This document shows, one piece after another, positions 1 through 64,000 of a stretch of 64,000 bases of DNA. Source of the DNA: Candidatus Babeliales bacterium (GTDB lineage: Bacteria; Babelota; Babeliae; Babelales; JANWKD01); the NCBI GenBank assembly GCA_963762115.1, contig CAVXJH010000006.1, forward strand, positions 256,001 through 320,000, in the 5' to 3' direction. Each line of letters begins with the position of its first letter. Within the stretch, counting starts at the first letter, position 1. Under the pieces are notes generated by a model, which was given only the letters and a program-made list of their open reading frames with translations, had not been told where the DNA came from and made no database searches. Both the position numbers and the translations under genes were made by a program.

Positions 1-131
1 TAATTTTTTTAGGATTTTATTAATAAGAACATTATAATCTGGATCCCCACGGCACAATGTGCCTCGGGAAGACATTTTGATTATTTTGTTATTTTGTAAA
101 TCATTAGTTCTGGCATAATTAGTAATATTTT

Positions 132-815
132 TTATCTTAATTGTGTTGTCGTGTAGTTCACATCTTTCAAATAGATTGGTAACAACTGTGTTGAGAATTC
201 TTTTTTTTGAAGATGCGCATCAAATGTCATTTTTGCCAGTTGATGCAATGAAGCTTCTTCAATGAGAGGTTCTGGCATGTATGCTTTTGATCCAAATAAA
301 GAGTGTATAGATTCATATGCCAGGTTGACGCCATTGCCTATGAATCGAATGGGGATGTTTTGATGGTCTTGTTGTAGTTTTTCAAGAAGATTATGTATAT
401 TCGCACAACCATACATAGTTTCAATATTGGGTTGTTGTAGTGCATAATATACATCATTATTACACGCATTTAATAAAGCAATTGTTGTTGGCCAACGCTC
501 ATCTTGATTTTCTTGTAACAGAGCTTCCAAGCTATTACAACCAAAGAGCGGTATTTTTGTTGCAAATGCTATACCATTCACGGTGGTGATTATGATGCGT
601 AAGCTGGTAAATGGTCCTGGACCTTGGTTGACGCCAATAAAACTTATTTCTTGAATAGCAGTTGAATTTCTTTTTAATAATGTTTGTATAGTTGGAATTA
701 GCGTTTTGCTGGCATCCTTTTTATCATGTATCTCATGATCAATACAATGTAATTCGTTAAAGAGACCAACTTCATAATTTTGATAGCGTGCTTGAACTAC
801 TAAAAAAGTCTGCAT
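132..815 (-). CDS. tsaB: tRNA threonylcarbamoyladenosine biosynthesis protein TsaB
   Basis: GVNQGPGPFTSLRI motif (GPGSFTGLR-like), NGIAFA, C-terminal LLPIYLK. Confidence 0.9.
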   Translation of the reverse strand: MQTFLVVQARYQNYEVGLFNELHCIDHEIHDKKDASKTLIPTIQTLLKRNSTAIQEISFIGVNQGPGPFTSLRIIITTVNGIAFATKIPLFGCNSLEALLQENQDERWPTTIALLNACNNDVYYALQQPNIETMYGCANIHNLLEKLQQDHQNIPIRFIGNGVNLAYESIHSLFGSKAYMPEPLIEEASLHQLAKMTFDAHLQKKEFSTQLLPIYLKDVNYTTTQLR

Positions 816-818
816 ATA

Positions 819-998
819 TTAATTTTTGTTCTTACATTTTTGTTGTTGATAAAAAATACTAAAGGCGTCGTATTCAATTGTTTTTTCTTTCTTAGCTATT
901 ACTTTACCACAATTTAAGCATTTCCAGCCATCAAAATTTAAGAAATGATCGAAAAAAGATTGCAGCACCATGAGGCCTGAACATTTTTTACACTTCAT
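819..998 (-). CDS. small zinc-ribbon protein (59 aa, below the ORF-track size cutoff)
   Basis: Manual translation MKCKKCSGLMVLQSFFDHFLNFDGWKCLNCGKVIAKKEKTIEYDAFSIFYQQQKCKNKN; two CxxC; AAGGA RBS; stop 3 nt before tsaB start. Confidence 0.75.
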   Translation of the reverse strand: MKCKKCSGLMVLQSFFDHFLNFDGWKCLNCGKVIAKKEKTIEYDAFSIFYQQQKCKNKN

Positions 999-1288
999 AC
1001 GATCCTTTCTTCTTCCTTTTTTATCAATCTAAGCAAGCAATGGTAGTCATGTCAATAGTTATATAGATGTAATTAAAAAAATATTTTTTAGAGTAAAAAT
1101 AGGACAAGAGAGACTTCTTGTGTTATGTCAACGCTGCCTTTGCAAATAAATTGGATGGAAACTATTACTTTATTTTATTTTGGTTGGAAGGCTGTTTTAT
1201 TATTTTTTATAAATAACTTCTCTTTTGTTTTATGAGTTGTTTAGTATTGGTAAAATCAAAACAATTTTATAGAGGTAAAAAGGAAATT

Positions 1289-3421
1289 ATGAAAATAAAG
1301 AAATTAATTTTTTTATATTTTGTATTCGTAGCTAAAATTATGGCTGAATCTCATGAAGCCCGTATTGATAATTATGCCCAAGAGTCTTTGATGACTTTTT
1401 TTGAATATATATTTGATCATGAGGAAGAAAAAAATACTGAATTTTTTGATTCATTAACCAGATGTTATGATCAATTAAAAAAAGGCAATCAATCATTATG
1501 CATTGGAGATTTATTGATAGCCTCGCCATTATTGATCGCCTATTGCGATGAATATATTGTAGGTGAAAGTTATAAAAGTGTTAGTTGTGATATAGGTCCA
1601 ATCATTCTCTTGCTTAATGCTTTGAAAGCACAAATAAATCAACTTGGTCAAGATCAATTTAATTGTTGTCAACTCTTGCAATCTGATTTTCAAGAAACTT
1701 TCAGCATCTTATTTGAAGTGACTCAAAGTTTTTCTACTTTTGATGCAACCGTTGCTCTTCTGGTTGATACAATTGCAACATTAACAAATAGTATTACATC
1801 ATTTACCGGTATTCCATTGAGTATTGCAGTGTTACAAGATACTGTTGAAATGTGTTGTGATACTATTAATAGTGAATTTCAACAAACATGGACTATCCTT
1901 GGTAATACATTAAATGTGGTGAATAACTGTTGTAATTCAATTTCAAATGATTTTAATGGAACATGGACTTTTTTAAATGCAGAATTTAATCAAGTGTTTA
2001 ACATGCTTTCAACAGTAACTCTAGAAGAACTTTGTCAACCAACAGCAATCATAGCGCCCACTACTATTATATTGCCAGGTTCTTATTGTCTCGCAACTAA
2101 TATTACCGGTACCATTATTATAAATGCAAATGATGTCGTTCTTGATCTTAATAATCATACAATATTTAACGGCCAGATTATTATAAGTGGTAAAAATAAT
2201 AGTATTGTTTGCAATGGTATTTTAGATAATGCCACAACGGGTTCTTGTGCAATTTCAATAACGAACTGTTCAAATGTTATTCTTGATGCTCTCATGGTTA
2301 TAAATCCCAATGATGGTATTCAATGTGGCCAATCAACAAATATTGTTATAAAAAATTGTATTATTAGTGGTGCTCAGAAAAATGGTCTTACTATCATTAA
2401 TACTTCAACGGCATTACGCATTGAAGATTTTGAAATTATTAATACTACTTCAAATGCCATTTATATTAATGCTAATGTTCAAGATTTAACGTTACAAAAT
2501 GGGCATATAAAATTTAGTAATGGTATTCGTGCAGAAACAGGATTTTCTGCAAACAATATAAAATGCATTGATATTTTTGTAGAAGGTACCCCTATTACAC
2601 TTTTTCCTATGAATTTTTTGGGAACTTCAAGTAATTTCTTTTTTTATAATGTTCAAATAGCTGATGCCGGCCAAGGTATGCAATTTAATAATATTTCTCA
2701 AAGTTTATTTCAGAATTGTGTGGTAAAAAATATTTCAACGCCCGCATCATCTGCTGGCAGTGCATTCCGTATTGATAATGGTGTAAATAATAAATTTGAT
2801 AATTGTGTTGTGTTGTCTATGACAACAACTGGAAGCACAACTCTTGATGCTTTTAAAATGACCAATGTTAATAATCTGATTTTCAAGGAATGTTCAGTTG
2901 AAGGTATAAATGGGGTTAACGGTGTTGTAAATGGTTTTAGTAGTAATAATTCACAACGAATAACAATGCAAGATTGTGTTGTGCACAATATAACAACGAG
3001 CACACAAGCAGACGGATTTCATCTGCAGGCAACAAGTAATGTTATCATGACTGATTGTGTTGCTAATGGGTGCAGTTCAAATGGTTATTTTTCTAGTGGA
3101 GGTGCAAATATAACGGTATCAAACTGTATAGCTAATAATTGCTTGGCAGATGGATTTCATTCAGCATCTACAACAAATGTTCTCTATGAATATTGTTATA
3201 GCAACAATAATACCGGAGTTGGTTTTAATGTTGCGAATGCAATTTGTGGTAATTGTGAAAGTAGTAGAAATGTTGGTTTTGGATTTAATGGTAATTCAAG
3301 TTCGATCGCTTATAATTGTTTTGCTGGGTTAAATATTACCGGTGCCTATACGGCGATGACAGATTCTGTGCAAGCATTAGATGCTGGTTCTCCAAAGGTT
3401 GGTTATAGTATTTCGGCGTAA
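1289..3421 (+). CDS. exported right-handed parallel beta-helix protein with short CC-containing coiled-coil stalk
   Basis: Signal-like MKIKKLIFLYFVFVAK after AAGGA (track start 1232); CC..EFQQTWTIL repeats; I..PGSYCLATNI..IIINANDVVLDLNNHTI head and Asn/Cys-rich beta-helix rungs. Confidence 0.8.
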   Translation: MKIKKLIFLYFVFVAKIMAESHEARIDNYAQESLMTFFEYIFDHEEEKNTEFFDSLTRCYDQLKKGNQSLCIGDLLIASPLLIAYCDEYIVGESYKSVSCDIGPIILLLNALKAQINQLGQDQFNCCQLLQSDFQETFSILFEVTQSFSTFDATVALLVDTIATLTNSITSFTGIPLSIAVLQDTVEMCCDTINSEFQQTWTILGNTLNVVNNCCNSISNDFNGTWTFLNAEFNQVFNMLSTVTLEELCQPTAIIAPTTIILPGSYCLATNITGTIIINANDVVLDLNNHTIFNGQIIISGKNNSIVCNGILDNATTGSCAISITNCSNVILDALMVINPNDGIQCGQSTNIVIKNCIISGAQKNGLTIINTSTALRIEDFEIINTTSNAIYINANVQDLTLQNGHIKFSNGIRAETGFSANNIKCIDIFVEGTPITLFPMNFLGTSSNFFFYNVQIADAGQGMQFNNISQSLFQNCVVKNISTPASSAGSAFRIDNGVNNKFDNCVVLSMTTTGSTTLDAFKMTNVNNLIFKECSVEGINGVNGVVNGFSSNNSQRITMQDCVVHNITTSTQADGFHLQATSNVIMTDCVANGCSSNGYFSSGGANITVSNCIANNCLADGFHSASTTNVLYEYCYSNNNTGVGFNVANAICGNCESSRNVGFGFNGNSSSIAYNCFAGLNITGAYTAMTDSVQALDAGSPKVGYSISA

Positions 3422-3427
3422 TTAAGT

Positions 3428-3474
3428 TTAAAGGCAACAAAAAAATTATAAAATAACTTTTTTGTTGCCTTTAA
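3428..3474. terminator. bidirectional intrinsic terminator
   Basis: ttaaaggcaacaaaaaa / ttttttgttgcctttaa inverted repeat between convergent genes. Confidence 0.75.
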
Positions 3475-3484
3475 GGGTTAAAAA

Positions 3485-4762
3485 TTAATTAGCAACTATT
3501 GCAACATTAAAATATTGGCTCGTGTTTGTTAATGTTGAAAAATTATTATTGGAAGCAAAGTTAACAGGAAACTCTCCTTGAGTGAATGATACAGAATATC
3601 CTGTTGTGGTATTATTATATGATAAGTTATTAGTCATAAGATTATTGGTATTAAGTGTGGTATCAACTAATCCATATCCTTGTGAGCCGAGATTACTTGT
3701 AAAGGTGTTATTGCTAATAAGAAATCCTTGTGCTCCATCAAGAAGAACTCCATAAGCAATTCCATTGGTAAAGTTTGCAATGTTTGCTGCGCAAATATTA
3801 TTGGTAATGCCAAAATTTGAATTAGTATCTGCAAAATAAAATCCTGCAGCTAAGATGCCACCCATATTATTGGCAGTCATGCAATATTCAAAAATATTAT
3901 TGAAATTATTATGAGAATTAAATCCAATGCCACTGCCAATAGCATTTGAATTATCAAGTGCTTTGCATGATGAAAATAATGATGCTGAACATGAATTTAT
4001 TAAAAAACCACATGATGTTGCTGTTATAATCATTGAATTTGCGTTATTACCATTTGCATTACAGGCTATGAATGAACAACCGTTCGAATTCATGGCTGAT
4101 ATACCTACTCCTACTATGTTGCCCCCATTGTCATATGATTTGCAGTTATTGAATTCACAACTAGAGCATGATTCAATATATATGCCATAACCAGCATCGG
4201 CTGAATAGGTTTTATTATTACTAAAAGTGCAATTTGCTATAGTGGTATTATAGGTTGCTATCATGCGCAGTCCATATGCATTATTCATGTTAATGCCCGT
4301 ACAAGAACTGACAAGGCAATTTATAATGGATACATCATTAATTCCTGATCCGATAGGATTGCCATCTAACAATATTCCAGCTTGATTACAATTCATTATT
4401 GATAAATTTTCTAAATAAATTTGTGAACATCCGTCACTGACATAAACACCTATTCCAGTAAGATTTGTTATGGTACCAGTTCTCACCGTAACGTTAGTTA
4501 AATTAGGAGCAATAAAAACCCCATTTAATCCCGGCATAAAATTTGTTGAATTTTGGGTAAGGATAAACTCATTGATATCAAAAATAACGTTACTTGCTGT
4601 AATAGTAACAATGGTATCATTTGGGGCTTGAGGATCAGCAATAATAGACCCTCCTAAAGGGAATACTCCAGAAGAATCAATAAGGGTAACAGTGGCATTG
4701 TTTAAAAAAAATAAACTAAGCATTGCTATAAAAAATAAAAAATGTTTTTTTTGAATGTTCAT
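3485..4762 (-). CDS. exported right-handed parallel beta-helix protein
   Basis: Signal peptide; ITASNVIFDINEF..NVTVRTGTI; Asn-ladder repeats; paralog of 4845..6098. Confidence 0.8.
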   Translation of the reverse strand: MNIQKKHFLFFIAMLSLFFLNNATVTLIDSSGVFPLGGSIIADPQAPNDTIVTITASNVIFDINEFILTQNSTNFMPGLNGVFIAPNLTNVTVRTGTITNLTGIGVYVSDGCSQIYLENLSIMNCNQAGILLDGNPIGSGINDVSIINCLVSSCTGINMNNAYGLRMIATYNTTIANCTFSNNKTYSADAGYGIYIESCSSCEFNNCKSYDNGGNIVGVGISAMNSNGCSFIACNANGNNANSMIITATSCGFLINSCSASLFSSCKALDNSNAIGSGIGFNSHNNFNNIFEYCMTANNMGGILAAGFYFADTNSNFGITNNICAANIANFTNGIAYGVLLDGAQGFLISNNTFTSNLGSQGYGLVDTTLNTNNLMTNNLSYNNTTTGYSVSFTQGEFPVNFASNNNFSTLTNTSQYFNVAIVAN

Positions 4763-4777
4763 ATTTTTTCCTTCTTT

Positions 4778-4815
4778 AAAAAAAGAATCGCAACAATGGT
4801 GCGATTCTTTTTTTT
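4778..4815 (-). terminator. intrinsic terminator hairpin
   Basis: aaaaaaagaatcgca-acaatgg-tgcgattcttttttt. Confidence 0.7.
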
Positions 4816-4844
4816 GATAGTGATCATCTAAGAAAATATAGTTG

Positions 4845-6098
4845 TTATGATGTAAAATTTATGTTTGTATATTGATTTACTGTTGTTGGAAAGTCATAAA
4901 CAAAAGAAGTAACAACAGGAAATGTGCCGGTAACACGGGTAACTTGATAACCAGTTGTTGTGTTGCTAAATGAAATAGTGCCGGCAATCAAATTGGTGGT
5001 ATCAATTACTGTATCAGTCAATCCTACACCTACTAATCCAGTATTATTCGATATATTATTGTATAAAATATCGCAATTTTGTGCTGTATCAAGTAAAATA
5101 CCATACCCAGTTCCCGATGCACCACCATTATTGACACTGCTTTGGCATTTTATTAATGATGAAGAAGATTCATTATTATTTAATAAGAATCCTGCTGCAA
5201 TTGTGCCACCAATATTTTGATTTGACTCACAGATATTAAATATATTGTCGAATCCGTTGGTTGCTTGAAAGCCATATCCTTGTGCAAGAACATTATTATT
5301 ATGTTTGCTGATACAGTTATTAATTGTTGTGTGGCTGCTTGTATCAATTAAAAATCCTATTGCACGGGCAGTGCTACTTGATCTGCTGATATTATTAAGA
5401 GCAATACAATTTTCAATAATAGACCATTGTGAATTATAAATATTTATACCGACGCCTAAAGTGTTACCGCCATTGGCATTTATTTCACAATTGGTAAATC
5501 GACAAGTTGTGCACCATTCAGTACTTATACCATAGCCACTATTAGCTGTTCCTGCATCATTTCTATCAAAAGTACTATTTTGAATATCAAAATTATCACA
5601 ATAAATTAGTCGTAATCCATAAGCGGGATCACCATTTGCGCCTGTGCATGAATAAATTAAGCAATTATTTATTGAACCATCCTGAATAATGCTTGCTATG
5701 TTGCCATTAAAAAGGATTCCTGTTGCATTACAACCGATGACATTTATATTTTCAAGAGTAATATTGGTGCATCCCGCTCCTACGATAATTCCTAGGCCTG
5801 TCATTCCTTGAATTGTACCATTTCTAATAGTGATATTCGATAATCCAGGACTTACAGTAATGCCGGTAAAACCGGGAATTGGATCACTTGGGTCTTGTAA
5901 AATATTAAAGCCTCCAAAATCAAGAATTACATCACCTGATTGTATACAATATCCTGAATCATCTGGATCAGTTGGATCAAAAAGAACATCGCCACCAGGT
6001 GAGATCATTCCTGGAGAGTTAATAATAGTGCAAATTGATGTAGTGTTTATATAGTTCATTATTAGTAATAATGGTATAAGTAATATAGTTTTTTTCAT
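4845..6098 (-). CDS. exported right-handed parallel beta-helix protein
   Basis: Start MKKTILL after AAGGAG (track start 6167); DVILDFGGF..NITIRNGTI; beta-helix repeats. Confidence 0.8.
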   Translation of the reverse strand: MKKTILLIPLLLIMNYINTTSICTIINSPGMISPGGDVLFDPTDPDDSGYCIQSGDVILDFGGFNILQDPSDPIPGFTGITVSPGLSNITIRNGTIQGMTGLGIIVGAGCTNITLENINVIGCNATGILFNGNIASIIQDGSINNCLIYSCTGANGDPAYGLRLIYCDNFDIQNSTFDRNDAGTANSGYGISTEWCTTCRFTNCEINANGGNTLGVGINIYNSQWSIIENCIALNNISRSSSTARAIGFLIDTSSHTTINNCISKHNNNVLAQGYGFQATNGFDNIFNICESNQNIGGTIAAGFLLNNNESSSSLIKCQSSVNNGGASGTGYGILLDTAQNCDILYNNISNNTGLVGVGLTDTVIDTTNLIAGTISFSNTTTGYQVTRVTGTFPVVTSFVYDFPTTVNQYTNINFTS

Positions 6099-6139
6099 TA
6101 TTCTCCTTAAAATTAAGATGATCACTATCATTTTTATTT

Positions 6140-9100
6140 TTAACTTCCTGCTGCTATATTGGTCCATGCTCCTGTTACAGCAGCTATATTTGAACTTGCC
6201 GGCGCTGTTGGCGTTGTAACAGAGCCTCCTGGTACGCCGGACATTTGATTTGCCGGTGTTGATCCATTACTCCAAGCAATATTTTTAGTAAATAAATTAT
6301 TCGATCCCGTGTTAACAAGAACACCAAAGGAGTTAGCAGCGCTTACTCCTATGTTATTGCTAAAGTTACATTCTTTAATTTCACAACGGAACCCACCACC
6401 AGGAGATACAAGGTTTAATCCGGCTGCAAGGCCACCTGCTCCAGTTGCGCTGTTATTTGCCGATACGCATCGCAATATTAAACAGGTACTGGTACCATTA
6501 AGAGCAAACCCTAAACAGGTAGTTGGGCCGGAATTAGCACTTGAAATACAATCGATAAACATATTATTGAAGTTGGTAGAGGTTGTTCCGGAAACATTAA
6601 ATCCATTACATATTCCACTTGTTACTCCGCCGGCATTCCAACTAACAATGCATCCCATAAACATATTATTGGTTGATGCTCCCTGAATTAAAAATCCGTT
6701 TAACGTTGCGGCATTAGGAGCATTATTTTGTAGAACTTTACAACTATTGAACATATTATTTGTGCAAGCATTTATATTGATACCACTTAAAACTGTCCCT
6801 GATGTATTGGTGCCTGAATTTCCCTCTATAATGCAATTGGAGAACATATTAAGGCTGGACGTTGTAATAAGTTGTATGCCATTGAGTGTTAAACCAATAT
6901 TATCGTATATGTTTATATCTCTAAATGTACATTCTGTGGAGCTATTTAAGTTGAGTACTGAAATTGCGTTGGTGTTGACGCCATTATTTTTAATATTGCA
7001 ACTATAGACACTACAATCGTGGCATTGAAGCAGATATACGGGGAAGTCGGCATTAACTCCTTGAGAGCAATATAATATATTACAGTTAGCGATTTCGGAA
7101 TTTAGTATTTGCCCAGCTCCTGCAGTACCGAGTAATTCTATTGCTCGCGTTGCACAAAATAAAATATCAATATTTTGAATGCTAATTCTATTACAGCCAA
7201 ATTGTATTGATACGCCTGCTCTTGTGAAGCTTTCAATCATACCATTTTTTATGGTTATATCGGTTAGCCCATTGTTAACACCTATTCCATTAACATTTGC
7301 TGTTGTATTTCCTTGGCTGATGGTGAAACATTGTAAGTCTAAAACAACGCCGGTTGTGGTAATAAGAATTGCTGTGCTGGTTGCAAGTGGACTAAAGACA
7401 ATATTGCTACCAAGTTTGTAGACGCCAGATGTTGAAATAACATAGGTAGTTCCTCCCGCTGCACCAAAATTAGCTTGTGTAATCATAGTTGGATTACATA
7501 AATTTTGCGTTATTACATTTAACACGCTGAAGGTTCCATTGAACCCAGCTGCTTCAATAGTCCACGTTTGTTGAAATTCATTATTAATGTTATTGCAGCA
7601 TGCATTAAGTGCTGAGAAGGTACCCTGATTGTTTATGCTAAGTGCGTTTAGCGCGGAGAAAGTGCCGTTAAAGCCTGCACCTAATATTGTCCATGTTTGA
7701 TTGAAATCAGTTGAGAGTGTTGCTTTTAGATCAGTAATCACACTATAAGAGAATGCATTTGTAGTGAGTGAACTGAAAGTTCCATTAAAACCTGCACCTA
7801 ATATTGTCCAGGTCTGAGCGAAATCATTCGTCATAGTATTTTTTAGATCGCTGATCACACTATATGAAAATGCATTTGCAGTTAATGAGCTGAAGGTGCC
7901 ATTGAAACCGGCAGCTAAGATTGACCATGTTTGTTGGAACTCAGAATTAATATTTGTGCAGCAGGCGTTTAATGCACTGAATGTTCCATTAAATCCTGCT
8001 CCTAAGATAGTCCACGTCTGAGCAAAATCATTCGTCATAGTATTTTTTAAATCACTGATCACACTGTAAGAAAAGTTACTTGCTGTGAGTAAACTAAATG
8101 TGCCGTTGAAACCAGCAGCTAGAATTGACCATGTTTGTTGGAACTCACTATTAATGTTTATGCAGCAGGCATTCAATGCTGAGAATGTTCCATTAAATCC
8201 TGCTCCTAAGATAGTCCACGTCTGAGCGAAATCATTAGTAATTGTATTTTTTAGATCAGCAATTGCTGAGAAAGTTCCATTTGCTTCGGTATTAATATTG
8301 TTAATTGCAGAGAAAGTACCATTAAATCCAGCACCAAGAATTGACCAGGTTTGCTGAAACTCAGAATTAATATTGGTGCAGCAGACATTCAATGCTGAGA
8401 ATGTTCCATTAAATCCTGCTCCTAAGATTGTCCATGTCTGAGCGAAATCATTGGTCATTGTATTTTTTAGATCACTGATCACACTGTAAGAGAAATTATT
8501 TGAAGTTATTGAACTAAACGTGCCATTAAATCCTGCACCTAAGATTGACCATGTTTGTTGGAATTCAGAATTTATGTTTGTGCAACATGCATTGAGTGCA
8601 CTAAAGGTGCCATTGAATCCTGCACCTAAGATTGTCCACGTCTGAGCAAAATCATTCGTTATAGTATTTTTTAGATCGCTGATCACGCTATAAGAGAAGT
8701 TACTTGCTGTAAGTAAACTAAATGTTCCATTGAAACCAGCGCCTAGAATTGTCCACGTTTGTTGGAATTCAGAATTGATGTTGGTGCAACATGCATCAAG
8801 TGCACTGAAGGTGCCGTTGAATCCTGCTCCTAAGATTGTCCAGGTCTGAGCAAAATCATTCGTTATCGTATTTTTCAGATCAGCAATAACGCTATAAGAG
8901 AAATTATTTGAAGTTATTGAACTAAACGTGCCATTAAATCCTGCACCTAAGATTGACCATGTTTGTTGGAATTCAGAATTGATGTTAGTGCAACATACAT
9001 CAAGTGCACTGAAAGTTCCATTAAATCCTGCAGCAACTGCTGAGAAAGTACCTGATAAATCAGCATCTAATTCTGCAATTGCACTGAATGTGCCATTGAA

Positions 9101-12100
9101 TCCTGCACCCAAGATTGTCCACGTCTGAGCAAAATCATTAGTCATTGTGTTCTTAAGATCTGCAATAACACTGTAAGAAAAGTTGTTCGCAGTAATTGAG
9201 CTAAACGTTCCATTGAAGCCAGCACCTAAAATTGACCATGTTTGTTGGAATTCAGAATTGATGTTGGTGCAACATTCATCAAGTGCACTAAAGGTGCCAT
9301 TGAATCCTGCACCTAAGATTGTCCATGTCTGAGCAAAATCATTAGTCATAGTATTTTTTAAATCAGCAATTGCTGAGAAAGTTCCATTTGCTTCAGTATT
9401 AATGTTGTTAATTGCGCTGAAAGTGCCGTTGAAACCAGCACCCAAGATTGACCATGTTTGTTGGAATTCAGAATTGATGTTAGTGCAGCATGCATTGAGT
9501 GCACTGAAAGTTCCATTGAACCCAGCAGCAACTGCCGAGAAAGTACCCGATAAATCAGCATCTAATTTTGCAATTGCACTGAAAGTTCCATTGAATCCTG
9601 CACCAAGAATTGACCATGTTTGTTGGAATTCAGAATTGATGTTGGTGCAACATGCATCAAGTGCACTGAATGTGCCATTGAATCCTGCTCCTAAGATTGT
9701 CCAGGTCTGAGCAAAATCATTAGTTATAGTATTTTTAAGATCGCTGATCACGCTATAAGAGAAGTTACTTGCTGTAAGTGAACTAAATGTTCCATTAAAT
9801 CCTGCGCCTAAGATTGTCCAGGTCTGAGCAAAATCATTGGTGATTGTGTTTTTAAGATCACTGATCACACTATATGAGAAATTATTTGAAGTGATTGAGC
9901 TGAAAGTTCCATTGAATCCTGCAGCTAAGATCGACCATGTTTGTTGAAACTCAGAATTGATGTTGGTGCAACATGCATTGAGTGCACTAAAGGTGCCATT
10001 GAATCCTGCACCCAATATTGTCCACGTCTGAGCAAAGTCATCAGTCATAGTATTTTTTAAATCAGCAATTGCTGAGAAAGTTCCATTTGCTTCAGTGTTA
10101 ATGTTGTTAATTGCGCTGAATGTTCCATTGAATCCTGCACCAAGAATTGACCATGTTTGTTGGAATTCAGAATTGATGTTGGTGCAACATGCATCAAGTG
10201 CACTGAATGTGCCATTGAATCCTGCTCCTAAGATTGTCCAGGTCTGAGCAAAATCATTAGTTATAGTATTTTTAAGATCGCTGATCACGCTATAAGAGAA
10301 GTTACTTGCTGTAAGTGAACTAAATGTTCCATTAAATCCTGCGCCTAAGATTGTCCAGGTCTGAGCAAAATCATTGGTGATTGTGTTTTTAAGATCACTG
10401 ATCACACTATATGAGAAATTATTTGAAGTGATTGAGCTGAAAGTTCCATTGAATCCTGCAGCTAAGATCGACCATGTTTGTTGAAACTCAGAATTGATGT
10501 TGGTGCAACATGCATTGAGTGCACTAAAGGTGCCATTGAATCCTGCACCCAATATTGTCCACGTCTGAGCAAAGTCATCAGTCATAGTATTTTTTAAATC
10601 AGCAATTGCTGAGAAAGTTCCATTTGCTTCAGTGTTAATGTTGTTAATTGCGCTGAATGTTCCATTGAATCCTGCACCAAGAATTGACCATGTTTGTTGG
10701 AATTCAGAATTGATGTTGGTGCAACATGCATCAAGTGCACTGAATGTGCCATTGAATCCTGCGTCTAAGATTGTCCATGTTTGAGCGAAATCATTGGTGA
10801 TTATGTTTTTCAGATCAGCAATGACGCTATAAGAAAAATTGCTTGCAGTTAATGAGCTGAATGTGCCATTGAAGCCTGCACCTAAGATTGACCACGTTTG
10901 TTGGAATTCAGAATTGATATTGGTGCAACATGCATTGAGTGCACTGAAAGTGCCATTGAATCCTGCACCCAAGATTGTCCATGTTTGAGCAAAGTCATCA
11001 GTGATTGTTGTTTTGAGATCGGCAAGAACGCTGAATGTTCCTGCGGCATCAGTGTTAATTTCTTCAATTACTGAGAACGTTCCATTAAAACCAGCAGCTA
11101 AGATTGACCACGTTTGTTGGAATTCAGAATTGATGTTGTTGCAACATGCATTGAGTGCACTGAAGGTGCCGTTGAATCCTGCAGCAACTGCGGAGAATGT
11201 ACCCGATAAATCAGCATCTAATTCTGCAATTGCACTAAAGGTGCCATTAAATCCTGCACCTAATATTGTCCAGGTCTGATTGAAGTCAGTTGAGATTGTT
11301 GCTTTGAGATCAGTGATAACACTGTAAGAAAAATTATTAGAGGTGATTGCGGCAATGCTTGAAAATGTTCCATTAAAACCAGCGCCTAGAATTGACCAGG
11401 TTTGTTGGAATTCAGAATTGATATTAGTGCAACAGGCATTAAGGGCGGTAAAAACTGGTGATAAATCAATTGATGCAGTTACTGTTCCAATATTAGCAAG
11501 AATGGTCCATGTTTGTTGAAAATCAGAAATTAGTTCTGTGCAACAATTTAATTGTTGTTGGCAACATTGATTAATTTGAGCCTGTAGTTGATGAATTAAT
11601 GCAACAATTTGACCTAGATCGCAGGTTGGTGCTCCGGCTAAATTGTCATGAAGATTTGCTGTTGGGCGAGGTGCTTTGAGTTGTATGTTTAATTCTTTGA
11701 TTAATTCTGGCAACGCCTCCATGAGGTCGATTAGAGGTAGCGAATAGCATTTTTCATCAATGATGCATTGCTCATAACAATTAAGAAGCCCTTGTGAAAG
11801 GTTTCCTTCTGACTCTTGTTCTAATGATTTTTGAATAATGGCATTAATAAAGATTTTGAAAGAGTCATCGATATTAATTTCTTTTGAAATAATATTATTT
11901 TCTACGTTGGTTGTTGGTTGTTGGTTGTTGGTTGTTGGTTGTTGGTTGTTGGTTGTTGGTTGTTGGTTGTTGGTTGTTGGTTGTTGGTTGTTGGTTGTTG
12001 GTTGTTGGTTGTTGGTTGTTGGTTGTTGGTTGTTGGTTGTTGGTTGTTGGTTGTTGGTTGTTGGTTGTTGGTTGGAAAATATATTTGAAAATGGCAATAA

Positions 12101-12157
12101 TATAAAAATAATTATTAAGAAAACAAAACAAATAGAATTTTTTTTGCTAAATTTCAT
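6140..12157 (-). CDS. giant exported fibre/adhesin-like protein: signal, SSR-encoded linker, long repeat stalk, C-terminal beta-helix
   Basis: 2005 aa; AGGAG RBS; ~38 GFNGTFS repeats (manual count); C-terminal SGVYKLGSNI..VVLDLQCFTI beta-helix. Confidence 0.85.
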   Translation of the reverse strand: MKFSKKNSICFVFLIIIFILLPFSNIFSNQQPTTNNQQPTTNNQQPTTNNQQPTTNNQQPTTNNQQPTTNNQQPTTNNQQPTTNVENNIISKEINIDDSFKIFINAIIQKSLEQESEGNLSQGLLNCYEQCIIDEKCYSLPLIDLMEALPELIKELNIQLKAPRPTANLHDNLAGAPTCDLGQIVALIHQLQAQINQCCQQQLNCCTELISDFQQTWTILANIGTVTASIDLSPVFTALNACCTNINSEFQQTWSILGAGFNGTFSSIAAITSNNFSYSVITDLKATISTDFNQTWTILGAGFNGTFSAIAELDADLSGTFSAVAAGFNGTFSALNACCNNINSEFQQTWSILAAGFNGTFSVIEEINTDAAGTFSVLADLKTTITDDFAQTWTILGAGFNGTFSALNACCTNINSEFQQTWSILGAGFNGTFSSLTASNFSYSVIADLKNIITNDFAQTWTILDAGFNGTFSALDACCTNINSEFQQTWSILGAGFNGTFSAINNINTEANGTFSAIADLKNTMTDDFAQTWTILGAGFNGTFSALNACCTNINSEFQQTWSILAAGFNGTFSSITSNNFSYSVISDLKNTITNDFAQTWTILGAGFNGTFSSLTASNFSYSVISDLKNTITNDFAQTWTILGAGFNGTFSALDACCTNINSEFQQTWSILGAGFNGTFSAINNINTEANGTFSAIADLKNTMTDDFAQTWTILGAGFNGTFSALNACCTNINSEFQQTWSILAAGFNGTFSSITSNNFSYSVISDLKNTITNDFAQTWTILGAGFNGTFSSLTASNFSYSVISDLKNTITNDFAQTWTILGAGFNGTFSALDACCTNINSEFQQTWSILGAGFNGTFSAIAKLDADLSGTFSAVAAGFNGTFSALNACCTNINSEFQQTWSILGAGFNGTFSAINNINTEANGTFSAIADLKNTMTNDFAQTWTILGAGFNGTFSALDECCTNINSEFQQTWSILGAGFNGTFSSITANNFSYSVIADLKNTMTNDFAQTWTILGAGFNGTFSAIAELDADLSGTFSAVAAGFNGTFSALDVCCTNINSEFQQTWSILGAGFNGTFSSITSNNFSYSVIADLKNTITNDFAQTWTILGAGFNGTFSALDACCTNINSEFQQTWTILGAGFNGTFSLLTASNFSYSVISDLKNTITNDFAQTWTILGAGFNGTFSALNACCTNINSEFQQTWSILGAGFNGTFSSITSNNFSYSVISDLKNTMTNDFAQTWTILGAGFNGTFSALNVCCTNINSEFQQTWSILGAGFNGTFSAINNINTEANGTFSAIADLKNTITNDFAQTWTILGAGFNGTFSALNACCININSEFQQTWSILAAGFNGTFSLLTASNFSYSVISDLKNTMTNDFAQTWTILGAGFNGTFSALNACCTNINSEFQQTWSILAAGFNGTFSSLTANAFSYSVISDLKNTMTNDFAQTWTILGAGFNGTFSSLTTNAFSYSVITDLKATLSTDFNQTWTILGAGFNGTFSALNALSINNQGTFSALNACCNNINNEFQQTWTIEAAGFNGTFSVLNVITQNLCNPTMITQANFGAAGGTTYVISTSGVYKLGSNIVFSPLATSTAILITTTGVVLDLQCFTISQGNTTANVNGIGVNNGLTDITIKNGMIESFTRAGVSIQFGCNRISIQNIDILFCATRAIELLGTAGAGQILNSEIANCNILYCSQGVNADFPVYLLQCHDCSVYSCNIKNNGVNTNAISVLNLNSSTECTFRDINIYDNIGLTLNGIQLITTSSLNMFSNCIIEGNSGTNTSGTVLSGININACTNNMFNSCKVLQNNAPNAATLNGFLIQGASTNNMFMGCIVSWNAGGVTSGICNGFNVSGTTSTNFNNMFIDCISSANSGPTTCLGFALNGTSTCLILRCVSANNSATGAGGLAAGLNLVSPGGGFRCEIKECNFSNNIGVSAANSFGVLVNTGSNNLFTKNIAWSNGSTPANQMSGVPGGSVTTPTAPASSNIAAVTGAWTNIAAGS
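7540..11525 (-). repeat. coding tandem repeats (F.QTW.ILGAG-FNGTFS modules with CC)
   Basis: Modular 11- and 18-aa units visible in protein and DNA. Confidence 0.95.
11906..12073. repeat. perfect heptanucleotide microsatellite (GTTGGTT)x24
   Basis: 168 bp = 24 units, encodes (NQQPTTN)x8 just after the signal peptide. Confidence 0.97.
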
Positions 12158-12384
12158 ACCTCTCCTTTTTGTGCTTTATTACTTTTCTCTTATCGTAGGC
12201 AGACGATTAAAAAATTACAATTTATTTTTAATAAAATGTTTATTAAAAATACAAAGCGGCTTCATGTAATTACCTTTTTCGAGTAATAACTACAAATTTT
12301 TTTTGAAGCTTAGTATCTTCACATAAAAAATACAATAAAAGTATTTATGATACTATTTTAATAAAAAGAATGCGGTTTTTAGGG

Positions 12385-12777
12385 CTATTTAATTTCTTGG
12401 TAACCAGATTTTTGTTTATTATGACAGATGCAACAGCAACAAAGCCAGCAATAATGTTTTTTCTTTTGTTGTGTAATTTCTTCTTTTGTTTGATTATCAT
12501 TTTGCATGATTGTTTCTGATGGTATAGGCGGATTTTGAGGTGTTGTTTGATCTGGAAATGCGAGTGAACCGCTCATATCAGTTGCCGAATCTTCGGGAAA
12601 ATCAGAATATTGTTCTATTGGTGAAATACTTAATGATGAACTCCATGAATTAGTGATGCTTCTCATAAAGGAATCAAAATATGTCTCTTTTGGACTGGCT
12701 TTTTTTGAGGGAATATTCATGCCATGTGTTGCAATGGTAAAAAACAATAACGTAATAAAAATAATTTTTATATTCAT
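12385..12777 (-). CDS. small exported protein with C-terminal Cys cluster
   Basis: Signal ..IATHG-MN; KKKHYCWLCCCICH. Confidence 0.7.
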   Translation of the reverse strand: MNIKIIFITLLFFTIATHGMNIPSKKASPKETYFDSFMRSITNSWSSSLSISPIEQYSDFPEDSATDMSGSLAFPDQTTPQNPPIPSETIMQNDNQTKEEITQQKKKHYCWLCCCCICHNKQKSGYQEIK

Positions 12778-12787
12778 ATAGTAGCTT

Positions 12788-12994
12788 TTATTGTTGTTGT
12801 GGCTTTAATTTTTTTAAACAATTTGTTGTAGAACAACAAAAAAAACAACCTTGATCATCATTACTATGTGTTTTTATTGTTTTAATCTTTTCTTGATCTT
12901 TAACGTTAGTTGGTTTTATAGTATTTTTTTGATTCATTGAGTGTATAGAATGAGTGAATAATAATAATAAAATCACGATACTATATTTTTTCAT
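12788..12994 (-). CDS. small exported protein with Cys cluster
   Basis: Signal ..HSIHS-MN; GCFFCCSTTNC; AGGA RBS. Confidence 0.65.
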   Translation of the reverse strand: MKKYSIVILLLLFTHSIHSMNQKNTIKPTNVKDQEKIKTIKTHSNDDQGCFFCCSTTNCLKKLKPQQQ

Positions 12995-13165
12995 ATGTTT
13001 TTCCTATTTTTAGATTTTCTTAATAGTACCCTACCATGCTTGGCCTTTAAAATTCTAGAGTTTTATAGTATGAGTATTTTTCAACGGCAATAAAAATCTT
13101 GCTTTCTTTAAAGGGACTTACATAGGCTTTAGAAAAACTATTTTTTATAAAACAAAGGAGATAGT

Positions 13166-13927
13166 ATGAAAAAGCAAATTTTATGTATAGGTATGGCATT
13201 AGCAGTTGTCATGAGTTTGCGGAGTGCGGAACAAAAAAATAAACATGTTGTACAAGAACATATTGCTGCTCTTGAAAATCAATTAAAAAGTGAAGCTCCT
13301 TATGCTAATGAACGTAGAAAGTTAATCGGTTATTTAAGAGGTTATTTTAATAATAGAATGCACAACGGGAATAAAAAATTAAAGCGATTAACGAATGCAA
13401 ATACCCGTCGTCTTGCAGATTCGATTGTAGATTCATATGAACATATTACAAAAACAGTTGGTAATCATAAACAAGCGGCGACAAATTATGCGCAACGTGC
13501 AACGGGTGTTGTTGCTCTTAATGTGCGACCACATGCAGCTGGTAAAGTAAAGCCAAGCATGAAAACAGCACCAACGGCAGCCGAGCCAGTTGCAAAATCA
13601 ACAGCAAAAAAATCTGGTGGATGGTTGCAAGAAGTTGAGTCAATGATGGGCGGTAATGAAAATGCTGAGCCAGCTCAGCAGAGCGTGGGAAGCTCAAGAA
13701 GAAGAACGGGTGTTGTTGCTGCAGGCGCAGCTGGAGCGGCCGCAGGAACCATTGCTGCATCACAGGGTAAAAAAACAAAAAAACCAAAAACTAAAAAAGC
13801 GGTAGATTCAAAAAAGAAACAACAAAAACTAAATAAGAAAAAAAATAAATCGGCTACACATAAAAAAAGAACCAAGCCAATGAGCACTAAAAAGAAAGCT
13901 AAAAAAGACAAAAAAGCGGCGGTTTAA
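13166..13927 (+). CDS. exported protein with Lys-rich, histone H1-like tail
   Basis: AAGGAG RBS; signal peptide; last ~55 aa dominated by K. Confidence 0.75.
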   Translation: MKKQILCIGMALAVVMSLRSAEQKNKHVVQEHIAALENQLKSEAPYANERRKLIGYLRGYFNNRMHNGNKKLKRLTNANTRRLADSIVDSYEHITKTVGNHKQAATNYAQRATGVVALNVRPHAAGKVKPSMKTAPTAAEPVAKSTAKKSGGWLQEVESMMGGNENAEPAQQSVGSSRRRTGVVAAGAAGAAAGTIAASQGKKTKKPKTKKAVDSKKKQQKLNKKKNKSATHKKRTKPMSTKKKAKKDKKAAV

Positions 13928-13946
13928 TACTGCATTATTGAATTAT

Positions 13947-13982
13947 TAAAAGGGGGGAATCAATTGGTTCCCCCTTTTTTTT
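13947..13982. terminator. bidirectional intrinsic terminator
   Basis: aaaaggggggaatc-aatt-ggttccccctttttt between convergent genes. Confidence 0.8.
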
Positions 13983-15207
13983 ATGCTAAATTTTCGGTTA
14001 ATTTTCTTATTTTTTCAGCAATAAAACTGAGTTCTTGATCATTCTCATGATTTTTTAATGCATAATCAATATATTCAACTAATAACGACAAATCAGCTTT
14101 TGTAATGCCGCGCGTGGTGATTGCCGGTGTGCCAAGGCGAATGCCGCTGGTGATCAAAGGTTTTGCAGGATCAAAGGGAATGCAACTTCTGCTGACATTG
14201 ATGCCCGCTTTTTCTAAGGCAACTTCGGCAGCTTTGCCAGAAATGTTTTTGTTGCGCAAATCTAACACAAATAAATGATTATCAGTGCCGCCAGCAACAA
14301 TACGATAGTTAAGATCAGAAAAAAGTTGTGCCATAGTTTGTGCATTATCAATTATGTGTTGTTGATAGGTTTTGAATTCTGGTTGTAATGCTTGATGAAA
14401 AGCAATTGCTTTAGCAGCAATCATATTCATGAAAGGGCCACCTTGTGAGCCAGGCATAATTGCACGATCAAGAATTTCTGCGTGTTCGCTCTTGCACATA
14501 ACAAGACCGCCGCGTGGACCACGTAATGTTTTGTGCGTCGTGCTTGAAACAAAATCTGCATAGGGAACAGGACTCGGATGAACATCTGCAGCGATTAGTC
14601 CGGCGATATGGGCAATATCAGCAAGAAAAAAAGCATCAATTTTTTTTGCAATGTGTGCAAAACGTTCAAAATCAATCGTGCGAGAATAAGCTGATGCGCC
14701 AGCAATAATCAATTTTGGTTTGTGCTCTTGCGCTAATTGTTCAATAGCATCATAATCAAGTTGTTCAGTATCACGATTGACCGTATATTGCACTGATTTA
14801 TAGAGTGAGCCAGAAAAATTTACCGCATGGCCGTGCGTTAAATGACCACCTTCAGCAAGGCTCATCCCCATAATAAGATCGCCGGGTTTCAGACAAGCAA
14901 AATAGACAGCCATATTGGCTTGTGAACCAGCGTGAGGCTGCACATTAGCATGTTGCGCGTTAAATAATGTTTTGCAGCGATCTTGCGCAATACGTTCAAC
15001 TTCATCAACAATGGTGCATCCGCTATAATAGCGCTTTCCTGGATATCCTTCGGCATATTTATTTGTTAATACCGAACCCATTGCATCAAGTATTTCTTGA
15101 TCGACATAATTTTCTGACGCAATCAAATCAATCGTGTTTTTTTGACGCATTTTTTCTTGATTGATTAAGGTAAGTAAAAGGTCGTCATGCCACGCCGTAT
15201 TTTTCAT
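13981..15207 (-). CDS. glyA: serine hydroxymethyltransferase
   Basis: LIASEN, NKYAEGYPGKRYY, GGHLTHG, TTHKTLRGPRGG. Confidence 0.98.
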   Translation of the reverse strand: MKNTAWHDDLLLTLINQEKMRQKNTIDLIASENYVDQEILDAMGSVLTNKYAEGYPGKRYYSGCTIVDEVERIAQDRCKTLFNAQHANVQPHAGSQANMAVYFACLKPGDLIMGMSLAEGGHLTHGHAVNFSGSLYKSVQYTVNRDTEQLDYDAIEQLAQEHKPKLIIAGASAYSRTIDFERFAHIAKKIDAFFLADIAHIAGLIAADVHPSPVPYADFVSSTTHKTLRGPRGGLVMCKSEHAEILDRAIMPGSQGGPFMNMIAAKAIAFHQALQPEFKTYQQHIIDNAQTMAQLFSDLNYRIVAGGTDNHLFVLDLRNKNISGKAAEVALEKAGINVSRSCIPFDPAKPLITSGIRLGTPAITTRGITKADLSLLVEYIDYALKNHENDQELSFIAEKIRKLTENLA

Positions 15208-15325
15208 ATAAATCCTTACTTATTCAATAATAATGTACTAGTATTAACTTTGAAAAAGATCTTTATTTACAGTATTCTATCATTACACGCTACTATTAAC
15301 AAAGTTAGTTCAAAAAAGGGTTACT

Positions 15326-16069
15326 ATGACTACAATAAAAAAGGTATTTTTCTTGGCAGTTATCCTACAATGTTTCAATGTTTACAGTGCACAATCAATT
15401 TATGTGGGTAAAATTCAATTTCCTCTTGGAGTAGAATGCCCTCCTGCATTGCCTTCGATTTTATATAAAGGCCGTGAGCATAGCATTGATATTGATAAAC
15501 ATGATACTCGTATTCCTCGCAAAGCGACCTATGAATTATATGAAGATCGTTTGTGTCAGGAATTTTATATTCTTATCACCGAATATTTAAAAATTCCTCA
15601 TGCTAATGATTTTGCTCATTTAGAAACTTCATATCAACATCCTTACGCATTGTATCAAGTAAAAAGAATGACAACAATTAAAGCATTGGTTGATGAACAC
15701 CAAACAGGCACTTCAACACCATTGGCGCCCGGAGAAAAAATAGAATATTGGAAAATAACAAAGATGGATTCAGTTGATCCAGAAATGATTATTCCTGATC
15801 ATACAATTATTTTTTTAATGAATCCTTCCTATGTTGAACTGATTTCTGATTCATGGCGTCCTGATGATGCAATTATTTCTTTACCAACGATAAAGTTTAA
15901 CGATTCAATTGATGAAATAACATTACATACTATTGGAGCAAAAATGGTGTGTGCTATTCTTGATTTTAAATGTATTCATAAGAAACCAACAAAAACAACG
16001 GCAGCATTCGCGCAAAATCGAATGATTGCGATTCCTAATCCGCTTAATCGTTATATAATAAATTCTTAG
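15326..16069 (+). CDS. hypothetical exported protein
   Basis: 247-aa ORF with signal-like N-terminus, 6 nt upstream of tsaD. Confidence 0.7.
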   Translation: MTTIKKVFFLAVILQCFNVYSAQSIYVGKIQFPLGVECPPALPSILYKGREHSIDIDKHDTRIPRKATYELYEDRLCQEFYILITEYLKIPHANDFAHLETSYQHPYALYQVKRMTTIKALVDEHQTGTSTPLAPGEKIEYWKITKMDSVDPEMIIPDHTIIFLMNPSYVELISDSWRPDDAIISLPTIKFNDSIDEITLHTIGAKMVCAILDFKCIHKKPTKTTAAFAQNRMIAIPNPLNRYIINS

Positions 16070-16075
16070 TGCATT

Positions 16076-17098
16076 ATGAAACAACTAACTATTTTAGGCA
16101 TCGAAACATCATGCGATGAAACAGCAGCTTCTGTTTATCAAACACAAAGGGGCGTACTTTCGAATGTTCTTTTTGCACAAATTGAATTGCAAAAAAAATA
16201 TGGTGGCGTTGTTCCTGAAGTTGCCTCTCGATCACATATAGAAAAAATTAATTATATTGTGCAAGAAGCATTAGAAAAAGCAGCTACAACGCTTGATGAT
16301 ATTGATTGTATTGCCGTTACGAGTAAGCCGGGTTTATCGGGATCATTATTAGTTGGTCTTTGTTTTGCAAAAGCAGTAGCATTTGCAAAAAATAAAAAAT
16401 TAATTGGTGTGAATCATCTTGAAGGACATGCATTTTCAGCTTCTATTGAAAATGATGTGCCTTTTCCTCATCTCTGTTTGACGGCATCGGGTGGTCACAC
16501 TTCAGTTTATTTAGTGCATAATTATGGTGAATATACCGTGCTTGGTACAACACTTGATGATGCTGCAGGAGAAGCATTTGATAAAGTTGCTAAACTGATG
16601 CATTTGCCCTATCCTGGCGGGCCGGTGATTGAAAAGCGGGCACAGCTTGTTGATTTTCAGGATTTTTTTCACTATCCACGCAGCATGGCAAAAAGTATGG
16701 ATTTTAGTTTTTCTGGTGTAAAAACTGCTGTTCTCTATGACATTGTTAAACGTGGTTTTTATGATATGAAAACAAAGAGTTTTACTGATGCTATGAGTGA
16801 ATTGGTTATGAATCAAGTTGCTAGTTCATTTTTGGTGTGTGTAAAAGATGTTTTTTTACAAAAAATTGCTTTAGGTTTATTGCAATATCCGCATATTCGA
16901 GCAGTCACTTTTGTTGGTGGTGTTGCTTGTAACAAGTATATTAAAAATGCATTACATGATTTTTGCTTATCAAAGGGAATAGCATTCTATTCACCGTCTG
17001 CTCACTATTGTACTGATAACGCTGCGATGATTGCTTTTGTTGGTCATTATCGTGCGCAGCGTGGACTTTTTTCCGATTTAGATTTAGATATTTTTTAA
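16076..17098 (+). CDS. tsaD: tRNA N6-adenosine threonylcarbamoyltransferase TsaD
   Basis: ILGIETSCDET, GGVVPEVASRSH, HLEGH, SGGHT, CTDNAAMIA. Confidence 0.98.
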   Translation: MKQLTILGIETSCDETAASVYQTQRGVLSNVLFAQIELQKKYGGVVPEVASRSHIEKINYIVQEALEKAATTLDDIDCIAVTSKPGLSGSLLVGLCFAKAVAFAKNKKLIGVNHLEGHAFSASIENDVPFPHLCLTASGGHTSVYLVHNYGEYTVLGTTLDDAAGEAFDKVAKLMHLPYPGGPVIEKRAQLVDFQDFFHYPRSMAKSMDFSFSGVKTAVLYDIVKRGFYDMKTKSFTDAMSELVMNQVASSFLVCVKDVFLQKIALGLLQYPHIRAVTFVGGVACNKYIKNALHDFCLSKGIAFYSPSAHYCTDNAAMIAFVGHYRAQRGLFSDLDLDIF

Positions 17099-17655
17099 TT
17101 AATGATGCATTCACCATTTCTTTCTTGATCGAGTAATCTATGTATTTCCGTTTGAGATTGCACTTCAAGATTTTTGTTGGGATTAACCAATCCAGCACGT
17201 CTTGCGGCATCAAGGATTGGGCCTTCAATATATATTGATTTATCATTTTTATCTAAGAGTTGAACGTTCATATCCATGCCGCCGCTAAAAACCTTTCCAA
17301 AACTCCATTCGCGGATTTCACCTTCATCTTCTATGATTAATTTTACAAAATGCTTTAGAGTAGATTGCGGGATCGAGATGCATGTTTGAGAGGCGGGGAC
17401 TGATTTTTGAGGTAATTCTTTCGCTAATATAAGGGGAATGAATGGTGCGTATGAAACATTTTCTCCTTGTGCTTTAAGATTGTCATAAGCTGTATCTGCC
17501 ATTTTTTCTAATTCGAACAGAGTGTCAACATCTCTGATGTCACCAGGATAGTACCCATCTTTCGTGAAAGTTATATATTCTTCCATACAATATGATTGAT
17601 GGTTGATAGTGCATATGAGGCTTAATACGATAAAAAAAATATTTTTTAATTGCAT
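17095..17655 (-). CDS. hypothetical exported protein
   Basis: Signal ..QSYC-MEE. Confidence 0.65.
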   Translation of the reverse strand: MQLKNIFFIVLSLICTINHQSYCMEEYITFTKDGYYPGDIRDVDTLFELEKMADTAYDNLKAQGENVSYAPFIPLILAKELPQKSVPASQTCISIPQSTLKHFVKLIIEDEGEIREWSFGKVFSGGMDMNVQLLDKNDKSIYIEGPILDAARRAGLVNPNKNLEVQSQTEIHRLLDQERNGECIIN

Positions 17656-17737
17656 GTATGTATCTTTTAATTATGGGGGAATATATTAAATATCTGTATT
17701 ACTGTAACAAATAGTTGTTATGAGCACAATTTATTTT

Positions 17738-18262
17738 CTATGAATTTTCTTTTTCATTGTATTTGTCATTATGACGCAACCAATACAGTACTTCTTTGTT
17801 TTTTTTAATCTTTTTCTCAGTGACTTCAAAAGAATTATCATAACTTTTTTTTGTACCATATACGATTAATCCAATGCCTGCTAGAAGGCCTGTAATAGTG
17901 CCGGTTATTTTAAAATAGTCTAATACATTATTGAGTGGTTTCTTGAAAAAATATAATAAAGAGTTGCTTGTGCCAAGGCAGAGCAGAGTGCCGCTGCATA
18001 GGAAAAGAATTCCTTTTATATTGTCTTGCTGTTGTAATAATTTTTCATTGTTGTAGTGAATTTTTTTTATGAAAAGAGAAATTTTTCCTCGATTTTCATC
18101 TATAAACTCTTTGCGTTCTTTACCCTCCAAGTTTCTTAGATGGGCAATAGGGGTATGGATTTTTGAGTTTGGTGATGATGTAGGATTGTATAGTTCCATG
18201 GCGGAGCTGGTGAAAATCAAGAGTAGACTTGCTATAACTTGGAAGAAATGGGTATACATCAT
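17738..18262 (-). CDS. hypothetical exported protein with two TM segments
   Basis: Signal ..TSSA-MEL; two hydrophobic helices. Confidence 0.65.
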   Translation of the reverse strand: MMYTHFFQVIASLLLIFTSSAMELYNPTSSPNSKIHTPIAHLRNLEGKERKEFIDENRGKISLFIKKIHYNNEKLLQQQDNIKGILFLCSGTLLCLGTSNSLLYFFKKPLNNVLDYFKITGTITGLLAGIGLIVYGTKKSYDNSFEVTEKKIKKNKEVLYWLRHNDKYNEKENS

Positions 18263-18638
18263 GAGGTGCCGATCGGTAATTATTATAGTGCTTGATTTTG
18301 TTTACTATTTGTATTAGTATATTACTAAAGATATTTTAAAACTATACCATTTTTTAGAGGTATTTATATGTTTATCCTACAATTTCCGCTTGTTATCCCC
18401 ACAATTGAGTAATCCCAGCGCACAACATGTGTCCTGGGAAAAGCTGAATTGATTTTATATACAGAACGACTCACGTTCTTCTTATGTATTATTAGATTAT
18501 TCTAATATGCTCTGTATTTCTAATCTATTTCCTACCTTTTCTTAGTCTTCCACACTAATTTTTTTGCAAGCATTTTTACCTAATGCTTGTAGTAGTTTTT
18601 TTTTACTTATTTTTTGAATTTAATGGAAAGGTAATCGT

Positions 18639-19388
18639 ATGTTACCACTTTTACGCATTAGGAATCTTTTTAAGACCTATAAAACAGATAAAGGCACGAT
18701 TGAAGCCCTTAAGAATGTTTCATTTGATATTCATCAAGGAGAGATTTTTGGCCTTCTTGGTGTTAACGGTGCAGGAAAAACAACATTATCATCAATTATT
18801 GCTACGGTTCATCCGGCAACAAAAGGTGAAGTGTTGTATAAAGAATCTTCAATTTATGAAAACATAAACCGTTATCGTCAGCATATTGGATTTTGCCCCC
18901 AAAAACCTAATTTTGAATCAACATTAACGGTTGAAGAAAATTTGATTTTTGCCGGCAGATATTATGGATTATCATCTGAAGAGATCAAAGTTAATGCTCA
19001 ATTTTTTATGGAAAAATTTGAGTTAACGCGTTATGCACAGCACAAGGTTGATGTTTTATCCGGAGGGTATAAACAACGATTGTTGATTGCTCGTGCCTTA
19101 ATGCACAAACCTACTTTGGTGTTGCTTGATGAGCCAACGGTTGCTTTAGATCCTCATATCAGAAGACAACTATGGGATCTTATCAAAAGTCTTAAAGAAA
19201 CGGGAGTAACGGTTATTTTAACAACCCATTATCTTGATGAAGCAGAATATTTAGCTGATAGAGTTTGTATTTTGGATAAAGGCAATGTTGTTTTAATTGA
19301 TACCCCTGAGCATTTGAAAACTCATTATAACAAAGCGAATTTAGAAGAAGTATTTTTAGAACTTATGAAAACAGAGGAACCCCAATGA
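18639..19388 (+). CDS. ABC-2 type transporter ATP-binding protein
   Basis: GVNGAGKT, LSGGYKQR, LLDEPT, TTH. Confidence 0.95.
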   Translation: MLPLLRIRNLFKTYKTDKGTIEALKNVSFDIHQGEIFGLLGVNGAGKTTLSSIIATVHPATKGEVLYKESSIYENINRYRQHIGFCPQKPNFESTLTVEENLIFAGRYYGLSSEEIKVNAQFFMEKFELTRYAQHKVDVLSGGYKQRLLIARALMHKPTLVLLDEPTVALDPHIRRQLWDLIKSLKETGVTVILTTHYLDEAEYLADRVCILDKGNVVLIDTPEHLKTHYNKANLEEVFLELMKTEEPQ

Positions 19389-20167
19389 AAAAAAGATCAT
19401 TAGCCGTTTTTTGCTGGCTGTTGTGGCAGGAGTTGCGTGTATTTTTCCAGGATTTTTTTGCAAATGCTTTCGATGCAATTCTTTTTCCTGCAGCAATTGT
19501 TGTTGTAAGCAGTTATATTTTACCCCACATGGGTATAGAGGCGAATTATGGTAGTTTTATTTTAGTGGGAACTATGACAAGTATGTGTTTATTTAATGCG
19601 ATTAACAAAGCACAAATTATGGTTGCCGATATGGAAGGGACCAATAGTATTTCCTATCAATTGGCGTTACCATTACCTGCATGGTTATTATTCATTAAGG
19701 TTGGCATAGGTTTTGCACTAACATCATTATTTTTGAATATTTTTACCTTGCCGATTGGTAAAGTATTATTGGGAAGTTTATTTAGTTTGCAACATCTTTC
19801 TTTTGTTAAACTTTTTGTAGTTTTTATTACCATAAACATCTTTTTTGGTTTTTATGGCTTATGGATTGCAAGTTGGGTAAAAAAGAGCATGAACTTTCCT
19901 CATATTTGGATGAGATTTGTGCTTATTTTATGGACTTTTGGGTGTTATCAATACTCATGGATGATTTTGCATAAAGCGTATCCCTTTTGGAGTTATGTTT
20001 CATTGCTTAATCCAATGATTTATGCGTTTGAAGCATCGCGTGTTGCGGTGTTAGGGCAAGATGGATTACTGCATTTCTGGTTTTGTATTGGTATGCTTTG
20101 GTTGTTTATTATTATTTTTTATGGCCATGCTTTAAAAAAATTTAAAAAACGACTTGATTACGTTTAA
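19385..20167 (+). CDS. ABC-2 type transporter permease
   Basis: ~6 TM; LNPMIYAFEASR; 4-nt overlap with the ATPase gene. Confidence 0.9.
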   Translation: MKKRSLAVFCWLLWQELRVFFQDFFANAFDAILFPAAIVVVSSYILPHMGIEANYGSFILVGTMTSMCLFNAINKAQIMVADMEGTNSISYQLALPLPAWLLFIKVGIGFALTSLFLNIFTLPIGKVLLGSLFSLQHLSFVKLFVVFITINIFFGFYGLWIASWVKKSMNFPHIWMRFVLILWTFGCYQYSWMILHKAYPFWSYVSLLNPMIYAFEASRVAVLGQDGLLHFWFCIGMLWLFIIIFYGHALKKFKKRLDYV

Positions 20168-20177
20168 ACAAAAAAAA

Positions 20178-20213
20178 TGCGCTGAATGTATATTTTTATA
20201 TGCATTCAGCGCA
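20178..20213 (+). terminator. stem-loop after ABC operon
   Basis: tgcgctgaatgtata..tatgcattcagcgca; no clear U-tract on + strand. Confidence 0.5.
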
Positions 20214-20250
20214 GCAAGATAATAATCTTACTTATTTTTAAGGAAACATT

Positions 20251-21033
20251 ATGATTAAAAGATTACTTTTATTGAATATTGGTATTGTATCAATTTGTTT
20301 TTCAATGTTGGGTATGGAACAACAAGGGGAAAATAACCTGGCATTAGTTCTCTTGAATGGAGCATCATGTGCAGGAAAAACTTCATTGGCAAAGGCATTG
20401 GTTAGTGCATTGAAAAAAGAGGGAAAAAACAATGTTGTGCATATGAGTTTTGATGATACTGTTAAAACAGAATCTATGTGGATTGAATCTTCTGGACGAA
20501 GTTTCATTCAACATTACGAACAAAAGAATCAAGCATCAATGCCTAAACAAACACAATTTTTATTCACGGTATTTCATCATCAGATTTTGGAAAGTATGAA
20601 AAAAGGGAATCTAGTAATTGCTGACCATTGTTTTATGCAATTTAAAGGGTTTTTAGATTTTTTAAATATGTTTGAAAATAAGCCTCAGAATATTGCACTT
20701 GTAAAAGTTTTTTGTTCATATGAAGCTGCACAAAAGCGATTTGAGGAAAGAAATCGATCGAGAGATATAGCTCAGCACAGAACGGAAAGATCTTTTGCTC
20801 AACATTATGATAAAGTTTCAAAAAATGGAAGATATAACGTGATATATGGCGATAAAGACCATGATTATGAGATAGATACAACTGACATTTCTCCCGAAGA
20901 AGGTGCAGAACAAATATTGTCACATTTAGTTGAAAATGGGAAATGTTCTTTTGATAATGCTTGTTCAAAAAATAATAGTCGCTATCGTCAAGCATTAAGT
21001 ATGCAATACGGTGGCAGATCAATATATGGTTAG
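20251..21033 (+). CDS. P-loop kinase, chloramphenicol phosphotransferase-like, with signal peptide
   Basis: VLLNGASCAGKTSLAKAL, NLVIADH, R...R, DYEIDTT. Confidence 0.8.
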   Translation: MIKRLLLLNIGIVSICFSMLGMEQQGENNLALVLLNGASCAGKTSLAKALVSALKKEGKNNVVHMSFDDTVKTESMWIESSGRSFIQHYEQKNQASMPKQTQFLFTVFHHQILESMKKGNLVIADHCFMQFKGFLDFLNMFENKPQNIALVKVFCSYEAAQKRFEERNRSRDIAQHRTERSFAQHYDKVSKNGRYNVIYGDKDHDYEIDTTDISPEEGAEQILSHLVENGKCSFDNACSKNNSRYRQALSMQYGGRSIYG

Positions 21034-21074
21034 TTTTTTTAACGTGAGTCTGACAGGAAAAGATAATTCTGATG

Positions 21075-21173
21075 TGTCATTCTGAGCGCTCCTTGAGTGC
21101 GTAGGAATCCAGGTATAAGGTTTTTCCATTTTATTGACTGGATCACTACGGAACTTCGTTCCTCATGATGACA
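21075..21173. repeat. palindromic intergenic repeat (TGTCATTCTGAG...GAATCCAG / CTGGATC...GATGACA)
   Basis: Similar copies at 47485..48867 (interrupted) and a right half at 39..74. Confidence 0.75.
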
Positions 21174-21332
21174 TTCTGTTAAAATGGTGAATTTTGCTTG
21201 TAGAAATTTATATTGCTTAATTGAGCTCACGTTTTTTAGATTATAGTTTGCATGATACAATCTCTTTTTAAAATTATTTTATTAAATGATTTCAAAAAGA
21301 GATTGTATTTTTTTTATGTATTTTAGAAAAAG

Positions 21333-22637
21333 TTATGCAGCAGGTGCATTTGATCCTGAGCCAGGTGTTGAAGTGCCATTTTTCTTTTGAATTGATTCAA
21401 AGAATTCAGCATTTGTTTTGTGCTTTTTCATTTTATCAATCAAGAATTCCATGCCTTCAACAGTATTCATGGTTGCTAAGAATTTATGTAAAATCCATGC
21501 TTTATTAAGTTCATCAGGAGGTAAAAGTAGATCTTCTCGACGAGTACCAGAAATTAAAAGTTCAAATGCAGGGAATAAGCGTCGGTTAGAGAGCTTACGA
21601 CTCATATGCATTTCCATGTTGCCTGTTCCTTTGAATTCTTCAAAGATAACTTCATCCATGCGAGAACCGGTTTCAATAAGTGCTGTTGCAATAATGGTTA
21701 ATGAACCACCTTCTTCAGCATTACGAGCAGCACCAAAAAAACGTTTTGGACGTTGTAATGCATTTGCATCAATACCACCAGTAAGGATTTTACCCGATGC
21801 TGGTGCAGTGGTGTTATAAGCGCGGGCAAGGCGAGTTATAGAATCAAGTACAATAACAACATCTTTGCCGACTTCAACCATTCTTTTTGCTTTTTCAAGA
21901 ACGAGTTCTGCAACTTGTACATGTCGTTCTGCAGATTCATCAAAGGTGGAGCTGATTACTTCTGCGTTTTGTCCTTTTATGGAACGGCGCATATCAGCAA
22001 CTTCTTCAGGACGTTCGTCAATAAGAAGTACAATAAGATAAATTTCAGGATGATTAGCTAAAATGCTTTGGGTAATTTCTTTTAATAAGACTGTTTTACC
22101 AGCTTTTGGTGGTGCAACAATCAATCCGCGTTGGCCTTTACCAATTGGTGAAAAAATATCCATAAGGCGCGTTGAAATGAAAGTAGGATTTGCTTCTAAA
22201 TTAAATTTTTTATCAGGATGAAGTGGTGTCAAACGATCAAAAAAGAGTCTGTCACCCAAGGTGGAAGGATCAACAAAATTAACTGAATCTATTTTGAGGA
22301 GTGCAAAATACTTTTCACCTTCTTTAGGCTTGCGTATCACACCAACAACGGTGTCGCCTGTTTTTAAACCAAATCTTCTGATTTGTGATGGTGAAACATA
22401 AATATCGTCGGGTCCAGAAACATAATCAAATTTTGCTGAGCGTAAAAACCCAAAACCATCAGGAAGTTTCTCTAAAACACCTTCCACGGCGAGTTCTTTG
22501 TCAGGATTTTCTTGGAGTTCTTTAATTTTTTGTATGAGCATGTCCTTAGACATTAAAGTTGCTCCAACAACTCCCAGCTTACGAGCATATTGATTTAAAT
22601 CTGCAAGACTCATTTTAGTTAATTCTTGCGTAACCAT
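21333..22637 (-). CDS. rho: transcription termination factor Rho
   Basis: [37 protein letters not shown]. Confidence 0.99.
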
Positions 22638-22977
22638 ATTTTTGGATCTCCTTGGATTGTAGCTATGAAAATATCATAAGATAGCGATAAAAAAACATAT
22701 GATTGATGTTCTTTGCTATGAAAAAAATAGAAAAATTTAACGTAAAAAATTAACAATAACGATAACGAATTTATAAATAAAAAGTGTATATTTTTATTAA
22801 GTAATTTGTAGGAGAGTGTACTTAATAAAGAAAAATTTTATAGAATAACTAATTATATAAGCAAAGTAATTAATTATTAATAGCTTAATTATTTAATAGT
22901 AAAAATGAATCTTTTTATGCAACAATTTAATCTATGTATTTACTATTTTTATGGTAAGTAAGAGTGCTTTGGGAAAC

Positions 22978-23862
22978 TTATTTACCGTCTTTATATAAAG
23001 ATAACATAATGGGACTTGCAATGTAAATGGATGAATAAGTTCCAAAAATAATCCCCATTAAAAGCGCTAGAGATAAATCTCTGAGTGCTTCACCGCCCAA
23101 AATGAATAATGATAAAACAACCAATGCAGTAGAAAAACTGGTCAAAATAGTACGTCGTAACGTCTGATTTATACTCAGATTAACGATGTTATAGATTGAG
23201 GTGTTTTTCATCGTTTTTATGTTTTGGCGAATTTTATTAAATATTACAATAGTATCATTCACTGAATAACCGAGTACCACCAAAATGGCACTTACGATAT
23301 TAACGGAAATTTCTTTATCGAGTAACAAAAAAACACCTAGAATCATTATGGCATCATGAAGAAGCGAAAGAACAGCACCAACACCAAAACTGATTGATAA
23401 GAATCGTAACCATATATATAAAAGCATTAAAATAAGGGCGAGAGTAATTGCATACACTGATTTCCAACGAAGGACTTCACCAACACCGCCACTAACGCTA
23501 TCAATTTTCAAAATAGTAATTGCATTATCATGTAAGTCGTTTTGCAATGCTTTTAACATTGTTTGACCAAGGCCGTCAACATCAGTTGAAACTTCTTTAA
23601 CACGTACTAATATTTCATTATTACTGAAGTCACGCATCACTGGATTATGCCAACCATGTTTTTCTAAAATGTCTTTTATGTTTGCATCAGAAGTATGTTT
23701 TGAAAAACGGAAAAGAAGTTGTGTCCCGCCGGTAAAATCAACACTATAACTAAATGCATAACCACGAGTTGCTACTCGATAAAAATATATGCCGGCAAAG
23801 CTAACACATAATACTATAGATAACAAAGCGCAAACAAAACGATATTTTAGAAAATCAATCAT
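22978..23862 (-). CDS. secF: protein translocase subunit SecF
   Basis: VDFTGG, GYSVNDTIVIF, QTLRRTILTS, GTYSSIYIA; start MIDFLKY after GGAG. Confidence 0.97.
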   Translation of the reverse strand: MIDFLKYRFVCALLSIVLCVSFAGIYFYRVATRGYAFSYSVDFTGGTQLLFRFSKHTSDANIKDILEKHGWHNPVMRDFSNNEILVRVKEVSTDVDGLGQTMLKALQNDLHDNAITILKIDSVSGGVGEVLRWKSVYAITLALILMLLYIWLRFLSISFGVGAVLSLLHDAIMILGVFLLLDKEISVNIVSAILVVLGYSVNDTIVIFNKIRQNIKTMKNTSIYNIVNLSINQTLRRTILTSFSTALVVLSLFILGGEALRDLSLALLMGIIFGTYSSIYIASPIMLSLYKDGK

Positions 23863-23967
23863 AAAACTCTCCAGGATACGACGAAGGTACATTCACCATC
23901 GCTGCCAATCTAGCACATTTTTAAATTCATTACTTGTCGTTAAAAAATAGTAGGCATTTTTCAGCTG

Positions 23968-24228
23968 TTATGAACGAGCATTAACAATCGAAACGTACCG
24001 TCTACCTTTGCGACCATAATGGAATTTAACAAATCCTGGATTTAAAGCAAATAAAGTATGATCTGAACCCATACCAACTAATTTTCCTGCATGAAAACGA
24101 GTTCCGCGTTGGCGAACGAGAATTTCTCCACCTGTTACTACTTGACCATCAAAGAGTTTCACTCCAAGACGTTTACTTTGGCTATCTCTGCCATTCTGGG
24201 TCGAACCACCCGATTTACTAGTTGCCAT
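23968..24228 (-). CDS. rpmA: 50S ribosomal protein L27
   Basis: [29 protein letters not shown]; start MATSK after AAGGA. Confidence 0.97.
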
Positions 24229-24380
24229 TCTAATCCTTTGTAAAAATAGCTTTGTTACTGTTTTTATCAGTAAAAAGCACAAAAAATAGGGGAATTAACT
24301 GATTTATGTATCTTTTTTACTTAAAAATACATATTTAGTATTGCAAAACTCCCTAAAAAGTCAAGGTTATTTCTAGTTGT

Positions 24381-25448
24381 TCAAGCTGATAATTTTAAGG
24401 TTAAGGCATGCAGTTTTTGTGTTAATTCTTGGAGGTCTTGTATTAGCTTAGCTTGTTTTTGTTCTTTTGCTGATGACATGGTTAGTTTTGCTGACCATCG
24501 CAACTTCTTTTTTCCTGTGAGTGTTGTAGGGCGGGTATAAGTTTGTTTTGAATATTTTTTCATTATTGCAATAATTTTTTCATCTTCAATGATTTTTTCT
24601 GCAAGCTCAAGTGGTGATTTGTTTTGTCTAGTCTTTCCGGAAACTAATCGTGATGTTGTGATTATAGTTGGATCTGCTTTAGCTTTTAAAAGTTTTTTAA
24701 TAATTTTTTTCATATCTTCTGAAGGTTTTTCTTGTAAAACGGCTAGGTGTAAAGCAGTAAACCCATCGTTATTTGATATGCTGGGATTTGCACCTGCATT
24801 TAATAATGCTTGGATAACTTCTGGATTATTATTTTCTACGGCAAGTAGTAAGGCTGTATTGCCAAATTTGTTTTGTTGATTAATGAAGGTAATAAATTCA
24901 TCGGGATTTAAAGTCTGGCGGGCTTTTTCAAGTAATGCATTGGTTATAGCAATATTATTGACTGCAAGATGTAAAGAAGAATTGCCGTTTCTGTTAACAA
25001 GAGTAATATTAGCTTCATTGTCTAAAAGATATTGTATAAAATCATTGCGTCCTTCGCTTATCATGAGATGTAAAATTGTTTGTCCTTTTTCATTTTGGAT
25101 ATTAAAGGTGCGTTTGGGAGTATTTTTAAAAAAATCTTCTAATAAGTGTTTTTGCATGTTTGCAGTTGTCTTTTTTATTAGTGGTAGATATTTTTTAAAT
25201 TCATCGGCTGACATTGTATTAATTTCTTCTTCGGTTCTCTTACCAGTAATTTTTTGAGCGACTTTGAGCCAAGTGCTTTCAAGATTTTCTATGAGAGCAT
25301 CTAATTCAGTGATATATGTTTCTTGTATTTGTTTTTTTAATTCTTCTAATTGAGTAGCTAAGGCTTCTTTTCTTTGCATAGACTTTAATTCAAAAAATAG
25401 AAAACCTGGTAAATAGAGTAAATAAACAAATAATATATTTTTTTTCAT
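24381..25448 (-). CDS. exported ankyrin-repeat protein
   Basis: GQTILH, GNSSLHLA, GNTALLLA, GFTALHLA; signal peptide. Confidence 0.9.
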   Translation of the reverse strand: MKKNILFVYLLYLPGFLFFELKSMQRKEALATQLEELKKQIQETYITELDALIENLESTWLKVAQKITGKRTEEEINTMSADEFKKYLPLIKKTTANMQKHLLEDFFKNTPKRTFNIQNEKGQTILHLMISEGRNDFIQYLLDNEANITLVNRNGNSSLHLAVNNIAITNALLEKARQTLNPDEFITFINQQNKFGNTALLLAVENNNPEVIQALLNAGANPSISNNDGFTALHLAVLQEKPSEDMKKIIKKLLKAKADPTIITTSRLVSGKTRQNKSPLELAEKIIEDEKIIAIMKKYSKQTYTRPTTLTGKKKLRWSAKLTMSSAKEQKQAKLIQDLQELTQKLHALTLKLSA

Positions 25449-25540
25449 AGTTATATCCTTGATTTTTTAGAATAACTTTATTTAAAACTACTAAGTTAGT
25501 TATTCAAAAAGCAAGAATATGACTAAGTATGACAATAAGT

Positions 25541-26245
25541 TTATTCAACAGAATATTTTTTCTTCCAACAGGCAAGCGCAATAGGAAAATGTGGTAAAGC
25601 AAGACTTAATAATCCATGAGCATATTCTCTGATTTCCTGTTGAGCGCCCTGATGCATGCGTAAACGCATAAAATGCATAAGCGAATGAAGGTTGCAGGTA
25701 AAGATAAATTCAGTGTAAGTGCATAGTGGCAATAAACCGCGTGCTTGTTCGCGTGCAACGCCTTGTTCAAGTAAGAGTTCATATGCTTTGACTGCTTCAT
25801 CAATGCTTTTTTTATAAGCATCGAGAACTAATTGGTTATTAAAAGCGCCTGTGGAACATTGTCTGTTTGTTGCATCTTGATAACGCCAGTGAGAGGGAAC
25901 ATAAAATTCTAAGGGAGCTTTTACATAACGATAACTAATTTCATTATATGAATTCATGCGATGACGCATCCATTGCCGTACAACAAAAAGTGGCGCTTTT
26001 ATGCGAAAAGAAAACTGATTATGTTCAAAAGGGCTGGTGTGATCATGTTCGATCAAATACTTAATTAAGTTTTTGTCACGTTCGCTGACTGTTGTAGCAA
26101 CTTTACCAAATGAAACTCGTGCTGCATTCACAATATCTAAATCCGATCCAGAAACACGAACTAAGGCAATTGAGCTGATGCCATCAGCAAGTGGATCAAG
26201 AGATAAGATTGCTTTTTCTTGTTCAGATGAAACATGTTCTAACAT
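25541..26245 (-). CDS. thyX: FAD-dependent thymidylate synthase
   Basis: HTSPFEH, RQWMRHRMNSYNEISYRY, AREQAR, AQQEIR. Confidence 0.97.
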   Translation of the reverse strand: MLEHVSSEQEKAILSLDPLADGISSIALVRVSGSDLDIVNAARVSFGKVATTVSERDKNLIKYLIEHDHTSPFEHNQFSFRIKAPLFVVRQWMRHRMNSYNEISYRYVKAPLEFYVPSHWRYQDATNRQCSTGAFNNQLVLDAYKKSIDEAVKAYELLLEQGVAREQARGLLPLCTYTEFIFTCNLHSLMHFMRLRMHQGAQQEIREYAHGLLSLALPHFPIALACWKKKYSVE

Positions 26246-26418
26246 TTGTTATAGTCCTTTCAGCGTTTTGATCTTTTTTTAGTGTATCGTAATTTTTTGA
26301 TAATAAGAATAGTAATTTTTCAACAGTAAAAATAAAATTCTTATTAGAAATAACTATTGAATTTTAATTTATAAATATGGTATTATTAAATATAAATAAT
26401 CATTATACAGGAGAAAAA

Positions 26419-26874
26419 ATGAAGAAATTAGTATATTTAAAGGTATTTGTTGTGTTAGCGATTGTTGGGTCTACGAGTAATGCAGAGCAGAGTATTCAAG
26501 ATTTTAAACCAATTGTATTGAAACAATTGAGTGCTATAAAACAAGCTTTAAACACATTAAATGGCGTAAATCGTGTTCAGATACAAAAGAATTTTGCCGA
26601 TGTTATAGATAAAGCAACTAGTTCAATAAATGATGCATTTGCTGATACTAATAATAGTGCAAAATTTAAAACAGCTCTTGATGCAGTACAGATTTTACAA
26701 AATGATTGGGTTAATCTTTATCAAACAGATCCTGCTGCTGTTAGTAAGACAACTTTTGAATTTAAGATTGCTACCGCAAAAGTACAAAATACTCTTTCGC
26801 AGGCATATGCATTTGTTATGATAAAAAATGGTTTAGATAAACTCTTATATGATGCCTTTGCTGTTGTTCGGTAA
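26419..26874 (+). CDS. hypothetical exported helical protein
   Basis: AGGAG RBS, signal MKKLVYLKVFVVLAIVG (track start 26377). Confidence 0.7.
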   Translation: MKKLVYLKVFVVLAIVGSTSNAEQSIQDFKPIVLKQLSAIKQALNTLNGVNRVQIQKNFADVIDKATSSINDAFADTNNSAKFKTALDAVQILQNDWVNLYQTDPAAVSKTTFEFKIATAKVQNTLSQAYAFVMIKNGLDKLLYDAFAVVR

Positions 26875-26912
26875 GTAAACACTAACAATAATTAAATTTA
26901 TTTTTATAGATA

Positions 26913-26950
26913 AAAGTGCCTTTTGTTTTAAACAGGGGCACTTTATTTTT
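26913..26950 (+). terminator. intrinsic terminator
   Basis: aaagtgcctt..ggggcacttt followed by T-run. Confidence 0.6.
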
Positions 26951-26971
26951 GCTGTTTAAAGTTTATTTCGT

Positions 26972-27535
26972 ATGACAGAAAACCCCAGGGTTTTAAACCT
27001 GGGGATGAATGTCATCAAATGCGCGAGCGAAGCAAAAATGTAAATTTTTGCGAAGTGAGGTTAGTTTTGTCATACTAATTGACATGACAAAGAAATATTG
27101 GCACGGAGCGCATACAACTCATAGGCATATGTATCATATAGTTTGGTTACCTAAATATAGAAAAAAAGTATTAGAAGGCAAAGTTAAGAGCAGGTTAGAA
27201 GAACTTTTGCGAGAATGTGCGGAAATTAATGCATGGGAAATTCAAGAACTAAATATTCAGATAGACCATGTGCATCTTGTAATACAATTACCACCAAGTG
27301 TGAGTGTGAGCAAGGCCGTTCAATTACTCAAGGGAATTTCAAGTAAAATGCTCAGAGCTGAATTACCTGAAATAAAGAAATTTTTGTGGGGTAACGATTT
27401 TTGGGCAGATGGATATTTCTCTGAAACATTTGGACAATGTTCAGAAGAGACAATTCTCAATTATGTTAGAAATCAATAAAAAGCTTTCATCTCGTGCTTC
27501 TAAATCCACGGCTTTTAAGCCGTGTGTTGTTTAAT
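26972..27535 (+). mobile_element. IS200/IS605-family element, tnpA only
   Basis: Subterminal hairpins aaaccccagggttttaaacctgggg (~26980) and aaatccacggcttttaagccgtgtg (~27502); exact ends approximate. Confidence 0.8.
27084..27479 (+). CDS. tnpA: IS200/IS605 Y1 (HUH) transposase
   Basis: YHIVWLPKYRKKVL, DHVHL, FWADGYF, YVRNQ. Confidence 0.95.
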   Translation: MTKKYWHGAHTTHRHMYHIVWLPKYRKKVLEGKVKSRLEELLRECAEINAWEIQELNIQIDHVHLVIQLPPSVSVSKAVQLLKGISSKMLRAELPEIKKFLWGNDFWADGYFSETFGQCSEETILNYVRNQ

Positions 27536-27642
27536 CGAATTTAATATTTTCATAATTTTACGATAAGCTCTTATGCCAATAGTCTTTACGTGGAATAACA
27601 AAAAATTTTATAATTATAGAGTAAAAAAAGAGAGGGTAAGAT

Positions 27643-28155
27643 ATGAAAATTACTTTTATGATAATTACACCAATAATTTTAATAACCATTTTTTTATTTT
27701 CAGCAGAGCTTTTTTCTATGGGAAAAGAACAAAATTGTCTTCTAACTAGGTTAACCAGATCTAAGAGTTGCCCAGAATTCAAAGATATAGTGACCAATGA
27801 AAAAGAAATTGAAGAAAATTTTGAAGATGAGCTTTGGCAATCGATTGCATTTTTATCACAAAGAGTCGATGACCTTGAAAAGCAACAAAGCGACATGTTT
27901 CATTATGAGAAACAAACTCGACAATTAATTTTGGGAGTTTTAACTAAAGTTAATATTTTATCTGAAAATGCTATTGCATTGCAAGGGTATTATATTGATT
28001 TTCAAAAAGCTACTTTACAGAAAGAAAAAAAACGGGAACAGATATTAAAAAAGAAAAAATTTAATTCAATGTCTCCGGTGAATTCATTGCCTTTCCCTGA
28101 AGAAGCATCAATTACTAAAGAAAGACCTAACGATGAAAATAATCTTCCTACTTAG
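27643..28155 (+). CDS. hypothetical exported protein
   Basis: Signal ..ELFS-MG; coiled-coil middle. Confidence 0.6.
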   Translation: MKITFMIITPIILITIFLFSAELFSMGKEQNCLLTRLTRSKSCPEFKDIVTNEKEIEENFEDELWQSIAFLSQRVDDLEKQQSDMFHYEKQTRQLILGVLTKVNILSENAIALQGYYIDFQKATLQKEKKREQILKKKKFNSMSPVNSLPFPEEASITKERPNDENNLPT

Positions 28156-30868
28156 TGACTTCTTGCCAATTGTTGCCAAATCGCGTTGTCACTTTTAAAG
28201 GCACGCTCCAAGTAACAATATTTTCAAGAACATCCTTTACGATTTTTTCAGTTTCATCTTTTTGTGCAATAGGCACCGAGATAATCAACTCATCGTGAAT
28301 TTGTAGGACAAGCTTTGCATCTAACTTTTTTTCTGTAAAAATGTTGTGCAGTGAAATCATGCCACGTTTCATTATTTCTGCAGCGGTACCTTGTGCTTTG
28401 GTATTAATAGCAATGCGACACCCTGCATCATAGAGCATTTTATTTTTTTCATAAATAGCGGGCACATATCTTTTTCTTCCATAAAGGGTCGTAACATACC
28501 CATCTTTTTTGGTTTCTTCAATGATCTTTTCCATCCAGGTTGATACGGCGGGATATTGTGCAAAATATTTTTCAATATATGTTTTTGCTTCTTTGAATGA
28601 AATGCCCAAATCTTGTGATAATCCATAAGGAGTGAGGCCATATAAAATACTAAAATTAATTCGTTTGCCAATTTGGCGTTGTTCATGGGTGACATTTTCA
28701 AGGGCAACATCAAAAATCTTTGCGGCTGTTTTTGCATGAATATCTTGATCATGTAAAAAAGCATCAATCAATTGTTGGTCTTGAGAAAGTTGTGCCAAAA
28801 CGCGTAGTTCAATTTGTGAGTAGTCAGCAGAAAGAAAAACATGTCCTTGTGCGGGTTTGAAAGCTGAACGAATGTGTATTTCATAAGGGGATTCTGTGGG
28901 GATATTTTGTAAATTTGGATCTGAACTAGAAAGTCTGCCCGTTGCAACACCTGTTTGACTAAAATTAGTATGAATTTTACCTGTTTGCGGATTTATATAG
29001 GTTGGTAAGGCATCAATATAGGTGCTTTTTAATTTATATAATTCGCGATATTGTAATAATAATTTTGGCACAGGATGTATTTTTGCAAGTTCTTGTAATA
29101 CTTCAACATCAGTCGAATAACCAGTTCTTTTTGAACTTTTCTTTTGTGTTGGCAGTTTAAGTTCGTAAAACAAAAGTTGTTCAACTTGTTTGGGTGAATT
29201 CAAATTTATTTCTTTGAATTGTTCGCCACTTAAATCAACAATAGTATTACGTACGATTTCTAAATCTTTGATGACTGTTGTATCAAGTTTTTTTAGAATT
29301 TCTGTATCAAGATAGATACCTTCTGCTTCCATAGCAAAAAGAACATTAATGAGGGGCAATTCAATATCATAATAGAGTTGCTCCATACCTTGTTCTTTTA
29401 GTTCTTTTTGCAAAATAGGCACTAATTGCATTGTTTGATGAGCATCAGCAGCACCATATTCCGTTGCAAGATTAAGAGGTACTTGTGAAAAATCTTTTAA
29501 TTTTTTTTCAGTGACAACTTCTTGAAAACTAAACATTGGCTCATCCAAATAAAGTTCTGATAAGGCTTTGAGGTTAATTCTTTGCCAGTCTTTAGTTACC
29601 AGTTGTGCAGCGACTAAGGTATCAAAAACAAGATTATTAACACCTTGTTTATAGTGCCATAAAGCAAGTTCATCAAATTTGGCATGGTGCATAATTTTTT
29701 TTATGGTTGGATCAAGTAAGAGGGGAGAAAGCGCTGTTAACACTTCTTGCCGAGTGAGTTGTGGTTCAATGGTGATATGCCCAAAAGGAATATAATAAGC
29801 AGTTCCTTTTTCAACACAAAGGCATATGCCAATAAGCGTGTTATCTAATGGTTTTAAGCCATTTAATTCAGTATCAAGCGCAACAACTTTTTTTGTTTTT
29901 ATTTCATCACACACTTCTTTGAGTTGTTCTAATGTTGTTATTGTTTTGAATAAATACCCTTTTGATTTTGATAAAAATTCTTTTTCTTGCGTTTTTTGTG
30001 ATGCATTTTTTGCGATTTCTTCAAGTAATGACTTAAAATTAAGTTCTTTGAATAATGGTGCTGCATTTGACCATTGTTTTTCAAAAAACTCTAATGCATT
30101 TTTTGGGCATTTGAGGTCATAATAGTGCAGTTTAAATAATTTTTCGCTCAAAAATGCATTCTCTTTATTTTCTTCTAACAATTTTCGCGTACGTTCTTTT
30201 GCTACTTTTTCAAGATTGGCATAAAGATCTTCAAGTGAGTCGAATTGTTGGACTAAATCGGTTGCTGATTTCTCACCAACACCTTTTACTCCCGGTATGT
30301 TATCAGAGGTATCCCCAACCAAAGAAAAATAAAAAGGTAATTTTGAAACAGGGAATCCTTTATTTTTTTGGAAAGAATCAGCGGTGATAAAAACATCTTT
30401 AAAAGAATCATAAATGGTGATGTGTTCATCAAGAGTTTGTGCCATATCTTTATCAGAGGTTAAGATAATTACCTTATCACCTTGTTTGGCATAATCTTGT
30501 GCAAGAGAATAGAGCAAGTCATCAGCTTCTATGCCGGTTTGTTCTATTTGTTTCAGACCTATTAACTCAGCGAATTGTTGAATATACTGTTTTTGTTCAA
30601 AAAGATCACTTGGTGGGGCTTGACGCGTTGCTTTATACGCAGGAAAGAGTTCATGGCGAACCGTTTTTCCTTTGCTGTCCCATACAAGAGCAATGTGTTC
30701 AGGTTGGAAGGTGGTAATAATTTTTTTTATCATTCTGCAAAAACTATAAACCGCTTGTACAGGAATTCCTTGAGGTGTGTGCAAGGGGCGCAATCCATAA
30801 TAAGCACGATATAAAAATCCTGATCCATCAATGAGAATAATTGCTTTATTTGTTTCTGGTTTTGCCAC
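28148..30868 (-). CDS. polA: DNA polymerase I
   Basis: LIDGSGFLYRAY, DNIPGV, ADYSQIELR, LQIHDEL; GTG start after AAGGA preferred over track start 30985. Confidence 0.98.
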   Translation of the reverse strand: MAKPETNKAIILIDGSGFLYRAYYGLRPLHTPQGIPVQAVYSFCRMIKKIITTFQPEHIALVWDSKGKTVRHELFPAYKATRQAPPSDLFEQKQYIQQFAELIGLKQIEQTGIEADDLLYSLAQDYAKQGDKVIILTSDKDMAQTLDEHITIYDSFKDVFITADSFQKNKGFPVSKLPFYFSLVGDTSDNIPGVKGVGEKSATDLVQQFDSLEDLYANLEKVAKERTRKLLEENKENAFLSEKLFKLHYYDLKCPKNALEFFEKQWSNAAPLFKELNFKSLLEEIAKNASQKTQEKEFLSKSKGYLFKTITTLEQLKEVCDEIKTKKVVALDTELNGLKPLDNTLIGICLCVEKGTAYYIPFGHITIEPQLTRQEVLTALSPLLLDPTIKKIMHHAKFDELALWHYKQGVNNLVFDTLVAAQLVTKDWQRINLKALSELYLDEPMFSFQEVVTEKKLKDFSQVPLNLATEYGAADAHQTMQLVPILQKELKEQGMEQLYYDIELPLINVLFAMEAEGIYLDTEILKKLDTTVIKDLEIVRNTIVDLSGEQFKEINLNSPKQVEQLLFYELKLPTQKKSSKRTGYSTDVEVLQELAKIHPVPKLLLQYRELYKLKSTYIDALPTYINPQTGKIHTNFSQTGVATGRLSSSDPNLQNIPTESPYEIHIRSAFKPAQGHVFLSADYSQIELRVLAQLSQDQQLIDAFLHDQDIHAKTAAKIFDVALENVTHEQRQIGKRINFSILYGLTPYGLSQDLGISFKEAKTYIEKYFAQYPAVSTWMEKIIEETKKDGYVTTLYGRKRYVPAIYEKNKMLYDAGCRIAINTKAQGTAAEIMKRGMISLHNIFTEKKLDAKLVLQIHDELIISVPIAQKDETEKIVKDVLENIVTWSVPLKVTTRFGNNWQEVTK

Positions 30869-31069
30869 GCGAAAGTCCTTTTTTGTATGTCCTAAAAAGA
30901 GTATACTTAAGAATAGTGCAGATAGGGTTAGGAAACAACTTGATTTTTTTTGATTCATAGAATAAGTATAAAGCTTTATGCTCAAAAAGCAAAATCATAA
31001 AAGCAAAAAATCTCTAATATAAAAATAAAAAAACTGTTTGTCTTAGTGTTTTAACGGAAAAAAATCATC

Positions 31070-33070
31070 ATGTTAATAAGTATACTAGTGCTTTTTCTGT
31101 GGAGTTCTTTTGTTTATGCAATGGAAGAACGAATTTGTCCTCTTCCAAAAAAAAGTGAAATGAAAAAATATCTCGATAAAGCACCAGTTTTTTCAGCCCA
31201 ACAGTACGTATTTTCTGAAAAACTTGATGATATAGTTTCAACCGCAAAAATTATGGATATTTTGCAATCTAATCGTATTGAAGATCTTGTTACTTTTAAG
31301 ACAGTTGATGAACAAAGTATTACTGCTTTAAAAAAAGTTTGTTATCAGTCAAAATTTTTGGAAGCATTTATTAATTTCTCTCAAGAGCAAGGCGACACTC
31401 AATCTCGAAAGCAAGACGACATTCAATTAAAAGAATTAGATTATGCAACTATGCATAATGTTCTTTATCTTTGTGCGCTTACGATGCAAAAAGAGCATAT
31501 TCAAAAAAGAATGTTAGAGCGTTTATCGCTGGAAGAATCTGCTCAAATATGGGCTTACAGTGATTATTTTGGTATTGATAAAAAACCATTTGTTCCTCAA
31601 TATACACGTTATCTAATGAGTGAAGATGGTGTAAAAGATATAAAAAATGGTGAATTGAAGTTGTTGGGAGATACTACTTTACAAGATTCAGTTGAATTAT
31701 GTTCTGAAGAATTAAAAAGATATCCTCCGGGTTTGTTATGCTACGTGAAGGGTAGAGCTAAATCGTTTTTTGTAAATAAATATTTATATAGTTGTTCTAA
31801 TTTTGAAGAACCTGTTGGCAATATTTTAATCAATAATGCACAATCAGCAAAACTTACTTTTAATAGAGAGCATTCACATCTTAGAATGTGGGATTTGAAA
31901 ACGAATAAATTGTTATATTTGGTTAAACAAAGAAATCATACACTGCTTGGTGTATGTATGGGTTGTGATGATGCACTTATTATTACGTTATCTAATCACA
32001 ATGGACAATCGCATATTACGCTTTTTGACGCACAAACGGGTGAAAAAATTAATACCGTCGCGTTACAAAAAATACAAAATGAAACGGTAAGAGGAATTTC
32101 ATATCATCCTGGCGGTATTGTCATTCATAGAATAAATGACCTAAGTAATCAATATTATGCTTTCAATTTTTTAGAATCTATAAATGAAAATTATAGTAAT
32201 TTTTTGCAAAAAGCTTCAGGTAAGGTTTGTTTTTTACATCATCTTCTTGAACAAAAGGCAAAACAAAAAAATAAAAATAAAGTATTGGATCAATATATTA
32301 ATGAAATATTTCAAAAGTGTAATAGTGATGAAATAGGGTTAATTCATTCTTTATGGGCGCCAGTATGGCTATGTCAACCTAATGAACTTTTAGACCGCAT
32401 TGAATACGATATTCAAGAATTCAAAAATAATTCAGTAGCTAATTTAATGGAAGGTGCAGGTTCAGTGCTAAAAAAAACTTTCATGAAGGATTTGGGTGGA
32501 GCTGTGATTACTCCTGTTATTGGGATAATGGCAGCAAAATTTACAATGAATTTTTTGAAATCGCAAGGGTATTCAGATAATGTAATAGATACAGTAGGTG
32601 CATCAGGAGCGATTGGAAGTTCACTTCTCCACTTCTTGTGGCTAGATAAAAAAACAGCTTGGAAGGCAGGGGCCTATTTTTGGGTGTTTTTTGAATTGAC
32701 AACTAAGCCTGATGTTGGTTTTAAAAGAGGAATGTATCCTTTGGCCGCTATTGATTTAGGGGCAACATTGTTAAAAAATAGTTGGATTGCTTATGATAAA
32801 TATTCTTTCAAACGCGCACCAGGTTTATTAAAAACAGCTTTGAAATATGCAAAAATTTCTACTTTTTTTACGTATGCGGCCATTTCGCGTCCAGATTTGA
32901 TTACCAATCATCCTTATATAAGTTCAGCATTAGGATTAGTTTTTATGCGAAAATGGATGAAACAACATTACCAAATTCCTTCAATAGGTTTTTATAAAAA
33001 AACAGATAAATTTGGGTTTATGTGGTCAGGAAAAAAATTAACATCTAACGGAAAAAAATCATCATGTTAA
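31070..33070 (+). CDS. exported protein with Skp1/BTB-like N-domain, WD40-like repeats and hydrophobic C-terminus
   Basis: VTFKTVD..SKFLEAFI..AQIWAYSDYFGI; HLRMWDLKT, ITLFDAQTG. Confidence 0.7.
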   Translation: MLISILVLFLWSSFVYAMEERICPLPKKSEMKKYLDKAPVFSAQQYVFSEKLDDIVSTAKIMDILQSNRIEDLVTFKTVDEQSITALKKVCYQSKFLEAFINFSQEQGDTQSRKQDDIQLKELDYATMHNVLYLCALTMQKEHIQKRMLERLSLEESAQIWAYSDYFGIDKKPFVPQYTRYLMSEDGVKDIKNGELKLLGDTTLQDSVELCSEELKRYPPGLLCYVKGRAKSFFVNKYLYSCSNFEEPVGNILINNAQSAKLTFNREHSHLRMWDLKTNKLLYLVKQRNHTLLGVCMGCDDALIITLSNHNGQSHITLFDAQTGEKINTVALQKIQNETVRGISYHPGGIVIHRINDLSNQYYAFNFLESINENYSNFLQKASGKVCFLHHLLEQKAKQKNKNKVLDQYINEIFQKCNSDEIGLIHSLWAPVWLCQPNELLDRIEYDIQEFKNNSVANLMEGAGSVLKKTFMKDLGGAVITPVIGIMAAKFTMNFLKSQGYSDNVIDTVGASGAIGSSLLHFLWLDKKTAWKAGAYFWVFFELTTKPDVGFKRGMYPLAAIDLGATLLKNSWIAYDKYSFKRAPGLLKTALKYAKISTFFTYAAISRPDLITNHPYISSALGLVFMRKWMKQHYQIPSIGFYKKTDKFGFMWSGKKLTSNGKKSSC

Positions 33071-35598
33071 TAAGTATACTAGTGCTTTTTCTATGGAGTT
33101 CTTTTGTTTGTGCAATGGAAGAACAAACTTTTTTATCCTCTCAAATAGATGAAATGGATGATTCTAATGGAGTATTATCTTTTGCTGTAGAAAAATTTAA
33201 ATCTTTTCAAGAGCTTGATGGTATAGTTGCAAATGCGGGACTAACTGATTTTTTTAGGCCGCATGACTCATTGAATGTTACTTGGAGTCTTGAAGGAAAT
33301 CGTTTAAGAAGAATATTTGATAGGATTACCTTTAACACCGTTGATAAAAAAAGTATTACTGTTCCCAAAAAAATTTGTTTGCGGTCGAAATTTTTGGAAG
33401 CACTTATTAATTTTCCTCGAGAGCAAGACGACATTCAATTAAAAAAATTAGATTATGCTACCCTGCATAACCTAATTTCCATTTGTTATATTACAAATCA
33501 AAAAAAGTGTGTTCAAAAAAGAATATTAGAGCGTTTATCGCTGGAAGAATCTGCTCAAATATGGGGTGATAGTGATTATTTTATCATTGAAAAAGCACCA
33601 TTTATTCCTCAATATACCCGTTATTTAATGAGTAAAGATGGTGAGAAAGATATAAAAAAGGGTGAATTGAAGTTATTAGGTGATAATTTGGAGAATTCGA
33701 TTGAATGCTGCCAAGAAGAATTAAGAAAGTATCCTCCTAGTTTTCCACAATTTATGGCCGGTATTTTAAAAAAATCTTCATTAACTAGTAAAGCACAATT
33801 TTCAAAAACTGTTCCTTGGACTGTTTTGCATCCAGCTGGTGAACTTTCATCAAGCATATTTACTGTTTTTGAGTATAATATTGGAATATATAATGAATTA
33901 AATAATCAATTGCAGCTTAAGCGACTCAGCCATAAAATAAAAAAAGTTATAACAGTGCTTGATGATAATCAAGTTGTTCTTCTTTTTGAAGATGGCATAG
34001 GAATTTATGATTTAAAAAATAATGTGCTTAAATCATTTATTTCTGATGGCAAAGAAATTTTTTTTAATTCTTCAAAAACAAAAGCAAAAATTATGTACGA
34101 TGAGCCACGGCTCAGATTACCACCCATTATTAATTTTTCCCCTGAGCAAGAAGAGAATTATAATTTTTTTAAGATTGAAATCGGCGGAAATTACATTAAT
34201 ATATATCGACATAGAAGAATTGAATATGAGACTTATGCATGTCATCGTGCTTCAAGTAAGGTAAAAAAAGCAATTTTAGTAGAAGAAAAATCAGGTAATA
34301 TTAAAAAGAATAAAATTGTTTATAGTCAGGAAGGTGCTGAAAGTAGTCAAAGCGCTGTTCTCAAGATTGTTGCCGTTCGTGGTGATGATACTATTAATTG
34401 TAATCATGCAAAACCTATTGATGATTTTTTAATTAATAAAGCAGAATCGATTGTTGTAACGTTCAATAAAGAACATTCACATATTAAAGTATGGGATTTA
34501 GAAACGGGAACATTACTTAACACCTTAAAACAAAGAAATCATACATTGCTTGATCTTTGTATAAGTCCTGATGACACAAAAATTGTTACGCTATCAAACA
34601 ATAACGGACAATCGCATGTTACCCTTTTTGATATGCAGACTGGTGAAAAAATTAACACATTTTCATTACCAAAAATGGAAAATGGAAAAGTAGGAATCTC
34701 ATATCTTTGCGATAAAATTACCATTACATCTAATGGATCATTGGCTATTTATACACTCTTTGATAGAGAAAATATCGATGAAAAGTATATTGAACTTTTG
34801 GAACAAGGCACGGGAAAAACGTGCTTTTTACATCATCTGCTCGAACAAAGAAAAAAACAAAATGTTCTAAATGTTCACTTAGATCAACAAATGTATGAAT
34901 TATATAAAACTTGTGATGAACATGAAAAAAAATTAACCAATTTTTTTTGGGATACGCAAGAATGGTCATATGATCATGATAGTTTTATGGCAAAGGTAAA
35001 ACATGGTCTCCAGATGGTCAAAAATAATCCTACTTTGGTAAGTTTTATGAACGACGCTACTGCAGTAACAAAAAAAACTTTTACTAATAATTTTACTTAT
35101 GTTTCGCTATTTCCCTTTATATCCACTGTTTTATTAGGCTTAGTAATGAAGTCAAATTATATAGAAAGGAGTGGTATTGCCGTGCATCTAGGTGCATTTG
35201 GCGGTGCCTCTTTACCAATTTTTGTTGGTATGCGCTTTAATGATAAAAAAAAAATTATAAATAATTTTTATTATTGGTATCCATTTTTAATTTTGTTAAC
35301 CGGTACTGATTGTAGCTTAAAGGAATTGAGCGGTTTTTTTGCCATTGATTTGGGAGTTACTTTGTTTAAAAATAGCTGGCTTGCTTATGATAAATATTCT
35401 TTTAAAAAAGCACCGTTATTGTTTAAAGTGATGATGAAAAATCCTAAAATTACGAGTTATTTTTCCTATGCAACTGATGTGCGTAGAGATTTACTTGTAG
35501 ATAATTCTGGGGTGAATTTAGTTTTAGGATTATCTTTTATGTATAAATTGATACAGCCTTGGTATTCATTACCTTTTGCCAAAGAAGTACGGTGGTAA
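33064..35598 (+). CDS. paralog of 31070..33070 with longer beta-propeller region
   Basis: Near-identical 5' DNA; HIKVWDLETG, VTLFDMQTG. Confidence 0.7.
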   Translation: MLISILVLFLWSSFVCAMEEQTFLSSQIDEMDDSNGVLSFAVEKFKSFQELDGIVANAGLTDFFRPHDSLNVTWSLEGNRLRRIFDRITFNTVDKKSITVPKKICLRSKFLEALINFPREQDDIQLKKLDYATLHNLISICYITNQKKCVQKRILERLSLEESAQIWGDSDYFIIEKAPFIPQYTRYLMSKDGEKDIKKGELKLLGDNLENSIECCQEELRKYPPSFPQFMAGILKKSSLTSKAQFSKTVPWTVLHPAGELSSSIFTVFEYNIGIYNELNNQLQLKRLSHKIKKVITVLDDNQVVLLFEDGIGIYDLKNNVLKSFISDGKEIFFNSSKTKAKIMYDEPRLRLPPIINFSPEQEENYNFFKIEIGGNYINIYRHRRIEYETYACHRASSKVKKAILVEEKSGNIKKNKIVYSQEGAESSQSAVLKIVAVRGDDTINCNHAKPIDDFLINKAESIVVTFNKEHSHIKVWDLETGTLLNTLKQRNHTLLDLCISPDDTKIVTLSNNNGQSHVTLFDMQTGEKINTFSLPKMENGKVGISYLCDKITITSNGSLAIYTLFDRENIDEKYIELLEQGTGKTCFLHHLLEQRKKQNVLNVHLDQQMYELYKTCDEHEKKLTNFFWDTQEWSYDHDSFMAKVKHGLQMVKNNPTLVSFMNDATAVTKKTFTNNFTYVSLFPFISTVLLGLVMKSNYIERSGIAVHLGAFGGASLPIFVGMRFNDKKKIINNFYYWYPFLILLTGTDCSLKELSGFFAIDLGVTLFKNSWLAYDKYSFKKAPLLFKVMMKNPKITSYFSYATDVRRDLLVDNSGVNLVLGLSFMYKLIQPWYSLPFAKEVRW

Positions 35599-35700
35599 AG
35601 TTTATTGCTGGATCATTTGAAAAAATAAAGAGAAAAATAAAATGGATTTTTTGCAGAGAAGGTAACTAGGCAAAAAAAACATATTCATTACACTAAGAAT

Positions 35701-37680
35701 ATGTTTATACAAGTCAGACTTCTAAAGGGTTTTCAAGAGCCTTTATTATATTCAGTTCCCGAACAATGGCACGAACAAACAAAGCTTGGTGCCTTTGTGC
35801 AAGTGCCGTTGCGCAATCGTATGTGTTCAGCACTTATTGAACAAATTTTTGATCAGAAACCGATAACATCTTTTGCATTAAAACCATTACATGCCATAGA
35901 AACTATTCCTGATGATACTTCTTATTTTTCATTTATTGCGCATGTTGCCGCTTATTATCAAATTGATCAACTGCACTTGCTTAAACGCATTCGTCAATTT
36001 TTGCTTACAAAAGAATCAATTGAACCATTAGAATTATGTTTGCCATTTGAACAACAAGAGAAAAAAAATACGATATTAACAGAAGAACAAGCAGCCGTTT
36101 GTGATTTTTTGCTTCCGCATATTAAAAAACCAATATTCACGCCAATAGTGCTACACGGAGTAACAGGATCGGGAAAAACGGAAATTTATAAACGATTGAT
36201 TGAAATTGCTTTTAAAGAACAAAAAACTATTTTATTGCTGTTGCCTGAAGTGACTTTAGCGGTGCAATTTATGCTGTTGCTACAACAACAACTTGATCAT
36301 GAGATTCCTATCCTGACTTTTCATTCGGCAACAAGTCAGAAAGAAAAAAAACGTGTATGGCAATTACTGCTTGCGCAAAAGCCATGCTTGATCATCGGTG
36401 TGCATTTACCGATTTTATTACCCATTGCCAACCTTGGGTTAATTATCATTGATGAAGAGCATGATACAGGGTATCAAGAAAAAAAACATCCAAAAATAAA
36501 TAGTAAAGAAGTTGCTTTATTGCGAGCGCAGCAGATAGGCATTCCTATTGTACTTGGTTCTGCAACACCATCTTTGTCATCGCTTTATAATGTGAAAAAA
36601 AGAGGATGGCATTTTTTTCAATTAAAAAAACGTTTTAGTGGGGCATTTCCAACGGTTAATCTTGTATCCTTGATTGATAAAAAAAAGAGAAAGCGATCAT
36701 TTTGGATCAGTAAAGAATTAGAGGATGCGATTATTGATCGTATGCACAAAAAAGAACAAACGATTCTTTTTTTAAATCGTCGTGGTTTTAGTTTTTTTAT
36801 GCAATGTAAATCATGTAGTTTTATTTTTTCTTGTAAAAATTGTTCCGTGAGTTTGACCTTGCATGAGGATCATCGATTGACCTGCCACTATTGTGGTTTT
36901 TTTATGATGCAGCCAACATCATGTTCTGGTTGTAAAGCTGGTGAAAAAGAATTACTAAAAAAAGGGATTGGCACTCAACAATTGGTTTCTGTTTTACAAA
37001 CTATGTTTCCTCGTGCTCGTATTGCTCGTGCTGATATGGATGCAACGGTTAATAAAAAAGTTTGGCAACAAACAATGCTCGATTTTCAACAAGGCAACAT
37101 TGATATTTTAGTTGGCACGCAAACAATCACTAAAGGATATCACTTCCCTCGTGTTACGCTTGTTGGGGTAATTTGGGCAGATCTTGCTATTCATTTTCCC
37201 ATGTATAATGCGTCAGAAATGGCATTACAGCAACTTATTCAAGTTGCAGGTCGTGCAGGCAGGCAGAGTGAAAAAAGTCTTGTCATTGTGCAAACGATGG
37301 TTGAGCATTCGATTTTTGATTATATGCATGAGGTTGATTATCTTTCTTATTATACGCAAGAACTTGAATTGCGCACTGCATTGCACTATCCGCCTCTTGT
37401 TCGTTTGGTTGAAATTGAGCTTAAGCACAGTGATGAAGTTGTGCTTGAGCAGGAAGCAGCATTGTTTGTGCGTGTCATACGTAAGATGATTCAGGATAAT
37501 GAGCTTGAAGTTATTGTGTTGGGTCCTGCAAAACCACCTGTGCATAAAATTAAAAATTGGCATTCACGAAAATTGTATTTAAAAAGTGCGCAGATGCAGG
37601 AGCTACAACTTTTGTTTCAAGCCGTTGATAAAAGTAACTATCAAAGCAGTATTTTTTTTACGCCAAACCCATTGTGTTAA
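35701..37680 (+). CDS. priA: primosomal protein N' (PriA)
   Basis: HGVTGSGKTE, DEEH, GSATPS, four CxxC, QVAGRAGR. Confidence 0.97.
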   Translation: MFIQVRLLKGFQEPLLYSVPEQWHEQTKLGAFVQVPLRNRMCSALIEQIFDQKPITSFALKPLHAIETIPDDTSYFSFIAHVAAYYQIDQLHLLKRIRQFLLTKESIEPLELCLPFEQQEKKNTILTEEQAAVCDFLLPHIKKPIFTPIVLHGVTGSGKTEIYKRLIEIAFKEQKTILLLLPEVTLAVQFMLLLQQQLDHEIPILTFHSATSQKEKKRVWQLLLAQKPCLIIGVHLPILLPIANLGLIIIDEEHDTGYQEKKHPKINSKEVALLRAQQIGIPIVLGSATPSLSSLYNVKKRGWHFFQLKKRFSGAFPTVNLVSLIDKKKRKRSFWISKELEDAIIDRMHKKEQTILFLNRRGFSFFMQCKSCSFIFSCKNCSVSLTLHEDHRLTCHYCGFFMMQPTSCSGCKAGEKELLKKGIGTQQLVSVLQTMFPRARIARADMDATVNKKVWQQTMLDFQQGNIDILVGTQTITKGYHFPRVTLVGVIWADLAIHFPMYNASEMALQQLIQVAGRAGRQSEKSLVIVQTMVEHSIFDYMHEVDYLSYYTQELELRTALHYPPLVRLVEIELKHSDEVVLEQEAALFVRVIRKMIQDNELEVIVLGPAKPPVHKIKNWHSRKLYLKSAQMQELQLLFQAVDKSNYQSSIFFTPNPLC

Positions 37681-37686
37681 TGGTCT

Positions 37687-38967
37687 TTATTCATGTACGG
37701 CATAATTACAAAGGGCGAAGGTCAATTTGGTGCCAAGAATTTTTTGTAGTATGCCATCAAGCATAAATTTTCGTTGTGGAGAAAAATAACTATCAAGATC
37801 GTGTCGGTTATCAATAATGCTTTCAGCTGCATAATTGCCAAGGGCTGAAGCCCACGGTAAGCCTGCTGCACCACTGATGAAATAGAGATTTGGATTGGTG
37901 ATATCATAACCGGCGATGGGCATAACATCCTTTGTTAAACCAATCAGTCCAGGCCAAAAATAATCGAGATGTATGTTTATTTGAGGGAACTTCTTTTTAA
38001 AATAAGTCGTTAATTTTTCTACAACCGCATAATTGTGATGATTTTCTTGTGTTGCATACGTGTAGAGAAGATTGGATCCACCCAGCAAAAGTCTATTATC
38101 ACCCGTAATACGATAATAAGAATAAATAAGATCAGTATCCCACACCATTAAATTACGTTGGGGAAATATTTGTTGAACTTCTTTATCGGTTAATGGTGCT
38201 GACATCATGAGAAATGTTTGTGCGTGATATATTTGATGAGTCAGTTTATTAAGTTCTGGTAAAAATCGATCGATGCATACAATGACTTTTTCTGCTTTTA
38301 CGGCGGAATATACCGTTTCAACACCATTTTTGAGAAGTTTAGTTACGGGAGTTTCTTCAAAAATTTTCACCCCTTGTTCTTGCAATACTTTTTTCATTTC
38401 TTGGCAATATAAAAAGGCATTAATGCCAAAAGTATCAGGGTAACAAACACCGCCATAATAGTCTGATGAGCCAAGAATTTTTGGTAATTGATCTTGGGCA
38501 AAAAGAGAACTTTTATAACCAATTTTCAGGCGACTTTCATGTTCTCGTTGAATGCGATAGGGAAAAGCTGATGAGTTATTTGCAATAACTAAGGTATCTT
38601 GCATCTGATAATCGCATTTGAGTGAATAATCTTCTATGTTTTTTTTAATATGATCAACACCAGAAACAACAAATTGCCACAATGTTGTTGCACTTTCAAG
38701 GCCATAAATATCGATTAAATTGCTGAGTGAAAGTTCTGAGTCTGGGGTGATAAAACCTGAGCTTTTTCCTGAGGCGCCGGCACCGCAATAATTTTTTTCT
38801 AGTAAGGCAACAGAATAACCTTTTGCGTGAAAACGTTGTGCGGTAGTTAATCCTGCCATGCCACCACCAACAACAAGAACATCAACCGATAAAGGTTCTC
38901 GCAATGGTTTTACCGTTGCAAGATTGAGATACCAAAAAACTTCATCTTGGGGATATTGTTTATACAT
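37687..38967 (-). CDS. FAD-dependent oxidoreductase (DAO/PuuB family)
   Basis: DVLVVGGGMAG, GASGKSSGF, YYRITGDNRLLLGG. Confidence 0.9.
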   Translation of the reverse strand: MYKQYPQDEVFWYLNLATVKPLREPLSVDVLVVGGGMAGLTTAQRFHAKGYSVALLEKNYCGAGASGKSSGFITPDSELSLSNLIDIYGLESATTLWQFVVSGVDHIKKNIEDYSLKCDYQMQDTLVIANNSSAFPYRIQREHESRLKIGYKSSLFAQDQLPKILGSSDYYGGVCYPDTFGINAFLYCQEMKKVLQEQGVKIFEETPVTKLLKNGVETVYSAVKAEKVIVCIDRFLPELNKLTHQIYHAQTFLMMSAPLTDKEVQQIFPQRNLMVWDTDLIYSYYRITGDNRLLLGGSNLLYTYATQENHHNYAVVEKLTTYFKKKFPQINIHLDYFWPGLIGLTKDVMPIAGYDITNPNLYFISGAAGLPWASALGNYAAESIIDNRHDLDSYFSPQRKFMLDGILQKILGTKLTFALCNYAVHE

Positions 38968-38970
38968 ATA

Positions 38971-40440
38971 TCACGTATTATTTGGATTGTTTTTATAACC
39001 TTCAAGTAAGTTATACAGTTCAGGGTGAATTTCTTTATATGTTGTAACAAATTTAATGGGCGTCTGAGGTTTTTTTCTGCTAAAAAAATTATAGAAGGGC
39101 TTATTGATTTTTGCTCCCTTTTTGAGTAAAAAATCAATCGTTTCTAATTCACTTTCATTTTTTTGATAGAGACTTAATAGCATGCCGAATAATGAAGCTT
39201 TAACCGTTTCGCCTTTTATGATGGTAGAAATTTCTGTATTGGGATCAATTCCTCTTTCTATCATTTTTTTTATTATTTCAAAATAGAGAGGGTCCATTTT
39301 TGTTTTATATAATTTGATATTGTTTGTATCAAGAGTAAGTTCTGAACTTTCTAATAATTCTAGAGCAGATTGCGGTGAAAAACTCAATGCGTACATAAAA
39401 GGAGTTGCATCTTCATAATTGAGATATTGCGATTGGGAGGGTATTCTGCTTGGCAAATTAATATCAGCGCCATTAATTATTAAAGTATCTACTATATCGG
39501 GTAGGTTATAGTGAATAGCAAAAGCTAATAAATTCATATTTTTTATAAAAAAATTAGGATTAATACCAGCATTAAGTATGAAGTTCATTGCATTACGCAA
39601 TGACGCTTTTTGATGAAAGGGTTGATTTGCAATTTGGTTTAAGTAAAACAGTACATTATTGATAGTGCCAAGAACGGATTTGTCATCGGAGATTTCCAGA
39701 GGTGCCTCTTTATCATTAATTTGGTGATAATAGTGTATATTCTTAAATAGCTTTTGGATGATTTTTTGTTTTGTAGAATCCTGTTTAAGCGTTTCATAAA
39801 AATTAACCTTATTGCTTTTTGCAATACCTGTTAGATCTTTTATTGTTTGATAAAAAGTTTTTGAATCTTGAATTGAATCAGGAATTGTGTCTAAAATTAT
39901 AGCTTCAGTTAATTCCCAAGGGAGCCGAGGCTCAGCTTTGACCGTTTCTTTTTCTTTTTTTCTTTTCTCTTTTGCTTCACGTCTTTGTTGTTCTATTTTT
40001 TGTATAAATTCTAAGTTTTCTTTTTGCTTCTTTTGTTTTAAGTCTGCCTCTGCTTTTTCTTTTTCTAGTTTTTCTTTATTTTGTCGCTGTATTTTTTGTG
40101 TTTTTTCTTGATAAGCTTGCAATGCTTTTTTCTTTTCTTGTTTTCTTTTTATTGTTGCTTCTTGGAGTAACTTTTCTCGTGCTGCTAATTTTGTTTCAAG
40201 TTCACCTAATCCTTTTATTGGTTCTTGAAGTTTCTCTTTTTCTTTTAAGGCACATGCTTTTTCTGCTTTTTTTATGCTTAGTTCTTCGAGTTTATCATGT
40301 AATTGATCAAGAGCATTGGTGAGTTCTGCTAAGGTTTTTTGTAATAGAGGAGCAGATTGCATGGCGAATGTTGTATGGCTAACAAAAATAATTAAAAGAA
40401 AAAAAATAGTTGGTATCGTGAGTAGTTTTTTAATATTCAT
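38971..40440 (-). CDS. exported F-box-like/ankyrin-repeat protein
   Basis: Signal ..TFA-MQ; LPWELTEAIIL; LIINGADIN, LLKKGAKIN (track start 40482). Confidence 0.8.
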   Translation of the reverse strand: MNIKKLLTIPTIFFLLIIFVSHTTFAMQSAPLLQKTLAELTNALDQLHDKLEELSIKKAEKACALKEKEKLQEPIKGLGELETKLAAREKLLQEATIKRKQEKKKALQAYQEKTQKIQRQNKEKLEKEKAEADLKQKKQKENLEFIQKIEQQRREAKEKRKKEKETVKAEPRLPWELTEAIILDTIPDSIQDSKTFYQTIKDLTGIAKSNKVNFYETLKQDSTKQKIIQKLFKNIHYYHQINDKEAPLEISDDKSVLGTINNVLFYLNQIANQPFHQKASLRNAMNFILNAGINPNFFIKNMNLLAFAIHYNLPDIVDTLIINGADINLPSRIPSQSQYLNYEDATPFMYALSFSPQSALELLESSELTLDTNNIKLYKTKMDPLYFEIIKKMIERGIDPNTEISTIIKGETVKASLFGMLLSLYQKNESELETIDFLLKKGAKINKPFYNFFSRKKPQTPIKFVTTYKEIHPELYNLLEGYKNNPNNT

Positions 40441-40520
40441 TAGGCATCCCACATAATGATTAAGGCGATATGCCATAATCATAAGAAAGATGATTGTTTT
40501 CTTGCAATAGTTTTATTTCT

Positions 40521-40670
40521 TCATTTTTGGTAAAAACTTTGTGCTGTACTTAATCCTGCCATGCCGCCACCGGCAACAAGAACATCAATTGATAAAGATT
40601 TGCGCAATGGTTTTACCGTTTCAAGGTTGAGATACCAAAAAACTTTGTCTCGAGCGAAAATTTTATTCAT
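40521..40670 (-). pseudogene. truncated duplicate of the 5' end of the FAD oxidoreductase gene
   Basis: VFWYLNLETVKPLR..DVLVAGGGMAGLSTAQ matches the N-terminus of 37687..38967, stops after 49 aa. Confidence 0.85.
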
Positions 40671-40671
40671 A

Positions 40672-42207
40672 TTATATGTTCTTTGGATTATTTTTATAGC
40701 TTTCAATTAGGTCATAAAGTTCAGGAAATTCTTCTCTTTGTTTTTTAGCAAATTCAAGTGGAGTGTAAGTTTTATTAAAATTAACATCATGATATTCTTG
40801 ATTAATTTTTGCCCCCTGATCAAGTAAAAATTTAATAATTTCAAGATCATAAGTTCCGTTATTGAATAATAAAATACCAAATAAAGAGGTTTTACACGCA
40901 ATCATATATTTTCTTACATATGTTGTAATTTGTGCATTTGGATTAATTCCTTTTTCTACTAATGTTTTAATTATATCCTTAATGGCGGGACAAAATATTA
41001 TTTCGAAGGTTGGAAAGGCATGTATAATATTTTCACTGATAAGATCAATATTGAGATTTGGATTTTGTAATAATATACGTGCAGATTCAGGTGAGTTACT
41101 CAATGCCAGTATAAAAGGTAATTGATTATAATTTTTATTTAAGTGAGATTCATGGAGTTTTTCATGTCCTCTATAATTACCATTTTTTAAATTTACATCA
41201 GCGCCATTGTTAGTTAAATATTTAACGATATCACATTGATTGTTTTTAATTGCTATGTGTAATAAGTTATTTTCGTTTATAAAAAAGTTAGGGTTAACGC
41301 CTGCATCAATTAATGTTATTATTCCTTTATTAGTTATATAGGATTTTAATTTGTATATAACATTATTAATGACTTCCAATACGGTTGGATATTTTTTTGA
41401 ACGAGTTACACAATGACTTGCACGAGGAAATACTTTAAGAATTTCTGATAAAGGTATGGTGTTGAATAATCTTTTTATTATTTCTTTTTTTACATATTCA
41501 CTTTGAAGAATTTCATAATATTTTTTTTGTGATCTTGCAATATTTCGTAATGTTTTGATTGAATTGACGAAGGTTGTTTGATCGGTAATTGTTTCAGGAA
41601 TAGCAGCTAAAATAATTTTTTCCATAATTTCATTGGGTAATTCGGGTATCTCAAAGGTTTCATTTTCATTTGACTTCTTAATCATTTTTGATAGCAAACG
41701 ATTCACTTTTAATAAATCATTTTCTGATAGTGAAGGTAGTGACAATTTATTGTCGAGAAGAGCTTCTAAAGAAATTTTGAAATCTTTTTCTGTCGGTGCT
41801 GGTGGCATAGAAGGTCGATACAATGCATTTTTTGGTTTTTTAAATATTGAAGGGCATATCGGCAATTCATGATATGTTATTTCACAGTGTAATAATAAGG
41901 CATCTTTATCTGACATTTTTGGCAATGTTGGAGTAGGTTTTGGGGTAGAAGGTTGATAGACGCTTTTAAATACTGCAGGACATGAAGGCAGTTTATTATT
42001 GGGTTCGAATAGTTCTGGCAAAGATTCTTGTTGTAATTTTTTAATAAAAGAATGATCTGTATCAGTATAAAAAGTTAACGGATTAGATTTAGTAAGCTTG
42101 TTTTGCCAAGATATATCGGGATGATCATTCATACAAAACAAAGAAAAGTTCAAAAGCAAAAACGCACTAATGATAATTTTTTTTGGCAATGATTCGTTAT
42201 TATTCAT
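40672..42207 (-). CDS. exported F-box-like/ankyrin-repeat protein
   Basis: Signal ..LFC-MN; LPNEIMEKIIL; LLHIAIKN..GADVN; C-terminal half paralogous to 38971. Confidence 0.8.
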   Translation of the reverse strand: MNNNESLPKKIIISAFLLLNFSLFCMNDHPDISWQNKLTKSNPLTFYTDTDHSFIKKLQQESLPELFEPNNKLPSCPAVFKSVYQPSTPKPTPTLPKMSDKDALLLHCEITYHELPICPSIFKKPKNALYRPSMPPAPTEKDFKISLEALLDNKLSLPSLSENDLLKVNRLLSKMIKKSNENETFEIPELPNEIMEKIILAAIPETITDQTTFVNSIKTLRNIARSQKKYYEILQSEYVKKEIIKRLFNTIPLSEILKVFPRASHCVTRSKKYPTVLEVINNVIYKLKSYITNKGIITLIDAGVNPNFFINENNLLHIAIKNNQCDIVKYLTNNGADVNLKNGNYRGHEKLHESHLNKNYNQLPFILALSNSPESARILLQNPNLNIDLISENIIHAFPTFEIIFCPAIKDIIKTLVEKGINPNAQITTYVRKYMIACKTSLFGILLFNNGTYDLEIIKFLLDQGAKINQEYHDVNFNKTYTPLEFAKKQREEFPELYDLIESYKNNPKNI

Positions 42208-42255
42208 ATATTTTTCCCTAATATTTTCCCTAATGTATTTTTTTGAAAATGTATG

Positions 42256-43830
42256 TTATGCAGTATAAAATTGTGAGATTAATCCAAGAGGAATATGATG
42301 TGGTAAAACAAATCGCGCTTGTTCAGAAAGTTTTTGTGCATCAAGAACAACTAAAAAGGAGTTGTTTGCATTGCTATCAAAAATGACTGAAAGAATTACC
42401 CCATCATCTTCTTGTGTGCCTTGTGGGCGCGCTACAAAGACAGGAGCGCTTGCATAACATCCTTGCTCGGTCCAAATGCAATGTTCACCAGTTTTTGTGT
42501 TGATTTTAATAAGATGGTACGGGAATGCATCTTTTAGATGAGCTCCTAATCCATAAACAAAGGTATAGTCTTTCATGGCATAGGTCGTATTAATAGTAGG
42601 AAATTCTATGCTGTGTTCGGTTACTTGTTTTTGAGTGACGATTTTTTTGTTGAGATCAATTTCAAGTCGATGCACATACGATGAAGAAAACTCTTTTTGT
42701 TTATTGAAATTTCGTAATGCTTCTAGGGTTGTGCAAGCAATAATCGATGCATCTTCATGAACAATAAGATCAAGTTTGATAGTGTTAGTATCTTCAAAAG
42801 CATTTATGGTATTAAACATGAAGAGTGAATCAGTGTTGAATGTATCAACAAGTTCACCAGAATGTTTGTTGATTACGATGAGCTTTGTGCCTAATTTTGG
42901 TTTCCAAGTGACGCTTTCAACAAAAGCACCAGCTGCTAATACTAAATCAAATGGATTAACGACAAAAGGAATTTCAACTAATATGATATAGTTTTGAGTC
43001 ATGCCAAAACTGCGCATATAAGAAGGATTTTTTACCGGAATTGAGCTAATAAGCGTTCTTTTCTTTTCGCCATTTTTAATTTTATAAATATGATAGTTAC
43101 TGTTGCTAGCAAATTCAATCATATAATTGAACCATTCATGTGTTATGGGATCATATTGAAATTGTGCAGTAGTAAGGTGACCTTCTAGATTGTCATCAAA
43201 TTGTAGTAATTGAGTTGTTGCAAGAGTCTTAGGATCAAAGGCAACGTGCAAAGGTGTTTCAGTAAGCGCTATAAAAGTGTCATGTAATTTTGTTAATGAA
43301 ATAGTTCCGTTATCATAAGGATCATTATTGCTATTCATAGCACCGGCCAAACGGGAAAAAAAGCTCTTTGGTTTTTCTGTGCTCATATTACTATCGAATT
43401 TACCATTTTTTATGCTTCGTTTATAATAATCACTTTCTAAAAATTTATTATGATATTCAAGAGCTCCATTTTGAATATGAAATGCGTGAAGCATGGCAAA
43501 GCCATTGAACCAATACTTAACATTACTGGTACCAAGTTCAAATTGAGCAGGTCCAGTGCCAAGAAGATCGCCTTGTAGCCATGAAGGCAGTTTTCCTTTG
43601 CATGCTAAAGCAATTTTTGGACATTCTTGTGTTAAAGAAGTGAAACCAGCTCTTTTATTCCCAATAAATGATGTTGGCAACTCTTGTTTTTGAGTAGAAT
43701 GATTTTCAGTTTCTTGTAGTGCTGAAAGAGAATCAGAAGGATTTTGTACGAATGAGAAATAGCAACTCACGCATGATAAAAGAACAAAGAATATGAATAT
43801 GATTGTTGTGCGTTGTTGTGATGAAACCAT
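42256..43830 (-). CDS. carotenoid oxygenase/RPE65-family protein, predicted catalytically degenerate
   Basis: GKLPSWLQG, GPAQF, EFPTIN, PVFVARP..EDDGVILS; N-terminal hydrophobic segment. Confidence 0.9.
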   Translation of the reverse strand: MVSSQQRTTIIFIFFVLLSCVSCYFSFVQNPSDSLSALQETENHSTQKQELPTSFIGNKRAGFTSLTQECPKIALACKGKLPSWLQGDLLGTGPAQFELGTSNVKYWFNGFAMLHAFHIQNGALEYHNKFLESDYYKRSIKNGKFDSNMSTEKPKSFFSRLAGAMNSNNDPYDNGTISLTKLHDTFIALTETPLHVAFDPKTLATTQLLQFDDNLEGHLTTAQFQYDPITHEWFNYMIEFASNSNYHIYKIKNGEKKRTLISSIPVKNPSYMRSFGMTQNYIILVEIPFVVNPFDLVLAAGAFVESVTWKPKLGTKLIVINKHSGELVDTFNTDSLFMFNTINAFEDTNTIKLDLIVHEDASIIACTTLEALRNFNKQKEFSSSYVHRLEIDLNKKIVTQKQVTEHSIEFPTINTTYAMKDYTFVYGLGAHLKDAFPYHLIKINTKTGEHCIWTEQGCYASAPVFVARPQGTQEDDGVILSVIFDSNANNSFLVVLDAQKLSEQARFVLPHHIPLGLISQFYTA

Positions 43831-43918
43831 TATAACCCCTAAAATACCTAAATTACATTTTGCATAGTTTATAAAAAATTATTTTTCATTATACTCTTTT
43901 TTCGTGAGAAATCGACTC

Positions 43919-45049
43919 TTATTTTCTGATGTATATATTGCCTGAACTTGTTTTAAAAGTTTTTAAAGGGCCATCTTTACCGATTGTACCTTTAATATTT
44001 TTCTTTTCTTCTTTTCCTGTAACAGGAACATCTGATTTACATTGACCAAAAGTTGTTGAAGCTTCTATCGTTGCATCGGGATAATCACCTAAAGTATAAA
44101 TATTATTACCAAAGCTTGTTTCTGCTGTAACTTCTTCTTTTATTGACGCTAGTTTATTATTGCCAGAGGAATTTTCTACTGTTGCACTACCTTGGATATG
44201 AGATATATCGTTTTCGCCAAATGAGGTTTTTGATGAAACATCACCGTCAACATTGATAATTCTGTTATCACCTGAAGAAGTTTCTACAGTTGCATTGCCT
44301 TCGATATTTTCAATATGATTTTTTCCAAATGATGTTTTGGCATTAACATTGCCTTTAATATGTGAAATACTATTTTTACCAGAAGAATTAGTTGCTGATA
44401 CATTACCTTTTATTCTTTCTAAGGTGTTTGTTCCAAAAGAATTATTTATAGTCGTATCACCGTTTATACCTTTTAAGGTAATGTTTCCTGAGCTTGTTTT
44501 TGTTTTTTCAATAGTATCATCAATATTTTCTGCAGTGATTGAGCCATGTTGCGCAAGAAGTAATTTAATGAATGTTTTTTTAGGAACTTTAAGAGTATAA
44601 CTTCTACTTGCTTTGCAGTCTTTCGTTTTATAGACAGTTTTTATAAAAGCATTTTTTTCATCTATATTTAATTCTGAAGAAACACATTCAAGGTTGCCAT
44701 CATTACTTTCAGTTTCAATTAAAAGTTCTAATAATTCTTTGTCATGACCTTCAATAGTAATGTTATTAGGTTTGGCAGAACAATCATCCTGCTCTACATC
44801 ATTAATAATAACACGACCATTAATAATGTCGCCAAAAAAACTACCAGAACTATTGTTGTTGTTATTATTTTCATTTTCAACATGTAACGTGCCACCTGAT
44901 GCAAAAACGAATTCTCTTATTTCTTCTTTATGAACATGTTTTTTTTCTGTTTTTTGAGCGCTGTCAAAAGGCCATATGCACATTGAATTTTGTGTGCATA
45001 AAATAATAAGAACAAGTGAAATAAGTATTGTAGGTGATTTTTTAATCAT
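43919..45049 (-). CDS. exported DUF4097-like beta-strand repeat protein
   Basis: Repeats I.G.V.A.TS[SF]G.N.I; LKVPK; terminal KTSSGNIYIRK. Confidence 0.8.
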   Translation of the reverse strand: MIKKSPTILISLVLIILCTQNSMCIWPFDSAQKTEKKHVHKEEIREFVFASGGTLHVENENNNNNNSSGSFFGDIINGRVIINDVEQDDCSAKPNNITIEGHDKELLELLIETESNDGNLECVSSELNIDEKNAFIKTVYKTKDCKASRSYTLKVPKKTFIKLLLAQHGSITAENIDDTIEKTKTSSGNITLKGINGDTTINNSFGTNTLERIKGNVSATNSSGKNSISHIKGNVNAKTSFGKNHIENIEGNATVETSSGDNRIINVDGDVSSKTSFGENDISHIQGSATVENSSGNNKLASIKEEVTAETSFGNNIYTLGDYPDATIEASTTFGQCKSDVPVTGKEEKKNIKGTIGKDGPLKTFKTSSGNIYIRK

Positions 45050-45280
45050 GATTTACACTTTCAGCGTTTTAAATAACAATCCATTAATCTAATCTAATCA
45101 TATAGCCGCTTCCTTGTCAATCGCTTGATCAAATCATCGAATCAAAGAAATTAAAATTAGCGCTTTCTGGAAATATTTTCAAATATGCAATGTTGTTAAA
45201 ATATACTATTATCTTTAAATTTTTGCTTGTGCTACTCTATAAAAACTATGGTTTTTGCAAAATAATAAGGTCAAATTATC

Positions 45281-45793
45281 ATGAAAAATAATCTCTATTG
45301 GAAATTGGTGCCAACCGAGCTTGGCGACTGTATTGTGGTTGCCACAGAAAAAGATGTTTGCTTTGTTGGAACGCCGGGAAGAACCTTGCAAGAAGCAGTT
45401 TGTTGGGCAAAGAAACATGTTGCAATAGATGCTTTAGTTAATGAAGAAAATGAGGTTTTGCGTGCCGTTGCGCAGCAATTGCAAGAATATGTACAAGGTG
45501 CAAGAAAAGAGTTTGATTATCATTTTGAGTTGCATGGCACGAATTTTCAGAAATCTGTTTGGCAGGCATTGCAAGATATTCCTCATGGCACAACAACAAC
45601 GTATGGAGTTATCGCAAAAAAAATTGGCAATCCAAAAGCTTCACGTGCTGTTGGCATGGCAATAGGTGCGAATCCACTTTCAATATTGATTCCTTGTCAC
45701 CGAGTAATTGGAGCGAATAATAGTTTGACTGGTTATCGCGGTGGACTTGAGATGAAGAAGAAATTGCTTGTTTTAGAAAATAATTTTTTATAA
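45281..45793 (+). CDS. ogt: methylated-DNA-protein-cysteine methyltransferase
   Basis: GTNFQKSVW, RAVG, IPCHRV, GYRGG. Confidence 0.95.
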   Translation: MKNNLYWKLVPTELGDCIVVATEKDVCFVGTPGRTLQEAVCWAKKHVAIDALVNEENEVLRAVAQQLQEYVQGARKEFDYHFELHGTNFQKSVWQALQDIPHGTTTTYGVIAKKIGNPKASRAVGMAIGANPLSILIPCHRVIGANNSLTGYRGGLEMKKKLLVLENNFL

Positions 45794-45939
45794 ATTCTAA
45801 TTTTGTTTCTAATTTTTAGTTTATGAATTATTAATTATAATTCGACCCTATGCGGGCAGCACCAATGTATTGCGTGCTCAATACATTGGATACAAGAGCA
45901 CCAACATTCTGTTGGATTGTAATCTTCCGTGCGTATATG

Positions 45940-47328
45940 CTACTCTTTACCCACATTTAGTTCTTTAAATAAAAGATAAGCTTGTGTAATGGCTTCTAGC
46001 CGAAATAATCCCTGCCACAAAACTTTTGCACCAGGATCTTTATCGTTTTTCCTGCCAAGAAAACCTCCTAATTTTGCTATCATTTGAGTTGCTTCTTTAA
46101 CAGAAAAAGATTTGGGGGGCAATGTAAGAGTTTTATGATGCGTGCAATATAACGCATCAGCTTCATCGGTTGTAAGAATTAAATTACATGGGGCATCAGG
46201 TTTAATTCTTGCAAGATAAGTGATATAAATTAAACGCCAGGCAGCAATTGAGTAAACAGCCAAGGTTCTTTTTAGGTTATCAACCGATTCCATTTGAAAT
46301 TTTTCTATGCGACAACCTTCTTTTAAAATATAATGATAGCGTTCAATGAGCCAACGTTTTGAGTAAAGGGCAATAAGCTTTTCAGCTTCTTCCAATGATT
46401 GAACTTTAATCGTAGTAATAAGTCGCCATACTATTGGATCATTTACTGAGTTGTCATATTCTATTTCTTGCACATAAATCGCTGTTAAATGTATGGTTGG
46501 TAATTTTTCATTTTTTCGATTTAAAGGAGAACAAATTTCGACTTCTTTGACTCTAATCGCTAACTTTGCAGTTCTCTTAGAATGAGTTTTTGTACGTTCT
46601 AATTCTTTCGTTATAACGCCTAATACTGATTGTTTTTCCAGCAATTCAAAGAGACGCTCTTCTTCGTTCTGTATATTTCTATTTTGTACAAGATGAATGA
46701 GCAAATCACTGTTTAACCGTCTTTTTGCGATCAATAAATCATAAATATCGGCACCACCATCACCTATAAATAAATAGCTTTTATTAATAGGAAGCTTTTT
46801 TTCTATTTGATAAATTGATTCAATCCAATTATAAGATTCTTTTTCCTTTGTGGGCAACCTTAGCTTATGTTTTTTTTTGCCAAAATCTTCTTTATTACGT
46901 ATCCAATACTTTTGATTTATTAGCCCTAATGGAATAAAATTTTCACTAAATACATACGTATTTTGAACTTTTATTCCAAGTGAATTTTTTGTATTAGAAA
47001 GAGTTCCTAACCCTGAAGTTTTTTTAAGATTTTTAAAAGATGCATCCATGCCATCGCTAACAATAATGACTTTGCCTTCAACACTTTCAGCTCTTTCTGC
47101 GGTCGCTTGATAATGTCCTGCGAGAATATCCTGTTCATCAATTTCTGTTGTGGCAAGAAAACGATAAGCACCTTTTGCTTGTGCATTTTCTCCGTTGCAA
47201 GCTTGTAAAATGCTTGCTGATGGGCTATCGGCAACGGCCTCTAGAAGTATTCTAACTCTTTCATTTCTGCGTTTATCTTTTAATGACATACGATTAGTCT
47301 CATTTGCTGCCCACAATTCTTTAATCAT
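45940..47328 (-). CDS. IS4-family transposase
   Basis: DKRRNER, GAYRF, EKESYNW, YSKRWLIERYHYILK (YREK), LGGFLGRKNDKDPG. Confidence 0.95.
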   Translation of the reverse strand: MIKELWAANETNRMSLKDKRRNERVRILLEAVADSPSASILQACNGENAQAKGAYRFLATTEIDEQDILAGHYQATAERAESVEGKVIIVSDGMDASFKNLKKTSGLGTLSNTKNSLGIKVQNTYVFSENFIPLGLINQKYWIRNKEDFGKKKHKLRLPTKEKESYNWIESIYQIEKKLPINKSYLFIGDGGADIYDLLIAKRRLNSDLLIHLVQNRNIQNEEERLFELLEKQSVLGVITKELERTKTHSKRTAKLAIRVKEVEICSPLNRKNEKLPTIHLTAIYVQEIEYDNSVNDPIVWRLITTIKVQSLEEAEKLIALYSKRWLIERYHYILKEGCRIEKFQMESVDNLKRTLAVYSIAAWRLIYITYLARIKPDAPCNLILTTDEADALYCTHHKTLTLPPKSFSVKEATQMIAKLGGFLGRKNDKDPGAKVLWQGLFRLEAITQAYLLFKELNVGKE

Positions 47329-47401
47329 TTTTTACTTTTCTTTTTTTGATATATTAACTCTGTATCTCGTTAATTATAGTAAAAATGTGGGTAAAGAGTA
47401 G
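45940..47401 (-). mobile_element. IS4-family (IS50/Tn5-like) insertion sequence
   Basis: Perfect 19-bp TIR CTACTCTTTACCCACATTT (45940-45958 / 47383-47401); duplication CGTATATG at 45932-45939 and 47402-47409. Confidence 0.95.
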
Positions 47402-47569
47402 CGTATATGCACCACACATCATGATGCTCCGCATCATTCTTTCGGGTGCACGACGCACTACCGGACTAACATATATTTATAAATTGTCATTCTGAGCCCT
47501 GCATAGCTGTTTACTCCGCCATAGTGATTGTGTTAAAAGTCAAATATTTTTTAATAAAGCTAAACAATA

Positions 47570-48511
47570 TTAAGCTTTACATAATTCACCTTTTTTTAGT
47601 AAAGAATTAGCAATCACAATAAGTTTATGCATAATAGCTACGATAGCTATTTTAAAAGGTTTTTTAGAAGTTATTAAACGATCGTAAAGTTCCTTTAATG
47701 GGAGATGATATTTAATAGTTGTTAATGCATACATATAAAGCATATTTCTTGGAATAGTTCTTCCACCTCTGATGAATTTTTTACCCTTATAACTTCCACT
47801 TTCATTCTCATAAGGACAAACACCAATGAGTGCTGATACTTTTTTATTACTTATTTGACCAAGTTCAGGAACGAATGATAATAATGTTGCAGCTGAAGTT
47901 TTGCCTATTCCTGGAATTGACTCCAAAATTTTTGATTTTGTATTTAATTTTTCATCTTGCTGAATTAAATCTTGTATCTTTAAATCAATTGATTTGATTT
48001 CGCACTCTAAGATTTTGATAAATTTCTTTATACTTGATGCATATAATGCATGAGATGGATGTTTAGATCTTGTTTTTTCGGCAACTAAAAATTTTACCAA
48101 GTCATTTTTACGATTGACCAAAGCTTGTAATTTTTCTTGATTTTCGCTTTTGTTCATTATCTCATAATCAGGAGAATTTTTAGAAGCAAATTCAGCAATT
48201 TTTCGAGCATCAATTTTATCCGTTTTGCTTTTGCAGCCACTAGCAACAATATAGCCTTTTATTCTTCTTGGATCGATGATCCAAAGATAATAACAATTTT
48301 TTTTTAATATTCGAGCAAGTAATTTTTCATACCCACCAGTTGCTTCGCATGCAATTTGTTCGATATCATATTTAACTAATTCTTTAATGATCTCCGTTAT
48401 TCCAACTTCTGAGTTTGATACTTTTAAAGATTTTCCTATTGGATGGATATAAACATCTAAAGTGTTTTTTGAAATATCGACACCTATAAATACTTTTGAT
48501 ATATTTTTCAT
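47570..48511 (-). CDS. IS110-family recombinase/transposase
   Basis: GVDISK, CEATG, KTDKIDA (DEDD), SIPGIG, NESG. Confidence 0.97.
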   Translation of the reverse strand: MKNISKVFIGVDISKNTLDVYIHPIGKSLKVSNSEVGITEIIKELVKYDIEQIACEATGGYEKLLARILKKNCYYLWIIDPRRIKGYIVASGCKSKTDKIDARKIAEFASKNSPDYEIMNKSENQEKLQALVNRKNDLVKFLVAEKTRSKHPSHALYASSIKKFIKILECEIKSIDLKIQDLIQQDEKLNTKSKILESIPGIGKTSAATLLSFVPELGQISNKKVSALIGVCPYENESGSYKGKKFIRGGRTIPRNMLYMYALTTIKYHLPLKELYDRLITSKKPFKIAIVAIMHKLIVIANSLLKKGELCKA

Positions 48512-48514
48512 AAA

Positions 48515-48715
48515 TACCTCTGGCTTGTAGACATGCGAGATCGTATGTACTTGATACGTCTCTAGTGATTGTTCGAGGTCATTTTTGTATAAGCTGATAG
48601 TCTCAAACTATGACACGGTCCTTTGAGACCAAGCTTGACACGAGATCTATCAGCTTCTCAAACAATTAATTTCAAAACAACTGATCATAAATTAACAAAA
48701 TTTAGCTTTAAAATC
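48515..48715 (-). ncRNA. IS110 bridge RNA (5' end approximate)
   Basis: Two stem/internal-loop domains; guides match the element's own target and donor. Confidence 0.85.
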
Positions 48716-49156
48716 ATTTTGATTTAACATACAAGCTTGCCAAGCCGGTAGGCATGGATAAGCGAAGGCTGGATTAGCGAAGCATGGGCGTAGGAATCCA
48801 GTTTATTTATAATTTTATCGAAATTATTTTATAGACTGGATCCTTACGCCATCGGCTCAGGATGACAGTTGTGATACTACGAAGTAGATTATATTAATCG
48901 CAAGTCATCGGATAAAATCAAAAATTTCCCCATTAGCAAAACTGGTGGAGGACTTTGAGCATGTAATGATCAAGTCCGACTTTTTTGCGTTAAGAGAGAT
49001 TACTAAGAGATTCCTCTCTTAGTTGCCCTTGTATTGAATATATTGGGCACGCAATATATTCATGCTTGCCCGCATAGGGCCGAAGAATATTAAAAAATAA
49101 AAAGACTGAAACAAGGCAAAATAACTTAGCAACAAAAATTTAATTAAAAATGAAGA

Positions 49157-49528
49157 CTATAACTCAGTATATTTTGTTGATTTTCCCTTTGATTTTTCAA
49201 CAGAATATTTTTCAGCATTTAATGCCATTTTCTGTTCAATTGCTGTTGAGAGATCAATATTGTTTTCTGCGCAAAACATCAACACAAACACGGCGATATC
49301 CGCTACTTCATGTTCAATTTCTTGACGCTTTTTTTCTAGAACTTCAAATGATTGTGCTGCATCGGACCATAAAAAATGTTCCATAAGTTCTGCTGCTTCA
49401 ATAGCGATACCCATACTCATATTTTTGGGTGAATGGAATTGATTCCAATCTCGTTCATCTACAAATTTTTTAAGCTGTATTTTTAATGTTTCGAGAGTTG
49501 TTGTGTTATCTTGCATGGCAAAGTCCAA
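49157..49528 (-). CDS. MazG-like nucleotide pyrophosphohydrolase (DCTPP1-like)
   Basis: ERDWNQFHSPKN, EAAELMEHFLW, EVADI, NAEKY. Confidence 0.92.
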   Translation of the reverse strand: MDFAMQDNTTTLETLKIQLKKFVDERDWNQFHSPKNMSMGIAIEAAELMEHFLWSDAAQSFEVLEKKRQEIEHEVADIAVFVLMFCAENNIDLSTAIEQKMALNAEKYSVEKSKGKSTKYTEL

Positions 49529-49653
49529 TTGTTATAATAGTTTTTTATTGTTAGTATAACACTTTTTTTTGAATATTTTACTTGTTTTTCTATTTTTGCA
49601 TTTGTTATTTTTTTAAAAATTATTGAAGGTAAGTAAAGGTAAGGGATTAAAAT

Positions 49654-50946
49654 ATGCAAACAAAAGTAAGTATTTATTATTTTTTTATTACGTTGTTTTT
49701 ATTTCCATCATTGGATGCCTATAACGCTGGAGCATTTCCCTATGCAGTGCATAAGGGTGAGATTTGGTTTTTATTAGGTGAAGATCCTCATCGGAAAAAT
49801 AATTGGACAGATTTTGGTGGTAAATCTGATCGTGCTGATAAGGATGATACGCGCTTTACAGCGGCACGTGAATTTGCAGAAGAGACTAATAATGTTTTTG
49901 GTCATACTCAAACAATGTATAAAAAATTGAGAGAAGAAGCTGGCTTTGGGTATAGAAATAAATATCGTATGTATTTAGTGCCAGTCGATTATAAGGATAT
50001 ACCAACTATTAAACGAGCGCAAAAGAATGATTTTGAAAAATCAGATTTTATATGGGTGCCTGCAGAAATTTTATTGGATACTGTGCAAAGGTCTCAAAAT
50101 GATCAAAATGTGTTTGTGAATTATGGTGGTAAAAATATACAAATTTTTCACCGGTTTGCTTGGATTTTAAGAGAATTTGATGAGGAAATTAGAAAGCAGA
50201 TTGGTTTGAGAGTTCATACGCCAGCAAAGAAACATCAAGTTATATCTTCTCAGGGTAAAAAAGCAACCGCAACATCTAGGGGGCAAAGCTATGAAGTTGA
50301 TTCTGTTTCCGTATTACCATTTGCATTTCATCAAGAGAAAATTTTTCTTTTATTGGGAAGTGAAGTTAGGGGTGCAAATTATAATCTTATGTATTCTGGT
50401 TTTGGTACGTTAGTTGATGATAATGCCTTTATTGAAGGAGTTTTTGATCCATTGATAACAGCAGGTTATGGCTTTCAGCGAACAGTGAGGGATGCTTTTG
50501 GGTCCGATAGCGCAGGGTATATTAGAATGGCTATTAAAAAAACAGGTAAAATTTCATATTATGATGGACTATTAAAGCATCTTATGTGTCTTGCAGAAAT
50601 TGAATATACCTTTATAGACTCAGCTAATAATCCTTGTCGATGGTTTGGCGCAGAAGATTTTTTAAGATGGATTAGACGCACTTCGTTTGATATTAATAAT
50701 TTTGATGATCCTGTCATGTATAATACCTTTGAAATATATCAACCTTTTGCAGCTGTTCTTAAAGAAGCTGCTGATGATGTGGAAAGAAGAATAAATGAGA
50801 CAAAAAATAAGCATTTAGCTGAGCAACAGCCAGCGCGAGCAAGAACAACGATACAGCCAAAACCTTTACAAGATGCATCATTGCAAAAAAGTTTGATGGA
50901 ATTGAATATGAAGCTAAATCAGTTGCAAAATGCTTTAAGATCGTGA
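49654..50946 (+). CDS. exported tandem Nudix-fold protein
   Basis: AGAFPY..FLLGED..WTDFGG..TAAREFAEET; second degenerate copy SVLPF..FLLLGSE..YSGFG. Confidence 0.8.
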   Translation: MQTKVSIYYFFITLFLFPSLDAYNAGAFPYAVHKGEIWFLLGEDPHRKNNWTDFGGKSDRADKDDTRFTAAREFAEETNNVFGHTQTMYKKLREEAGFGYRNKYRMYLVPVDYKDIPTIKRAQKNDFEKSDFIWVPAEILLDTVQRSQNDQNVFVNYGGKNIQIFHRFAWILREFDEEIRKQIGLRVHTPAKKHQVISSQGKKATATSRGQSYEVDSVSVLPFAFHQEKIFLLLGSEVRGANYNLMYSGFGTLVDDNAFIEGVFDPLITAGYGFQRTVRDAFGSDSAGYIRMAIKKTGKISYYDGLLKHLMCLAEIEYTFIDSANNPCRWFGAEDFLRWIRRTSFDINNFDDPVMYNTFEIYQPFAAVLKEAADDVERRINETKNKHLAEQQPARARTTIQPKPLQDASLQKSLMELNMKLNQLQNALRS

Positions 50947-51154
50947 GTATAAAATTATTTTTGGATAATTTCAGTCATTTAAAAAAAACTGGCTTCTACT
51001 TCGCTCTTTGAGCTACGAAGAACAGGCTGCCATGCGCCCTACTACGCCAAGGCTTCGAAGGGCATACTTCGCATTCTTTCTAATACTATCAATTATTATA
51101 TTAAATCAAATCCTTAAAAAGGCTGGCTTGCCATACGAAGCTTTATGCGAAGTA

Positions 51155-51246
51155 TGGAGGAGAGAGTGAGATTCGAACTCACGATCCCGATTTCTCGGGA
51201 TAACGGTTTTCAAGACCGTCGCAATCGACCACTCTGCCATCTCTCC
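51155..51246 (-). tRNA. tRNA-Ser(UGA)
   Basis: Cloverleaf, ACGGT-CTTGAAA-ACCGT, long variable arm, encoded CCA. Confidence 0.95.
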
Positions 51247-51299
51247 AATACGAATGCTATTTTATTCTAAAGAAAAAAAACCAAAAAATCAAAAAATTG

Positions 51300-51821
51300 T
51301 TAATTTGATCTTGGCAGGTAGTGTGATATTTGTCTTATATCACGAGTTTCACTGGTTAATCTGCCAAGCATAGCATGATATTTTTCTAAATAATTCATTA
51401 TGACTGGCTCTTGAATTGATTGTCTTTCTAAGTCGCCAACAAAAGAAGTAACGCTACCAAGGATATTATCTACGGCGGTATAAATGTTTAAGTTATATGG
51501 ATTTTTTTCTATTTCTTTAATAATAACATTACTTATTATTTGCAGGGTGAAAGTTTCTTCTTCTAAGTTTTGAGGCATACCGTTTTTCGTTAATTGCATT
51601 TCACTTAAAAGCATTTCATTAAGCGATCTAAAATTGTGTAAATTTTTAGCGACAGCTTGAGATCCTTCTTTGCCAATATCTCGTATCATCCCTACGACTA
51701 AACTAAAGATGTTTTCGGGTTCCTGTTGTTCCATTGCAATGAGTTGAGAGCTGTTATTGGCTATACAAAGTAAGATAAATAAAAAATTAAAAAATGTTTG
51801 CTTCATAGTGGTTACTCTCAC
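51300..51821 (-). CDS. hypothetical exported protein
   Basis: Signal ..SQLIA-MEQ; paralog of 51913..52464. Confidence 0.7.
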   Translation of the reverse strand: MRVTTMKQTFFNFLFILLCIANNSSQLIAMEQQEPENIFSLVVGMIRDIGKEGSQAVAKNLHNFRSLNEMLLSEMQLTKNGMPQNLEEETFTLQIISNVIIKEIEKNPYNLNIYTAVDNILGSVTSFVGDLERQSIQEPVIMNYLEKYHAMLGRLTSETRDIRQISHYLPRSN

Positions 51822-51912
51822 TTTTTTAATTTGGTTTGGCGTGTCATGAGAAACTTATCATGTAAAGTTTTTTATCACAATGCACATTAAACTCAAAATC
51901 TTTGAGTTTTTT

Positions 51913-52464
51913 TTAGTGTAATTTGGGCATGCCCTTAGACATCATTTTGACTCTATTATCAGTGATTGTTAATTTACCAAGCATATTATAATAGTTTTCC
52001 AAATGATTTTTTATTATTGGTTCTTGCTGTGAGTTTTGTTCTAAGTCAGCAATAAAAAAGGTAATGCCTCTAACAGCAGGCCGTAAGCCACCGCTGTAAA
52101 TGATCAAATTTGTTTGATCTTGTTGTATTTTTTCAATTATTTCTTTTATATTTTTTTGTATTGATTCTGTGGTTTCTTTTCTTTTGGGAGAAATATCGCT
52201 TTCTGATAAAAGAGAATCATTTAATGCTACAATTTCATTCAGATGCGCTACTACTATATTTGATTCTTTTTTTGCTTTTTGCAATCCCATTAGCATAGAA
52301 AGAAGTAGTTGAGGTTGATTTTCCATTGACATGAGTTGGGAACTATAACTTCCTGCAACAAGAAACACAAGTAAGAATTTTAGTGATGTTGGCTTCATTA
52401 TATAGTTTACTTTCATTTTTTTAATTTGACCTGTCATAACTATTTGTGGAGCGTAGATTGTCAC
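51913..52464 (-). CDS. hypothetical exported protein
   Basis: Signal ..SQLMS-MEN; shares DLE..S.QEP.I.N.LE.Y..MLG.LT; true start probably an internal Met. Confidence 0.7.
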   Translation of the reverse strand: MTIYAPQIVMTGQIKKMKVNYIMKPTSLKFLLVFLVAGSYSSQLMSMENQPQLLLSMLMGLQKAKKESNIVVAHLNEIVALNDSLLSESDISPKRKETTESIQKNIKEIIEKIQQDQTNLIIYSGGLRPAVRGITFFIADLEQNSQQEPIIKNHLENYYNMLGKLTITDNRVKMMSKGMPKLH

Positions 52465-52564
52465 AGCCTTAAAAAACTGGCTGCGCCAGTCGTAGTTTGC
52501 CGAGGCGGAAGCCTACGCCGTCGCTCTAAAGAGCTATGGCGCACACGGCCGGATAAACGTAGAC

Positions 52565-52641
52565 TGGTGCGCCTATTAGGAGTCGAACCTAAAACCTTCA
52601 GATTCGTAGTCTGACGCTCTATCCAATTGAGCTATAGGCGC
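52565..52641 (-). tRNA. tRNA-Arg(ACG)
   Basis: TCAGA-CTACGAA-TCTGA, GTTCGA, CCA. Confidence 0.95.
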
Positions 52642-52852
52642 ATATATTTCAAAATTAGTTTTAATTTTAGTTTTTTTATTGGCCTTGCCAGCCCAGCCGC
52701 CGCTTATCCACGCCTTCCGGCTTGGCAAGCTTCCACCTTCGTTAAAACTTCGGCGGACAAGATGGCGGGCAGCTTTCGCTATCATTTTTCTAATGTATAT
52801 TTATTTCAATCATTAAAAAAACTGGCATGCCAGCTGAAGCTTTAGCGAAAGC

Positions 52853-52943
52853 TGGTGGAGAGAGAGGGATTCGAACCCTCGCGCCCCATTTCTGGAGCTC
52901 TTGCTTAGCAGGCAAGCGCTTTAAGCCACTCAGCCATCTCTCC
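52853..52943 (-). tRNA. tRNA-Ser(GCU)
   Basis: CTTGC-CTGCTAA-GCAAG, long variable arm, CCA. Confidence 0.95.
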
Positions 52944-53058
52944 CTATGCAATGCAAAGTTCTTCATTAGAATAAAATATTTACTAATTTATGCAAGCAGT
53001 TATATGCTATACAGGGTAATTTTTCTAAAATAAATACATAAATATATGAAATTGATCA

Positions 53059-53364
53059 ATGAGCCTTATTATTTATCTTAAAGTAGTTCCTGCATCCGGC
53101 CAACAAAAATGGGCTATCGGCAAAAATGGTGAGTTAAAAGCATACCTAAAAAATCAACCTGAAAAAGGATTAGCCAACAAAGAACTGATCAAGATGCTTG
53201 CAAAGGCATTAAGGATTCCACAAGATGACGTTCAAATCTTGAGTGGTGATAAGGCGCGTACGAAAAAAATTAAAATTCAAGCATTAATAACCTATGAACA
53301 TTTACTAACAACGTTAGGTCTTGCTTTACCAGATAAGCAATCGTTATTATTTGAATCAAAATAA
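53059..53364 (+). CDS. DUF167/YggU-family protein
   Basis: LKVVP, PEKGLANKELI..LAKAL, SGDKARTK. Confidence 0.85.
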   Translation: MSLIIYLKVVPASGQQKWAIGKNGELKAYLKNQPEKGLANKELIKMLAKALRIPQDDVQILSGDKARTKKIKIQALITYEHLLTTLGLALPDKQSLLFESK

Positions 53365-53395
53365 TACGGTAGATTATAAAAATAAGGAGTGGGAT

Positions 53396-54592
53396 ATGCC
53401 TTTTTTTAAATGGTATGGCATTGATTTAGAAGGCAAAAAACGTTCAGGTTCTATGATTGCCCGATCTGCTTTGCAATTGGACGCTCTGTTGTTGCAAGCA
53501 AATATTGCGTGTTTGGAATCACGGCAGACAAAACCATTTGTGCTTATGTGGCGCGTTCCCTTAGTCACCAAGGTGCAATTTTTTAGACAACTTTCTATCT
53601 TACTGAGTTCGGGTATTTTTCTTGACCAAGCATTAGAACTTTTAATTCATCAAATTGGCAATCGTGCTTTCAAGGCTGTTGTGCAGGATATTTTAGTTTC
53701 AGTGCAGCATGGTATACGTTTAAGTCAGGCAATTATGGATCATAAACTTTTTTTTGATGTGCTTACGATTCATATGATTGAAGTGGGTCAAGAATCGGGT
53801 AAACTTCCTGAGGCGTTAGAGCACCTATGTGCTTATCAGGAAAATATAGTGGTATTCAAGAAACAGTTGCGCAGTGCGGCATTATTGCCCCTGATCACCT
53901 TTGTTTTTTTTCTTGTTATAGCATTGGTTATTTTTATCGCTATTGTGCCTGCTTTTGCTTCATTGTTTCTTTCGACAGGTCAAGCACTTCCTGCCACAAC
54001 GCAAACTATGCTCCAGATTAGCGATTTTCTTCGTCATCCTTGGACATTGATAAGTGCAATTCTCAGTTTGATTGTTGTATTGATAAGTTATTGCTGTTTT
54101 GAGCGGTCATATCTCTATAATAAAATTATGTATTTCCTTTATTATGTTCCTTTTTTGGGTACTTTATCGAGTCAAGCGATGTGTGCCTATTTTTTTCATT
54201 CATTGTATCTGCTTACCCAAACGGGTGTTCATCTTATTACCGGATTATCGGTTGCTCAAGAATCGATGAATAATTCATTGATGAAATCAGTGGTGCAATC
54301 TATAAAGAATGATGTGCAAGAAGGGATTACCATGAGTAATGCTATGCTCAAGCACAAAAGATTTTTCCCCGTGCCTGTTCAGGCATTAATTGCTGTTGGG
54401 CAGGAATCAGCGTGCTTGCCCTTTATGTTTATGCAAGCATCAACATTATATAAAGAACAGGTGAGTCGGAAATTAATGATTATTTCAACGGTATTGCAAC
54501 CGTTACTGATGATTATTATTGGTTTAATGATTACTTTTTTGATATTTGCAGTCTATTTACCGATTTTCAATTTATCGTCGGTGATTAATTAA
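53396..54592 (+). CDS. type II secretion/type IV pilus platform protein (GspF/PilC family)
   Basis: FFRQLSILLSSGI, VGQESGKL, LQPLLMIIIG..YLPIF; start after AAGGAG. Confidence 0.92.
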   Translation: MPFFKWYGIDLEGKKRSGSMIARSALQLDALLLQANIACLESRQTKPFVLMWRVPLVTKVQFFRQLSILLSSGIFLDQALELLIHQIGNRAFKAVVQDILVSVQHGIRLSQAIMDHKLFFDVLTIHMIEVGQESGKLPEALEHLCAYQENIVVFKKQLRSAALLPLITFVFFLVIALVIFIAIVPAFASLFLSTGQALPATTQTMLQISDFLRHPWTLISAILSLIVVLISYCCFERSYLYNKIMYFLYYVPFLGTLSSQAMCAYFFHSLYLLTQTGVHLITGLSVAQESMNNSLMKSVVQSIKNDVQEGITMSNAMLKHKRFFPVPVQALIAVGQESACLPFMFMQASTLYKEQVSRKLMIISTVLQPLLMIIIGLMITFLIFAVYLPIFNLSSVIN

Positions 54593-54611
54593 TGGTTTAT
54601 GAGCCTTTGTA

Positions 54612-55059
54612 TGTCAAAGCAATGTGAAAAGTTCCTATCATTAAAGCGCCTCCACAGCCGGCTTGGCTGGCTTCAGCCTACTCTCGGGTTTTCCGTCGTT
54701 CCACAAATAACTATTCCCGCTAGGTTTTTGTGGAAAAAGATCTCGTTAAAAGAAAGTTTGGTCTCTTTAAACCATAGGCTCAGATGGCCATTTAGGTCAG
54801 TCTTTATAATAATTTTATCCTTAGGTTTAATCTTACCCGCCGATCAGTTATTCTTAACTTGGCAGCGGCTTCAGCTTGGGTAATTATTCTTCGTTTGACC
54901 TGTTCAAATACTTTTGCTTGTTCCCGTTCTTAAGATATTCCATAGAAGTTCCGTGTATTTTTTAGTGTTTTTTTATTTGTTTTTCATATCTAAGATTACA
55001 CTAAAAACCGGAACTTTTTATTTTGCGCAACAATAGGAACTTATCACATTGCGGTAACA
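54612..55059 (-). mobile_element. non-autonomous IS1202/ISNCY-like deletion derivative, copy 1
   Basis: TGT..ACA ends, repeated GCAA.GT.AAAAGTTCC sites, transposase N- and C-terminal remnants. Confidence 0.75.
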
Positions 55060-55150
55060 AAACATACGAAATAAAATATTGAATATTATTACTATATCTT
55101 TATAATAAATATGTTTTGTTATTTATATTTATTAAGTTAAAGGTTGCTAC

Positions 55151-56122
55151 GTGAAAATTAATACTTTTCGGAGAGTAATAATTAGAGCAAATTTAATTCT
55201 TATTATGATGGGTTTTTCTTTTATGCATTGCATGGAAGATAAAACGCTTCTTATTCCTGAGGTTACCACCTTAACTGGAGAAAATATTGATGAAGTGATT
55301 TTAAAAGGTATAGGAAACATTAGGGAAAACGGTGAGCTTTTCGAAGCAAGGGCGGGTTCAGGTCAACAAGCCTATGATGTAAATTATATTTTACTTAATC
55401 CATTAAAGAGAGTTCATACACTAAGGGAGCCTGCTTCTAAAAAATATTTTTGCAGAGAGCTTCTAGCATATTTCAAAGGAAGCTTAAATGTGAATGAAGG
55501 GCTAGTCCAAGCATCAAGTGCATGGAGATTACTTGCTGATAGTGATTGTATGATAAATTCAAATTATGGTTATTATGTTTTTCATCAAAAAATATCTGAA
55601 AATAATAATAATACTCAATACGAATGGGTCATTTCCAACTTAGTCAAAAATTTAGATTCAAGAAAAGCTTTTATTAATATTAATCAGCCTAATCATAAAA
55701 AATTAGATACAAAGGATTACCCTTGTACAATAGGTCTTCAGTTCTTTGTACGTTCACATCGTCTTTGTTGTTCTGTTTCTTCTAGAAGCACAGATATTTA
55801 TACTGGGCTACCATATGATATGGGATTTTTTGCCTTTGTAACAGAGTTAATTTATAAAGACTTAATGCAAAGATTGCCTTCAGAAAAATCTGAAGATCTT
55901 AAGTTAGGGTATGTAACAATGAAAACTAATTTTACACAAATATATGACAAAACAAGAACTCCTGCACTAAGACTATTAGAAAAATTTAATAATAAAGCGC
56001 TTGATTATCAATGCGATATGCCCGAAATACACGATGCTCAAGAAACTTTACGAGATATATATAATGAGACACAGTCAACACCAGTTATGAAATGGATTTA
56101 TAAACATGCTCAAATCAAATAA
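55151..56122 (+). CDS. thymidylate synthase-fold protein, dCMP hydroxymethylase-like
   Basis: SNYG, DSRKA, KDYPCT, QFFVR, RSTD..GLPYD. Confidence 0.85.
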   Translation: MKINTFRRVIIRANLILIMMGFSFMHCMEDKTLLIPEVTTLTGENIDEVILKGIGNIRENGELFEARAGSGQQAYDVNYILLNPLKRVHTLREPASKKYFCRELLAYFKGSLNVNEGLVQASSAWRLLADSDCMINSNYGYYVFHQKISENNNNTQYEWVISNLVKNLDSRKAFININQPNHKKLDTKDYPCTIGLQFFVRSHRLCCSVSSRSTDIYTGLPYDMGFFAFVTELIYKDLMQRLPSEKSEDLKLGYVTMKTNFTQIYDKTRTPALRLLEKFNNKALDYQCDMPEIHDAQETLRDIYNETQSTPVMKWIYKHAQIK

Positions 56123-56498
56123 GAAAGTTATTGCTGGAATTATTGTAAAAGAGAATAAAATTCTTATAGCCCAACGTGCAAAAAAAGATGATCTTTGTGG
56201 AAAATGGGAATTCCCTGGAGGAAAAATGGAATCTGGGGAAACAGAACAAGAATGCTTAAAAAGAGAGCTCTTTGAAGAATTTGGCATTGAAGCCGAAATT
56301 GGTGAATATTTTTGTTCAAGCTATTTTGAATATAAAGATACGCCGATGGAAATGCTTGCATACTATGTTACTTCATTTTCTAATGAATTCATTCTATATG
56401 AGCATAAACAAATTAAGTGGGTTGAAAAAAGAGAATTGCTTCTTTATGATTTTCCTAATCCGGATAAACCAATTATTGCAAAATTATTAGAAAATTAA
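56106..56498 (+). CDS. MutT/NudG-like Nudix hydrolase
   Basis: WEFPGGKMESGETEQECLKRELFEEFGI. Confidence 0.93.
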   Translation: MLKSNKKVIAGIIVKENKILIAQRAKKDDLCGKWEFPGGKMESGETEQECLKRELFEEFGIEAEIGEYFCSSYFEYKDTPMEMLAYYVTSFSNEFILYEHKQIKWVEKRELLLYDFPNPDKPIIAKLLEN

Positions 56499-56523
56499 GT
56501 TCTTAATGAGTTTTCAAATATTT

Positions 56524-56977
56524 TGTCAAAGCAACGTGAAAAGTTCCGGTATTTAGCAAAGTAAAAAGTTCCTATCATTAAAGCGCCTTCACAGCCGGCT
56601 TGGCTGGCTTCAGCCTACTCTCGGGTTTTCCGTTGTTCCACAAATAACTATTCCTGCTAGGTTTTCGTGGAAAAAGATCTCGTTAAAAGAAAGTTTGGTT
56701 TCTTTAAACCATAGGCTCAGATGGCCATTTAGGTCAGTCTTTATAATAATCTTACCCACCGATCAGTTATTCTTAACCTGGCAGCGGCTTCAGCTTGGGT
56801 AATTATTCTTCGTTTGGCCTGTTCAAATACTTTTGCTTGTTCCCGTTCTTAAGATATTCCATAGAAGTTCCGTGTATTTTTGGTGTTCTCTTATTTGTTT
56901 TTCATATCTAAGATTACACTAAAAACCGGAACTTTTTACTTTGCGCAACAATAGGAAATTATCACTTTGCTTTAACA
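56524..56977 (-). mobile_element. non-autonomous IS1202/ISNCY-like deletion derivative, copy 2
   Basis: Direct repeat of 54612..55059 with two end-repeats on each side. Confidence 0.75.
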
Positions 56978-56997
56978 ATAATTTATGAGTCTTTGTA

Positions 56998-57025
56998 TTG
57001 ACAAAAAGGCCCGTTTCGTTAGGCT
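56998..57025 (+). promoter_or_regulatory. sigma70-like promoter for tRNA-Leu
   Basis: TTGACA-N16-TAGGCT. Confidence 0.5.
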
Positions 57026-57058
57026 AATTGATTATAAATATTTTGAAAGAAAAATAGC

Positions 57059-57145
57059 GCCGGGGTGGCGAAACTGGTAGACGCACGGGACTCAAAATCC
57101 CGCGGTTGCAAGACCATGTCGGTTCGAGTCCGACCCCCGGCACCA
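57059..57145 (+). tRNA. tRNA-Leu(CAA)
   Basis: CGGGA-CTCAAAA-TCCCG, variable arm, CCA. Confidence 0.95.
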
Positions 57146-57208
57146 GTCATTTCCTTCAGAAATGCCTGGCAGGCCAGCCCTTTGAAAAGTAGAAGCCAGT
57201 CCTTTTAG

Positions 57209-57565
57209 GTGAGCCCAATGAACAATTTAGATTGCATTTTTTGTCGTATCATTGCAGGTGACATACCAAGCACAAAAATACTTGAAACAGATTCTGTTCT
57301 TGTCATAAAAGATATTGCGCCAAAAGCTCCCATTCATTATCAAATTCTTCCCAAAAAACATATTCAAGATCTTCGTGATTTAACGGTGGAAGATCATGCA
57401 TTAGCAGGAGATTTACTTTTTGCTGCACAAACTCTTGCAAAACAACTTGCATTACCCGGATCATTTAAATTGGTGAGCAATAATGGTAAAGAAGCTGGGC
57501 AAATTATTATGCATGCACATATTCATTTTCTTGCGGATAAACTATATTTCAAGGAATTGGTATGA
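57209..57565 (+). CDS. HIT-family nucleotide-binding protein
   Basis: CIFCRII, DIAPKAPIH, AGQIIMHAHIH. Confidence 0.93.
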   Translation: MSPMNNLDCIFCRIIAGDIPSTKILETDSVLVIKDIAPKAPIHYQILPKKHIQDLRDLTVEDHALAGDLLFAAQTLAKQLALPGSFKLVSNNGKEAGQIIMHAHIHFLADKLYFKELV

Positions 57566-58485
57566 AATTTACTAAAAAAATTATAAAAATTACTGTTATT
57601 GGTGTTCTCTTATCAGTAGTTTTTTTGGCATTGATTTCTTATGGCATTGTTAAACGTTTTACTTCGCGGCGTTCGCGTGATGTTGCATGGTATATAAAAA
57701 CTAATTTATATAAACAAGCGTTATGTCAAAAATATTCTGGAGAAGAATTAAAATTTAGTTCAAAAGATGGTCTTTCTCTTGCAGGTCTTTTATTTATTAG
57801 GCAAAAAGCACAGTACAATTTATTGGTTTGCCATGGTTATTCTCGGCATAAAGAAGATGTTCGCCGCCTTGTAGAGCTTTTTCCTGATGAAAATATTATG
57901 TTTTTTGATTATCGTGCCCATGGTGCAAGTGAAGGAGCAAGCACCACTATTGGCGCACATGAAATATTAGATGTTTTAGCTGCTCATTCTGTTTTGCAAA
58001 CACATGAAAAAACAAAAAGTTTACCCATTGTTGGCATTGGTTTTTCTATGGGTGGTGCAACACTACTTGGTGCTGCTGTGCAAGGAGCACAGTTCAAAGG
58101 GTTAGTTATTGATTCTGTGTTTAAGCGTTTAGATGAGCAAATTACAAAAATGTTTACTCATAAAACTGGTTTGCCTGCAATGCCTTTTGCGCAACTATGT
58201 CAATCAATGTATGCCTATTTATTTGATTGGCAGATGAGTGATGTAAATCCTTATGAATGGATACAACAATTGCAAATGCCCATGCTTATTATTCATGCAA
58301 AAAATGATACGTTAGCTGATGCAACTATTGCTGATGAGCTTTTTGCCGCGAAATCTGGTCAAAAAAAACTTTGGATCGTTGACGAAGCGCCTCATGCCAC
58401 CATTTTTAAACATTATCCTCTTGAATATACCGCTCACATTAATGCTTTCTTGAGTTCATTATCTGAACAATCACTAACTGTTTAG
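57562..58485 (+). CDS. membrane-anchored alpha/beta hydrolase
   Basis: CHGY, DYRAHGAS, GFSMGG, IIH..D, H. Confidence 0.9.
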   Translation: MKFTKKIIKITVIGVLLSVVFLALISYGIVKRFTSRRSRDVAWYIKTNLYKQALCQKYSGEELKFSSKDGLSLAGLLFIRQKAQYNLLVCHGYSRHKEDVRRLVELFPDENIMFFDYRAHGASEGASTTIGAHEILDVLAAHSVLQTHEKTKSLPIVGIGFSMGGATLLGAAVQGAQFKGLVIDSVFKRLDEQITKMFTHKTGLPAMPFAQLCQSMYAYLFDWQMSDVNPYEWIQQLQMPMLIIHAKNDTLADATIADELFAAKSGQKKLWIVDEAPHATIFKHYPLEYTAHINAFLSSLSEQSLTV

Positions 58486-58500
58486 ATAATTTTTTTATTT

Positions 58501-60063
58501 TTATCCTTGGAAAATTTCTTCACTATGCTCCAAATGCATCTCATCATCAGTATGTATAAAAGATAAACCAATTAAGATAATCTGTTTGCCGCTGGAAAGA
58601 TATCGTTCATAATATTTTTTATCTTTAATTTGTTGTAAGGCGACTTGTGGTTTTTTGTTAATCTTAAGTTCAAAGATGTAGATGGTAGTTTTGGTGATTA
58701 AAACGGTGTCGATTCTTCCTGTGTTGGTTAAAATTTCTGATTGCGACTCAAGGGATAGAAGCCGTAATAAAAATTGGAATAATGCATGGTAATAGCTTTC
58801 TTTGAGGATAGAATAGGGGATATGAGCAAAAAGATTTTGTAGGGTGTTAAAGAACAAATTGAGATCGTTATTTTTCAAAGCAATACGAAATTTACCGATT
58901 GCAGTATCAACATTTGAAATAGAAGTTTGGGATAATGTTGTCACGATAAATTTTGTGAATGATTCTTTAACTTCGAAATTTGGAAAACCAAGTTTAAACA
59001 TACCGGTTTCTTCATTAAAATCTTTAATAGTGAGATATCCTGTTTGAAAAAGTAGAGGGACAAGGGGGATATCATTCAATTCAAAGGTACCAAAGCTTTC
59101 GGGAGAAAGTTCGGTTTCTTCTACGTTTTCAATATATTCATAGTCTTTCTTGAGCAATGTTATGAGAAAAGTTGGTGTGCCAGAGGCATACCAATAGTTT
59201 TGAAACTCTTTATCGTGAAGGCAATAAAGTATTGAAAAAGGATTATATACCTTAGTAATTAGTTTTGAAAATCTATAGCCATTATACCATCGGGTGAGTA
59301 ATTGCATTATTTCTTCAGGAGATTTATTATTTTTTTGTGCAAATTCTTCATAATAATCGTGTAAATAATGTTGTATTTCATCATGAGTGTAACCTAACAG
59401 TTGTGCTGCTTCAGGTTTCAGAGAAATATCGTTTAAGTTATTGATACCTGAAAAAACTGATGTTTTTGCAAATTTACTAACACCGGTAAGAAAAACAAAA
59501 TGTAAATGGCGCTCAAGGCTTTTAATGGTTGTATAAAAACTTCTTAAAATAGCTTGAAATTTGGAAGCTTCTTCAAAGCTTTGAATATGGTCAATAATTG
59601 GTTTATCATATTCATCAATAAGTATTACAATTTTGTTTGCGTCTTTGCTGAGTCCTTTAACTAATGCTGTTAACGTTTCTTCAGGGGTAGTAATATCGCT
59701 GGGAAGAATTATGTTATGTTCAATGGCTATTGTTTTTAAATGGCGATTAAGCGCTGATCTAAATTCATCTGTGGTTAAATGTGGTATTTGAGAAAAATCA
59801 ATTTCAATTATCGGATATTTTTCCCATGTATAATCACTGTTGCCGATCCAAAGATGGTTAAATAACTTTTTGTTTCCTAGAAAAATTTCTTTTAATGTTG
59901 AAATAAGAAGAGATTTGCCAAAGCGTCGAGGTCGAGAAAGAAAATAAAATCCCTTATTTTTGACTAGGTTATAAATTTGTTCAGTTTTATCAATATAAAC
60001 ATAGTTCTCTTGGACCATTTCAGGTAAATTACTTATAAAAATTGGTAATCGTTTCATTGGCAT
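58501..60063 (-). CDS. AAA-ATPase-like protein with C-terminal PD-(D/E)XK nuclease
   Basis: YIDKT, SRPRRFGKS, LIDEYDKP, WYNGY, GRID..IFELK..ALQQI..KKY. Confidence 0.9.
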   Translation of the reverse strand: MPMKRLPIFISNLPEMVQENYVYIDKTEQIYNLVKNKGFYFLSRPRRFGKSLLISTLKEIFLGNKKLFNHLWIGNSDYTWEKYPIIEIDFSQIPHLTTDEFRSALNRHLKTIAIEHNIILPSDITTPEETLTALVKGLSKDANKIVILIDEYDKPIIDHIQSFEEASKFQAILRSFYTTIKSLERHLHFVFLTGVSKFAKTSVFSGINNLNDISLKPEAAQLLGYTHDEIQHYLHDYYEEFAQKNNKSPEEIMQLLTRWYNGYRFSKLITKVYNPFSILYCLHDKEFQNYWYASGTPTFLITLLKKDYEYIENVEETELSPESFGTFELNDIPLVPLLFQTGYLTIKDFNEETGMFKLGFPNFEVKESFTKFIVTTLSQTSISNVDTAIGKFRIALKNNDLNLFFNTLQNLFAHIPYSILKESYYHALFQFLLRLLSLESQSEILTNTGRIDTVLITKTTIYIFELKINKKPQVALQQIKDKKYYERYLSSGKQIILIGLSFIHTDDEMHLEHSEEIFQG

Positions 60064-60292
60064 GTTTCATAATTTTTTGGCTCAAATTTTGACTTCCGTA
60101 CAAAGATTATCATAAGCGAATAATTATAAAAAGGCATTTTTAAACATCGTCCCTATTTATTTGCTTTTTGATATGGTTATTAACGTTATATTGATTTTGT
60201 TATGCTATTTTTTTTATACTAAATAATAATAATTGAAATAATTGATTTTATTTGTTTGTTTTAAAAATAAAAAAAGTATAAGAAAGTTGGCA

Positions 60293-62071
60293 ATGAAGCG
60301 GTATGGTACATTAGTTTTTATGGTAATCGCGATTTTTATTACCCAAAGATTTAATGCAGGTGCATTAGGTTTTGAAGGTGTTGAGACATCAACCACGGGA
60401 ACCACGAGCGTGGCAAAACCTTCTGTTGGCGGATGGTTTATGAATCGTCTAAAAGCATATGTCAAAGAAACTGAATTAAAAATCAATGAAACATTGCTTG
60501 ATAATAAAGAAAAAGCTTTTACGGTGCGCAAAGAATTAGATTATTTATATGATCAGTTAGGCGATCCGGCAAAGCGCGCTGAAAATGTCAGAGTTTTAAG
60601 CAGTAGTTTTGTGGATATAAAACAACAATTAGAAAAAGATCTTTTAGCCTTACAGCTTGATAATCAAAAATTGCAACTTTTACAAGAAGAGATGAATGCG
60701 GCAACAACTGAATTGAGAAAATCTCAGGTGCAGCAACAGGTTGAATTATTAAAAAATCAGATCCTGACAATAACTATACCAACCTTAGCAACGAAATTTA
60801 GTGATTATTATGTTGATCTTGATGATAGTGTTAGAAAAAATCCTGTAATTCAACAATTTTCCAAATCAATCATTGATACGATAAATGACATTGGTGTTCA
60901 GTTGCAGGGTAAATATTGGCAGCCCTATGCATTACTTAATGATCAAGAAGTTGCCCGTGCGCAACAAATTGCTTTATTAGATCGCTTATTTAATAAAAAT
61001 TTTGATGCATTCTTAAAGGCATTAAAAGATTTTTCTGGTGATGATCTTAGCGAAGGGCTTATTACCAAGAATTTTATACAAGCTTTGAAAAGTTCAAGTC
61101 ATAAAACTATTGAAAATAATCTGATGCTGTTAAAAAAAGTAAACCTATCTGAATTGTCACATGACGCCTTACTCAACGTGCTTACTTTGCAAGCAATTGC
61201 TTATACTCTTCTTGCGCAAGGATTTAACACAGTTCTTTATGATCCACAAAATATTAAAAAAACGTTACAAAACCTTTCGGAATATGGGCAAGGGGATGCA
61301 TTGCGTGATTTTAAGATTATTCTGAGAAAAACAATAAAAAATGCCGTAATTAATGCAGATACTTTGGAAGGAATTTTACAGCAAGATCTCAAAGAATGGG
61401 TAGAAAAAGCACGATCTGATTCAAAAAAAATGATTATATCGCCCTATTTAGACATGCTTAATGCAAATGAAGGTGCTAATACTAATGAACAAAAATTGCT
61501 TCAATTGGTGCGAGAATTTGATACTGAGCAGAATGAACTAGTGCGTTCAATAGATAACAGAGATAGATTTAAAAAATCCCAAGAAAAGTTGGATGAACTT
61601 GCCAGAAGATTTATTGAAGAAATTAATGCGTCAGATCCTTCTCAGTTAGCATTGATTTTGATGAGTAAAATGCAGCATGCTTATAATCAGCTTATTACGA
61701 CTATTTCCCGACGTGGCAAAGAAACAAAATATGGGGCAAAAATAACTCCTGAGCAAGGCAAAGAATTGGTGCAAGCATTATTGAATGCATTGCAACGATC
61801 AACGCAATTAGGGGTGCTGCGATCAATAATACGCGATTATTTAACCGTGGTTGTTGATGGGCAGGTGATAGTATTGCCTCAGATTAAAAAAGAATATGCC
61901 AATGGGTTAATTGAAAATGAAAAAGTGCCTTCTGATGCGGTGCAAGCAAAACGACTTGCGCTTATTCGTCGTAATAGTGTTCAACTTATGAAAAAAACGA
62001 AAAAAGCTTACGGCGTAGATGATCAATCGTATCCCTATTTTGTGTGGCTTATTAAAGGGTTGGAAAATTAA
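60293..62071 (+). CDS. exported coiled-coil protein
   Basis: Signal MKRYGTLVFMVIAIF; helical, L/Q/K-rich (track start 60242). Confidence 0.7.
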   Translation: MKRYGTLVFMVIAIFITQRFNAGALGFEGVETSTTGTTSVAKPSVGGWFMNRLKAYVKETELKINETLLDNKEKAFTVRKELDYLYDQLGDPAKRAENVRVLSSSFVDIKQQLEKDLLALQLDNQKLQLLQEEMNAATTELRKSQVQQQVELLKNQILTITIPTLATKFSDYYVDLDDSVRKNPVIQQFSKSIIDTINDIGVQLQGKYWQPYALLNDQEVARAQQIALLDRLFNKNFDAFLKALKDFSGDDLSEGLITKNFIQALKSSSHKTIENNLMLLKKVNLSELSHDALLNVLTLQAIAYTLLAQGFNTVLYDPQNIKKTLQNLSEYGQGDALRDFKIILRKTIKNAVINADTLEGILQQDLKEWVEKARSDSKKMIISPYLDMLNANEGANTNEQKLLQLVREFDTEQNELVRSIDNRDRFKKSQEKLDELARRFIEEINASDPSQLALILMSKMQHAYNQLITTISRRGKETKYGAKITPEQGKELVQALLNALQRSTQLGVLRSIIRDYLTVVVDGQVIVLPQIKKEYANGLIENEKVPSDAVQAKRLALIRRNSVQLMKKTKKAYGVDDQSYPYFVWLIKGLEN

Positions 62072-62092
62072 AAAATAGTAGGAGTTGTGGTA

Positions 62093-64000
62093 ATGAAACT
62101 TTTTAAAATGGTATTTGTGCTTTCTCTTTTTTGTTTTTCTTTGAATTCTTTATTTGGTATGCATGAACCAGTAAGAACAGAAGGTCCGACAGAAAGAGAA
62201 ATAGAAAAAGCAAAAATTGATTCTAAAGAAACTGAAATTAAAAATAAAAAAGCAGAAATTGAAGCATTAGAAGCAAAAAAAGAAAAAACAACTGAAGATA
62301 TTCAAAAAGAATATGAAAAAAATATTGAATTAAATCAACTTTTGCGTGAACAAATTAAGGCAGAGATAGATTTTGGCAACCAATTTATTGATGAAAAAAT
62401 TAATGCAGAAAAAAAACAAAAAGAACTGGAAGTAGAAAAAAATAATATTGTCGAAAAAATTAAAGCTTTGAATAGTGAGCTTGCAAAACAAGGAACGAGT
62501 ACTATTCCCGAACCAATTGTCCTTAATATTAGCGATAATCTTACATCTGCAATAGAAAATAGTAAAACAACATCTCCTCGCTGGAAAAAACAATTGGAAG
62601 CAGTATTTAATGAATTTAAGGCAAAGGTGAATGAGCTTCCTGTTATTGGTGATCCAAAAAAAGCATTAGCCGCTCGTGATAAATTGGCTACTATTTATAG
62701 TGAATTAGGTGATGTTGTTAATGAAGCTAAGAATTTAATTGAAGCTGGCAAGCTTGATCGTACTATTAACGAATTAGTAGGTTCGAAAGCTGAGTTAAGA
62801 AGGGCATTTAAAGCTTTTGATATTTATGCCGTTGTTTTGGAACGCATCAATGGAGAAATTATTGCAGCGGGTAATGATCCTGCAGCAAAGAAAATTGCTG
62901 TTGATAAAAAATTACGCGCACAACAACAAGCTTTACAAGAGATTGTTTTGAATAGTGCATTGAGATTTAATAGCACAGTTGAATTTTTGAGATATCCTGA
63001 TTTTGTTGATGCATTAAAAAGTGAAAATTTAAAAAAACAAATTGAAAAAATGGAAGGTGATATTGGAACGTTAATTTATAATGTAACTGAGCAACCAAAT
63101 CCTGAACGTTTTTTAAGAACTAAAGCAGAAAAAGACCTTATAGAACAACAACAAAAATTGAATGTTGATGCATTTTTTACTAATGAGGTAAGACCATTTG
63201 ATCAAATGGTTGAAAGCCTCAAAAATAAAATTATAAAACAAAATTTTCGTGGTATTCCTTTGGATAAAGAATATTCTGCGATAAAAAAATATCTTGATTC
63301 TTTTGAGGGTCTCGATATACAAATGCTTTCAAATAAAGAGTTATTAAATGTTTCTGATTTAATGATTAAAACGTATAGAAAATTAATTGATAGTATTGAT
63401 CAACGTGTTGCGCAAATTAATAAAAGTAAGAGTGATCCTTCTGAGCTTATTGTTATTGATGAACAGTTAAGAGTGTTAAGAGAGAATTTAGAAAGATGGG
63501 AAAATCGTGGTGCGCAAGCAAGAGGTGAACTATTTACACCAAAGCAACGCGATCTTATAAGAAACACTATTGAAAAAATTCAGGGAAATAATAGAGATGC
63601 AAAAACTAATGCACAAGATAAGAATGCTCTATTACCAAAACAGGTTGATAATGCTTATAGTTTAGTGAAAGAAGTTGTTGATAGGATCGATCAAGATGAA
63701 AAATTTGCACAATCAAGTGATAAACTTAATAAACAAACAAAAGAAATACTTGAAACTCTTGATACGTCTGACCCATCACAAGATGCTCTTTTGCTCATTG
63801 ATGGCCTTTTGGATTCGTATAATGAGCTTTTAAAAAATTTAAATGAACTAGCCAAAACTCAAGGACCAACCTTATCAGCAAAAAAAAGAGATTTTTTAGC
63901 GGATGCAATGATAAAAGCACAGAATAAACGTCAAGAGTTGACATGGTTTAAAAATACGTATCAAGATCTTTTGACGGTAATTATTAATGATACATTAGTT
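62093..64000 (+). CDS. large exported coiled-coil protein, partial (runs off the window)
   Basis: AGGAG RBS; MKLFKMVFVLSLFCFSLNSLFG-MHE; reading frame consistent at window end; SDPSQ..LTV segment shared with the upstream gene. Confidence 0.75.
   Translation, partial: MKLFKMVFVLSLFCFSLNSLFGMHEPVRTEGPTEREIEKAKIDSKETEIKNKKAEIEALEAKKEKTTEDIQKEYEKNIELNQLLREQIKAEIDFGNQFIDEKINAEKKQKELEVEKNNIVEKIKALNSELAKQGTSTIPEPIVLNISDNLTSAIENSKTTSPRWKKQLEAVFNEFKAKVNELPVIGDPKKALAARDKLATIYSELGDVVNEAKNLIEAGKLDRTINELVGSKAELRRAFKAFDIYAVVLERINGEIIAAGNDPAAKKIAVDKKLRAQQQALQEIVLNSALRFNSTVEFLRYPDFVDALKSENLKKQIEKMEGDIGTLIYNVTEQPNPERFLRTKAEKDLIEQQQKLNVDAFFTNEVRPFDQMVESLKNKIIKQNFRGIPLDKEYSAIKKYLDSFEGLDIQMLSNKELLNVSDLMIKTYRKLIDSIDQRVAQINKSKSDPSELIVIDEQLRVLRENLERWENRGAQARGELFTPKQRDLIRNTIEKIQGNNRDAKTNAQDKNALLPKQVDNAYSLVKEVVDRIDQDEKFAQSSDKLNKQTKEILETLDTSDPSQDALLLIDGLLDSYNELLKNLNELAKTQGPTLSAKKRDFLADAMIKAQNKRQELTWFKNTYQDLLTVIINDTLV

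Follow-up and report, generated by a model that had tools for sequence, protein, structure and literature searches.

The 64,000-nucleotide stretch of a Candidatus Babeliales genome analysed here (the window) carries an IS110-family insertion sequence that is very probably a complete IS621-type element; its predicted bridge RNA likely directs the recombinase to a single variant of a palindromic repeat of the host lineage. The Babelota are parasites of protists, and the host genome is small and AT-rich, comprising 1.53 Mb in seven contigs. Judged on its sequence, the element agrees with an IS621-type bridge system in its cores, catalytic residues, RNA structure, guides and handshake base. Four predicted guides are complementary to the element's ends and to the hairpin repeats in which it lies, so it likely inserts by an RNA-guided mechanism of the IS621 type.

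The ends of the element could be fixed independently of the RNA, because five near-identical copies in the genome (0–2 differences per 1,213 bp) agree exactly from one CT core to the other, 1,209 bp apart, and their sequences part beyond the cores (Table 1). A CT core is present at each end of the element and a single CT in the empty site. A preliminary description of this locus had given the circle junction as ACAATCA-CT-TGTAT and the empty target as TGGCAAG-CT-ATGG, and both stand; the extent it proposed, 47523..48742, takes in the element itself, but the last 7 bp, up to 48742, are host target. The non-coding ends measure 222 nt upstream of the gene and 45 nt downstream, which is the long left end and short right end of the IS110-group layout. 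In IS621 the joined ends read ACAGTAT-CT-TGTAT; the earlier view that the element has its own donor-left and target specificity is only partly right for the donor, since its right arm does not differ from the one in IS621 and 4/7 positions of the left arm are common to both. The target is not that of IS621.

Within the element the donor is framed by a perfect 7-bp inverted repeat, which departs from the subterminal repeat of 2–3 bp described for the IS110 group to which IS621 belongs, although in the accessible parts of the literature this length is a group tendency and not a strict criterion. The corresponding repeat of the IS1111 group measures 7–17 bp, placing the element at the lower bound, but its RNA region lies upstream of the gene and not downstream as in that group (PMC11187229; PMC11208160, in the parts accessible). 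Among loci with both ends placeable, the median repeat is 7 in 11 close relatives, 3 in 36 distant loci and 1 in 11 mid-clade loci, two of the latter being off register by one base. In the close clade these repeats span 7–9 bp, with 7.6/9 positions paired against 3.2–5.1 in slid controls, and both arms change together in some relatives; their length may owe something to AT richness and to the promoter that they overlap. Joining the ends creates the arrangement TTGACT-17-TATGTT, a match to consensus only, with its spacing counted across the junction; IS621 likewise rebuilds a sigma-70 promoter across its joined ends, according to the accessible part of its description. A scan of the linear form gave nine promoter sites against 8.8 expected and no terminators. 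The end-to-end joint is absent from the contigs of three DNA sequencing runs, which is no evidence either way.

Table 1. Features of the IS110 element and its target, in window coordinates
Feature	Position	Strand	Basis
IS110 element including both CT cores	47523..48735	-	Ends common to all five copies; 1,209 bp between cores
Left CT core	48734..48735	-	Copy comparison
Right CT core	47523..47524	-	Copy comparison
Right donor arm TGTAT, same as that of IS621	48729..48733	-	Copy and literature comparison
Left donor arm ACAATCA, 4/7 like ACAGTAT of IS621	47525..47531	-	Copy and literature comparison
Subterminal inverted repeat arm TGTTAAA, pairs with 47537-47531	48723..48729	-	End comparison
Subterminal inverted repeat arm TTTAACA	47531..47537	-	End comparison
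-35-like hexamer TTGACT, 17 bp from the -10 solely in the joined (circular) form	47538..47543	-	Sequence; putative function by analogy with IS621
-10-like hexamer TATGTT	48726..48731	-	Sequence; putative
Left target arm TGGCAAG, host repeat	48736..48742	-	Sequence; identical in 4/5 copies
Right target arm ATGGCGG, host repeat	47516..47522	-	Sequence, copy comparison
Host palindromic repeat, left part; left target is the 3' arm of a predicted DNA hairpin	48736..48765	-	Fold, -7.1 kcal/mol; repeat in 39/261 genomes
Predicted 5' stem-loop of bridge RNA, AT-rich, weak	48667..48716	-	Fold, -8.4 kcal/mol
Target-binding domain of predicted bridge RNA	48591..48656	-	Fold, alignment, covariation
Target-domain stem, AAGCTGATAG / CTATCAGCTT	48656-48647 / 48600-48591	-	Sequence
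Donor-binding domain, closing stem CCTC/GAGG over likely ribosome-binding site	48517..48579	-	Fold and alignment; ribosome-binding role putative
Left target guide (LTG) TGTCAAGCT	48632..48640	-	8/9 to host repeat
Right target guide (RTG) (GTG)TCATAG	48608..48616	-	6 nt at 48613-48608; up to 8 bp including two U-G wobbles
Left donor guide (LDG) ACAATCACT	48564..48572	-	9/9
Right donor guide (RDG) TACAAG	48524..48529	-	6/6
Donor-loop handshake base C, complementary to target position 7 (G)	48523..48523	-	Sequence; IS621 definition
IS110 recombinase, 313 aa; D12/E56/D98/D101, S238, wedge Y259/M260/L263, private Tyr261	47570..48511	-	Profile and alignment

The 313-aa frame matches PF01548 and PF02371 in a profile search, and NF033542 with 188 bits against a cut-off of 140; both the DEDD RuvC-like domain and the Tnp domain with its catalytic serine are present. 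IS621 and ISCro4 were the only related solved structures (E about 1e-32), and identity to IS621 is about 32% (98 identities, counted by hand on an alignment of residues 8-308). Across 120 homologues, D12 is kept in 119 and E56, D98, D101 and S238 in all 120; the hydrophobic wedge is also present by alignment, Y259 and M260 being kept in 119–120 of the 120 and L263 in 115, and the equivalents in IS621 are D11/E60/D102/D105, S241 and Y264/M265/M268. The residue adjoining the wedge, 261, is atypical in the window copy. The length of the protein had earlier been called compact, which it is not: 315–330 aa is usual in the branch and IS621 has 326. Protein length and the nearest solved relatives point to a place with the IS621/IS492/Piv branch. 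Only one homologue, at 70% identity, carries an organism name, Candidatus Dependentiae bacterium.

Upstream of this gene, the 222-nt left end folds more stably than shuffled versions (z -3.3). The preliminary description had proposed two domains. Folding the whole left end as a single sequence yields the first, target-binding domain but not the drawn form of the donor domain, which does arise when that domain is folded in isolation and is evident in the alignment. On 22 aligned relatives the two-domain structure, with its two stem-loops and internal loops, has 93.6% of cells paired, and 20 of the 24 pairs are changed on both sides. None of 500 shuffles scored as high and slid controls reached 28–47%, although the structure, having been drawn by hand partly from the element's own sequence and an RNAalifold result, is favoured over its slid versions. 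The GAGG that closes the donor domain (48517-48520, minus strand) lies 5 nt 5' of the start codon and is kept in relatives, and folding of the bridge RNA would likely hide this putative ribosome-binding site. An Rfam search of the left end returned no family, comparison with E. coli genomes returned chance matches only, and a plasmid search returned no sequence above 40% identity; two such plasmid regions were left out of the comparisons.

All six stem and guide strings that had been picked out in the left end were found on the minus strand where they had been placed, and the matches claimed for them were upheld: LDG and RDG pair perfectly with the junction (9/9 and 6/6), LTG matches the target at 8/9, and RTG matches over 6 nt, extendable to 8 bp with two U-G wobbles. 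LTG is complementary to the bottom-left target strand and RTG to the top-right strand. When the 222-nt left end was shuffled 20,000 times with its dinucleotides preserved, matches for the four guides arose at frequencies of 0.011, 0.113, 0.001 and 0.081, and never all four together. The register of RDG is ambiguous from sequence, since it may be contiguous, as initially described, or split in the manner of IS621 with a conserved upstream AT.

Four of the five copies lie inside one palindromic repeat, ending GGCTTGGCAAG-CT-ATGGCGGA, with the empty form TGGCAAG-CT-ATGG. There are 22 TGGCAAGCT words in the genome, 13 within the repeat and nine outside it; these nine are all empty and none is followed by ATG. 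Among the repeats with an identical left arm, all four with CT-ATGG are filled and none of the nine with CT-AC or CT-TC (Fisher p 0.0014, post hoc), and we consider it likely that the right guide decides which repeat variant is used. No empty ATGG target remains in the host genome, while an intact empty ATGG site with a single CT occurs at five places in four other genomes. The repeat itself is present in 39 of the 261 genomes of the phylum (a reversed control gave no matches) and its ACGG form in 14 of the 261; at 29 repeat loci fetched from other genomes, ATG follows the core at 3 of 33 sites. We found no description of this repeat family in the literature. Flanks of the copies agree with the target proposed at the outset in four cases of five; at the fifth copy the left flank is unrelated and the right guide alone matches. 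That insertion might instead rewrite ACG to ATG was considered and found unlikely: the filled sites read ATGG where the guide would template ATGA, and the empty ATGG form exists in the four other genomes.

Contigs of sequencing run X3 contain a sister element, roughly 97% identical, with six differing letters over 335 bp of left end and flank, at a depth of about 4. Of the three differences listed, one (48611) falls in the right guide, which would then pair with CT-ACG, and another (48639) in the left guide. This sequence hints at natural retargeting, and only hints, because of the low depth and because the flank letters adjacent to the core were not seen.

Around the element, positions 47400-47520 and 48750-49060 consist of several short palindromic repeats in a mosaic arrangement. 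Each of these recurs in partial form at other places in the genome, and different members of the set serve as targets for relatives of the element. About 4 kb from the element, two tRNA genes flank an empty target repeat that reads CT-TCCA (52700-52760; G000:C6:308701-308731). A PF01797 search for a RAYT next to the repeat gave five near-equal matches elsewhere in the genome, with no link shown; one of these IS200-type transposase matches is at 27117-27476 on the plus strand (G000:C6:283117-283476). About 200 bp beyond the right end of the element there is an intact-looking IS4/Tn5-family transposase of 462 aa (45940-47328, minus strand; NF033590 above cut-off). Four other frames had no Pfam match at E 0.001 (51300-51821, 51913-52464 and 43919-45049 on the minus strand, 49654-50946 on the plus strand); by eye, the first two are adjacent and paralogous-looking, and the last has a Nudix-like start.

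Guides and flanks were compared in relatives drawn from 261 genomes of the phylum, all of one order, of which 19 contain a relative at E <= 1e-40. The test covered 11 element types at 57–100% identity, represented by 19 loci and two further copies of the element from its own genome; one duplicate locus was left out and one site had no right flank. Ends were set by terminal motifs and the target guides were not used. Cognate pairs matched at 4.58/7 positions of the left arm, against 2.2/7 for non-cognate pairs, and at 3.35/4 of the right arm, against 1.47/4 (4.45 against 2.24 over seven positions). Permutation p values for this covariation range from 1e-5 to 2e-3 and overstate its significance, because the elements are kin. 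By target position, cognate match rates were 0.88–0.91 at positions 10–12, 0.86–1.0 at positions 6–7 and 0.41–0.62 at positions 1–5, the bulk of the signal thus lying in the right guide and in the part of the left guide next to the core; the left guide matches weakly (2–3/7) in 4 of the 11 types. The base after RDG, which corresponds to the handshake guide of IS621 and is absent from the preliminary description, is complementary to target position 7 in 11/11 types, against 0.53 for non-cognate pairs, and among distant loci, of which 38 of 93 were usable, this handshake complementarity is present at 26 of 36 distinct loci against 16 when shuffled. The target-loop handshake base T faces donor A7 in 10 of 11 types and, being invariant, is uninformative. 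LDG tracks the ACAATTA donor variant in two of the 11 types. These patterns, together with the copy boundaries and the covarying structure, support the arrangement of target loop, donor loop and CT core of IS621 type that had been recognised at the start.

Several relatives show changes of their own. Three loci of a 42% relative (L013, L025 and L113 in G013) have a right end with TT in place of CT and right guides changed to match, with left cores of TT or CT. In a 44% relative (L010, L024 and L030 in G252) the right donor arm is CATAT with a matching guide change, a natural reprogramming of the donor. The genome G110 contains two related elements at 75% and 71% to the query (L002, L112), with the same donor and different target guides. 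At L004 (G064) the left end opens with a tandem duplication of its first 16 bp. In the relative from G029, the right flank matches the right guide at 2/7 only; at this locus (L009) a 24-bp stretch of the left flank recurs in the right flank, and a rearrangement of the element end is possible.

The steps of the mechanism proposed for the element are modelled on those of IS621. The element would leave as a circle, by excision or by copying; the strandedness of the circle, single or double, is debated for IS621 itself, as far as the accessible text goes. The joined ends would build the TTGACT-17-TATGTT promoter, from which an RNA of roughly 200 nt and the gene would be transcribed. Two recombinase dimers would bind the two RNA loops as a tetramer, with LTG and RTG pairing with TGGCAAG-CT-ATG(G/A) and LDG and RDG with ACAATCA-CT-TGTA. 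Strand exchange would be helped by the handshake bases, and insertion would follow into the ATG variant of the repeat, the matching variant being by now exhausted in the host genome.

Three other explanations bear on this scheme. One holds that the guide matches are chance or relic, that the recombinase recognises the repeat by protein–DNA contacts and that the copies spread along with the repeat; it could appeal to the single repeat that accounts for four of the five sites and to the weak left-guide matches of some relatives, but it is highly improbable given that guides and flanks change in step in relatives, that the handshake bases covary, that the flanks of the copies differ outside the repeat core and that the fifth copy lies in a coding sequence whose sister alleles are intact. 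Another grants that the family works as a bridge system and takes the window copy for a disabled passenger, movable only by the protein of the other four copies. Alone among the five, this copy has Tyr at residue 261, between the wedge residues Y259/M260 and L263, where the remaining four have Cys; among the 120 homologues the residue is Cys in 115, Ser in three, Tyr in one (the window copy itself) and a gap in one, and public contigs covering the codon give Cys. Among the sequencing runs, X1 is not independent, having the host genome's own variants and flanks. A bulky Tyr beside the wedge may impair the window copy; against this, its catalytic residues and RNA are intact and a single-base assembly error at codon 261 is possible, and we regard the disabled state as possible but less likely than not. 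The earlier judgement that the element is probably active consequently fits the family, with five copies differing at 0–2 positions, better than it fits the window copy, for which the private Cys261Tyr change weakens it.

A third explanation retains the bridge system but lets target choice rest on a DNA hairpin as much as on the left guide, the hairpin, with the left target as its 3' arm, opening the site so that right guide and hairpin can suffice. It is drawn mainly from the fifth copy, which lies within and disrupts a gene for an IS481-like transposase (NF033577 is the best-matching family, at E 8e-48 but under its cut-off) at a position where three intact sister genes have a single CT. At this site the right guide matches perfectly (6/6) and the left guide at 1/7 outside the core, and a 9-pair hairpin of -7.0 kcal/mol has the left arm as its 3' side. 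The sequence CT-ATGA occurs at 774 of the 148,942 CT sites in the genome; an equally stable upstream fold is found at 8 of 773 such sites and a stricter arm rule is satisfied at 13 of 773, the three sister genes being included each time. At all five sites, moreover, a hairpin is predicted (-6.1 to -7.1 kcal/mol) in which the left arm forms the 3' side of the stem. ISPpu10 of Pseudomonas putida resembles the element in targeting a repeat, in a left arm that folds back on upstream sequence and in a tolerant left and strict right guide, but its stem-loop is conserved over 268 homologues and was tested, while that of the element is found at its own sites and not in relatives; the ISPpu10 stem-loop could not substitute for lost pairing (10.64898/2026.03.19.712850, in the parts accessible). 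Furthermore, the fifth copy is a single informative event, the other four sites are one repeat, and an ordinary half-match insertion requires no hairpin; such insertions are described for IS621, where, in the accessible text, right-target-only events were not counted, the right guide being too short. At least four left-arm bases lie in a 3' arm at 3 of 16 close-clade and 6 of 15 mid-clade sites, compared with 1,137 of 4,437 (26%) random CT sites. The hairpin explanation is on this evidence unlikely for the element. As a rule for the whole clade, a hairpin over the left arm was rejected on these counts. More speculative still, and to our minds quite improbable, is a Babelota-restricted bridge branch with specificity led by the right guide, which would parasitise palindromic repeats, retarget by single right-guide bases, insert with right guide and hairpin and almost no left pairing, and bridge the IS110 and IS1111 designs with its 7–9-bp inverted-repeat ends.

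On the preferred reading of an IS621-type bridge system, the closest comparison is IS621 of E. coli (PMC11208160, PMC11208158). As far as the accessible parts of those reports show, the two share an RNA at the left end in which a 5' stem-loop precedes the target and donor loops, a CT core, the DEDD residues with serine and hydrophobic wedge, handshake bases, the right donor arm TGTAT, palindromic-repeat targets and tolerance of one left-guide mismatch; for the junction promoter of IS621 the element has a candidate. They differ in protein length (313 and 326 aa), in target and in the right guide, which in the element pairs over 5–8 nt. ISCro4/IS622 (PDB 9t56; E 1.9e-32) belongs to the same family with the same layout and, according to the accessible part of its report, is 88% identical to IS621 and active in human cells, whereas the element is known from its sequence; the accompanying screen of orthologues in human cells obtained product from only 18 of 72 (10.1101/2025.05.14.653916). 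Longer right guides, repeat targeting and natural retargeting are already described in the accessible literature, which we drew on further (10.64898/2026.08.31.748434; PMC13626964), and bridge RNAs have been predicted in 85.7% of catalogued IS110-group elements. No IS110 description was found among the matches listed for Babelota or Dependentiae, though the supplements of 10.1101/2025.05.14.653916 could list a relative, and words specific to the clade were absent from seven supplementary files of PMC11208160, some of them available only in part. The element is thus an ordinary, well-supported addition to a large known family in which readable guides are the norm.

Its significance lies accordingly in adding one more candidate to a large pool of bridge recombinases, most of whose screened orthologues are inactive in human cells, and in the natural experiment that a single genome provides, where filled ATG and empty ACG or TCG repeats set out a single-base rule at the right guide. 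Relatives at 57–75% identity supply ready pairs of guide and target, and the analysis has exposed a palindromic repeat family in 39 of the 261 genomes of the phylum. The fifth copy represents a natural insertion by the right arm only, a class left uncounted for IS621; if a hairpin is able to stand in for pairing by the left guide, DNA structure would need to be considered when off-targets of bridge editors are predicted.
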